Below are positions 1 through 63,887 of a DNA stretch of 63,887 nucleotides, piece by piece. The stretch covers positions 14,111,594-14,175,480 of the forward strand of contig JARFYF010000055.1 of the NCBI GenBank assembly GCA_030265395.1. The letters are read 5' to 3'. Origin of the DNA: Rhina ancylostomus. Lineage: Eukaryota. Position 1 is the first letter of the stretch; each line of letters begins with the position of its first letter. The notes beneath the pieces were generated by a model. The model had not been told where the DNA came from. It saw only the letters and a program-made list of their open reading frames with translations, and ran no database searches. The position numbers and the translations under genes were made by a program.

Positions 1-542
1 CCGGGCGGCGGGCGGCGCTGTGGCCGGAGGACGGCGTGAGTTTGGGCGGCTGTGCTGCTGGGGGGAGGGTGCGGGGCCGAGCTGGGCGGGCGGGCAGTTC
101 TCTGGTGAACTGGGTTTCCGCTGCGGCCCATGTGAGCGGCGCTGCCATTGTGTGAGGGAGGGAGGGAACGAGCGAGTGAGCGAGTGCGCGGAGCAGCGGC
201 GTCGGGCCCCGGCGGGGAGCGGAGCGAGCGGCGAGTCGTCGAGCCATAATAATAATAATCGCCACTAAAGGAGCAGCTAGGCGGCGGCGGCGGCGCGGAT
301 CGAACGGCCGGCCGGCGCTCAGCCCAGCCCGTCGGGGGAGAGGGGAGGAAGATAAATAAACCCGATCCCTGCGCGGCGCCCTTCCGCACCCCCCTCCTCC
401 TCCTCCCGCCCGCCTGCCTCCGACAGCGCGCTGTGCAGGCCGCTGGAGCCCAACCCGCAGCCTCGGCACTCGCGTAACTACTCTTCCCCCTTTTCCCTTG
501 TCCCCCCCCTCCCCACCCCCCCCGGCTTCGGTTCATGAAGAG

Positions 543-569
543 ATGTCGGCCACCAGCGTCCTGGATCAG
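543..569 (+). CDS. YTHDF2: YTHDF2 coding exon 1 (MSATSVLDQ)
   Basis: ATGTCGGCCACCAGCGTCCTGGATCAG followed by GTACGG donor. 27 nt, phase 0, same size as the human YTHDF2 first coding exon (MSASSLLEQ). Confidence 0.93.
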
Positions 570-743
570 GTACGGAGCGGGCCGTCAGTGTTTACCGAGC
601 GGGGGGCCGTCTGCACGGAGGGGCGGGCAGGGTGGTGGTGACTGTTAGGCCGTAGCCTCGGCACTCGATTAATGATTTCCCCCCCTTTTTTCCCCCTTCC
701 CCTGTCTTTTCTTCTGCCGCTTCGTGGAAACCGACTGACGCAG

Positions 744-768
744 AGACCGAAAGGCCAAGGAAACAAAG
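744..768 (+). CDS. YTHDF2: YTHDF2 coding exon 2 (RPKGQGNK + 1 nt)
   Basis: CAG|AGACCGAAAGGCCAAGGAAACAAAG|GTAAGG. 25-nt microexon; peptide matches YTHDF2 RPKGQGNK. Confidence 0.95.
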
Positions 769-3661
769 GTAAGGAAGTGTGGCTGGCTACCGCCCGGCGG
801 GCCGCCGAGGCGGCGGAAGGCCCTGCCGTCTCGGGCTGTCCCAGGGCTTTGATTCTAAAATGGTGGCTGGGCCGCGTGTGAAAGGCGGGAGCGGGTCTGG
901 GTTGTTCCTCCCTTTCCTCGCAAGAATGGGTTTGTGTCCTCGGACCCAGCTCCTGGGATGAAGAAAACTCGTGTGTGTTTGGCGGGGTGGTGGAGGAAGA
1001 AGGAGGAAAGGGCAGTAGACAGGCCCGAAAGCCTGGGGCTCGAGTTGAGTCAGTCCTCCGATACATCCTGTTGAATGGCCTTCCCGCCCCAGTCATCCTT
1101 CCCTTCTGTCCCATCACCACCTTCGTACCTTCCCCGGGGTGTGAACCTGTGATGGGAGTTTGATTTAAAAGACGTTTGTTAAAAGATGCACATTTCCCCA
1201 CCAACAGGAAGAATGACTAATGTATTTCAATACCATCGTCATTTTAGGTTCTCGAGACATTTCGATTATTGATCGCAATTCTTCGGGAAATTTAGATTTT
1301 TATTTCAAAAATGGCGCACTTCCACAAGTTGTGGGTTTAAAATAGTACAAATGATAACGTTTGCATTCCACTTTTATAAATGGGGGAAGGGAGACCATTT
1401 TTCAGTTTTGATGCAGGAGCTCGACTATCACTCTGCTTCCACTGATAACTGCTTGACTCCTTGCCTTCCTCCAGCAGTTTCTGGTTTTTATTTTGCTCCA
1501 GATTCCTGCATCTGCAACCTCTTGTGTCACCATTTTGGTTGAATGATTTTCAATCTGGGTGATTAGCAATCTTACAATGAACTCGCCATTGAATAGATTA
1601 TCTCTAACTTTATAAACATTCATCTTCTGGGGATCTCTTTGATACTTTTAGCTATGTCATGCCCCTATTTTAGAATTTCCTGTGTTTAATTGTAAAACTT
1701 CATTAATAATTTTAATATTTAATGTTATATCAGTTTGTTCCATTATTCATTGTCATTATTGTGTGATCTTTTTGAGGCAAGAAGCTACTCATGTTTTTTT
1801 CTCCGAAGTTTATTTACCCTTAGTACACTTGTTCATGTTGGTTTAAGTGTAACCTGTATTTCTGGAAAAATAAACACTCTTTCAAATATAAATATGTTTA
1901 CAGTTACAACACCACCCTTAAAATTATCAGTGTATTAAATGCTTTTCCCATATTGATTATTACCTTCACAAGTAATTGAACTCTGCCAAATAGCACATAT
2001 CCCCTGCCCATAACAAATTGGTTATTTCAGTGTTAATCATTCTAACCTTGCAAACAGCTTATAACATTCTCCTCCTAAGATCTGTTGTGCACTTTTCTAC
2101 ACTGGTTAGCTGGCAATAGGTCTCATATACTGGTTAAGTGTATATAGGAACTGAGTAAACTTAATCCCTAGATAGATTTCAGGCTGGCCAATAAATTGTA
2201 GCAAATTAAACTAAAATGACCTGTTAGGATAGTCAAACCACATTCTCAGGCTTGTGTTTGGTTAACTAATGTCTCTGGTTTGCAGTCTATGGAAAGGTCC
2301 ATTTGGACTCTCTGCTAGCTTTGGTGTGTGAACTGTAAATACAAAACCAGCAGATAGATACAGACTAATGGAAGCATTTGTGACTATGTTCATGAAGGTT
2401 TTGTTATCACTTGCTGCAGTCATTAGCATAGTTTAGAAGCTTCCAAAGATTTAGCATTCCCACTTAAAGTAGTGTTATTTTTAGTGTGATTTTAGTTGTG
2501 ATGCAAACAGCAGCTGATTTGTCATGGGAGATATCAAACCAGAAACTTTGCTTGCTTTTTCTAATTTAGATTTTTCCTTGTCATTCTCCAAATTTTCTCC
2601 AGTCTTGTAATGCAAGTTGTAATGCTAGTTTATGGGGTACATAAGCATTGGTCATTTATTGTATTAGAGCTTCAATATTGTTGGGGTGTGGTTTGACTGA
2701 GAGGGTTAAATTTTGTTTTTGGTTGATGTCCAGAGCCTTGCCCTTTCTATGGGGGTCATTGTATCTTGATTAGGTATGAAACATTGGTTGATTTGTACCT
2801 CCTTGGACTGGTACTGCCAAGGCAAATTGTAGAATGTCACTTGTGCTCTGGCACAAATTATTCTAGATTGTGATCAAACATGACTTTCCAATTTGTAACC
2901 AAATGGCAGTCGAGGTAGTACATTATCATTACATCTATTTTTTTTATGGAGCCTGTAGTTTGTGTAGTGAAAGCATCCATGTAAAGGTACTCCCTGTTTT
3001 CTGCTACTAAGGTATATATTTATTCAAGGCGCTGGACAAGGAATTTATTATTGGGTGCCTGAGGTTTTAAAACTGGTGATATGCCCTATTAACAAAAGCA
3101 TGCAATAGGAAAGCTAAGCTGCTATTCATAGGCATTTAGCATTTTATCTTGGCAGGAATGCCATATCTTTGAATGGTTACACCACGTGCTTGTCTGGCCT
3201 ACTGAGTAAATAAGACTGCATGATGAGCTAGTGAGTCATGCAAACCAAACTCTTGCTTAAAAGTGCAGGGGTAAATGTCTAGTGAGGATGCAAATAGGAT
3301 TGGCTGTGTTTGATTCTCTGCTTTCTGAAAGTTATTATCTAGGGGAGGGCACAATTGGAATGGGGCTGAAAGAATTTTGTCTTTGTCTGATGTTATATCG
3401 TTTCTTTCTTCTANNNNNNNNNNNNNNNNNNNNNNNNNNNNNNNNNNNNNNNNNNNNNNNNNNNNNNNNNNNNNNNNNNNNNNNNNNNNNNNNNNNNNNN
3501 NNNNNNNNNNNNNTTCTTTCTTCTATATGTAATCAGATCCACCTTTCATTTAGTCTTGATTGCTAACTTAGCACTTCAGTTGACTATTGGTAGTTGGCTA
3601 CTATTGTGATCTTAAGTTTTTGTTGAATTTCTGTCTTCCATTCCTTTCCCACCACAATATA

Positions 3662-4020
3662 GGGGGTGGCATAATGGCACTACCATTAGAGCTGCTATCT
3701 AGCAGCTTCAGTGACCTGGATTCAATCCTGACCTACAGTGCTGTCTGTGTAGTGCTTGCATGTTCTCCCTGTGCCTGCGTGGGTTCCCTCTTGGTGCACT
3801 GGTGTCCTCCCTCATTGCAAAATTGGGTTGGTAGGTTAATTGGCCACTATAAATTGCCCCAAGTGTGTAGATGAGTGGTAGAATCTGGTGATGGGAATGT
3901 GGGGAGAATAAAGTGGGTTATGGTAGGATTGGTGTAAAACTAAAAGGGTGGTTGATGGTTAGCTTGGTTGCAGTTAGCTGGTGGGCCTGTTTCTACACTG
4001 TGTCTCTATGATTCTATGAT
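3662..4020 (+). mobile_element. tRNA-derived SINE, HE1/V-SINE-like
   Basis: tRNA-like head with B-box GGATTCAATCC, V-domain-like GCTTGCATGTTCTCCCTGTG...GTGGGTT, and a CR1-type tail CTATGATTCTATGAT. Confidence 0.85.
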
Positions 4021-4034
4021 CATTTCTTTTATAG

Positions 4035-4114
4035 TGCAAAATGGAGCGGTTCACCAAAAGGATGCACTAAATGATGACGATTTTGAGCCGTATCTGAACA
4101 CTCAGACCAGGCAG
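4035..4114 (+). CDS. YTHDF2: YTHDF2 coding exon 3 (VQNGAVHQKDALNDDDFEPYLNTQTRQ)
   Basis: TTTCTTTTATAG acceptor and CAG|GTGAGT donor. 80 nt, restores frame after exon 2; carries the conserved DDDFEPYL motif. Confidence 0.96.
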
Positions 4115-7100
4115 GTGAGTGTGTGTGAATTTTAGTAATGATTTATGATTTTTGGGAGAGAAGATAATGTTTAATCAATGGTACAGCACAATGGAAGAAA
4201 GTTGAGATCTGTGTTCCAGAATAAAGTTGCCATCACCCCAGCATTAATGTAGTTTGGTATCTTTCCTAGGTTAAGTAGAAAAGTTTAAAGTTGTAAAGCA
4301 AGGTGAAGTGGAAGTATTGATTTTTCTGGTGTTTTTATTTTAAACTTTTGGTTACTCTATGCAACTTTCACATGACTTCATTATGATGAGTTAAATTTCT
4401 ACTGTCTGGGCAGTCCAAGAATATTTTCGGTGTTCCTGGATTTTTATGGTAATAGTATAAATAGGCTTTCCTCATCTGTTCTTGCATCTTTCCTTCCAAC
4501 CACATGAATCACTTCCACAACTGAAGCTGAGATTAGTAGCGAGCTAGAAGAGATCTGGATACAAATATGAGAAAAGGATATAAAAATGTGCCTTGGCGAA
4601 CAGTCAGGATCTGTCTCTCTAATTCTTTTGACCCAAAATATTTTTTCTTTCTTAGCCCCATGCTTCTGCAAATGATGATGTTGCCCTTTCATGGGGTTGC
4701 AGGTTCTAGTTTTGTATTTTGGTGCTCTTTGTTTGACCACCAACCTTCTGAGTGAAGAAATTTGTGCTAGTTCAGTCATAAATTACTGACTGCTTTTTCT
4801 GAGACTCTGACCCCTAGTTCCAGATTCTCCAGTTTTTCAGTATTGTACCCTTTATATGGCATGTTAACATTTTTTTAGGGTGTTTATTTATAAGCAAGTA
4901 CCTTCTGTGATGAATTGGCAGTTCAACGTTTACCCCAGAGAAGGAGATGAGCATGGATGATTTATTGAGAATGTCATGTGCACAATCCAACAAAAGAACA
5001 ATAAGATCAGAAATTGATAAGTTGTTGGCTAAGGAAGTAATGTTGCCAAAATTCCCAGGAAATCCTTTTTTTTCCCCCTTGGTTCCCATCAAATAATTTT
5101 TAAAATTCATCAGAACAAGGGCATGTTACTTGATTTAGGGTTGAATCTGAAAGGTGACCTTCAATATTTTGTTTCAGTGCACAAATAGGATGATTTAGAC
5201 TTGTATTTAATCTTTGAGTATTGAGCTCCTGTCTTTCTGAATAGAAAGACCAAGTACTATGATGGGAACGAACCATGTTGAGGTCTCATGAAGTTTCTAT
5301 TGAATTTTGCTAATTAGCTTTAAGTAATTGTATACATTAGCTCACTTTCTTATCTCTGCGGTAAATGTTAAGCTGCCAATTCATTTTGAATTAATGGCCA
5401 GTTTTAGAATGCAGAAGCCCAGTATGCAGTAGAGCAACTTTTACACTTTTATAATGTTTAGCAATGCTTGATAATTTTTGAAATATGTTTGGCTATGTCT
5501 TTGCAGAGTCTAGTTGGTATGAGTTTTATGTGAAAAGTTAATTGCTCTCTGCCCTTTTCGACTAAATGTCTTCAGTGATCTGACTGTCAAGTTTGTTGAA
5601 AGATGGATGCATTGGGAGGCTAGTCAAAGGAAAGAGGAGAAAAGCAATTTTGTGCTTGCTGGTATCGTATAAAACACAAAAATAGGCAGGATGAGAAGGG
5701 CTGGCTTTCATTATTGGTTTTTATTTCCTGCTTTTGTTACTTGTAACTTCTTCAAAACTCCCATTGGAAGCTAAGCCTAATTTTGGTTTCTTCATCTATA
5801 TATTTAACAAGTGCATTTGAATCCCCACCCAGATGTTTGAAATGTTTTTCTTAAAATGTCTCGGTTCGGCTAGTGCAATTGTGGTTTCCTGAAACAGAAA
5901 TTAAAAGGCAAAAAAAGGACAAGAATTCTGGCAGATATGATTAATATTTCAAAGCTTTGGTATTTTAGAGGCTGAGATAAAGGAACAGGCCGCTCCAGTT
6001 CTGAAATGTTTTCTAAAAATTCTCACCCCAGTAGCCTAGTCATACTTGGTCATCATGACGTAATGTCCTTGTTGACTTTGCTGGTTCTACCCAGAATTGC
6101 ATGAAAGGGGTTAGAATTAGAAAATTCTGATAATACTCCATAGATCAAGCAGCATCTGTGGAGGGAGGTAATGCTACTGATCTTTCATTACCAGTATTCC
6201 CAGTGTGTTTTTATTTCAGGTTTCCAGCATCTGCAGTATTTTACATTTTAACTTGTCTTCTTCCTGGCATAGGGAGCAAAAAAACTAATTTCAGACACCG
6301 GCAATCTGAAATAGAAACAAAATACAGCAAATACTAGCAGTGAAAGGTCATCAACCTGAAATATTAACCCAACTACAGGTACTGCCTTGCCTGATGAATA
6401 TATCCAGCATTTTCTGTTTTCATTAGGGATAGGGAGAAAGTGAAGAAGTACTGATTCCTTTCTAACAAGGCCCATCCGTGCTAGCTGTTTGGACATTTAG
6501 TGAGAATAATATTGAGTTCATGTGATCATTAGAAGACCAGTGCCAGTTCCATATGTTAGTAACATCTGAGCTTGCATCCATTAACACCTGCTGTTTTTGG
6601 GCTAGGCTACATGTCAAATACGTGGATGACTCTCAACCAGGAAGATCAAACCTATTACTGTGAGTCCCAACATAATCTATTTGCTTCTCACTAACACTTC
6701 ATCCCACTGCCCCTCTACTAGCCAGGCTACTTGAAGCCTTACTATCCTGCTTGAGCTTGTGCTCAGCCCCAGATACACATCCTTTGTATCACAAGATCAT
6801 TGACTTTCATTTCTTGTCTTTAACCACAGCCTCTTATTACCAGAAACCTTGTGCTTTAGTCATTTCTGGAGCTAAGTCTCCCTTTTCCTCCACCCACTAT
6901 AATTCTCAAGTTGTCCAAAACTCTGCTCTTAGCCTGTCAGCTGTTACATTTGATAGGAAAAGAGTTGCCCTCACTAATCTCCATTGATTCCTGTCCGTAG
7001 TCCCATTCATTTAAGGATTTGTATTTTTGAGCTCTGTTATGGTCCCAACTTCTTCTGGCCCTAAGGTCTGCTCTTCCCACACCCTCAAATATCCTTCCAT

Positions 7101-9674
7101 GCTTCAGCTGTTCTTCGGGCTCTGGCTTTTTGTAAATGGATAGGAAAGCTTTTTGGCACCTATGCCTTTTCTTTCCAACATTTTGCTTAATCTTTTGGTT
7201 TTTTTCCCATCTTTTCAATCTTCCAATCCAACTACCATTTCAGATTTGCCATTGATACCTTTATTAGATTCACTATGGAGGGATTTCTCCACTCCTGTAT
7301 GTTGCGGTAGACTTGGGTAGCCCAATATGTGCCCAGATAATGATATTATCTAGTGGCATAAGAATAATGTTTCCTTATTTTTGTTGGTTTTGTATCAGTT
7401 CCAGTCTTTTCAGAAGTAGCCTGAAAGAATATCAGGAGGGCAAAACAAGGTATGAATTGTTCATTTAGAGCAACTGATCACAAAGCTAATTTGCAGTATA
7501 ATGAACAATGCTTCTTATTGGTGGATTATTTCTTTTTCGAGCTATTAAGATCTTTATCCCTGAGTTCCTCCATGGTTGCAGGCCAAACATCTTTCTTTCC
7601 TTCCTCCAGCCATAAATTTGCTCTCCAACCTCCCCTGCCCCCACCACACCCTTGTTGAATTCTTTTAACTAAGTTTCTATTTAAAACTTGATTGTTACTT
7701 TTATTGGACCTAAGTGAGAACTTTTGTTCTCCTTTCCTGTCCCATGACAAATGTCTTGGTTTCTAATTTTTTTGATGAAATATTGCTTATTAGACATCCT
7801 ACAATCTTTACTTCCCCTAAACCTTTGCTCTCTTGCTCCCAAACTGTTCCTTTTTGCTGTTTTGCTCCCTACTTCTGATGGAATTTAACAGAAAGGAAGG
7901 CTTTGTTTTCTAAGGAATTACTTCTCAGAGTATCTGAGGTGAAGTATTGACTGCTGATCATGGGTAGCAGTTTCCATATTTGACACATTGTGTAACTGAA
8001 AGAGGTTGTAACATTTTCTTCTGAGCTGGTGCAAGTTTGTTTTATGGAGTTCCAAGCATGTCTTTAGTTAAAGCACCTGGATAAATGTACCTAGTTGATG
8101 AAGCTTCTGCCCACATTGCCTGCAAGAATTCACTGGACTCATGTCAGATAATGCCCATCTTTGTTATGCCTTTGAGAAGAAATGCCACTGATGCCTCTTC
8201 CTGGTTAGATATGTGAATGTGAGAAAAGTGGAACAGTGCAGGAACATCAGATGAAAGATGGTTACAAGAGCCATTTATTCCCCTAAATGTCTAATGGTGT
8301 TGTTTGTTGGGAAGTTGATTGCGCAATCAGTTGGTGCTGGAAAACCCCACCAAATAAAGTATTAGTTCTACTTTGCTAGAAAATGATGTAATGGTTCTTT
8401 TTTCTGTACCTTCAACTTTCCAAAGGATGTTTCTTGAGTTGTTACAGCAGAATTGAATCACTCACTGTAGCATTTCTTCATTATGCTCTTGTAATTATAA
8501 TATGCTATAATTGTGCAGGGTTTGGGCTTCTGCAGTCAGAACAAAGATTACATTTGTGTACTTCTGTGGACATGCCTATAGCCAGATTTCTTTGCAGAGT
8601 CTGGACTGTACTTGATCAAGCAAATTGTTTTAAAGCTATGTATTGCAGGAAAAGCTAGTAATTCATCTAGCTTAACAAAGATTTATCCATTATTGTTTGC
8701 TTTACCCTTGTTGCTCTGTCATTTGGACTTTTATTTCTGTTTGCTGTTTCTCTTGCAATTAATCAGATTCGTGTGATCTTGATATAGTGTGTAGAGTGAA
8801 AGAAGAATTTCACAAGCTGATTTTTAAAAAAATTACTAGTTTTTGTGAGAGATATTAATGCAATGGTGTAAACAGCCAGTGTTTCCAGGTTTGGTATAAG
8901 CACAGCTCTGAAGTTTCTTCAATCCATGTACCTCACTTTGATTATCAAGTCATGTGTTGGTTGTGCTTCCTACTTTCTCAAGTACTGTCCAGCCTGACAC
9001 TAAGACTAATATTGATAATCTGTTCAGTTGGGGATAATTTTGTGCTGGATTTAGATATTCAAAATATCTTCACTAAAGATATAGAATGCTAATGGAAAGA
9101 ATCTTTAAACCATCGATTTCTGTTAAGTTTAACCCATTTTGCCCTTTGGTGACCAGATTCGTGTAGAATTTTCTGATAATGTAATTGTATGCACAATGTT
9201 TTTACAACTGTTACTAAAACATCTTGGGTGTGAAAGGCCTATTGTGTAAAGGCTGAAGGATATCTAAGGCAGTGTAACCCTGGGAATCTTAATTTCGTAA
9301 TTTTTATTCCAATTTATACGTTTTGTTTACACAGCTTTTAAGGTCCTTACTTTGGTATCTTTAGCCAGAAATACCTTGTGCCAAGTAATTCTCAATTACA
9401 ACTCTGTAGTAGAGTTTTATAATTGTGGAGCTGTACTGTTTCTGCTGAATAGTTTTGAGACTCCTGTTGGGTGTTTCTTTCTATTTCTAGCAGAAGTGAT
9501 GTGTGAAAACTTTATGCAGCTATATCAATGACATGGAGATCCCAGTGAAAGTATTGCATATTTCTGCTGTTTTCTAACAGTTGAGCTGAAGTTTTAAATG
9601 TTATTTAGATTTTTAAACATACTCATTCAGTGTGTTGCCTTTCATTACTGAATGTTTTTATTTTTATTTTGCAG

Positions 9675-11240
9675 AACAATACCTATACTGCCATGTCTGA
9701 CTCCTACCTACCAAGTTACTATAGTCCATCTATAGGGTTCCAGTATTCATTGAGTGAGGCTGCTTGGTCTACAGGAGGGGATCCACCTATGCCCTATCTG
9801 ACATCGTATGGACAGCTAAGTAATGGAGAGCATCATTTTCTACCTGATGCCATGTTTGGACAGCCAGGGACTTTGGGTAATACTCCTTTCTTGAGCCAGC
9901 ATGGGTTTAACTTCTTCCCTAGTGGTGTGGACTTCTCGGCTTGGGGGACCAGCAGTTCTCAGGGACAGTCCACTCAAAGCTCAGGCTATAGCCCCAGCAG
10001 CTATGCCTATCCTCCTAGCTCACTGGGTGGAGCTATGATGGATGGACAGTCAACTTTTGCCAACGACACACTGAATAAAGCACCAGGTATGAATAGCATT
10101 GACCAAGGAATGGCAGGACTGAAAATAAGTGGTGGTGAGGTCGCTAGTAATGTATCTAAAATGGTAGGTTCTGCTGTTGGGAGCAATCCTATATCGACTA
10201 TTTCAAATAATGCGATACCTTCTAATCCTATGCCACCAACTACAATTGCTCCCCCCAAGCCAGCTTCATGGGCAGACATTGCAAGCAAGCCTGCAAAACC
10301 CCAACCCAAGAAAGCAAAAGGTGGGTCTAGTGGGCCGTCTCTCCCACCTCCTCCAATTAAACATAATATGGATATTGGTACCTGGGATAACAAAGGGACA
10401 GTGGCCAAAACTGCTCCTCAGCCATCAACTCAAGCCAGTGGCCAGCAACAAGGCCAGCCACCTCCGCTGCCGGTGAACCAGCAAGTGGTCAATATGCAGC
10501 CTCAGCAAGTGTCCTCTGGCCAGCAGCAGCAGGTGGCCACACAGCCAGTGCAGCAGCAGCCACAGCCAAATCGCTGGGTTGCACCCCGCAACCGTGCAGC
10601 TGGCTTTGGCCAAAATGGAGTGGATGCTGGAGGCATTGGGCTGGCGCATGGGAATTCAAATGCTGCCTCTGTGGAAGCACACCCAGTTTTGGAGAAATTG
10701 CGTTCTGTCAACAACTACAACCCCAAGGATTTTGACTGGAACCCTAAACACGGACGAGTTTTCATCATTAAGAGCTACTCTGAGGATGACATCCATCGCT
10801 CTATTAAATATTCCATTTGGTGTAGTACCGAGCATGGCAACAAGAGACTGGATGCAGCCTACCGTACCATGAACGGCAAGGGTCCTGTTTACCTCTTGTT
10901 TAGTGTCAATGGGAGTGGTCACTTTTGTGGTGTTGCCGAGATGAAGTCGACTGTAGACTACAACACTTGTGCTGGGGTGTGGTCTCAGGACAAGTGGAAG
11001 GGACGGTTTGACGTCAGGTGGATATTTGTGAAGGACGTGCCCAATAGTCAACTGCGGCACATTCGCCTGGAAAACAATGAGAATAAACCTGTCACCAACT
11101 CCCGAGACACTCAGGAGGTGCCCTTGGAAAAGGCCAAGCAGGTTCTGAAAATTATTGCCAGTTACAAGCATACGACCTCCATCTTTGATGACTTTTCTCA
11201 TTACGAAAAACGTCAAGAGGAGGAGGAGTGTGTTAAAAAG
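9675..11240 (+). CDS. YTHDF2: YTHDF2 coding exon 4: P/Q/G-rich low-complexity region plus YTH m6A-binding domain
   Basis: Lies within ORF 9630-11264. TTTTGCAG acceptor, AAG|GTTGGT donor, 1566 nt. Contains [37 protein letters not shown], the YTH domain [26 protein letters not shown]...VWSQDKWKG (aromatic-cage Trp intact) and [21 protein letters not shown] and IIASYK match the DF2 paralogue. Confidence 0.98.
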
Positions 11241-13059
11241 GTTGGTCATACTAAAAAATGTTAATTGGAAAGTTGTAAAATGGTGAAAATTGTCAACTTT
11301 TGAGAGTCGATTGAAACTTTTGGGTATTAAGTGTTAAGTTTTTAATATATACATATACAATAAAATCTTTTCTTAAACCCTGGTAATCCTAATTTTGTCT
11401 GAATTTGATGACTTATAAATGTCACTAGAATTTCAGAAAATAATGAGGGATGTGAAATATTCAGTGTACTCTTGCACTGTAATCCCTTGCCCTGCAATTA
11501 TTAACATTTTAGATTTTGTCCTTCCAAGCTTGGGTAGCATCTGGAGAATATTTTGAGTTGTATTACAATAGGATGAAGCATTGAGAGAAATTTAAGGCGA
11601 TGAATTCAGGGTGTCACACAAGTATATCACATAATAAAAGTGTATTGGCTCAAATGTGATTTCTCTTTTCACTTATAGTTTGAAAAATAAAGCTAGTGAT
11701 GACAGCGCTGGCCATGTTAACATGAGATTTGAATCTAGCTACTTATATGGTTGAAGGAATTGTGTGGGTAAATTCATTAAAAGATTAGGATGCAGCTACT
11801 GAACAGCATTATGATGATTATCCATAATTATTCCTTACAAAACCATGTTTTCATTTTGCTGTGTCGTCACCAGTAGAAAAAGTTACTCAACACCTCACTT
11901 CAGTTGACTTTGACTCTAAGCTCTAGGCTGTGAATTAGTGCAAAAAATTCTTCTCTGGATTTAAATCTCTACGGTTTGCATTTTAGACCAGCCCCAACTG
12001 GACAGACTAAATGTTCTTAATGTATGAAAGGAATTTGGGGGCATCTCAGTTCCAGTTAGATTTTAATGGAGTGATGTGCAGTTGTACCTAATTTGGTATT
12101 GTGGCAATCTAAGAAGAAAGATCATAATGGCTGCAACAGTGGGAAACCATAGTTGGAGGGCAGTTTTCTTGAATAATAGATTACTTTAAGTTCTTTAAAT
12201 CCAAATGTAATGTCTATTTTAAATGTGTGTTAAATTCCCCACACTAATAGACTTCATAATAAGCATAAAAAAAGATAAACATGGATGTCTGAAGTTATAG
12301 TTTCATTATCTTGTCCAACAAGTCAGATATCATAGTTCGAATCAAAAGTAACAATATAAAAATGCATACCAAATGATGTACTCTGAGCAAGGCACTTGAT
12401 TCTTAGATTTCGTCAACTCCCTCCACCATTCAGGTACAGTGGCTGCAATAGCTGCCATCTGAAGATTGCAGTGTGATGCCTCTCAACCTTGAAATTGCAT
12501 CATTTAAAAGATCATGGGTAACAGATTGATAGGAACATCACTATCTCTCGCCATCTGACTTGGGCATGTACGATCGCTTCATTATTGCTGGTCATTATTC
12601 TTGAACTCAATTATCATACTTCCATTATTAAATTTGTAGCACCACCAAGCTCTCAACAGCAGCTAGAGATGTACTTGCAAATGGGGACCAAGTATATAAT
12701 GGCTAGTGAACACAGCAAAATTCACCTTCACCAGAATATGTCTTAAGGCATTCTAGTGCAAATAAAGTCAGCCAAACTCTCTATGACTACTGTCCTCCAT
12801 TCCAGGCAACATCCTGGTGAATCTATTCTGCACTCTGTTGTTACCACATCCTTCCTGTCTTATGACCAGAATTTTGCACAAATATTTCATAACATGGGTT
12901 GGAACATCCTGAGGATGCGAGCACTAAAAAATCACAAGTTCTTAATGGCCAGGATTACTGTTTTAACCACTATGCCAATAGCAAGATGATTGAGCTTTAG
13001 CTGTGCTAGACATTGCTGGTAAATTGTAGCAGCTGTATCAAGTGTGTTTAGAATAGGTA

Positions 13060-13347
13060 GGACAGTGGCATAGTTAGCAGAGCTGCTGCTTCAGCTCCAA
13101 GGTTGATTTCCAGTGCTCTGTATGGAGTTTGCACATTCTCCCTGTGACACTGTAGGCTTCTGGGTGCTCTGGTTTCCTCCCACGTCCCAAAGAGGTGTAT
13201 TGATGGGTTTGACTGACAGTGTGACTGGAAAATTCTGTGGGGGCAGGAGGGAAGTTGGCGTCGATGAGGAATTGATGTAGATGGGTACCTGATAGTGCAT
13301 GTAAACTTGTGTCTAAGGGCAGTTCACATGCTGTATAACTCTGATTA
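13060..13347 (+). mobile_element. HE1/V-SINE-like copy (decayed)
   Basis: TGGAGTTTGCACATTCTCCCTGTG...GGGTGCTCTGGTTTCCTCCCACGTCCCAAAG core. Confidence 0.8.
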
Positions 13348-15489
13348 TATCCCCGTAAAGTAGTACAGATTGAATAGTATGGATAATGGGTAGCTGGATG
13401 AGAACATGGGGGAAAAATGTATTCAATGGTTTGAGGGGTGGATTGATGCTAACATATAACTGACAGACCAGTTGAACCAAGTACCCTGTCTACAAATAAA
13501 TTCTGTATATTAAACGTAACATCTTGTTCAGTGCTTTGATGTGCTATATTGATGTCTAAATTAAGTTTGAATTAAACACTTTGAATTCCCAAGCAAAGTA
13601 AATTGTTATACTTCAGTCTAAAATGGCTGATTAAAAGCTTTGCTTAATCCTGTACATTTTTTTTTAAGAAGTACTGATGTGTTCTTTACAATGCAGTTTA
13701 ATACTATATTAGGGATAGGAGGCATTTTCTATATTTGCTTGCTGTTGCTTCACTGACTCTTTCAATTTTAAAGCCACACGTTGCTTTACTGAATCTTTCC
13801 AATTAATAAATTTATCAGTTTGGTCAGGCAGTGGAAACTTATGATGTAAATATTTAATAAACCTCTGCTATTGAGGGAGCTGTTTAAGAATGGAATGCTT
13901 TCCTCTACAAACAAGTGGAGTACAGCGTGAATTGGATGTCATCTGAAACCGACNNNNNNNNNNNNNNNNNNNNNNNNNNNNNNNNNNNNNNNNNNNNNNN
14001 NNNNAAAGGTGGATGCTGTTTTCTATGCAGTCTAACTATTCCATTTTTAATGCAGCTCATCTAAATTAGAGTGTAGTATTATGCTTTAAATGGGCATGGA
14101 TTGAAATTAATTTTGCATAAATGTCACCTTGGGCTGTCTTTACCATATAGGTTAGATTTAAGCACAAAGATGAACATTTTCGTACTTGTTCCAATATGAT
14201 TTTGCTGCTGGACTAGGTACAGTTCACCTGTCATTATACAGACTAGAAAATGCTGGTATTCTAGAGTGAACACATTGAAATCCAGCTAGTGCCTCTGGTG
14301 TCGCTCTACCTTATTGAAGGGAAATGTCTGATTCTGGTTTGGGTTTGCTCCTTCCAGCACAACTTTGGGATAAATGCAAAACTTTTAACGATGTTTAAAT
14401 ATTTAAATATGTTGAGCTCTAATCTGTTTTCCTGCAATATAGAGGATTAAGTTTAAATTTTATTTTTTGATAACTAAGAGGCTTAATCTTTGTTTATGAT
14501 TGGCATATTTAACTTTTCAGACATGTCCTGCTGCTCTGTTCTGGCCAACTTCAGATGAACTGTTCATTAGCCACTATATGCTTTGTCCTCATTTGCAAGT
14601 ACAGGGGTTTCTTGGTTATGAATGACCTGAATTGTGGAAATCTGACTTTACGCAATTTTTCTTCATACATTTTTGAAGCTACTAATAATAAAATATTTGA
14701 TGTTCATTAATGAATTGGATACAGTATATATTCCATTAGTATAATTATGGGTAGTGATTATGTGATTATTCAAAGAAATGAAAGAATTATAGCAAATGTA
14801 TGTAGAGAAATACAATATGGGTTACCATAGAAAATGGATATTTCTGACTTGCAAAAAAATTGGCTAATGGACATTTCTCAGGACTGGAGCTCTCGCATAA
14901 CTTGGGGGGGACTGCCTGTGTTCTGAAATCTCTTCAGCTCCTTATCCTGATTGTGATATTAAGAGAATACCACATTGTCAGAGAAGCTTTTTTGGAAGGT
15001 ATAACAGATCCCAAAGCACTAATTTAACAAAAATGGGTCTATAAAAAGATATTGACTCTGTGTTCTTGGAAGTTCTCTCTGTGTTTTGAGCCTCCTTGTA
15101 ACCTCTGCGATGCTTTCAATCCTTTCTAACTTTTCTAATGCTTGTAGTTGGCTTTTTCTCTATTAAACAAAGAAATGTTCCATATTTAGTAACTATATTA
15201 TGCAACATCTGTTAACCTATAAGAGATAAAAATAAGACGATGGATAATAGAAATTATTATGCCATAGGTTGTTAATGGTTCCATGAAGTATTCAAAGTTT
15301 TTTTGTTTTTGTGATTACCAGTTTTCTTATGTTAAGCAATAAGTCATGCCATGAAATGGGTGTCAATCCCAAGAAAACTGGAAATGCAGAAGGGGGCGGA
15401 GGGTGGGGTAAGAAACTGAGCACCACTTAACTACATATTATTAAAATGGGTTATGCAGTTGCTTGCAAAGCAAATGCGCATTCCTGCCT

Positions 15490-16330
15490 GTACCATTTGG
15501 AGAGTCATAGTCATATTGCAAGAAATGGGTCTTTTGGGTCACTATGTCCATGCAACCCATTGTACCTATCTATGCTAATCCCATTTACCCACGTTATGTC
15601 TGTAGCCTTCTATATCTTGGCGATTCAAGTACTTGTCTCAATGCTTCTTGAATGTTGTGGGAGTTTCTGCTTCCACCTCTTACGGCAGCACATTTCCAGA
15701 CTTCACCCTCTGCGGGGTGGGAGCGGAATAGCCCTCCAATCACCCACCAAACCTCCCACCTCTTGCATTCTCCCCTCTTGTCTTATAAATTCCCACACCC
15801 CCCTTCCCCCTCACCACTGCAATGAAGAAAAAGATGTTTGCTGCCTCCTAATTTTGTGTATCTGTATCAGGTTACACCTCTGCCTTCTCTGCTCCAGGGA
15901 AAACACATCCAGTCTTTCCTTATACCAAAATAATCCAATCATGGTACCATCTGATGAGTCTCTCTGCACCCTCTCTGACGCAATCACATAATTTCTATAG
16001 TGTGACAACCAGAACTCTTAGGTGTGCTAGCCAGTCTTTTATAAATGTGTAACATGAAGTCACAGCTCGTATAATCTATGTCATGGCCAATGAAGGCAAA
16101 CATTCCAAGTGCCTTCTTCACCAATTTATCCACCTGGTAATTTCAGGGATCTATGAATGTACCCCAAGGTCCCTCTGTTCATCAACCACAACCTTTGCGC
16201 TTACAATTTGCTTTGTACATGCTACCCTTATTTGCTTTCCCAGAAAGCATAAACTTGTATTCGTCAGGATTAAATTCTATTTGCTACTGCTTTGCCAAAT
16301 TTTGCCCAGCTGAACTATGTCATGCTTGCT
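15490..16330 (-). mobile_element. CR1-clade LINE 3' fragment
   Basis: Minus-strand peptide YKERLDVFSLEQRRQRCNLIQIHKI resembles CR1 ORF2 C-terminal ERLxxLGLFSLExRRLRGDLIEVYKI; CATAGTCATA tail. Confidence 0.8.
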
Positions 16331-19300
16331 TAAACAACCAGCTTTGGTATCGATATCACGAATTTCCATGTTGTCTGCAAATTTATCGTACCTTGCACAA
16401 TCAATCCAAGATGAAGAGACTGAGCAATTGTGGGGAGAAGCACTTGTTTGTGTCTTGTGCCATGCCCANNNNNNNNNNTTGTTTGAGAACCTTTTTTGGA
16501 TAGAGAATTAAAACGGCATAATGTTGTGCCCTTTTGACCTGTGGACATAGTTATACAGCACAGAAATGGGCCCTTTACTCCACCATATCTATACTGACCA
16601 CCAAGCACCCATCTGTACTAGTCCTTTTTACCTGCAATTGGTCTGTGACCTTCTGTGCTCATCTATGTACTTTTTTAAATGTGACGGTACCTGTCTGCAC
16701 CTTCTTGGGCAGTGCTTTAAAGATCGTAACTGCATCCTCTTACTGCACACCTTAAACCTTTGCCCTCTTGTATTAGACATCTATGTTATGGGGAAAATAC
16801 TACATGCTTGTCTGTGTCCCTCATGATTTTGTTAACTTTTTACCAGGTCACCCCCNNNNNNNNNNCCTGCTCCAAGGAAAACAAACCTGGCCTATCCATT
16901 CTCTTCCTCTTAATTGAAATGTTCCAAACCAGGCAACATCCAATGAAAACACTTCTGGCTTAAGTCTGACCATTCATCTGAAGTAAAAGAATGAGGCATT
17001 CATAATTGGTCCAAAATATTATCAATACTGTAATTGTGTACATTGAGATTCAACCATTATTTGACTTGCATTTTGCATGTCCCCCTCCCCCCAACCACTT
17101 GTGTTATATTCATGGCTGTTTAGCTAATTCTTGCCAGCTTTTAATTTTTTTGCCTGGTCTTTGGTAATTTTGCCATTGCATGAAGTTACATAACTAGTGT
17201 GTGTTCTGTGAAATGGGTCAGAAAATATTCTGAAAAGATCTGATTCATGTTTAACCTTGACTGAAAATTAAAAATTTAGTGAAATCTTCAATAAACAGAT
17301 CGTTTCATCAGTAATGATAGTTTTTACAATAGATTTTTTTTGTATAAAAAGTGTGCATGCAGAGCCTGCTATGTTCAGATTCAGGAGGCTGGCATCAGTA
17401 AGCTAATATGACCATTTAAGTTACTAACTGATTTTGACCACAGACTTATGGGTCCATAATTCCACTTGGTAGCTGTATGTGTTTGCCTCAGTGTTAAGCA
17501 AACTTGATTTAGTCAAGAAGAATGCATTTATCTGAGACCCAGTCCAAAATGGTTCCCTTGTTGATTTTGCCAATCACTTGGAGATTATGTTGTATCAGCA
17601 TTTTTGAGGAGTGCTTCTTGATTGTGTTTCTAAATATAACTTGTAAGATATTAAATCCCAAAAGCATTTCAGATGTTTGTGGGTATGGCATTCTATCGTC
17701 CATTTAATTTGCCTGCTCTCCCGCCAAATCTGTACATGTCTGTCTGCGGAATGATTCGCACACGTTAATTTGTGTATGAAGTAAAATCTAATGCTAAACA
17801 TAGTTAAGTATTAGGCATGCAGAAGGCTGTGAAGACGTCCAAGGAACCACCAGGTAACATTTATGATGTGCAAAGTCAGATGAATAGTACAGGGTAAATA
17901 TATCTGCCACAGCTGAGAAATAGTGTGCTATTTAAAAAACAATCAGTTAATAATTTGTCACAAATGTACTGTGAGATTCATTGTAACTGAAGCAAGGTGG
18001 TACAAATGCTGAGTATTTTCTGTGCCTCAAGTACATTGAGTTTCTGTGAATCCTTGTAATTGGTATTGCATGAAAGTTAGATTTTCATATCCTTGGGTGG
18101 AACAGAAACCTACAAGGTAGTTGGTAATACACTGGTTATACTTATGGAAAAACAAATGTGCATTGAGGTTCTGTAAGTGCAGTATTACATTTTTAGGAAA
18201 CAGAATCTTCAGTGATACTGTATCAGTTGAGAGAAAAATAAAGACTGGGTTGGAGGAGGACATTCTAAGGCAAGCGGTTGGTAAGAAATTATGTAGAATT
18301 AGGAAGAATTTGTCACTGAATTTCTGATTCATGTTTCAAATAAAGTTGTGGTGCTCTATAATTTATTAGTAATTATTGAAAGGTATTGATTGGGTTTGTG
18401 TGCAGTTATAGTCCAAAGTAATGTGTGAGGCTGGATTAGATAATACATGATGCTGTACCCCATGCAAAAAAAAATTGACCCAGTAAATTTCATTGTCATT
18501 GGGTAAAAGTTTTTTGTAGAAACAAGGCTACTTTTCTNNNNNNNNNNNNNNNNNNNNNNNNNNNNNNNNNNNNNNNNNNNNNNNNNNNNNNNNNNNNNNN
18601 NNNNNNNNNNNNNNNNNNNNNNNNNNNNNNNNNNNNNCTTCCACAGTTGGACTGAAGTCTCTCAGAATTGGGACACACTACCCAAAGTCAGTTTTAGTTC
18701 ATTATTGAATGAGCCAGCCACTTCCAAGAATGTAAAAGGTACTGGCCTGTAAACCATTTGTTATGGAAAAGCAAACTGGAGAATCTCCAAAGTAATTGTA
18801 CCTCTTGGGTGGCATTCATGCTGTAAATAAAACTTGCCCAATTATTTTTATCCTGTGTATATTAACCATGCTTTAAATGTAAGGTGCTTTAAAGAAATGA
18901 ATGCTGGAATCTAAAATGAAAATAAATCTAACTTCTTGGCAAATGCTAGAAAACTGCAAAACTCTAATACAAAATGGCCAAGGGCTCAAGCACAGGCCCT
19001 TTATTAGAACATCTGTTGGTGGGAAGTGTTTAATGGGAATGTCAAAACTGGAGATTAAATCCATTGCCTAATAAAAATCCATCAAAAAATATGGAATCAA
19101 GCCAGGTGGATTTGTTGTGATCTGAGCAAATAGCTTAAGTTTTAAGCTATTTGCTTTAGATTTTGCATTGACAATTGTGCATGTATGGTAGTAATGAAGA
19201 TAAAGTTGCTTTAACGAACTGTTATGCATGCATCAATGTTCAAGAATGCATCTTGAAACAATTGAGAAGAAATCCTCAACAAGAGCAGCCTTGCAGGCTT

Positions 19301-22300
19301 TATTTTGCTCCTTATAATAGAAAACAAATCTTGTATCCTGATATTTTTTTGAGTAAAGCAGCTGGTCATTGTAGACTAGCAGGCTCAGTACTGAAGCAAA
19401 TAAGTAGTGGAGGGGGAAGAAGAAATTGTTGTAGCAAAGGGCCAAAAAAGGAGTTATTAAATGGTATATTCAGCAAAATAAAGGTTGCCCAATTGCATCC
19501 TGTCAAAGAACCTCGTCAGCCTACAAGCCTGCTCCCGTCTCTTCCTGATTGTTTCAGGCAGTGTGCTTGAAGCATTAATACATTCAGAACTGCTTTTTAA
19601 AATCAACTTTTGTCGTCACTGCCATAGAGATGTGTGCACAATCAATACAGAATCTATGAGTAAAATCTTAAGGAACAGTGGAGGCTAAGTAAGCCCTTTA
19701 ACTTTTAAACTGTTTGCTTGGATCACACATAATCTGTCTGGTTTGGTTCCATGATGTTTGATGAAACCATCACCTAAGAAAAATTCAGTCTCTAGTTTAG
19801 TCATTCCTGTTAACCACTCTCCACCCCTTACCCTCCCACTTGAAACTTCTTTAGATTTTGAGAGTTGCAGATTTCTGTTTTCGGGTGAAGAATTCTTTCA
19901 TGAAACCTCTTTGAATAATCTAGTTCTAAGTTGAAGTTATGTCCCTTTGTTAAAGGATGATTTGATGAAGTTTCTTTATCATTTCATCTTCACAAAGTAC
20001 CTTATTACTACACCCAGTCTTCAAACCTCTGATCAATGGAAATGCAAGCCTATTCTGTTCTTCCTCTTTGTAATTTATTTACTCTGCAACACTCAATGTC
20101 ATCTGTAGCCAGAGACTAGCCATTGTGGTGCATCTGTACGTTTGGAATTTGTGGAAGTCACCAAAATCTTGCTAATTCTTCTTATTATCTTAAGAGACTT
20201 TTAGAAGATAGATTTGCTGGAAAGTAGCTAAGTACAAATGTAATAGGGTGGGATTAGTGAGAATGTTCCCACTTAAGGTCATAGTCAAAACTTGGGGTTG
20301 TGAATGTAGAGCAATAAATAATAAATCCATTGGGAATTTGGGTCAGACGTTACTCAGAGTTGGTAAGAATGTGGAATTTACTGCCACATGGACTAGTTGA
20401 GATGAACGGCATAGATGGTTTTAAGGGGAAACTAGAACAAGCACAGCAGGAGAAAACTTGAAGGATAAGATTCAAAGATTAGGCAAAGTAGGATGGGAAG
20501 ATTGTGTGCTGTATAAACACCAGCGTTAACCAGGTGGGTGTAACAGAGTCTCTGCTGTATGCTCAATAAAGCACTAAACCTTTAATTTCCTGAATATTCT
20601 GTGTATCTAGATTGTCTGTCTATGTCTGCGTGAATGTAATAGTCTACAATTTTGTTGCTTGAGAAAAGGATTAAAGTGAGAGGCTTGCACTTTAGCACCT
20701 TTCATTATCTCACAGTTCCCTATAGCAAATAAATCATTGTTTAATGTAGGAAAGGTGGCTATCAAATTGTGCATGAGTTTTGATGTTGGTAAAAGATGAG
20801 CATTGGACATGACACTGGGGAGAAGTCACCTGCTCTTCAATATGGTGCTTTGGGATCACCAGCATTCACTTGAGAGTAGACAACATTCAGTTTAAGACCC
20901 TGTCTGAAAGTGTAAATGGTACATATATGTTGATGCTACTGCTTCAAGGCCCAGAGCAATTCTAAAATCGCTTTTAAATATGCTTGTCCTCTGAACTATT
21001 GAGTTATAAACAAATACTCCTCCCACTGTTAAGTCAGCATTTATTTTTGAGCTGTTAAACTGTTTTCAGCATTTCTTAAACAATTCAACTATAACAGTGT
21101 AATTAATATTATCGTAAAAACATATTAAAATTCTATTATTTAGCACAACCACAAGTGTTTGTAGAAGTCTGGAGGCTTTGATCCACAGTAATCTGTCTAA
21201 AAACAATTATCCAGATTGAGTGGTTAGATTGCAATATTCTGGTTCAGCATTTGGGTAAGTCATATTTTTAAAACCAAACGTTTGGACATCTTTCAGAAAG
21301 AAGCTTCTAATTGTCCACACTGGAATAAATAATCTAAACCCCCACTTTAGCTTGAGAATCAAATGTTGAATTCCTCTTCCTTTTTCATCTCCATGGCTGC
21401 CCTGTGTTTGATCTGGTATTCCTTGGTCTGAAATGCCAGTAATCAAGCTTGAGTCCATGGAGGATCCAGAAAAATACCTGTTTGCCTGTAGGTGGGTGTG
21501 ATATGTTGAGTGAGCTACAATAGATTTTTAGCAATGGTTGCAATTTATTAATGGAGAAAACAACACCTAGGCAGGAACTGGAAAGTTGGTCATAAATTGA
21601 GTGATGCAGTTAATGTGTAAAGAAAGAACAACTACAATGCAGTAAGTAGTTAAAAGCAACTCTATCTTGCAAATAATTGGTTTCTTTGCTGTACATTGTA
21701 CTAATTATGTTGTATATTGTTAGAGAGTATTGCCTTTTATTCTGGTTTGCTCCATTTCCTCTTTTCACCCATTTTTCTATGGTTTTATCTCTGCACTTTC
21801 CAGTAGTTTTGTGTGCATCTTTTGTATGTGCACAGCTCATTTTGTTTGCTTACAAACATGAATTGGGTTCATACTGAGTATTTTTTTTCCTGGAAATAGA
21901 AGGAAGACCTAAGATCAGGTTGGTAAGTCTTGCAATATCTTCAAAGGGCCTTGGAACCAAATCGGGAAGAACCATCCAGTGAATGTTCAAATTTAAACTT
22001 TTGCTCAGTAATATGGGGTTAATCTAAGTTTGCCATGAGAGTACTTGTAGCATCCATAAATTTTCAAGTGCAAGTTTACCTCTCATGTTAGAGTCCATCT
22101 GTTTCCACCATGTGAAAATCAGACTAATAAATTTCTGACAAAGTATCTTTGACCTGAAGTGTTTACTCTAGTTCTTGTTCTACAGATGCTGCCTAACCTG
22201 AGATTTTCTATCCTTATTTCTGTTTTCAGAACCTTCTTAGGCAGTACATTCTAAATCCTGCCCAGTTCCTTTACCATTCAACTTAATTCTCTGTCCATCA

Positions 22301-22629
22301 TGGAATCTCTCTTTGCTCGATAGAATGTTTGTTGTCATCACCCAAAAAGACATGCCCAATTCTTTGGGTCTGAATTCAGGTGAGGTTGGTATAATCACCA
22401 ATAGGACTTGGTTTCATTCTACAGTGATACTGCTGAAGTTATTTGTTATAACTACATGGAGAAATTAGCTACTTATTCAACCAGTTCCACAATGGTTTGC
22501 AGAATTTTAGTTAGTTTGTTAGCCAAAAAGATACAATTGAAGTACTCTTGGTGAGCTAGTGAGGTTGACTAATTCAATGGTATCCTTAAGTTCTGTGGGC
22601 CTGTCTGGTATTGGATTACTTTAGCCTCT

Positions 22630-22985
22630 GGCAATAGAGAAATACACCACTTAAACAGGCCTTGCAGCCCATCAGGCCTGTGGCCATCAACCATCCATTT
22701 ACACCAATCCTGAATTTAATACCATATTTTATTCTCCCCATATTCTGATCAACTCTCCATACATTCTCATCAATTCCCCCATGCACATACACACTAGCGG
22801 CAATTTACAGTGGCCAATTAACCTACCAGCCTGCACTTCTTTGTACCGTGGGAAGAAGCCAGAACAGCTGGAGGAATTGCATGTGTTCAGCGGGAGAACA
22901 TGCAAACTCCATGCATATAGTACCTGAGGTCAGGATTGAACCCAGCTCTCTGGCATTGTAAGGTAGCAGCTCCACTACTGTACAA
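22630..22985 (-). mobile_element. HE1/V-SINE-like copy
   Basis: GGGAGAACATGCAAACTCCA...GTCAGGATTGAACCC is the reverse complement of the same core and B-box. Confidence 0.85.
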
Positions 22986-25900
22986 TTATGGTGATCAAGT
23001 TGAGGCATTTAAAATAGCTTAGAATACTTCATACTTTTCCTTTTGTGACAAAGAAGTCTAAGGATATGGAGGAGAAATATGGCTTTGACTGCCATTTTTA
23101 ATGGAGTCAGATGACCTAGGATACAACGTTCCAGTGCTCATATAAGTTTAGTGGTGGCATTCAATGCCCCTCATTGGCTCTTGCAAGAGTATGCTTAATA
23201 ATTGCATTATTATTGGTTTTTGGGTGAGTCATCACAATTGAGCCAGACCCCACCCTCGCCTGATAATACAGCACTGATCAATGGATAGTAATCAAGACAA
23301 GAAATTCTGCCTGTTTATTTAAATTGCATCCCATAGCAATTTCCTTTAGTAAAATGGGAATCTACTTGTAAATTGCGTTTTTTTTTCCCCTTGATAGTTT
23401 CCTGGACCAAATACACAAAGCCTTGGTGCTACATAAAAATTGAAAATCCATATGTAATTGGGTTGTTGATTTAGGATTTAAATACTAATGAGGTTAGGTG
23501 ACAATGTTTTCCAAATTTCCAAGCCCACAATCAAACAATATTAAAACAGGAAATCTGAAGTGCAAGTATAGAATTATGGAGATTTGAGGGCCAGAAGTTA
23601 CCATGGCTTGATCGCCATACCCTGGAGTGGGAATGAAGTTTGAACAGCCCTGGCGTGAAGGTCTGAACTATTGACTCAAAGGGTCTTTGCAGTTGGACCA
23701 CTGCCTATTATTTTAAACCTCATTGCACAGATGGGCTTTAATGCCTCTCATCACCAGGGATTTATGTTTTTTGAATTTCTGAAACTTGTCAGACAGAAAC
23801 TTAAGGTACGCATTCACGATCTCTGCTCCCACGGCTGGGGAATGGATATGTCAGCTGCTGAGATGCTTGAGGTCTAGCACTGGCTATGTCATTGCCAGGA
23901 TTCTGCTAAACTGTCTCCTCTTAGTGGCTAAAGAGTTGCTCCCTAAATTGTATTAGGGATTCCATCCATGTAGAAGCTTAATAGATGTGATCTTCATTGC
24001 GTGAAGTGCAGGTAGTTATGCCTGGCATCTTTTGACCTCGGAAGCCTTTGACTATCAATTGAGAGGAAATATGGAACATCTTGTACTTGGCTGACTACTG
24101 AAGTTCACCCCATCCTGTGTCTGTTTCATGATGCCATTTAAGCCACGATCTTAGCCATCGTGGCCAAAATGGAATCCATGCATGTTGCTGTTGAGAAAGG
24201 CTACATTGTTACCCCAATCCTTACTCAGTATTTCTCACCACATAGCTGTACCTTCCAAAGAAAAATTTCTCTGGAGTGGAGTAAATCTACAGGACACATT
24301 ACCTCCATCCAAACGATGGTCACCTCAACTATAGCTGCAAACTAACATCTGCCTATGTGTTCATTTTGAGGCTGAGCTCTAAGTCATGTTAAATCATTCA
24401 ATTCCACAAGACAAATATTTGTTACCAAACTGCCTGTACTGTACAATATAGGTGGATGAAGGGACCTTAAAACATTTGGATAGTTCCCCAAATTTAGGGA
24501 CCCACTTCTCAATGAAAGGTATCAATGAACCACCATTGCCTTCAGAGCACCAGGACAGCCATCGGTAGAAAAGTGTGCTTGAAGATCCAGCCCTCAAACA
24601 TAGCACCAAATAGCAGTAACTCCTGAGCTCCTGTGTGCTTCTGAGATGTAGGGTACCTAAAGCAGTGAAAGGATGTCACCAGTATTGTCTCTAAATTGTC
24701 CACATCCAATGGCAAAATAAGCAAGCCAGTATCAGAGTCCTCTTCTCAGCACTAAGAACTTAATTAATTTAGTTGGCTCATATGGTTAGGCCACATCATT
24801 TATGTGCCCAACACCATACTCCCAAAACACACTGTTAAGAGTTCCATCACAGCAAGAGAGCAGACAGGAAAATATTCAAACATTCTCAAAGCATAATATC
24901 CCCATTCACTCATAAGAATTCCTGGCCCATGTGTGCTTAAAGTGGAGGAGGAGCATTTGGGTGGCATTGAAATCCTTGTTCATTCTTCAGGAGCACACAA
25001 AACCCTAGTATAAATGATGGAATGAGATCATTGCCTCACAAGCTACTTGCTTGCTTGACCTGTCATGTATATCCTGCCCTACCTGTGGCAGAGGCTGCAG
25101 GTCCCATGTTGTCTCATTAGACACCACAGCGCATAAACAACTTGAATGGAAGCAAGTCATCCATGAACCCAAAGGACTATCTCATTAGGAGATCATTGTA
25201 CAGATTAAACAACTGCTCATGTTGATGGAAATATGTGAAAACACATTAAACTATATTCCATTATTTTGTTTTATTCCCTTTCAATCTGAACTTTTGTTTT
25301 GTGGCCACCGTTGTGCTTTATTTATGTACAGATATTGAGCATGTTTTGGTAGCAGGCACACTGCATTTTGAGCCTCTGAGAAGAACTAGGATCATAGACT
25401 TTCTTTCTTTATCCTTCCACTGTCTGTCAGAGTAGTTGAAAGCTCCAGCGCTAGGCTTGGATTTTTGACTTGTGGATAAGAAAGTTAACATTTGACTAGT
25501 GTGAAAACCCTGATTGCAAATACTGGTAAGGATAGGCAATTTGACTCCAAGCAGTGACAAAAGTAAAAGTGGCTAAGTTTAGACTGGCTTTGAAGGGAAA
25601 ATGGAAGGAAAAAGTTGGTCAAATCCAGAAATATGTTTTTTCTCTAATTTGTGTGATGCATTTCTTTTCTGCTGTAAATATACTCTCTGTTGCAAGCATA
25701 GGGATTTGGGGATTGTCCTGGAGTTGGTGCAGTAATGCAAGTGAGGTTTAACAAATGAGGAAAATTATTTTTTTCTTAACTTTTTAGAGTTTTAAGCTGT
25801 TATCGCTAAATGTTATACAAACAAATAGCCAAAATCAGCTCCAGTGCATCCTTACAAAACTTCAAGGATTATACAACATAGAAATTGAGAATCTCCTTCC

Positions 25901-26839
25901 CCACTTCTCCACCCTCCAATTCCCCAAATGTATCTATGGTACATTAGCCATTATGCCTAAACTAATATCTCTGAATTTCACCTCTCACCTCTGAAATAAG
26001 AGGACTAATTTCTAAGGGAAGACATTTATTTGTGATTGTTAGTATGAAAGGCATGTAGGAGTACCAGTATCCCATTGCATATGTATGTTTATCTCCATGT
26101 GTTCAATGAAACTAAAAACTTATTTCCCCTAAACTTCTGAAAGTGAAAAAGCAAAGCATATTTGATTCAATAACTTCTGGGGGTATCTTGGCTTTGAATT
26201 GGTCGTGGAAAGTTCTGGCATTTTAGATTTATTTGGGTTACTTGGGTAATNNNNNNNNNNNNNNNNNNNNNNNNNNNTATATATTTATGTATGGGTTATT
26301 CCTAGGGTTCAAGAAACCTAAATCGTGAATTTGTCCCAGTTTGATATTTTGCAAATGTATTGTACAGAGCACAGTGCAGATATGATCTATTAAACTGTTA
26401 AAGACATTCTTTGTGTATATAAGAAGATTCTATGTTTTTTGAAAAAAGTGCTAGTTAATTCATCAAGGGCTGTTAAACATTTTAGACACATTAAAATAAA
26501 AATTGCATTATGCTAGTAACTGTGAGTGGCCAAGTTTTATAAGCAAGTCAAAAATATCTGAGGTCGAGAAACTAATGATTTTTTTTCTTTAACAATCATT
26601 CTGTGGAGGGGAGCACATGTAGCTATTTTTTAACCTGTATACCTCGCCTGTGCTCTCATTAAGTCATAGAGTCATACAGCATGGAAATGGGCCTTTTGCC
26701 TCAACTTGTCCATGCTGACATAGTTGCCTACCTGAGAAAGTCCCATTTACATGTGTTTGGCCTATATCCCTCTAAATCTGTCCTATCCATGTACCTGTCC
26801 AAATATCTTTTAAATGTTGTAACAGCATACTTACAATAG

Positions 26840-27975
26840 AACTGGGCAGAGACAACATGGATTTATGAAAACAGCGTTTGACAAAGCTGCAAGTTTTGAG
26901 ATTGTAATTAGAATGGATAAGAACAAAACAGTTGATGTGGTGTATTTGGACTTAGAAAGGCTTTTGTTAAGATTCCACATGAGATTATTAAACAAAATAA
27001 GATTGGTTTAAAGACAGAAAACAAAGCAGGGAATAAAAGGGTCATTTTTAGGTTGGGAAGCTGTGACTAATGGAGTGCTGTAGAGATTGGTACTGGGAGA
27101 CCAGCTGTTCAAATTTCTTTTGGTAATTTGGATGAGGGGGTCAAGTGCAACACTAAAGTTTGGTATGAAGTCGGGTGACAATGTGGGCTGTGAGGCAAAT
27201 GCAATGAAGCTTCAAGGTGATAGATGGGTTAAGTGAATGGGCAAGGATGTGGCAGCTGGAAAATAATGTGGACAAATTTGAGGTCATCCATTTCATTGAG
27301 GAAAAATATAAAGGCAGAGTATTTTATTAATGGTGAGATTGAAGGGTGCTCATATCCATAGGGACTTGAATATCCTTATTCATGAATCGCTGGAAATGAA
27401 CATGCAAATACAGTGAGTGATTAGGATTACAACTTCTATTTTGGCCTTTTATTGCAAGAGAATCTGAGCAATGGAAAGTCCTGCTCAATTATGTAGAGCC
27501 CTGGTGAACCTGTAACTGGAATATTGCAATGTCTAATTTCCCTATGTACGAAAGGGAATGTTTGTGTTAGTGCAGCAGTTGTTCAGCAGGTTGATTCCTG
27601 GTATAATGGGTCTGTCATATGAAGAGAGATTAAGCAGACTAAAGTTATAGTCTCTTGTAAGGGAAGAATTTGATACATGGTAGATGTACCATGTATAGAA
27701 CTGTATAGAATTATGGAGATTTGAGGGCCAGAAGTTACCATGACTTGGTCACCATACCCTGGAATGGGAATGAAGTTTGAACAGCCCTGGCGTGAAGGTC
27801 TGAACTATTGACTCAAAGGGTCTTTGCAGTTGGACCACTGGCTATTATTTTAAACATCAACTGATGTTTCCCCTAGATGAGGTGTCTAGAACCAATCTTA
27901 AAATAAGAGGCTGCTCATTCAGGACAGAGATGTGAAGAAATGTCTTCATTTTGAGGATAGTGAATCTTTGAAATG
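26840..27975 (+). mobile_element. CR1-clade LINE reverse-transcriptase remnant
   Basis: GATGTGGTGTATTTGGAC...AAGGCTTTTG..AAGATTCCACAT encodes a decayed DVVYLDFxKAFDKVPH, followed by W-Q-x-x-x-N-V-D-K-x-E-V-I-H-F and LEYC motifs with many indels. Confidence 0.88.
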
Positions 27976-29456
27976 CTCTTATGGTTTACCAATGCATAAA
28001 AACTGTGAATGGGAGTAGGTGAGGAGAACTTGATTTTCACTCAGGCTGTTATGGATGGAGTTCCTGAAAGGACATTGAAAACTGATGCGATAAAAATTTA
28101 AGAGTGGAATTCAATATATATTTAGAAAATAATTTTGCAAGAGTGGGAAAGAGCAAGGGCTTCCAATTAATTAGTAGCTCCTTCAAAAAAAATAAAGGCA
28201 TGATAGATGGGATACCTACTTCCTGTTCTCATTCTGTATTTGCATAGTCACTTACTTCCTCACCAGCTTCTTCCTTTCCCCATGTAGCATGTTGAGTCCT
28301 GTCTGGGATGCAGTTTGGGCATATTTATCCTCCTGGATTATATTCTTATGATTATCTAAAATTGCACCAGAGCCCATAAAGTCCAAAACAGTGTGGCTGT
28401 GTATATGTGTAATAAGTATAAAAACTGAAACATTTTTTGTGCTCTTTCTCACTGCTGGTGTTCCTAAGCCACAGCTTTGCACCAGTACATGCCAATCACA
28501 GACAACTATTGTTTTAAATATCATTATAGTTATACAATGATGCCCATTCAGACAGATGCAAAATAGCCATGTATGACTGTTGGTGGTTCTTTGAATCCTG
28601 AAACCTTTTTAAAATAACTACAGGTAGAGATGTGAAATGAGCCACAATTAAAACAAGTGATATTTTTTATAGTGCAACCCAGAGGTAACCTCCCAGGGTA
28701 TGTGATTACTCAGTTTCTTCACAATCCATGTTGAAGAAATGTGTCAAAAGATGAGCAGGTTCCCTTCTGTGACTTGTCCATAAGTCTTACTTTTGGAATG
28801 GAAAATTATTCCCAAGTTATTTCCAGAAAATCTCTTCTTCCTAACCTTAAATAGATAGATAGTAGAAGGGCAGGAGAATAAAAGAAAATGTTTTCTTCAA
28901 TGCCTCATAATTAAAAATAAAAATAGTTATGTTAGGGCAAAATTAAAAGTTTGAAAAACATTGGGGAAAGTGAGAAGAACTGTGGGTTTAAAGCAAGGAC
29001 CACATGGTGAACTGAAACACTTTTGATTTCATATGTTTACAATTGCAACACAGACACCAATCTATGCAGGTGTTGATTCTGTTGAAGAACAATGCAATTA
29101 AATTGCTGTCTCCATATTCAATAAAAGAAGCCAGTTCTCATTTTATCTGTGCTTTAGTGGTCTGAATTTAAAAAAGAAATGCAAACCGATATTTCCATAG
29201 TTGCTTTTGGAACTTGCTTCTCTCATACACTTGAAAATTGGTCTTTTTCAAACTAACAACTTAAAATTTTAGTAGAGTTTTATAAGCTCCTTGAGCAATA
29301 GATTTTTCTAGCAGAGGATTCCCTATTCTAATTTCCCACAGCCCCTATTTTGAGCGGCTTTACTGACTACTGAAATCTCGGTTTAGTTTAGTGATAGTAT
29401 TTTGTTGTCATTGAAACATGAGAATTGTACATTGAACCTTTTCCTTGCTTTTACAG

Positions 29457-29480
29457 GAACGCCAAGGTCGTGTCAAATAA
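29457..29480 (+). CDS. YTHDF2: YTHDF2 coding exon 5 (ERQGRVK-stop)
   Basis: CTTTTCCTTGCTTTTACAG|GAACGCCAAGGTCGTGTCAAATAA; matches the human YTHDF2 C-terminus ERQGRGK. Total CDS 27+25+80+1566+24 = 1722 nt = 573 aa plus stop. Confidence 0.95.
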   Translation, partial: ERQGRVK

Positions 29481-30330
29481 TACTGCAGTCTCTGGAAATG
29501 TGACGTCGACCTAAATGTCATATCCTGAATTTTCTTCAAGAAATTGAGTGATAATGAAGATTCCCTTCTCCTTCCCTTCCTTCCCACCCACCCTCTTTCA
29601 TTTTCAGTGAATTCTACGACTTTCAGCCATGTAGTTGTCAGACTTAATCCTCTTCTGTAGCACTATGGTAATAATAGCAAGAACTAGGTGGGGAAACAAA
29701 ACGTTTTAAGGATCCTTTCTCAATTATCAGTTGTGACTTTAAAGTGGTACATTTGTTTTCCTTCTGTTTAAAAAAAATTAAAACAATGAATCACTTTTTG
29801 ATTTTTATGGTCTGTGGTCTGCATTTAAATGCAGCTCCATGGAGAAGAGACCAGTTGCCTTGCAACATTGTCGCCCAGCTGGGTCAACACGTGGACAGAT
29901 TCCTTCTCCAACTCGATTTAATTTATGGAGCCTAAATTGTTTCATTCAGGCCTTTCTGAGGACCGCCCACCCCACCTCACCCTCCATTTTACTGAAAATG
30001 CTGCTTGTTTTGTTTTAAAAAGGCTCCTGGAAAGAGCAGTTACTTTTGTGTTTGTCCTGCCTTTTGTTCCAAAATATTAAAAGCAAGTTACTCTTGACAA
30101 AAGTTAACGTGAGCAAGTTTAAAAAAAATTGCCACCAATTAAGTCTAAATCCTTAAAAGAGAAGACTGGACTAAAGGAATACTGTAAGGAATTTTTTTGA
30201 ACAGTGAACTTTGAGAAACAAAAACTGCTTAGAATCTTTTTTCAATCCTCGTCAACGGTGGAAAAACTGGGAATTTACCCTTTCTTCATTATTAATCACT
30301 TCTCAGTAATAAATGTGATATCCTGTTCAG
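29481..30330 (+). other. YTHDF2: YTHDF2 3' UTR (end approximate)
   Basis: AU-rich sequence with no recognisable repeat between the stop codon and the first AATAAA that has a downstream GU/U-rich element. Confidence 0.7.
30308..30313 (+). terminator. Polyadenylation signal of YTHDF2
   Basis: AATAAA followed about 40 nt later by TTTTTGTTTGGTCTTT...TGGTGTTGTTTT. Confidence 0.7.
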
Positions 30331-30779
30331 CAGAATGGATGCGTCAAATGCATTTTTGTTTGGTCTTTCATTCTTCCTGGTGTTGTTTTAATGTTACTTA
30401 GAGACTGTTGAGGAAGATTAGAATGCTGTATATGTGGGTGTAGGCTATATCCAGCTGGTTAAATTTCGGTGCTAACACTGCATGTCAGAAAGTACTAAGA
30501 TCTTGCACTTTGAATACAAAAGGTCAGGGGGAATAGTAAAATTTCCGGAGACTGGAACAGATTAGTCAAACTAATATTACGGTGCTTTATTAAATGGGTG
30601 CTGCATTGTTGAATATGCCATCATTCAGCTGAGATGTCAAATTAAGGCTCCATGTTCTCTCAGATGAATGTTTAGAAATTCTGAGACACGATTTGAAGTG
30701 GTAAGGAAGGGTGATTCATGCACCCTTCCTTCCATCAGAACACTTTCTGCAAAGGCGATGGGTTCGGTGGCAGTATGCT

Positions 30780-31000
30780 GCTGTTTGTGTTGTAGAATAG
30801 CAAGTCACAGCTCCAGCGACCTAGGTTTAATCCTGACCTCCAGTGCTATTTGGTTGGAGTTTGCATGTACTCTCTGTGACCACGTGGGTTTTTCCTGGGT
30901 GCTGCAGTTGCTTCCCATCCCAAAGACGTGGTTTGGTAATTAGCCACTGTAAATTGCCCCTTGTATGTGGGTGAGGAGTACAGTCTGGGGGAGAATAAAG
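30780..31000 (+). mobile_element. HE1/V-SINE-like copy
   Basis: GGTTTAATCCTGACCTC...GGAGTTTGCATGTACTCTCTGTGACCACGTGGGTTTT. Confidence 0.8.
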
Positions 31001-33594
31001 GGTGAGAGTTTTACTGTTTCAATGTGGCAGTAGTGAGTGAACAGAATAATAACAGAAGGGAATCTACCAGCTGAAGGAAGAGGAAACAGCCCTGATTTTA
31101 ACAGGAAACACTTTGGGGTAGAATGAAATGGAGTTTCAATGCACGCTGATGATATCGTCCTGGCTGTCAGCTTGATTGGTAGGTCTGACTTCCCATCAGG
31201 AAGAAAGCACTCTCAACTCAGGCCACAGGAGCAAGTAAGGAACATGCCGTCATCTAGTAGAATAGGCTGCAGGTGATGTGAAGTTGGGGGCTCATCACCA
31301 GCTCTGTAAGCTTGACGCATCAGTGGTGGTGGGAGGGGAAGGTTTGCAGGTTTGCTTCTATCCTTCCTGCCCCAAGGCTGCTACAACGTCATTTACTTTT
31401 TCCTCCATGATGTGCCTGCCTCCCTTGAATTGATGGATCTCCTTAGTTGGAAAACCTACCAGCCAGAATTTAACCTTTAGATGTGATGCTCTCGGCTTCA
31501 TTATGGTAGTTGAAGATCCAATTCCCCATCTGGGACTGGGTTGGCTGATCACCCTTGTCTTGCACCAGATTGGCTTAATTTGTGAAGTTGTTGAAGTGGT
31601 TTTTTACTTCTACCACAAACTAAAGCCATTCAAATTCGGGTATTAAAATAATCCCCAATATAAATACAGGAGACCATGGTGATAACTTTAAGGGATAAAA
31701 TGTTTGCAGTGTTGACCAAGTGTTTCTCGTACCTCCGATACTTCCCACATTGAAGGGATCACCTTATGTGCGTACATAGGGTAATATTTTGCTGAGAAGA
31801 ACATGTTATTTCCTATTGCTGCTTTATAAAGGGCCCGATGAGAATTGCTGCTGATGTTTTGTCCTTTCTTCTCTGTGGGGAGTTAGCTGGATTCAGTGGA
31901 GAATTGAAACTCATTGAGCGAGGAATTATAGATTGGATCCACTGAGCTGTAAGAGTGGAATCTACTGCTCCCACAAACAGTAGTAAAGTTCCAGAATGGA
32001 ACTTATTCAACCTTTTGAAATTTGAATGGTGTCTGTAATCAAACTGGGAATAAAGCCTGATGGTGTATGTATTTTGTATTGATCAGTCAGTTCACTTCAG
32101 CCCATACAAAGATCCGCATCAGCAATTGCAAGGTCAGACTTGTGTTCATCAAACTGATGGCAAAAATTCAAATGGGTAACTATCCCATTGCATGCTAACT
32201 AAGCATTTACAATGGGAATTCCCCACATTGTAATTGATTAATCTGACCAATTAAGTTGCATTCCCAGTTTTGTGACTTGCCCTCCAATGTGCTGCTCTTC
32301 AGCCTGTTTCACTTTGCTCTGTAAATGATTGCAAGGTTTGCAATTTACCTTAAAATGCAATGTAAAATCAAGGTTTTTAGAGGAAAAAAGGTGTATGACT
32401 TGAAAAAGGAGACTGAATTCTCTTTGCACTGTTCTAATTAACTCCTGCCCTCTAACTGCAATTCACGTGAAGCCTACATTTGGTTCCAAGTCCCTGAATG
32501 TAATGTCATGGGAGATGGACTACTTAGTATAGCTACTTAAATAGGCTACAAACTGATTTTCTTAAAAGTGCTCAGGACTCTGGTACTGTTTGAAAGCTGA
32601 TCTTATGAGCTGCCATCACAAAGCTTTGAGCAATTTCTCTATTTATGTAATTGCTTGTTTACTAACATGTCAATAACAGCTGACCACATTGCAAAATTAT
32701 CTCCTGCCACACCAGTGTACGTATTGCGGCTGTGATAGTGGGTGGTTGAATATTTTTTGTAACGTAATGATGTAAGATGTGCTTATCAGGGCTTTTGATT
32801 GTGGAGTGCAGTATATTTATAGTATCTGTTACCTTACCCTTCAGAATGAGCCACCTAGTTTCTAACTAGAGTTATCCATAATTCTCCCCTTTAGGAACAG
32901 AACTTTAGGCTCATCTGCAGTCTAGTGTTACTACTCTTCACCTGATTCCTCTCACCTTTTTTTTCATTGTTCTTTATCCCGTTTTTTGTTCCGTTGAAGC
33001 CAGTTGATGTGCCCTATACAGGCATCTATGCTCTGTGGCCTCAACCACTGCCTGTAGAGATGAGTTCCACGTACTACTCCCTGGGTTTCTCCTGGATTTC
33101 TTATTGAATTTGTTAGTAGTTACAGGTGTTCCTCAATTTGAGAATTTGATTTATGATCTTTCCCTATAACCCCATTGCATCTGAAGTTGTGAATCTTTGA
33201 TTTATAAAATTATCTTTTGGCTACAACAAATGGACCTCCACTCCTGGTACATGGAAATGCACTGCACCAAAGGGCCCATAATATCTTTAGCCTAACCTTT
33301 TTGATTTATGAAATTTTGCTTAACAAAACTTTTTTTTTCTTAGGGAAGTATCCCTTTCGTTAATCAAGACATTACTCTTGGTTGCTTGTTTTGACCTCCA
33401 GAAGAGAACATTTTTCTCTACTTTTTAAACCTATCAAACTCTTCCATTGGTTGGGCTAAATAACTTGTTCTTGTGTTCTAAATACCCTATGTGAATAATT
33501 TGAAATGATTTTGTCAGGTTATTTCTTAACCTCTTAGCTGGGGTTCTTCCCTCCAGCAGGTTCAGTCTTCGGTAATGATTATAACCTCTCAGTT

Positions 33595-34062
33595 CTGGAA
33601 TCAGCTGTGAAATGAAACAAGAACAAAATGCTGGAAATACTCAGGAGATCAGGCTGCTTCTGTGGGAAGGGAAACATGGGAAGGGAAACAGAGTTAATGC
33701 TTAAGTTCGAAGACCTTTTGATTGGAGAGAAAAGAAGATAGTTAAGCTGCAGGAAGGGAGGGGGATGTCTCTGATAGGGTAAAGCCATGGTGACCATGAG
33801 GATAAGCTGTGAACAAGGTTATTCTGGTCAGTGAGTGAATGGGAATAGTGGGAGACAGAGCATTGGCAGAAGAATGTAAGTAGTAGCAAAATGCAGGGCA
33901 GGAAGATGTACCCAGCAGGTCACACTGGGAATGTCCCCCAATCCCAAAGGGGGAATAAAAGGGAAACAGAAATTAAGTTACCTGAAGTTGTAGAATTAAA
34001 TATCAAGTTCAGAAGGCTGCATTGTGCCCAGGTGGAAAACTAGGTGCTGTTCCTCAAGCTTG
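33595..34062 (-). mobile_element. Penelope-like element 3' fragment (GIY-YIG C-terminus plus terminal repeat)
   Basis: 33978-34061 on minus translates KLEEQHLVFHLGTMQPSELDI*FYNFR*, resembling the Penelope GIY-YIG C-terminal motif E.xxI.xLgTlxPxGLN. It is followed by the GCAGCCTGATCTCCTGAGTATTTCCAGCATTTTG terminal repeat. Confidence 0.78.
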
Positions 34063-34654
34063 TGTTAGGCCTATAATAGCACATATGCAAATAAAATTCT
34101 GTTGCATTTGGGATTTAATTCAGAGAAATGATAGGTTTATATCATGGATAGTAAATTTGATTATAATTTGCATTTGTAAATTTCTGGAGCTTAAATAGTG
34201 AGTGACTGCCATGTGAAATGCAACGAAGGTTGAAGGTTTTGGACAACTGCTCAGCTGCCTTAAAGGTGAAATTACCATATGCAGAAAAGAAGTTTTTGCT
34301 GTTGAGGTAAACAGGTGTTATACTTCCATCTCTGCTAATCCTGAGTGGATCTGTGCTGGAGAATGATGCCTTCTTGCCAAGCATCAACTTGTTACATGTT
34401 GAGAGATTTGCCAGTTCCCTGGAGAAGTTATTGAGTAAACAAGGCCTAGGCTGATTTTTCCGTTCTCTTGCCTATTCCTCCAAGATGCCCTGCATTTTCC
34501 TGCTCTCTCCAGAGGCACTGAGAACAACTGTAGTACTTTCATAGCCCAGCTGGAAACATTGCTGATACCTTAACACAAACCCAGCTGCACAGAATATATG
34601 ACATTCCATTTATTCACTAAGTCACTGAAAGGAAAAGGAAACCTTTTGCAACCT

Positions 34655-34930
34655 TAGGATATTCTATAACCACTGAAGTACTTTAGCAATGAATATTATA
34701 ATATAGCACCCAATGAATTCACAGCATGGTTCCACGTACACCACCATTATAATGATCAAGTAATCTAAATTTTCATGATGTTGACTGAAGGATAATTATT
34801 GCCTGGGAATTGAACATTCCATTCTTCATTGAAATAATCTCAATGGAACATTTTATGTTGACCTGAGGTGGGTCTCAGTTCAATGTTTTTTAATAACAGG
34901 GCAGCACTGGAGTGTACGTTTAGATTATAT
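34655..34930 (-). mobile_element. Old DeuSINE (SacSINE1/AmnSINE1-like) remnant
   Basis: Decayed similarity, recognised from memory, to the Deu domain (GACCTGAG...CTCAGTTCAATGT...GCACTGGAGTGT...TAGATT). Related remnants at about 20780-20910 and 30590-30710. Confidence 0.5.
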
Positions 34931-35699
34931 ACGTAGAACAGTACAGCACAGAACAAGTTCTTTGGTCCACAATGTTGTGCTGACATAGGTATTCCCTCCT
35001 GCCTACAGGATGCCCATATCCCTCTATTTTCCTCTCATTCACATGCTTATCCAAGCCCCCGATGAATTGGCTTCATAATAGTACACATGCAAATAAAATT
35101 CTGTTGCATTAGGGATTTAACTCATAGGAATGGTAGGTTTATATAGCTATTCCCTCCTACCTGCAGGTATATACAGTAGCTATTCCTACCTAGAATGTAT
35201 TGCCTATTGGGCAATGCATTCCAGGCATCCACCACTCAGTTTAAAAAAAGCATACCCCTTGTGTGTCTTCTGAACCTACCCCCTTTCACCTTAAATGCAT
35301 GCCCTATATAATTCAATGTGTGGAGTGCAACCTGAACCATGACCTTCTGACTTAGAATGGAGATCAACACTCACTAATCCATGGTTGGCACTCTCTTCCA
35401 GCAGGTTAGGAGCCTGCTTCTTTCTGTTTACCCTCCAGTACTGAGGTGAATTATCTCATTGGTGATTATCAAATGTGCAGCTGGAACATTTAGGATTCTG
35501 CCACCCATGAGACACCCAGTGTTTTACCCATTACATTGGCTGAATGGGGCTTATGACAAAGAGGATTTGGTCAGGTTGATGTTTATTTGAGGCCACTGTG
35601 ATCCATAGGTGACAACAATTTGCACGATGATAGTGCCTTTAACATACTAGAGTGTCTCACAATAATGTTGTCAAACCAAGCCACATAAGGGGGGAATGT

Positions 35700-35895
35700 A
35701 TGGCATTCCATTTATCATGTGCCAAAAGCTGCCTTCACCATCCTGTCTACCTATGATGCGACTTTCAGGGAACCATCTACTTGTACTCGTCGGTCCCTCT
35801 GTTCTGCAACACCTCCCAGGGCCCTGCCATTCACTGTGAAAGTCCTACCCAGATTTGTCTTCCCAAAATGCAACACCTCGCACTTAACTGAATTA
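35700..35895 (-). mobile_element. CR1-clade LINE RT fragment
   Basis: Peptide LNSVKCEVLHFGKTNLGRTFTVNGRALGGVAEQRD in ORF 35751-36008. Confidence 0.88.
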
Positions 35896-36699
35896 AGCTC
35901 CTGGGGCATTCTGCAAAGTACAACTGTGTGGCAGTCAGCATACTCCACATCCTCAGTGTAAATTGGTCCAAGGATCTCACATACTGCAGCCCAGATGGAG
36001 CGTCTCAACCCAAAAAGTCGACTGTCGATTTCCCTCCACAGATGCTGGCTGGCGGGCTGACTTCTTCCAGTAGTTAGTTTTTTTGTCCTACATACTGGCT
36101 ACTGCTTCAAGGAAGATATATTTAATGGAGACTTATAAGGAGGAGTTTCAAGCTCCAAAATGGAATTAAATACATTCTTGAAAAGAAAAAAAAATGCAGT
36201 GCTATGGGAAAGGGACAGGGTAAGTAGGACAACATGAATAGATCTGTTACCGTTATGGTGGACTTTTTAAAATGTTTAGTTGTGAAGCCATCAAATTAGG
36301 AGCAAATTGCAGAACCATTATAAAAGAACACGTGACGAGCCTTGATGTTCTTCGTTTCTGTCGCCAGAGGGAGCCGCACTCTAACTTTCTGATCTGTGCC
36401 GGCGAGACTCCCGTCCTTCAACACATTGCAGCGGGATCCGCCAGTGTTTGTGGGAGAGACATGCCGAGGCAATAACAGCGCAACTATACATGCACATTTA
36501 CATTGCAATCATTCAGAGACCCCTCCATCCCATACCAACTTTTTAATAAATGAGTTGCTTCGCCATCATACTTGTTGATTAGACTTGCTCTCGGTAGGAT
36601 TTTTTTTAGAAGGTGAGCATTTATTGCATTATTCCTTTCATACAGATATTCCATTAAAATATATGTTGTACCCAGCAACTTTATATGGTCAAAAGGTTA

Positions 36700-37385
36700 A
36701 AATGGAATTCCCTCTCTCAGACGGTTGTGGATCTTGGAATTCTCGGCTGCATCAGCTGTGGATGCTGAGTCTAAATTTATTCAGGACAGAATTGGATAGA
36801 CTTTGGACTTTCAGGGAATTGAGTGTGACGGTAAAGGGGTGGGAAAATAGAGCTGAGGCTAAAGATATCAGCCATGTTGAGCGGTGGAGCAGACTCAGGA
36901 GGCCATATGGGGTGCACCTGTCCATATTTCATGTGTTGTTAAAAAGGGGTGGGAGAGGGCATTGTAATTGGATCATAAATATATAAGAATGGTGGACCAT
37001 TTCACCTCCTTTTGCCGCTCTGTCATTCAATAAGATTATGGCAGATCTTTTACCTCACTGAATTTACCTGCACTAACTCCATATCCGCTTATCCCCTAGA
37101 TGTCTAAAAATCTATCAATCTCTCTTGAACGTAGACGGAGTCTCCACAGCCCTCTTGGGTAGAGATCCCAAGGCAGAGGGAAGAAATCTCTCACCATCTC
37201 TGTCCTGAATGACTGCATTCTTATTGTGAGACTGTAACCCCCAGGTTCTTTACACCCCAGCCATGGTAAACGTCTATTCCACATCCCCCTTGTCAACCCC
37301 CTTAAGAATTCTGTGCGTTTCAATGAAATCACTTCTCATCCTTTCAAGAGAAAAGCCCCAGTCTGTTCAATCTCTCCTCATACAT
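36700..37385. mobile_element. Two CR1 3'-end fragments, tail to tail (+ about 36700-36930; - about 36985-37385)
   Basis: GTTGTGGATCTTGGAATTCTC...GAATTGGATAGACT on +; minus peptide GYSLTIRMQSFRTEMVRDFF. Confidence 0.75.
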
Positions 37386-39152
37386 CAAACTTGTTTTGAT
37401 CGCATAACATGACATATTTGTGATGTAATTAATCTAAGTGTGTGACGTCGTAGAACCAGCTACACAATAAAGTGTAATATCATCGAGCCAGCTGCACAAT
37501 CAACGTGACGCCAGAGGCTGTTCCACACAATGGATCCGTGACTGCACTCTCCCCGGTGCTCAGTCTGAGTGAGGTCACTTCTTTAATGGGCCAACAAACT
37601 ACTTCCTTTCTTCGAAGAGTTTTCTTGTCTCTGGGAAGTGCGATTCCCATTTTCTTAGGTCTATCAGTTCTCAAAACTGATTCCTGAGTTGTTAGCCGGT
37701 CACTGAATACGCCAGTGGCCAAGAGTCAAAAAGTGACCGGCAAAAAAAAATTCTGTATCGATGCTTCCAATCCAATTCTAAGTGGCTAGCTGCTTTGGCA
37801 AAGGTGACATCTCTTGGATGAGATGTTAATCTGTGAACACTGCCTCCCAGCGAGTTAAAAGGTGCCAGGACACTGCATGGAGAAGAGCAGACGAGACCTC
37901 CCTGCTGCCATTGCAATTTTTCATTTATGTGTCTGTAGCTTAGTATAGCTGGCAGAGCCAAAGTTCATGGCCCTTCCCTAAATGCCTTTCAGAAAGCAGT
38001 GGCGAGTCACTTCCTTAAACTGCTGCAATTCTTCTGGCGAAAGTACTTCCAGGATACTGCTGGCAAGGGAGTTCCACGATTTAGGTCCCACGACCATGAG
38101 TAACTATGGAACTCGCTGCACCGCCGGGCTCTGTCTATTAGTAAGGTAGCAAGACTGTAAATGTAAGAATGTCTCGTCAGAGCGTTTACCTTGGCTGTCG
38201 CCGCTTGGGGAGCGTGGGATGGCTGTCCTGGGAAAATGAGTTTGGAAAGAATGGGGCGAGATGTGAAGGGGATTGGGAATGCGGTGGGGGAGGGGAATTC
38301 AACATTGCCTTTTTGTTTTGATGCTGGTCTGAGTTATCCCACATACTCGCTGGACTTTTTTTAAAAAAGTTATCCGATACTTCGGGACATTCCGACCAAG
38401 CTGGAGGCTGATTCCTGGAGAATGCAAAATTGTCCTGAAATTTCCCAAGTGCAACCCCTTCCCCGGTCAAGGTGCTGCAGGTGACTGGGAGCCCCTGAAT
38501 TATTGGAAGGAACCAAGCCAAAAAGTCTCTGAACCCCGAGGGATGGGAAAGTCCATTCTGTTTATGTTAAAGTTAGTTTTTGTTTTAAAGATGCAGCCAA
38601 CATTTCCTTCTGTTTTCGGAGCCAGACTCGGCAGTGCCGAGTGGATTAGCCGTTGTCCGGGCGAAGGCAGCGAAGCGGCCCATTCACTCCCTGGGAGAGG
38701 AGGGGGCGAGGCAAGTCTGCGGCAAAACCCTTGTTGTTCGGTAGAAGTGGTTCAAAACAAAAACTTTATTTTGGGCAGCAAACGCATGTTATCTGGTCAC
38801 CGCGGGAATGGACGGGACCATGGGCGTAGCCCACCCACCCCCTGGGTGAAGAAGGGCGTGTTGGTGGGGAGATTGGAGAGAAATAGAACTGTCGACACCG
38901 CCGACTCCAACTCAGCTGGAAGTCCTGAAGGTAAGAGCGAGGAATCTGCGGCAAACTGGGGACAAAACGAGTCTCGACTGTGGTGAATCTTCCTGGCGCC
39001 CAGACAGCTCGCTCGGGTTTATTAAATGCCCCAGTTATTAATTTTCTTCAACCCCTCCTTCCCTCCCCCGCCAGTCCACCAAATTCCATCTTCCCCTCCC
39101 TCAATATAAAACGTAGAATTCTGAGTGCTCCACCTCTAATGATGTGGCATTG

Positions 39153-39154
<2 letters not shown>

Positions 39155-39193
<39 letters not shown>
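39155..39193. repeat. (AC)n microsatellite
   Basis: About 19 AC units. Confidence 0.95.
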
Positions 39194-39197
<4 letters not shown>

Positions 39198-40970
39198 TCA
39201 GGAATTCCTTTGGTGAAGTTTAAGCTTTAATTTGAACGGAGGAGGATAATTAAGGCTTTATCTGGTGGAAATGCACGTTTCTGTGGGGGTCGGGTGCGCT
39301 CTGGAGGCAGAGACGTGCACGGGCAGCAGTGCAAGAAATAATTTCACATCTCTTTATCCACTCCGCGCGCTGTTGGAATTAAATTTGGAACTGCCACGAG
39401 TTTCCGTTGCCCGCACCCTCCCAGGGATACAGCTGTCCTCGGTCACAAAAGCAGGAAATACTGGAAACACTCAGCAGGTCAGGCAGCATCTGTGGAAAGA
39501 GAAATAGTTAATGTTTCAGATCCGAGATCCTTCGTCAGACGCACTTGGTCTCTGATTAGAACAGTTAATCGAGCGCTCGAAACCACCCCGGTGTTCCTGT
39601 TCTCAGTCCTGCTGGAGAGGGTATGGAGACTATTGGACTGACCGGTGATGGCCCTAATGATCGAGTGGCTTGCTTACTGCCCCATGATAGACTGGTGGCT
39701 GAGGGAAAGTGCAGCGTCTTTTCCCAACATCAACCGTGTTCTTCAGGGGGAGGAGAGGAGAGGTAGAATAGAACTGGAACACCTCCTAAAGTTTAGTGGA
39801 ATGGCGATGATCGCCAGGAGACGTATAACAGACGCCGAGAGGCTCTTTCCATCCTCGGCTAGGATGCCATAGAGTTGTACAGCATAGAAACAGACCCTTC
39901 GGCCCACTGCGACTTGTGGTGGGAACAGATCCCCTTTAAACGTTGCACCTTCTTCTCTGCCTGCATTGGACTTTCTCTGTAGCTGCAACACTATATTCTG
40001 CATTCTGTTATTGCTTTCTATTTGTACTGCCTTGATGTACTTATGTTTTGAAATGATCTGTATGGGTAGCATGCAAAACAAAGTTTTTCACTGTATCTCT
40101 GTACATAAGACAACAATAAGCCAATTCCCAGATCTTCTCCCTCTCACTGTAAACCTATACACCCTGTTATGGGAAACAGACACTGGTTACCTACCCTATC
40201 TACACCTCTCATAATGTTATTTACTTCTAATATATCACCTCTCAGCTTCCTTCGTTCCAGAGGAGACAAACCCAGCCCATCCAAACTCTCCTGATAATTC
40301 ATCTCCTCCATTCCAGGCAACAGNNNNNNNNNNNNNNNNNNNNNNNNNNNNNNNNNNNNNNNNNNNNNNNNNNNNNNNNNNNNNNNNNNNNNNNNNNNNN
40401 NNNNNNNNNNNNNNNNNNNNNNNNNNNNNNNNNNNNNNNNNNNNNNNNNNNNNNNNNNNNNNNNNNNNNNNNNNNNNNNNNNNNNNNNNNNNNNNNNNNN
40501 NNNNNNNNNNNNNNNNNNNNNNNNNNNNNNNNNNNNNNNNNNNNNNNNNNNNNNNNNNNNNNNNNNNNNNNNNNNNNNNNNNNNNNNNNNNNNNNNNNNN
40601 NNNNNNNNNNNNNNNNNNNNNNNNNNNNNNNNNNNNNNNNNNNNNNNNNNNNNNNNNNNNNNNNNNNNNNNNNNNNNNNNNNNNNNNNNNNNNNNNNNNN
40701 NNNNNNNNNNNNNNNNNNNNNNNNNNNNNNNNNNNNNNNNNNNNNNNNNNNNNNNNNNNNNNNNNNNNNNNNNNNNNNNNNNNNNNNNNNNNNNNNNNNN
40801 NNNNNNNNNNNNNNNNNNNNNNNNNNNNNNNNNNNNNNNNNNNNNNNNNNNNNNNNNNNNNNNNNNNNNNNNNNNNNNNNNNNNNNNNNNNNNNNNNNNN
40901 NNNNNNNNNNNNNNNNNNNNNTATCTGCCTTTATGTGTTTAAAGACCTCCAACATCTCCTTTGTAATAAC

Positions 40971-41190
40971 ACACAGAAAGTGTTGGAGTAACTCAGCAGG
41001 TCAGGCAGCACCTCTGGATGGAAATGAACAGCTGACATTTCGGGCCGAGATCCTTCATCAGGTCCTGATGGAGAGTCTTGGCCCACAACATTGACTTTTT
41101 ATTCCCCCCATAGATGCTGCCTGACCTGCTGAGTTCTTCCAACATTTTATGTATATTGCTCCAGATTTCCAGCATCTGCAGTCTCTCTTG
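40971..41190. mobile_element. Penelope-derived inverted-repeat element
   Basis: Left arm TGTTGGAGTAACTCAGCAGGTCAGGCAGCA pairs with right arm TGCTGCCTGACCTGCTGAGTTCTTCCAACA, centred near 41063. Related copies near 6120-6420, 22135-22230, 35995-36085, 39445-39540, 50385-50615, 59335-59520, 60500-60632, 61352-61480 and 62440-62570. Confidence 0.8.
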
Positions 41191-41194
41191 TACC

Positions 41195-41660
41195 TCCTTT
41201 GTAATGGTGACGTGTTCCAGGATATCACGTGAACTCACTTGCTTTCATGTCATTCTCCATGGTAAATATAGACAAGAAGTATTCATTTAAAACCTCATCC
41301 ATTTCCTGTGGATCCACATGTAGATCACCACACTGATCCTGAAGAGGACTTACTTTCTCCTTAGTTACCCTTTTGCTCTTAATATACTCATAGAATCTTT
41401 TAGGATTCTCCTTTATCTTGTCTGCCAGGGATATCTCATGGTCCCTCTTTGCCTTCTTAATTTCTTTCTTAAGTGTACTCCTACACCCCTTACACTCCTC
41501 AAGAGACTTGCTTGGTCTGACTCCTTTTTCCTGACCAGACCCTAAATATCCTTCATCAACCTAATCTTACTGGCCTTGCCCTAACAGCAACTTGCTAGCC
41601 CTGAACTCTTCCTATCTCACTTTTGAAAGCCTCCCACTTGTCAGACATTGCTTTACATGC
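41195..41660 (-). mobile_element. CR1-clade LINE internal fragment
   Basis: Reverse complement encodes EIKKAKRDHEISLADKIKENPKRFY...EVLNEYF-like CR1 ORF2 linker. Confidence 0.8.
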
Positions 41661-42599
41661 AAACGTGATAGTCTCATAAAAAGGAGTCAACTATTCTAGG
41701 ACAGCAGAGGTTTGAAATAGAATCAACCTTATGAGTGCCATCAGACAATTCTATTGCATCAGAGCATAAGGACTTAAATATTAAATGCTTTTCCCCCAGC
41801 TAACCACACATCCTTAATTCCCCTGGTCCAAAAGACTTGTGATCTAAATCTCATATGCAAAGCACATCACCAGGTCTCCAAGGTTCCTTTAGCAACACTT
41901 CCAAAAACCGCAGAGTCCACTAGCTAAGAGGACAAGGACAGTAGGTGAATGGGAACACACTGTCTGCAAGTTACACACTGTGGAAGTATTTCTCTGAACC
42001 TAACAGTGGAACTCCCTGCACAAGTAGTGCTGTCAGATTATCTGCACCACCATCACCTTTCAAGGACATCCTATGAACCCTCTTTTGAACTCATTTTATA
42101 TTCAAGAGCATTCAAGGCCTTAAGAAATTTGGCTGTCACTCAGAAAAGCAAATTTCTAAATATAACAGTGGTGCAAAATCATGGTAGAAAAATATGAAAG
42201 GCAAAATGCAGAACTTTGACCAGTTTACCGCAGGAATCAGCAACAAAATAAGCTGTTGTTGTGTTCATGATTAAACATTATGATATCAGAGCATAATGTA
42301 ACATCATTATCAACATCTTTAATATAATAACAATGTAATTAAAACTACGCGATTAAAAATTAATTGTGCATTTATAAAATATGACACGTAAATTGTGGTT
42401 TTAATTGAATTGTAAAAGAAAAATATAATAGCAATATTTTTGAATAGTACAAATGGAAAATGCATTGTCTTTGTCAGGAAGAGAACGAGAAGTGGAGTGA
42501 AAGGGAGGGATAAAGGAGGGGGCATGGAGGGGAGTCGTGGGGGATTGGGAGTAGAAAGGGGATGGGGCCTAGGGAAGCTCAGGCCTTTACAGCATCTCC

Positions 42600-43520
42600 A
42601 CTCCCACTGTTCATCTCTCCAAATTCCCTACCTCCTCTTTTCTCCTTCTCTCACCTGCCCTTCACCTCTCTCACCTCAGTACTTTTCATTTCTCACCCTG
42701 TCTCTCATTCCCTCTCAGTGCATCAGTTCTTTCCTCTCTCTCCCCCCATCTCCCATTTCTGGCCCCGCCCCTTTCTTCCCTTTTTCTCCTCTCCCAACTC
42801 GCCCTTCTCTCCCCCGTCNNNNNNNNNNNNNNNNNNNNNNNNNNNNNNNNNNNNNNNNNNNNNNNNNNNNNNNNNNNNNNNNNNNNNNNNNNNNNNNNNN
42901 NNNNNNNNNNNNNNNNNNNNNNNNNNNNNNNNNNNNNNNNNNNNNNNNNNNNNNNNNNNNNNNNNNNNNNNNNNNNNNNNNNNNNNNNNNNNNNNNNNNN
43001 NNNNNNNNNNNNNNNNNNNNNNNNNNNNNNNNNNNNNNNNNNNNNNNNNNNNNNNNNNNNNNNNNNNNNNNNNNNNNNNNNNNNNNNNNNNNNNNNNNNN
43101 NNNNNNNNNNNNNNNNNNNNNNNNNNNNNNNNNNNNNNNNCTCCCCCTCTCTGCTCTCTCTCTCTCCCCCTCTCTGCTCTCTCTCTCCCCCTCTCTGCTC
43201 TCTCTCTCCCTTCTCTCACCGTCTCTCTTCCTTTTCTTCTTTCCTGATCATCTTGTCTCATCATTTTTCCATTCCCTCCTTCCTTTCCCCCTTCCATCAT
43301 CTTTCCCCATTCACCCCCCCCTTCCATCCTTTCCCCAAACCTCTTTTCTCACCTCCTCCCTCTTCACTGCCCTCCATCTTCCCCTCCCTCTCTTTCCCAT
43401 TCTCCCATCCCTCTCCCCCTCTTTCCCCATCCATGCCCTCCCTCTCCCCTTCCTCCCATCCTTCACCCTGCTCTCCCTCTCTTTCCCTACCTCACCACCC
43501 CACCACGTCCATCCCAACCG
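42600..43520. repeat. Long C/T-rich low-complexity tract containing an assembly gap
   Basis: Strongly pyrimidine-biased + strand with CTCCCCCTCTCTGCTCTCTCT repeats at 43141-43210, preceded by a purine-rich block at 42480-42580. Confidence 0.9.
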
Positions 43521-44299
43521 TTTCACTCCTTTAAGGACTGCTGCTTCCAAGAAGCCGGAGGTGGAGCTGGTCCCTGCTACCTGCTGTTCGCAGGTCAGTT
43601 ACAGGTAAATTCTGCCTTTGCCCCCATGGGCTGTGGAGGCAGGGTTAGGAGGACCAGCAGTGCAAGACTAGCACCAGTGGAGGGGAGGGTGGTGGTGAAG
43701 GGGTGGGGGTAATGGAGAGATTTCCTGGAACCATCTTGCATGTCCTGTTGGAAATGCAGGCCACCTATATAACTTGACTAATGTGCAGGGGCAATTTAAG
43801 AATTGGTGGCCAGCGGTCTTGCCACATCCAATGAATAAATGAAATACACTCAACAACTGAACAGCTACGGGCTCTGAGGTGGGAATTCCAAAGATTCTCA
43901 TTAGCTTCTCTGAATAAATTTCGGTCTCAAGATGGTTGACCCTTTCTTCTGACACCATAGTACAGGTTTCTGCCTGTTCTGCACAGAGAGAGAAAATATT
44001 CTACGTAACTGCAGCTGATGGGATAGAGTTAGCATTATTTGTGTTGTAGCAAGGTGCATTTGGATTTAACAGAAATAAATTCTTAGTTGGCACATGGAAT
44101 TTGAGTACAGAACCAGTTCAGTTTATTTGCATCGGGAGATACTGTCAATGTGTTCCTGGGACAATATTCATCTCATGCGTCTCAAGCATTGAAATTCACA
44201 CAGAAATTGCATTCTCCTGCTTCCATGTTTGCAATGTGTTTCCAATAGCCGTTGTGAAGTAGGCTCAATGGGTTGAATAGTTAACTCATATTAATTTCA

Positions 44300-45235
44300 G
44301 GGTCAAAGTCAAGTTTATTGTCATATGCACAAGTGCATATGTGTGTACAGGTGCACTGAAAACAACATTCACTAAAAACATAAATTAGACAAAGTATACA
44401 AAATTATACAAGGAAGAACACAGTTTAAACAAAAAAACAAAGTTCATTGTAGTGCAAAGTGGTTATAGTATCGCTATACTGAGGTTGTGAGTGGGATTTT
44501 GCCAGTTGGTTTAAGGACTGAATAGTTGAAGGGAAGTACTGTTCTTGAACCTGGTAGTGTGGGACTTCAGGCTTCTGTACCTCCTGCCCAGTGGTAGCTG
44601 TGAGAAGATGGCATGGCCCGGATGGTGGATCTTTGATGATAGAAGTTGCCTTCTTGAGGCAGCGTTTCATGTGATGGTGGTGGGGAGGGATGTGCCCATG
44701 ATGTAATGGGCAGAGTCCACTACTCTCTGCAGCTTCTTACGTTCCTGCTCTTTCAAATTGCTGTACCAGACCATGATGCAACCAGTCAGGATACTTTCAA
44801 CAGTACATCTGTAGAAGTTTGTCAGAGTGTTTGATGACATTCCAAACCTCCTGAACCTTCTAAGAAAGTAAAGACGCTGGTGTGCCTTCCTTGTGATTGC
44901 ATCTATGTGCTGGGCCCAGGACGGGTGATCCAATATGTTAATGTCCAGGAATTTAAAGCTGCTGACTCTCTCTACCACCGGTTCACCAACGTAGACTGAT
45001 GCATATTCACTTTCCTTCCCCTTCCTGAAGTCAACAATCAGTTCTTTAGTTTTACTGATGTTGAGCAAGACGTTGTTGTTGGGGCACCACTCAACTAGGT
45101 GCCCTATCTTGCTCCTGTACACTGACATCACCACCTGTGATTTGTCTAACAGNNNNNNNNNNNNATCAGCAAATTGGTAATAGGGCATTGGAACTGCGCT
45201 TAGCCACACAGTCATGTGCGTATAGGGAGTAGAGC
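44300..45235 (-). mobile_element. Rex1/Babar-like LINE, 3' portion
   Basis: ORF 44667-45293: LNISKTKELIVDFRK...VERVSSFKFL...WAQHIDAITRKAHQRLYFLRR...FYRCTVESILTGCI.VWY, then a 3' UTR ending AATAAACTTGACTTTGAC. Confidence 0.9.
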
Positions 45236-48200
45236 ATTCATTACTCGTGACACCCCCTGAAGACTGAGTAACATTATCAATTGCAGGTAACAAGTTATCA
45301 TAAGCACAAGAAGCATGGGAGCAACTGCATTAATATCTCACAGTTTAGCCCTCATTGCCCTAAAGATAGATAATGTCCTCTCAGTATGCAGCAATCAGTA
45401 TTGTCCTTTCCCTGCCAGAACACTAGAAACAGCAAGTATGCACCTCAGTGTACTGTAACCAGTGAAAGTCTCCTGTATAAACAGTCCTACACCTCACTGC
45501 TCCTGCTTCTGGGTGATGAATTATAGTCAAACCTGATCCTGTTCTCAGCAAGCACATGCTACCATTGTGGATGGAGAGGAAGAGGTGCAGTGGGATTTGG
45601 GGAATATCACTGGATCAGCAGCAGATATCCTTTTATGATTTACTCTTCTCCATAAGTGTTAAGGTCCATTGTAGAGAAATTAAAGTCACACTGGTGATCA
45701 GCTAACTCCACACAGTGCATGGAGCAAACCCAGAGCTGAATGGAGCACAGGATTTACTGCTTAAAAGATTTGGGAGACTTTCACTGGTTAGAGTACACTG
45801 AACAGGACACTTGCTGATTCGTGGCAGGGAAAAGGCATTAGTGGTTACAGCATACTGAGAGGTCATTACCTATCCAAAGGGCATTCAGGGCTAGACTGTG
45901 AGATATTGATCAGGATGCTCCCATTTTTCTGCTGCTTATGATGACCTTTTATACATAGTAGATAATGATAGTCTGTAGGGGATACCAACAGCAACTAATG
46001 AATATGAGTCAACTATCCAACCCATTGAGCCTGCTTTACAACAGCTATTGGAAACACTGCAACCATGGAAACTTGAGAATGCAATTTCTGCAATAACATC
46101 AATACTTGAAATGGGTGTGAAGAATATCATAGTTTTCCATCTCAAGATCAACACTCATTGCCAAATCTCATACTTATAGAGTGGTCCAGTCAGATGAGGC
46201 CCAAGGGAGACTGTGTACCCAAACAGCCACATAGATGGATTAATGAGCACCTTCTGGACAGAATGGAGCATCATGAGCAAACGCTCTTGGTGATAAAATT
46301 ATATTTTAAATTATCTAATTGGACAAGGGCAAAAAGTAAAGCAAAATGCAGAAATTTCTGGAAATAAACAATAGATCAAGTGAGCAAGTCAAAGAGAAAG
46401 GTGGAGTGAGGCTCGTCTGATGCCTTTTATTAGCAGTGTAGAAATATACTCAGCTCCTTCCGATGTTCTTGTTATGCTATATTTTATCTCAGAACATAAC
46501 AAACTGGCTTCTCACTGGGACAGATTAATTGCAAATTGCATGAAAATGTAGCCAAGTTGTGCGCTGCAGCTAATTGATCTTTGCTATGTTGGTGCTTTGT
46601 CCCTGTAACACATTCTGATTGTTATTAAGTGAACTCAGGGTAACGTCATCTGGAGATCAGTGTGATGGTTAACTTCATTCTCCAGATCATTGATTGGATC
46701 TCCCTTTGAAACATTGTTTTTTTGCCTTTATAATCAAGATTAAGATCCGAGATTGATGCCTGCAAACCTACTGCGGAAACCACACATAAAAAGCGGATAA
46801 TGTGCCACACGCCTGAGGGACAATATTCCGAGAGGTTTCAGCTCCCATTTCCAAAAGTCCAGCACAGAATCCCGCCGTGGATCACATGACGTGTCAATTG
46901 ATCAGCAATGGCTGCTTCAATACCCACAGTCCTCCGTGTTCCAGAACCCACCTTATCTATTGCATTAATTTTAATGCTGCGGGATTGTACTGCATCCCGT
47001 GAATGTTGTGCACCTGTAGGGTTTTATTTTGTTCCAAATCCGCCTGAAGCAGAATGTTAAAAGAAAACATGAGCTTGGTTACTGCTCGGAGGGGAACCTA
47101 GAACATTACTCTTTGATTCCGAGATACCAGAGGACAATCGAGAATGTGTTCTGACTTCCACACTACTTATTGCAGTTTTGGGGCAGGGCTGTTCAGTTTG
47201 CCATATTAAATTCCTACAAGGACGCACTGAAAGCAGAACGCGTTTAATATCGTTTGCTTTAATGCCCCTTGAATTAGTGAGAAGTTAATTTTATCAGTTT
47301 TCTGTGAATTTTCAGCAGGTAAAAACAAAGGCCTCCAACTACAATCCCATTCCTTGTTTCCCTGCTGGCTCTCGTAGTTGGCTATAATGGCACTGCATCG
47401 TGACACAGAGACAACCATGACTGATGGGCAGATCAGCTGTGTTTTTAAATGGCAGGACAAGCTTTATGATCTAAGTAGACCACTCCCGCCCTATACCAAC
47501 GTTTTCCTCCAGTAATACCCTTCCATTTAATTACCTGGAGTGGAGAATGTACTCCTTAGAGTAGACAAGTTAAAGGGGAGACTCATTAGCATTTAAAACT
47601 AAGTAGTTCAGATAGAGTGACCAGAATAAATGGGTTCTATAGCCAGATGGATCGGTACCTAAAGAATACAGAGCGATGGCAAAAAAAAAGCGCTCGTGTG
47701 CGGAGTTAGGTACGGAATTGGGCGGCTTGGCGGTGATGAGAGAAGGTATTTTGTTCAGACAATGTTGATCTTGAATGAAATGCCTGAGAGGGTGAATGAA
47801 ACCTCAAAGTTCAAAGGGAATTAGAGAAATCTGAAGACGTAATTAATTGCTTGGCTCTGGTGAAATGGTGCAGGAGAACGACTAAACGGCGGGTAAAGTA
47901 TGGGATGGACGCGATAGGCCGAGCGGTCTCTTTCTGGGCATGATCATTCTGTGACTCCATGTTGTATCACTAGCGTAGTTTATTCATTACCGAATTAAAA
48001 CGTCGAACGCGGAATTAAACTCACTCAACACCAAAAGGTTCGGCAAGCACTTCAAATCTTTATTCCTGCAAAATAGTTAAATTGGGAANNNNNNNNNNTG
48101 TTGGTAATTTCATCAGCTTGCATGCTTTCAGTACCGCGTTATATATTTTAATTAACTAAGGCCCAAACGCAGCTGTTTTTTTTAATGTGACTCTGGGTTC

Positions 48201-48645
48201 AAACCTCCAACTGAGCCCAGGGGACCGGCGTTCCCCCAGGAGAGCGAGCAGAGATACGCTCCATCAAACCCCAGGACACATCCGCCGTTATAAATATGGA
48301 TAACCCCACCGCGGAGAACAGGCTTTGAAAGGAAATTGCGACAACGCCTGGCGTTTGTTGTCTGCACCTGTTTCTGTGTGTTTAAAAAATACTGCGATCC
48401 CTTTGGACCTGAATGTTGTGGAATAAAACTCTAATCTAGTGGGAGAAATATAGCGTTCCCTTCCCCCCTCGACTGATGAATATGCAAATATTAGAAATAA
48501 GCGAGTCACATATCCTCCGTTTGTAAACTGACTTTGACTGGCTGGAACCCCTCCGGGAGCTGTTTCTATCAAGAGTCCCAGACATGTATGCATTTATTTA
48601 ATTCCTAATGGAAATATCTATCAAAAAGTAAGAAGGAAAACAGAA

Positions 48646-48683
48646 ACACACACACACACACACACACACAACCACACACACAC
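48646..48683. repeat. Interrupted (CA)n microsatellite
   Basis: Seen directly. Confidence 0.9.
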
Positions 48684-51600
48684 AGCAACGTTATACGATT
48701 TGAATTTTCCTTTGGCCTTGGCAAGTATTTGAAAGTCGTGCTTAGAAATGTCACGTTCATTCTCCTTATCCGGCGTCACCCAAAATAATTTATCTCTCAC
48801 CCGGAGGTAGTTATCAATGCACGAAAATCCAGGAAAATGCAGTGTTTTCTTATAGCTTACTGAATCTCGTTGTATTTTTGTGTGTTACTGATATTTAAAT
48901 AAAACAGAGTTGGAGGATGGAAAATATTCGAACAATCCCCGTTGAAAGTCAAGCATCCGCGCTCCTATACTCGTGTATGTCCACTCTGCCGGCCACTTTA
49001 ATGGAAACTGCTGGTGTGAAGCTGTCACGCTGTACTTGAATCCTCCCACCTGTAGTGGCGCTCCATTGCCTCTTGGGAGGAAAGTAAAATTGGAGTGCCA
49101 CATTTACTTTGCTTCCTCATAAATATGTACATCATCACTTATAATGGGAAACGTGGACTGAATATACATGTGTACATAAATCTGTATTACAATAATGTGT
49201 CATCAATAGCGTATATCCAGGGAAGTGTTATAGAAAATATATTAATGGAAATAAACTTGCTCGTTACTTAAGTGCGAGCTGCATACAAGAAATAATGATG
49301 AGCCTACATTGCTCCAGCTTCTACATGTATTTAACTATTACACAGCATAGAAACAGGCTGTTGGCTCCTGTAGAACCTATTTAAGCGTTCTTTCATCCCT
49401 CTTCGTCAACACATCTTTCTATTCCTTTCTTTCTCTTCCTTAGCCCGTCTTTCCCTTATTTCTGCTAGTTACAGAAATAATTACGCAGTTCCATGTTTTG
49501 GAGAGTCTTTATTATTTCTCAGTTTGTTTTCACTTACTACATATAACGTAACCAGTATATATGTCCTCCCAACCTGGTTTATGGCGGTGNNNNNNNNNNA
49601 AATGTTATAAAGTGACCTCTGACACACTCTCCAGTCTGGGGAGCTAGAGAATTGTTCTAATAGTTTAATGCTATCCCCACTCAATGTGTTTAAGTAAATC
49701 TATTTCTATACCAGTGGTCTTTGTCAGTGGGAGTCACTGGGCCCGAACGCTGCTGTTTGTTAACCACGCTAATTAAAATGAGTGAACCTGTTCGATTTGA
49801 GGTCAACGGTGGTTTGACGAAGTAATACTCAGGGCCTTCGAGTATGGTGTAAATAAAACGATTATTTGTATAACTATTTTTGTCTCTATTATAGAGTAGA
49901 ATCAGGAGAGAAAGTCGGGGACTGTGGAACACAAAGAGACGCAACCCCTGAAGGGAAAGCCTTCGGTTCAAGGACAGAGCAACCCGAAGGAGAAGACGGA
50001 AGGAAACGTCCTCGCGAAATAGGTCAATCGTCAAGTGCGGAAAATCCAGTGCTGCAGAATATGGAGTAGAGGTAAACGTCCCGGTCCCAGATCGCCGATA
50101 CACACGTGTGTATAACTATGGTTTGAGATGCTTGACCAAGGCCCAAGAGCTCAGAGATCCGTTATGTCGGCCTGCGCGGACTAGTCTGAGATTCCACTAG
50201 GCTGCATCAGACTGGCCATGCCCAGAAACAGTCGGCGCACTCTGCTGAGGAACACTCTTACCGCAAACAGTACATAGGAACTGGTGATTTTCTGTTGCGA
50301 TTCTACCAACCGGGGCAGAATCGGCGGAGGTTTGACTGGCGGAACGATGCCACACTTTTGAAGAAAGGTCTTTCCTACAACAAATAAAAATAGAAAATTC
50401 TGGAAATGCGCAGCGGTTCAAGCAGCACCTATGGGGGGAGAAGCAGAACTAATGTTTCAGAGAGCTGACCTTTCATTATAATGCAATAAACCAGTTAGTT
50501 GGATGAAAGGCCATCAACCACTTTTGCTCTGTTTCTCTCTCTCTGGATGCTGCCTGACTTGCTGAGTATCTCCAACACTCTTTGTTTTTATTTCGGGTTT
50601 CCAACATCTGTATTTCGGGGTGGGGGGGGGGGTGGTGGGGTGGATCATTGTTTACGTTAAGGCTTAGTGCGTAACATTCTCGGGGTCTATAAAATGAAAA
50701 TGAGCGATACACGTAGAACATTTGTAAAGGAAGACTACACTTGTTCAAGTGGTGAACCTAACATGTGGAACTATAAATATATCGCGACCATTATTCAATC
50801 CAATAACAAATTCAGGAGAAACTTCTTTAAAAACAAAACCGGTTAAAATGTGCAAATCGTTCCCCGCAAGGCGAAAAATAAGTGCATTAGGAGCTAAGCA
50901 GGAGGGGTTCGCAGACCACGTTCCCTCGTATGTTTTGTTTTAAACTGGGCTGCATGATCGGTACCGTGAGTACTTCACAATATTTTGAAAGTAGGTGAGA
51001 GCACTTTCCAACTCTGTTCCCTGCAGGATGAATTCTGGTTCTGTGTGGTGCAGGCCAGCGTTTGGAACAGCGTCGGATCATTGGTAGGGCGTAGGTTAGT
51101 GAGAGGGGCTAGAATTAGTGATGAGGTCGAGGCGGTTGATGGCATAGGGCCGAGGTCAGTGCTTGAGAGTAAGACCAGTAATTGGGTAGTCCAGGAGTCA
51201 CTGATGAATTGACGTTCGCTGAAAATGAACGATGTGATTGGGGTTAAGGATAAATCTGAAGTTAATTCTTTTTTTAAAAAAATGTCCCTCAAAACAAATA
51301 ACGATTCCAGAGCGGAACCAGTATAACCACACGAATTGTCGTTGCATTTGTGTTCCCCTCTATTATTGCGACGAATATAAATTTGGTAGTAAGATGGGGG
51401 CAAAACAGAACAATTATTTGATTTCAAACTCCATTTTCGTTCTATGCTGATCTTATAAACCTTAATGTCCGATAATTTAGCTTCCATAGCCCAGATTTTT
51501 GCTGTACTATGGAAGGCGGTTTTGTAAGATACTTTAAACCAGCGAAAGCACCCTGAGTCTGCCACTTTCTCATTGCTTGCATCTTTTCGCAAAGCATAAC

Positions 51601-51803
51601 CAATTATTAACTTACAAGCACTTGCTGTTTGCCGACAGTCTCTGAGTGTTTAAATATATTTATTTTTAAAATCGTGTTTCGTATCAATTTCTGCCTTGTA
51701 TTTAAATTCACTCACTGAAGGAGCAGTCTCGGGACACCCAATTTTTGATTGAATTGCTTCTGTGATTTGGCCATTCCACACACAGTCCGTCCAGGCCATT
51801 AGT

Positions 51804-51858
51804 TATGTGCACGCGCGCACACACGCGAGCACACACGCGCGCGCGCACACACACACAT
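51804..51858. repeat. Mixed (CA)/(CG) alternating purine-pyrimidine tract
   Basis: ATGTGCACGCGCGCACACACGCGAGCACACACGCGCGCGCGCACACACACACAT. Confidence 0.9.
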
Positions 51859-53393
51859 CCGTTGCGCATTAATTGCTTGTACGTTTATAGATACATTTAG
51901 CAGATCGAAATTCTAAAGTAGCGTGAACCTATGAATGATCTCTCCCCATTTCCACCGTACTTCTTCTGTCCCGGGGCGCACTCAAAGAACCTTCATTCTA
52001 TCCCATGCTAAACAGTTCAATTGGATCCGTTGCGTAAAGATCCAGTTTGCCTTTTTGAGAATCCTGCACTTATTCAGCTCGTAATCTCTGTGAGCTAGCG
52101 ATAACAATTCGAAGCAGTTTATGATCAAGTCATAACTCCTCGTGGTCTGGCAGCACCTAATTCCCGCATCAAATTGTCTCTTCTAGTTCTATGTAGTTAT
52201 CTGGCCATTTAAGTGTAAACTCTCTCTCTCTCTCTCTCTCTGTGAAGCAAGGGGTGGTAGAAATAAGAGATCTGCTTTTAAGACCTAACGAGCGATCAGA
52301 GTTTTGAACTTGCCACTAATTTCCAGTACTTTAAATGTATTTATTTTAAAACTTTAAAGTAATAAATTAACGCAAATACATTTCCCATTCCCACGCTGAT
52401 CCACTATACAGAGCTGTGATGAAGCATATGTGAAGGTTTGTGTAATCAGAGCAGCGGGCGCCCGCCTCGGACTGAGAATTTAACCAACACATTCACTAAA
52501 TGCACTCTGATGGTGCTGTTGACACCTTAGTCTGTGACTGAGTGTGTGTGGGTGAGTGTATGTTTGTGTATGTGCGTGTGTCTACATGTCACTGATGCGC
52601 CCCTGTCTGTCACTGGCCGAGGATAAATCTCCTCTACGGAAACACAAAGCTTTCAGGTCAAATTAACTTTGAAGGACTCAATTGCCGATTATTATCCTGC
52701 TTCACGTTTCCTCTGATATAACCCCCTAACATAAAATCCTCATAAATAAAGAAATGGATTCCAAATTCCTCCGAACTCTATTTTCCCGGACAGTTTTAAT
52801 TTTAAATCCCCGCTGGCCCTAAAAGATAAATTAATGCAGTTTCTCCCGTCAGGAATGTAATTCAAACAGGAATGTAATGTAATCACATTAAGAAGTATGT
52901 CCTTTTAAAATAGTCCCCAAAATTCCCGTCGGGGTCCCCAGATTCCGGCTGGGGTTGGGGTGAGATATCGTCTTCCCGTCCCTGGACCACCCTCCGAATC
53001 CTTGCAAGCAAAGTGCTGCTCACGGACACAAACAGGCAGCGACTAAGACGAGCGCTCTCCAACGCACAGACCCAGCTTGGCCGGTGAACCTCAGGAACCC
53101 GTTGTTTCGCGGCGTGGTGTCAGAAAACATTCTGGTGCAGCTGCGCTTCCCGGTTTAACCGGCATCGGGGTTTGCAAAACACAGACAGTTCACACCAGTT
53201 AATATGATTACAAGTTCACCCAGGGCAGTACACATTTATCTATAGTTTATTTCTCTCCGCACATTCCATGCACCAATACATTTAATGTACATCACACACC
53301 TTCTCTTTGAAACATTTAGCAATATGTTACATTTCATTTACCTACCAGATGACAAGGGTTTATATCTGGAGTAACATATTAAGGTCGTCTTTT

Positions 53394-53476
53394 CGATTTC
53401 TCCCTTGGCATTCACCGCGTGCCTTAATTGTATGATATTAAATCAAGGTCCGCCGTGAACACGGAGAGTGAGACCG
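53394..53476 (-). ncRNA. MIR124: miR-124 precursor hairpin (5p 53442-53463; mature 3p 53405-53426)
   Basis: Reverse complement reads ctctc-CGTGTTCACGGCGGACCTTGAT-ttaatatcatacaat-TAAGGCACGCGGTGAATGCCAA-gggag. The 3p arm is identical to canonical miR-124-3p and the 5p arm differs at one position. Lower stem pairs, and a CNNC motif (CGAC, 53384-53387) lies about 18 nt past the 3p end. Confidence 0.98.
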
Positions 53477-54377
53477 TTTGCCCTTTCCCAATCCCGGATT
53501 CCGCCGGTGCTGTAAACATTGAGACCTTCTTGCTCCGTTTTATCTGCGCGCTTGTTACCTGTATGGCCGGACTCCTCCTTCTCCGCATCCCCGCTGTAAA
53601 TGTCTCTCCTGTTTTGGGCTGCTTTGCAACAATCATGTGCTAAGGTTTCGATGCCTTATATTTTTCGGATGAACCACTTTTCTATTCGGGCGAGAGGAGC
53701 TCTATATTGCTGGTCCTTGTCCTTCGTGCCTCTCTCTTATTAAAGGGAGGGCGTTCAAAGTAGGACAGTGTCCCATNNNNNNNNNNNNNNNNNNNNNNNN
53801 NNNNNNNNNNNNNNNNNNNNNNNNNNNNNNNNNNNNNNNNNNNNNNNNNNNNNNNNNNNNNNNNNNNNNNNNNNNNNNNNNNNNNNNNNNNNNNNNNNNN
53901 NNNNNNNNNNNNNNNNNNNNNNNNNNNNNNNNNNNNNNNNNNNNNNNNNNNNNNNNNNNNNNNNNNNNNNNNNNNNNNNNNNNNNNNNNNNNNNNNNNNN
54001 NNNNNNNNNNNNNGAAATGCACCATTCTCAGTCTGCAACTCTCCAAAAATGCGCCTTTCCCACCCAAATCGATATCGAACCAATGCGACAGGGGTGGTGG
54101 GGGGTTGGGAGGCGGAGAAGAGAAGTTATTTCCATATTTGTTGTTGGAAAATGTGGAAGACGAATGTTTTGTTTTGGAGAGGTTTGTTTTTGCGAGAGGG
54201 GTGCAACTTGTGACTTCAGCATCCGCTGCGTTCCCTCCCTTTCCACGGGAGAAGGGATGTGCTCGCAGTCACATTACGCACTCCAGCACAGATTATGCAT
54301 CTACTGCAGCCTGAGCCTTGCCTCAGGACCACAGCTGGTGGGATCAGACTCTACCCCAACGGATCACTGGCCGCTCA

Positions 54378-54385
54378 TGACGTCA
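54378..54385. promoter_or_regulatory. Palindromic CRE (TGACGTCA)
   Basis: Perfect TGACGTCA in a CpG-rich block about 0.9 kb upstream of miR-124. Confidence 0.55.
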
Positions 54386-55063
54386 GCACCAGTGCTGCCT
54401 CTCGCAGAGGCAGTTCAATCCAACAGAAACTGCTTGCTCTGTATCTCGGGACTGCGGCGGCTGCAGAGGCAATGTTAGCAACCGCATTGACACAAGCATT
54501 ATTTGTTTTAATTTAAATCCGCCGTCACAAGTAGCTTCCATCAGATCAGCAATGATTACCCCCCTAGTGAAAGGTCAGCGTGTCAAAAACACAGCATCTG
54601 ATTTCACCAGACACTGCCGAACAAATGGTTATCACTGAAATGGCCAAAAGTTTGTTCATTTTATATGTGAGATCGAAGGGAAAAAGCGTATCTACTTTTC
54701 TTGTTTAAAACACCACTGGAACACTGATCTTTGTATCTCATCTGTTCGGCTGATTTATATGGCTAGGGTTCGACAGCACCCAAATTAAGATTAACCGATG
54801 CATTGTCAAACTGCAACTGGAAGATTTTTCTATCCCAATTTGTAACCAAGGAGGATTAAAAAGAACATTTTAGCGAAGCAGTTCAACGCAGACGGTCAAC
54901 AATGATCCTCCATGTGGCATCTCAGAAGGCCCAAGTTATGGGACTGCAGAATGCGCATGTTCCCTTGATCACTCACTCGCATGTGTTTGTGTGCCCGCAC
55001 TGTTGGATATATAGATATAAACCGATGTGTCAGGATCTTGATTGATTAGGATCAGAATGGACC

Positions 55064-55071
55064 TGACGTCA
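55064..55071. promoter_or_regulatory. Second palindromic CRE (TGACGTCA)
   Basis: Perfect TGACGTCA next to AT-rich TTTTATAAAT, about 240 bp from the RE1. Confidence 0.5.
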
Positions 55072-55309
55072 ATTAATTTTATAAATTAACTATCTATCCC
55101 GCGGCCCTCGGAGAGTTCAAAAAGGCAGATGAAGCCGCGATCGATATATACAATTAATTTCTTTAACTCCATTCTCGTGCTGAAGAAAGACATCCATCTC
55201 TCGACGTGGTTATCAAATGTATCATTCCCCCCCCCCTCCTTTGATCCTAATTGTGTAATCCCGCGAAGGATTATTGCCCGGGACAGTGGAACGGGTACCA
55301 ATTATGAGA

Positions 55310-55330
55310 TGCGCTGTCCGTGGTTCTGAA
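55310..55330 (-). promoter_or_regulatory. RE1/NRSE (REST binding site)
   Basis: Reverse complement TTCAGAACCACGGACAGCGCA versus consensus TTCAGCACCACGGACAGCGCC (19/21, canonical half-site spacing), about 1.85 kb upstream of the miR-124 hairpin. Confidence 0.88.
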
Positions 55331-56197
55331 TCACCCCAAATGCATAGAGAGGAGCAATAAAACCTCCCGCGACTGTGGGGTGATTCACTCGGTTCATTAA
55401 CGGGACCATTTGAAAACAAAAAGCACAGCACTGATACGATCACGTTCTCCAGGACACCGTGGATGGGCAGTAATTACCAGCGATGTCAATTATGTCCTCT
55501 TCCAAAGAATGAATAGCAATATACCTCAATGAATTGATAGTTTAACACATTTAAAATATATGACTTAAATACACGAAAGTAATCTAAAGGGAACATATAG
55601 CGAAATACTCAGATTACTTCTGAGCATGTACTTTTATATATATACGAAATTTGAGAAAATGTTGTGCCCTTTACAATCTGGCGAAATAAGAAATATCTCT
55701 TCCGCTCACCTATGTCCTAAGAATGCAATGACTAAAATACCACAGGCCGAGGCCCCGTTAAAGATTCCTTGTCACCTGATGNNNNNNNNNNNNNNNNNNN
55801 NNNNNNNNNNNNNNNNNNNNNNNNNNNNNNNNNNNNNNNNNNNNNNNNNNNNNNNNNNNNNNNNNNNNNNNNNNNNNNNNNNNNNNNNNNNNNNNNNNNN
55901 NNNNNNNNNNNNNNNNNNNNNNNNNNNNNNNNNNNNNNNNNNNNNNNNNNNNNNNNNNNNNNNNNNNNNNNNNNNNNNNNNNNNNNNNNNNNNNNNNNNN
56001 NNNNNNNNNNNNNNNNNNNNNNNNNNNNNNNNNNNNNNNNNNNNNNNNNNNNNNNNNNNNNNNNNNNNNNNNNNNNNNNNNNNNNNNNNNNNNNNNNNNN
56101 NNNNNNNNNNNNNNNNNNNNNNNNNNNNNNNNNNNNNNNNNNNNNNNNNNNNNNNNNNNNNNNNNNNNNNNNNNNNNNNNNNNNNNNNNNNNNNNNN

Positions 56198-56252
<55 letters not shown>
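56198..56252. repeat. Compound (CT)n(CA)n microsatellite at a gap edge
   Basis: Seen directly. Confidence 0.95.
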
Positions 56253-56253
<1 letters not shown>

Positions 56254-58989
56254 CCTCTTTTCTACAACTCACTAATCCCGGGCCAGATGAGGTAGCACAG
56301 AGATTACAGGCCGATCTGTTGCAGATCTTGGCAATGGGGCGGCCTCTTTGAATTATTCCTCTTTCCACCTCCCCACAGCGCTTTTGTTCCTATTTTTATT
56401 CTATCTCCTGCTCTTACTATCTGCATAAATTGATGCGTTGAGCTCGGGTCACAAGTCTGGCGTGTGTGTATGGGGAGGAAGGAGGGGGGCTGTTAATGGT
56501 TGGGTGGCTCAGAGGTCCTTTGAAAGCTGGAAGGGGAGGGGAGTTGCTCAAACAAGACTAATAATTGCAGTCAGCTGTCTGACGCGTGCCCTCTACAAAT
56601 CTGACACCGGGACACCAGATGGCCCAACTCCGGAGTTCGAGATAAATCCCCTCCCCCCACCCCATCTCTAACCCGGTCTCCCTCAACCACATCTCCCAAA
56701 ATGTTTCCAATGCCCTTTGTGAGACTGCAGCAGAAATGGCACAAACCGACGCATTCGCTAGGCAGGACAACGGTTGTCTGGCTAGTGCAGAGAGCCTTGG
56801 ACCTGCAGATCTCGGCTCGACCCTCAACTCCCGCACAGAATATTCTGTTCAACTACAGCTCGAACGGAACTCATTTTATTGGAGGATAAGGATTCAAATA
56901 AATAACCATCATCTATATCAATATTTCTCTTTTTGATTAATTCGGGGGCAAGGGGAAAATCTTAATGCAAGATCCGAAGGACAAATTAAAACTAAACATG
57001 AACAATTTAAAAAAATGAAAACAGACTGTGATACCTCTTTAATTCGTTCTATTTAATATTATAACTAAAATGCAAACTAGTTCAATGCTTGAAAACACAG
57101 ACAAGGCCAAGGTGGACTTATTTCCATCATTTATAGCAGAAGACGTCAAGACCATTGTTTTGAATCGCGATTTTCCCTACGAGCGCAAATTTTATGTGAA
57201 CCAAAAGAAAGGACATTTAAAAGAATCTTTGAGCTATAACAACGGGGAGTTATAGCCAAACAACGAGATTCAAATATACGGGGAAAGACTCCTTTTCAAA
57301 CTCATGTAAAGACTGCATTTTAACGTATCCGGCAGATACTTCAACTGGCTGACCAAATTCTGATGAAAACTTTAAAAACAATTTGGAAAATTCGAACTAC
57401 GTATATTTATACACCAGATTTTTTATGTTGGGCAACATAATAAAAACGGCATGGATTCGTCTCAAAAGCAGAGTTTGTAAAATAAAATCTAATGTTCTCC
57501 CCTGATACACCCTAACCCTGTTTATCCAAGACAAATCCATTGCTGGATTTAAACAAAACTACTGAACGGCAGTATGACAGACAGTGCACTCCAGCGAGTG
57601 CATTCAGTTGCGGGCTGGTAGAATTATTTCGGGCAACATTTATAATTTTTTGGAAGATTATTTTTGTCGCATGGATGAGGAGAATGGAAAGGTTTTTTTT
57701 AATCGTCCCGTTCTCGGAAGTATCTTAAACACGTTTTCCTTTTTTTCAAAAAAAATGTTGTCTAAATATACAGAACAATAAATGAGCAACGGCGGGCTGT
57801 CAAAAGACACATCGATCTGTTTGGAATGGTCAATGTTCCCACTGCGACAGAAGGTGTGCGGATCCTGTCTATTCTACCACAGGTTTTAATCCCGCTGGTT
57901 TCTCGCCTTTAAAAGAATAGAGCATTAAAACAAATACAAAAGATCAATTCTAAGCCAACGTTTCCACTTGTTGTGCAAGCAAAAATCTCGTTGTAAAATA
58001 AAATTTCGATCTAATTGATTAGATCACCAAGAGAAATGCAATTGTTTATGACAATTTCTAATTTTCTGACGAAGGCGAGAGGTGGGATGAGCCGATTAGA
58101 TGATCACAAATCCTACTGTTTGACGTTTGAATACAAGCTCGTAATGAAGATAATCGGCAGAGAGAAAACCCTCATCCATTCGTTCTAGAACCCAGAGTTG
58201 AGGTTTCTACATTTAATGCTACTTACAGCCAGCTTCTGAAGCAAACCATGCGACGTTCTTTCAGACTAGAAGTCAGCTTTTGCAGTGATTTTTAAACGGT
58301 TATTTTAATGAACAAACAGGTTCTCAAGAGGTGCAATCCACGGAAACTAAGCTCGATGTGATCTGCTTTGACAATTTTTCTCTGCATTGTAAAAGCTTTC
58401 ACATTATTTTGGAACCTGGGAGCTGAGAGGAAACGTCTCCACGCAGATCAAAGGCGGGGCGAGGGGAAAGTGGTGCTGAAGGTGGGCCGGATGGAGGTGA
58501 GGGGGTGGGAGGGTGGGGGAAGAATTTGGGGGAGAGAGAAGCAGAGAGGGGGTTCTGGGGTGGGAGATGATGAAGTGGGNNNNNNNNNNNNNNNNNNNNN
58601 NNNNNNNNNNNNNNNNNNNNNNNNNNNNNNNNNNNNNNNNNNNNNNNNNNNNNNNNNNNNNNNNNNNNNNNNNNNNNNNCGGGGGTGGGAGATGATGAAG
58701 TGGGCGAGCCCTGAGCCACAGCCTCAGCATCCTTTACTGCTTTCTCCCCTGGGACGGGGACTAGCCATTTATCATTAACCCTTTCATTTCCTCACAGGCT
58801 GTATTCAATATTTGTGATAAAACTGGCGCTGTGCTTGCAACAATCGCCTTTCCTGGCTCTTATCCAGCATGACGAGGGGGTGGATGTGTTACAGGGAGGT
58901 GCAAAGCACAACTATGATTCTGTCACGGCCTTTGAGATTCCAACCCCGTTCCACTGATTCATCTGGGATGAAGGATGGGGCGGTATCTA

Positions 58990-59265
58990 TAGTCAAGTTG
59001 GGTTTATTGTCATATGCACAAGTACATGTGTGCACAGGTGCAGTGAAAAACTTACTTGCGGCAGCATCACCGGCACATAGCAATAAAGGCACAACATTCA
59101 CAAAAAAAAACATAAATTATACCCAATATTACAAGAAAAAACACAATTAGAACAAAAACATGCAGTCCATTGTAGTGCACAGTGGTCACAGTGTTGCTAC
59201 ACCGAGGTAGTGATTAGGGTTGTGCAGGATGGTTGAAAGGAAGTAGCTGTCCTTGAACCTGCCGT
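58990..59265 (-). mobile_element. 3' end of the same Rex1/Babar-like family
   Basis: GTTTATTGTCATATGCACAAGTACATGTGTGCACAGGTGCAGTGAAAA closely matches 44313-44362. Confidence 0.8.
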
Positions 59266-60979
59266 TCTTTGACCCCTATGCCGACTCCAGAGGCAAATAC
59301 AAATACACTCTTACGGATGATGGGTGAGGAAGTCAGAAATAAAAACAGGAAACGCCGGTAAAACACAGAAAGTCGGGCAGCATCTGAGGAAAGAGCAGGC
59401 GAGGAAGGGCTTGGGATCTGAAGCTTTAACTCTGTTTCTCTTTCCACCGATGGTGCCTGACCTGCCGTGTATTTCCAGCGTTTTTGTTTTACTTCAGATG
59501 TTCAGCTTCTGCAGTTTTTTTAAGTATTCATTTACGAGTGGCAATTATGCTCGGAATCGGAGATCTGAAACTAGTCTGGTGTTTCTTTCCTGCAGACATC
59601 GCATCCCCTTCACATGGAAAATAGAACTTACAATTTAAAAGGACCACCTTGGGTAAATGAAGGTACTAAACCTGCAATACCGAAATCCTTTGAAATGTGG
59701 ACACTGCCGTCTTTCTGATGGGACCTAGCAGGGAATTCCAACCGGTGACAAGCAGCATTGCGCCTCTCCTTCCCCTCCTGTGCACAAGGGAGTGGGGAGC
59801 GCTCTGTGAACAATTCCCCAGATTCATCCTGTTCATGTCAACAGAGGTTTAAAAGAAAATAAACAGATAAAAGTCGCCTGTGGTGATTACATTTTTTATT
59901 AGGTTCCATATAGTTCATGAGATATGTGAAAACCTGCCATCTCTTACTGATCTGTCTGGAACAGGAACCTACACAAAACACTTTTTTTTCTGAATTAGTC
60001 ATGTTCTTGCAGGTCCTCAAAACGGGTTAAGTCTCCCTCTACCCCCCCCCCCCACCCCGTGTTCCAGGTTATTTCTGAAGTTGTTCCCACTTGTGAGAGA
60101 CTAAAACAGGGATAGTAGCTGTAAGACAAGTTTCTTAAACTTCTGGCAACTTTCCCCCTCTGTCCCTTTCCCCCTATTTTTCCTTTTTGTCCCTCCTCCT
60201 GACCCAACTGGCCGCCCTCACCCTATGTCTTCCTCCTCCCCTACCCTCCCCCTCTTCCTCTGCTCCTCACTTACACACTTCTCCCTTCCCCTTCCCCACC
60301 TCTGTTCCACGTTCCACCATCCTCTCCTACCAGATTCCATCACTTTCAGCCCTTTGTCGCTTCCATCTATCGCCTCCCAGCTTTTNNNNNNNNNNNNNNN
60401 NNNNNNNNNNNNNNNNNNNNNNNNNNNNNNNNNNNNNNNNNNNNNNNNNNNNNNNNNNNNNNNNCCCTCCATCTTTTATACTGGTTATGCTCTCTTCCTG
60501 TCCAGTCTAGATAAAAGTTCTCGGCCGCAACATTGACTGTCCATTTCCCTCCGTAGATGCTGCTTGACCCACTGAGTTCCTCCAGCGCTTTTTGTGTTGC
60601 TCCATATTCCAGCATCTGCAGTCTCTTGTGTCTCCCGTCAGCCATAAGTCAGCCTCTGATAGGGAATCGCTACCACATGGAGTAATCAAGGGTGGTAATG
60701 TGGGAGGAACCCATTTCCTCATGGAGTTGTGGAGTACAGGGGCAGGAAATGGAGTCACGGAACCCGGTAAGNNNNNNNNNNGTAAGAAAACATGAGGGCA
60801 AAAGACATATCGAGGGGACCTCCAACCATGACAGTTCCCCTGAGGTGTGTCATAATCTTCAAAGGTTTCCCAGAGGTGCATCAATATTCACAGGAGCCCC
60901 CTGAGTGTGTCAGTAATTTCAGTGATTTACAGGATTGGGTTGATTTGGTGACTCCTCAACTGTGTCAGGATATAACCCA

Positions 60980-61865
60980 AAGAGTGGGAAGAAATTAAGT
61001 TGTGAAAAAGACATAAGGAGACTACAGAGACGGTCAATAAGTCCTGTGGGTGGATACAGGTCTTGCAAATAGGATAACTGTGTGAAAATGTAAAATTGTT
61101 CATTTTGGCTGGAAAAACAAAAAAAGTAGATAATTTACATGGTAAGAGATTGCAGAGCTCTAAGGGATCTGTGGACCTTGGTATGTAATTTGCAAAAGGC
61201 TAGATTGCAGGTAAATGGGAAAGCTAACAAAATGTTATAACAAATGCCCTATATAGCCAACATTGGTATTATAGTACTGATTCTCTTTATTTAAGGATAT
61301 TGATGCATTGGAGGCAGTTCAGAGAAGACTTGCCAGACTGATTGTAATCAAAAAGGCTGCAGATGCTGGAGATCTGAAACAAAAACAAAAATAGCTGAAA
61401 ACACTAAGCATGTCAGAGAGATTCTGTCTCTCTTTTCACAGATGCTCTCTGACCTGCTGAGTTCCTCCAGCATTTTGTTTTTTTTAATACCTGGAATAAG
61501 TGGGTTGCCTTGTAAGCAACGTTTGAAGACACTCAGCTCTTATCAGCTGGAGTTTAGAAGATTGTGAGATGATCTGTTTGCAATGTATAAGACCCTGAGG
61601 AGTCTTGCCGGAGAATTTAGAGCAACTTAAAACTAAGGCATTTCCCATTTATTTCTTCCAGAGTTGTGAGTTTTCATTCTCTTCCTTAAAGGAAACAGTG
61701 TCATTGAACATTTTTAAGGCAGAGGTAGATAGATACCTGATAAGCAAGTGGGTGAAAGGCAGATGTGGTAGAAATGGAGATTTGAGGTTGCAATAGGGTC
61801 AGCTGTGAATTTATTAAATGGCAGAGTAGGCTTGAGGGACTGGGAGGCCCTACTCCTGCTCCTCA
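60980..61865 (+). mobile_element. CR1-clade LINE 3' fragment with a nested Penelope-type hairpin (about 61352-61480)
   Basis: AAATGTAAAATTGTTCATTTTGG (KCKIVHFG), GATGCATTGGAGGCAGTTCAGAGAAGA (DALEAVQRR), TTTAAGGCAGAGGTAGATAGA (FKAEVDR), ending CCTACTCCTGCTCCT. Confidence 0.82.
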
Positions 61866-63302
61866 TTCAAATGGTCACATGTCCCCTCGGGCTTTGATAA
61901 TGGTTTTCTAAAAGTTTCCCAGGAGACTCAGTATTTTCTGAATCTGGAGGAGCATCTCAAGACTTCCCCAATGTATCGGTTTTTACTGGGCTTCCCCAGT
62001 AGTTTGGTAGCATTTTCACTGGGTTTCCAGGAGCATGTTAATGCTTTCACAGGTACACCAGGAGTGCAATGTTATTTACAGGGGTTTCCCAGGAGCATAT
62101 TAGTATATTTAGTGTTCTCCCTGGAGTCCGTCATTATTTTCAACATGTATGTATTTATAGGGCTTCCCCAAGAGGGTTTGGGTAATTTAAGGGGTTCCCC
62201 AGGAGTGTGTCAGTGTTTAATAGATGCTGGAGTGCATCAGTATTTGTAACGGTTCACCAGGAGTGTGTCAGCATGTTCAATAGTTGCTGGTGTGCACCAG
62301 TATTTGTAATGATTCACCAGGAGTCTGTCAGTGTGTTCAATAGTTGCTGGGGTGCACCAGTATTTGTAATGATTCACCAGGAGTGTGCCAGTATTTTAAG
62401 GTGTTCCATTGTTTCCCAATTGGGAAACAAATAAAGTGGCAAACGCTGGAATCTGAAGCAAATGCAGAAGTGCTGGAAGAACTCAGCCAGTCAGGTTCCC
62501 AACCCAAAATGTTGACTGGTTTCTCTTTCCACAGATGCTGCTTGACTGGTTGAGTTCTTCCAGCTTTTCCATTTCTCTTTCAATATTCTCAGTTATTGCC
62601 CAAGACTGAGTCTGTATCTTGAGGGGGTCCCCTCAACAATGTTGATTCCCCAGGACGATGTGAATTTCACTGGAATGCACCAGTATTTACAGCTGTTCCC
62701 TCGGAAGGCTTTGGAATTTTAAGGTGTTTCTCCAGGTGTGTGAATACTGTCAGGGTTCCCCCGGAATGTGCAGTATTCTCAGTCATTCCCTAGGAGAATG
62801 TCAGTAAATTTAGTGATTCCCCAGGGGAGAGGCAATGTTTTCAGGGATTCCCCAGCATTACGAGAGTATTTCCAGGTTTTTTCCAGGAACGTGTTATTAT
62901 GCTCAGGGATTCCTCAGGATTGCATTAGGACATTCGGTGGAGAGCAACAGCATGTTCAAGGGTTCCCCATGAATTTGTCCATAACTTCAGTGGTGTTTTG
63001 GAATTGTGTCAATACTTGCATGGCTTTCTGGAGAATGTTTCAGTGCTTTGAGATGATCCTGGTCTGCACCAGTATTTTTAGGTGATTCAGGAGGGTATTC
63101 ACAGGGATTCTCCAATGGGATTTGGCATTTTTAGGGATTTCCCAGGAAAGCATCAGAGTTTTTAGGTATTCCCTCAGGGTGTATCAGTACTCTAGGGCAT
63201 TCCTAGGAGTTTTTCAGTTGTCCCTGAAGTGTGTCAACATTTACATTGGTTCCCCAGACACATTTCAGTAATTTCAGAGTCTGTCGGTATTTTCAGGTAT
63301 TA

Positions 63303-63622
63303 AAGTCATAGAGTCAAACACATAGAAACTGGCCCTTCAGCCCACCAGGTCAACCAACCATCAAGCACTTGTGTACAGTAAACTTATACCAATCTCATTT
63401 TATTCTCCCCACATTTCCGTCAACTGTCCCCAGATGCTACCACTCACTGGGGGCAATTTAGCATGGCCAATAAATATACCAATCCGCACATCTCTGGGAT
63501 GTGGAAGGAAACCCATGCAGTCATAGGGAGAACATGCAAATTCCACACAGACAGCATCAGGTCAGCATCGAACCCGGAATGCTGTGAGGCAGCAGCTCTA
63601 TTAGTTGTGCCAGCGTGCTGCC
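63303..63622 (-). mobile_element. HE1/V-SINE-like copy inserted in the minisatellite
   Basis: GTCATAGAGTCA tail, GGGAGAACATGCAAATTCCACACAGACAGC core and ATCGAACCCGG B-box. Confidence 0.85.
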
Positions 63623-63887
63623 CAAGTGTGTATCAGTATTTGGAGTCGCTTCACAGGAGGTGCTGATATTTTAGAGGTTTTTTCATGAATTTGTCAGTAT
63701 TTTCACAACTCTCCTGGAGTGCGTCAGTATTTTCAGATGCCCCTGCAGTGTGTTAGTATTCCTGGGGGGGTTCCTCAGCTATGCATTGATATTTTCAGGT
63801 GTACTTCGTGTCAGTGTTTTCAGTGTTCCCCAAAAGTGTCATGGTTCTGACTACTGGCCCTTGATTTGGCTCCTTTAATGCCCTGTT

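What the first reader, a model, noticed from the sequence alone, without database searches (positions are those of the whole stretch)
54200..55340. REST + CREB cassette upstream of miR-124 (candidate pri-miRNA promoter)
Within about 1.1 kb upstream of the hairpin region are a 19/21 RE1 (55310-55330), two perfect CREs (54378, 55064), an RFX-like GTTAGCAAC (about 54474) and an NRF1-like TGCGCATG (about 54952). REST repression of mammalian miR-124 loci is established. An RE1 at this paralogue implies the REST-miR-124 neuronal switch predates the genome duplications and that this copy is still regulated.
Basis: partly seen in the sequence, partly recalled or inferred. Interest (0 to 1): 0.7.

Follow-up and report, generated by a model that had tools for sequence, protein, structure and literature searches.

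The report
REST site at ray's fourth miR-124
In a shark-or-ray genome, a near-perfect match to the binding site of the nerve-gene silencer REST lies 1.9 kb upstream of a miR-124 copy that humans lack, so this copy is likely silenced outside neurons as the mammalian copies are; this extends known regulation and does not show that it predates the genome duplications.

Summary
The motifs are at the stated coordinates, 0.9-1.9 kb upstream of an intact minus-strand miR-124 hairpin (53400-53470). The RE1 (19/21) is far beyond chance and lies in unique DNA. The two CREs together are unlikely by chance, but the distal one is mutated in two related organisms. The RFX and NRF1 matches are partial sites. 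The genome is an elasmobranch's and has four miR-124 copies. This one lies next to YTHDF2, a copy humans lack. The other three copies show no canonical RE1 within 100 kb upstream or 30 kb downstream (assembly gaps aside). The RE1's flanks align to none of them, and RE1s are known to turn over quickly. So REST control of this copy is likely, but an origin before the genome duplications is not shown. The start site is unknown. A weak 63-nt similarity to the miR-124-1 copy lies further upstream (56561-56623), so the cassette may sit inside the transcript. REST and CRE sites at miR-124 loci are published for mammals. The scan has noted RE1s at other shark and ray genes, none at miR-124. Verdict: new member of a known kind.

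The parts
53400..53470 (-). miR-124 precursor hairpin; mature 3p arm 53426-53405, first 20 nt identical in all four copies of the genome
   Evidence: Rfam RF00239, 82 bits against a cut-off of 49; folds as a hairpin, z -2.87; four copies
54378..54385 (.). Proximal perfect CRE (TGACGTCA), 908 nt upstream of the hairpin
   Evidence: unchanged in organism D, whose contig 54130-54456 has all 11 of its substitutions listed, none inside the CRE
54474..54482 (+). RFX-like half site only; likely not a full X-box
   Evidence: 54480 A>G in organisms D and E
54952..54959 (+). NRF1-like 8-mer; partial, likely chance
55064..55071 (.). Distal perfect CRE; not conserved in two related organisms
   Evidence: 55068 G>A in D and E, no change listed in B
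55310..55330 (-). Canonical RE1/NRSE, 19/21, 1840-1860 nt upstream of the hairpin; fits the published 17-nt degenerate NRSE exactly
   Evidence: unique DNA
56561..56623 (-). Candidate duplicated conserved element shared with the MSRA-linked miR-124 copy (69% over 71 columns, same orientation, about 3.0 and 3.2 kb upstream); possible promoter element, weak support
   Evidence: 4 of 500 shuffles reach the score; best of 6 pairs; unique in the genome at BLAST sensitivity
47000..60000 (.). CpG-rich domain (observed/expected 0.5-1.0, against about 0.1-0.3 over most of the window) spanning the hairpin and the cassette
9609..11264 (+). Large coding exon of YTHDF2, convergent with miR-124; synteny marker for this copy

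Best explanation
This is a canonical RE1 motif 1.9 kb upstream of the YTHDF2-linked miR-124 of an elasmobranch, likely bound by REST to keep the primary transcript off in non-neuronal cells and progenitors, with the proximal CRE likely helping CREB-family factors switch it on in neurons. Shown: the motifs, their rarity, the intact hairpin, the CpG-rich domain and the identity of the copy. Inferred from mammals: REST binding, recruitment of Sin3 and CoREST, CREB activation and neuronal expression. The start site is unknown and may lie upstream of the RE1, near 56.6 kb, which would put the RE1 and CREs inside the transcribed region.
For: RE1 beyond chance locally (0 of 2000 shuffles). Genome-wide the RE1 core is enriched: 97 matches against 17 expected, and 60 of the 97 carry the consensus left half against 1.5 expected (the 60 counted by eye from the list). 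The chance that one of 97 sites falls within 2 kb upstream of one of four miR-124 copies is about 0.0004. The site is not in a repeat. The contigs of D and E run through the RE1 with no listed gap or substitution, and that of B through 20 of its 21 letters. The segment 54935-55350 differs at 17 of 416 letters in D, against 105 of 1768 for the whole cassette. Human miR-124-1, -2 and -3 have RE1s at -21.7, -3.8 and -2.4 kb, and -2 and -3 have conserved CREs at -1.9 and -1.0 kb (PMC1794552, Tables 1 and 3). REST silences all three mouse loci (review PMC8269442). No coding exon was recognised by eye among ORFs of 110 aa or more in the 90 kb beyond the window, and the next CpG-rich stretch is about 65-70 kb from the RE1.
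Against: No binding, expression or start-site data. One mismatch is at core position 6 (core positions 2-9 and 12-17); that variant is less enriched (9 seen, 2.1 expected). RE1 conservation is not proven: 5 differences each in D and E, and 3 in B, were counted but not listed, and the RE1 lay 21-41 nt from the end of the laid stretch. The distal CRE is changed in D and E. In mouse neural stem cells miR-124 stayed low even after REST deletion (PMC3349273). The REST gene itself was not searched for in this genome.
Confidence: 0.72

Rival explanations
1. The RE1 descends from a single site at the one ancestral miR-124, so the REST-miR-124 switch predates both vertebrate genome duplications; the other three elasmobranch copies lost or degraded theirs.
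For: With the three human loci, all four duplicate lineages carry an RE1 in at least one species. Order and spacing recur: human -2 (RE1 -3.8 kb, CRE -1.9 kb), human -3 (-2.4, -1.0) and this copy (-1.9, -0.9). The YTHDF3-linked copy here has a CRE at -2024, close to the human -2 position, and a 504-N gap at -3949 that covers where the human RE1 would fall. A weak shared upstream element links two copies.
Against: 0 of the 3 other copies has a canonical, degenerate or split RE1 in about 130 kb each (7,930-13,336 N each). The nearest core matches are over 8 Mb away. No flank similarity at the RE1 or CREs. RE1 turnover is fast. No jawless-vertebrate or amphioxus data were obtained.
Confidence: 0.3
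2. The RE1 arose by point mutation at this copy within cartilaginous fishes, independently of the mammalian sites, under the same selection to keep miR-124 neuronal. This is compatible with the best explanation and differs from the first rival only in history.
For: Only 1 of 4 copies has it; flanks unalignable; only 12 of 85 frog RE1s in human-homologous DNA have a human RE1; non-conserved RE1s still recruit REST.
Against: Four independent gains at four duplicates of one gene is less parsimonious. Flank alignability is not expected to survive about 500 million years. Gaps may hide sites.
Confidence: 0.35
3. The RE1 is a chance or decaying site, or serves another gene, and the cassette is only CpG-rich sequence.
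For: CREs are about 30 times denser in CpG-rich than in CpG-poor DNA of these loci (4 in 53,887 against 1 in 408,465 bases). About 2 sites of this left-half variant are expected by chance per genome. One CRE and the RFX half site are changed in relatives.
Against: Position within 2 kb of a known REST target class (p about 0.0004); full-length 19/21 match; the 5' CpG-rich end of YTHDF2 is about 54 kb away and no neuronal neighbour was seen.
Confidence: 0.1

Closest known systems
REST-repressed, CRE-bearing mammalian miR-124 loci (Wu and Xie 2006, PMC1794552; Conaco et al. 2006, seen only as cited in PMC1794552 and PMC8269442)
   Same: Canonical RE1 a few kb upstream of the hairpin, a perfect CRE 1-2 kb upstream, same order
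   Different: This copy is the YTHDF2-linked duplicate; humans have only three loci (8p23.1, 8q12.3, 20q13.33). Here only this copy has a detectable RE1, whereas all three human copies do. No binding data.
Canonical RE1/NRSE sites of non-mammalian vertebrates (Xenopus, PMC4430910; Fugu count cited in PMC1557810)
   Same: Fits the 17-nt degenerate NRSE used for frog; one of a genome-wide enriched class
   Different: No miR-124 or ythdf2 entry was found in the 5 frog supplementary files held, whose target lists are of protein-coding genes
mir-124 precursor family, Rfam RF00239
   Same: Full-length match, 82 bits; mature arm intact
   Different: Small changes in the 5p arm and loop relative to the other three copies

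Membership tests
Canonical RE1/NRSE | Match to the 21-nt consensus with a 2-nt spacer | tested here: met
   19/21; exact fit to the published degenerate 17-mer
Canonical RE1/NRSE | Beyond chance and not repeat-borne | tested here: met
Canonical RE1/NRSE | Conserved in related species | tested here: inconclusive
   No change listed in B, D or E, but 3, 5 and 5 differences were unlisted and the site was near the end of the stretch
Canonical RE1/NRSE | Bound by REST and repressive | not testable with these tools
   needs ChIP, EMSA or a reporter
Functional CRE | Perfect palindrome conserved across species | tested here: inconclusive
   Proximal CRE unchanged in D; distal CRE changed in D and E
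RFX X-box | Two half sites forming the full box (consensus recalled) | tested here: not met
   Half site only; one letter changed in D and E
NRF1 site | Full 12-nt palindrome (consensus recalled) | tested here: not met
   8 of 12 letters; full site absent from the window
pri-miR-124 promoter | Transcription start within the cassette | not testable with these tools
   Only assembled contigs were available; they cannot show a start
Element inherited from before the genome duplications | Homologous RE1 or flank at paralogous loci | tested here: not met
   0 of 3 paralogues; no flank alignment at the RE1; gaps remain
mir-124 (RF00239) | Score above the gathering cut-off; hairpin with intact mature arm | tested here: met

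The most novel reading that the evidence does not exclude
The RE1-CRE-hairpin layout is the ancestral vertebrate miR-124 control region, and it was sorted reciprocally after the genome duplications. Elasmobranchs kept a canonical RE1 only at the YTHDF2-linked copy that mammals lost, while mammals kept RE1s at the other three. A 63-nt element at 56561-56623 shared with the MSRA-linked copy would be a surviving piece of the pre-duplication promoter.
Probability: 0.2. Interest if true: 0.55.

Novelty: new member of a known kind. Interest (0 to 1): 0.32.

Why it matters
If bound, the site extends REST control of miR-124 to cartilaginous fishes and to a fourth duplicate that cannot be studied in mammals. 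That dates the link to at least the common ancestor of jawed vertebrates, or shows repeated gain. The uneven pattern (1 of 4 copies here, 3 of 3 in humans) makes a concrete test of whether the switch is inherited or re-evolved. The mechanism itself is textbook.

Tried and rejected
RNA evidence: no RNA holder on record was listed. Two runs guessed to be RNA gave short, low-depth contigs over 54130-54456, 54724-54925 and 55053-55210. One was flagged as probably DNA, so neither is used as evidence of transcription. Organism C gave no laid contig. Two metagenome pattern scans found nothing. Paralogue flank comparisons gave only the hairpin, interspersed repeats, weak low-complexity matches and the one weak element; 5 of 6 pairs were within shuffle range (4-29 of 40 shuffles reached their score). 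Weak RE1-like matches (5-6 mismatches) occur 1-3 times per 130 kb at all four loci and were treated as background. An apparent splice donor near 54976 was dropped because its GT is changed in E. TATA-like AT-rich runs were not used to place the start. The reversed-pattern controls (0 and 2) contain a fixed CpG and understate chance, so composition-based expectations were used instead. Three papers sought by id were not held (meant as Mortazavi 2006, Conaco 2006 and Kok 2012). Searches listed no report of an RE1 at a cartilaginous-fish or YTHDF2-linked miR-124; only listings were seen for most hits, and subscription papers are missing. The bioRxiv supplements of 10.1101/2021.09.01.458616, which may name this paralogue, were not seen.

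Full report
Observation. Rfam finds one family match in the window, mir-124 at 53400-53470 on the minus strand, and the region folds as a hairpin. The RE1 at 55310-55330 has 2 mismatches to the recalled consensus. CREs lie at 54378 and 55064, an RFX-like 9-mer at 54474 and an NRF1-like 8-mer at 54952. They lie 0.9-1.9 kb upstream of the hairpin, across a 237-N gap, inside a CpG-rich domain of about 47-60 kb.

Chance. In 2000 dinucleotide shuffles of 54014-55781, none reached the RE1's 2 mismatches, 1 had two CREs, 5.75% had the NRF1 8-mer and 0.75% had the exact RFX 9-mer; generic RFX half sites averaged 2.55 against 1 observed. In the 2.2-Gb genome a strict RE1 pattern gives 15 matches (0.055 expected) and a loose core gives 97 (17 expected). 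Of the 97, 60 have the consensus left half (1.5 expected) and 9 the variant seen here (2.1 expected), counted by eye. The RE1 class is therefore enriched in this genome. The 181 nt around the site occur once. The NRF1 and RFX matches are incomplete sites.

Which copy. The window's large exon at 9609-11264 is YTHDF2: 97% identical to a shark YTHDF2 cluster and 89% to chimaera, and its YTH domain scores best against YTHDF2 structures. The genome is an elasmobranch's, probably a ray's (its YTHDF1 is 96.7% identical to a stingray protein). It has four miR-124 hairpins. They lie 43 kb from YTHDF2 (this one), 384 kb from YTHDF3, 48 kb from YTHDF1 and 145 kb from a PMSR/MSRA gene. Humans have three loci, at 8p23.1, 8q12.3 and 20q13.33 (PMC8269442, passages). 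Using recalled human gene positions, these match the MSRA-, YTHDF3- and YTHDF1-linked copies, so this is the fourth duplicate, absent in humans.

Paralogue test. About 100 kb upstream and 30 kb downstream of each copy were scanned. Only this copy has a site with 4 or fewer mismatches or a match to the published degenerate NRSE; no split site was found at any. The nearest core matches to the others are over 8 Mb away. Gaps limit this (7,930-13,336 N per locus). The YTHDF3-linked copy has a 504-N gap at -3949, where the human miR-124-2 RE1 (-3795) would fall, and a CRE at -2024, close to the human -1913. The YTHDF1-linked copy has only 26 N in its first 5 kb upstream, and neither an RE1 nor a CRE, unlike human miR-124-3. 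The flanks of the RE1 and CREs align to no paralogue. One pair of six gave a score above all 40 first shuffles: window 56561-56623 against -2985 to -2914 of the MSRA-linked copy. It is 69% identical over 71 columns, in the same orientation and at a similar distance, and 4 of 500 further shuffles reached it. After six comparisons this is about p 0.05, so it is suggestive only.

Cross-species test. Contigs of coded organisms were laid on the cassette (6 different runs of the 15 listed). Organism D differs at 105 of 1768 letters overall and at 17 of 416 in 54935-55350. The proximal CRE is unchanged in one D contig whose 11 substitutions were all listed. The distal CRE has G>A at 55068 in D and E, and the RFX half site has A>G at 54480 in both. 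No change is listed in the RE1 in B, D or E. However, 3, 5 and 5 counted differences were not listed and the site lay 21-41 nt from the end of the stretch, so its conservation is open. One search showed only 40 of 117 substitution rows.

Mechanism. By analogy with mammals, REST bound at the RE1 would recruit Sin3 and CoREST complexes and silence the primary transcript outside neurons. As REST falls in differentiating neurons, CREB-family factors at the proximal CRE would help activate it. These steps are inferred. Wu and Xie list RE1s near all three human miR-124 genes and conserved CREs near -2 and -3 (PMC1794552, passages and Tables 1 and 3). A review states that REST silences all three mouse loci. 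Against a simple switch, miR-124 stayed low after REST deletion in mouse neural stem cells (PMC3349273, passages). The start site is unknown. The CpG-rich domain extends about 4 kb beyond the RE1 and holds the candidate shared element, so the cassette may lie within the transcript.

History. All four duplicate lineages have an RE1 in some species, and the RE1-CRE-hairpin order recurs, which fits inheritance. But only 1 of 4 copies has one here, homology of the sites cannot be shown, and RE1s turn over. Only 12 of 85 frog sites in human-homologous DNA have a human counterpart (PMC4430910, passages; its 5 supplements had no miR-124 entry), and human-mouse turnover is documented (PMC1557810, passages). 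The site supports REST-miR-124 linkage in cartilaginous fishes. It does not by itself reach back past the duplications; that needs jawless vertebrates. Passages of PMC3145563, PMC3902484, PMC10605157 and bioRxiv 10.1101/2021.09.01.458616 were read and did not settle this.

Verdict. A real RE1 and one probably conserved CRE at an unstudied fourth miR-124 copy. It is a new member of a known kind. Interest 0.32.

Noticed in passing
   Followed up: partly
G000:C36 around 23,967,000 (L011, L013): The YTHDF1-linked miR-124 has AT-rich, CpG-poor upstream DNA with no RE1 or CRE; its CpG-rich domain starts at the hairpin and runs about 6 kb downstream, unlike human miR-124-3.
   Followed up: partly
G000:C119 around 37,734,700 (L005): The YTHDF3-linked copy has a CRE at -2024, near the position of the conserved human miR-124-2 CRE, and a 504-N gap where the human RE1 would fall.
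   Followed up: partly
all four miR-124 loci; window about 47000-60000: Each hairpin lies in or at the edge of a multi-kb CpG-rich domain (observed/expected 0.5-1.0 against 0.1-0.3 around it).
   Followed up: partly
window 54383-54390 (+) and 55281-55286 (+): An RE1 left half overlaps the proximal CRE, and an RE1 right half lies about 25 nt from the full RE1 in opposite orientation; both are half sites only.
   Followed up: no
G000:C36:2653817-2653872 and G000:C77:2372328-2372584: Paired RE1 cores 39 nt and 240 nt apart in the genome-wide list; neighbouring genes not examined.
   Followed up: no
L008, about 910 nt upstream of the mature arm of the MSRA-linked copy: An RE1 left half followed by GG but a broken right half; could be a decayed site or chance.
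   Followed up: no
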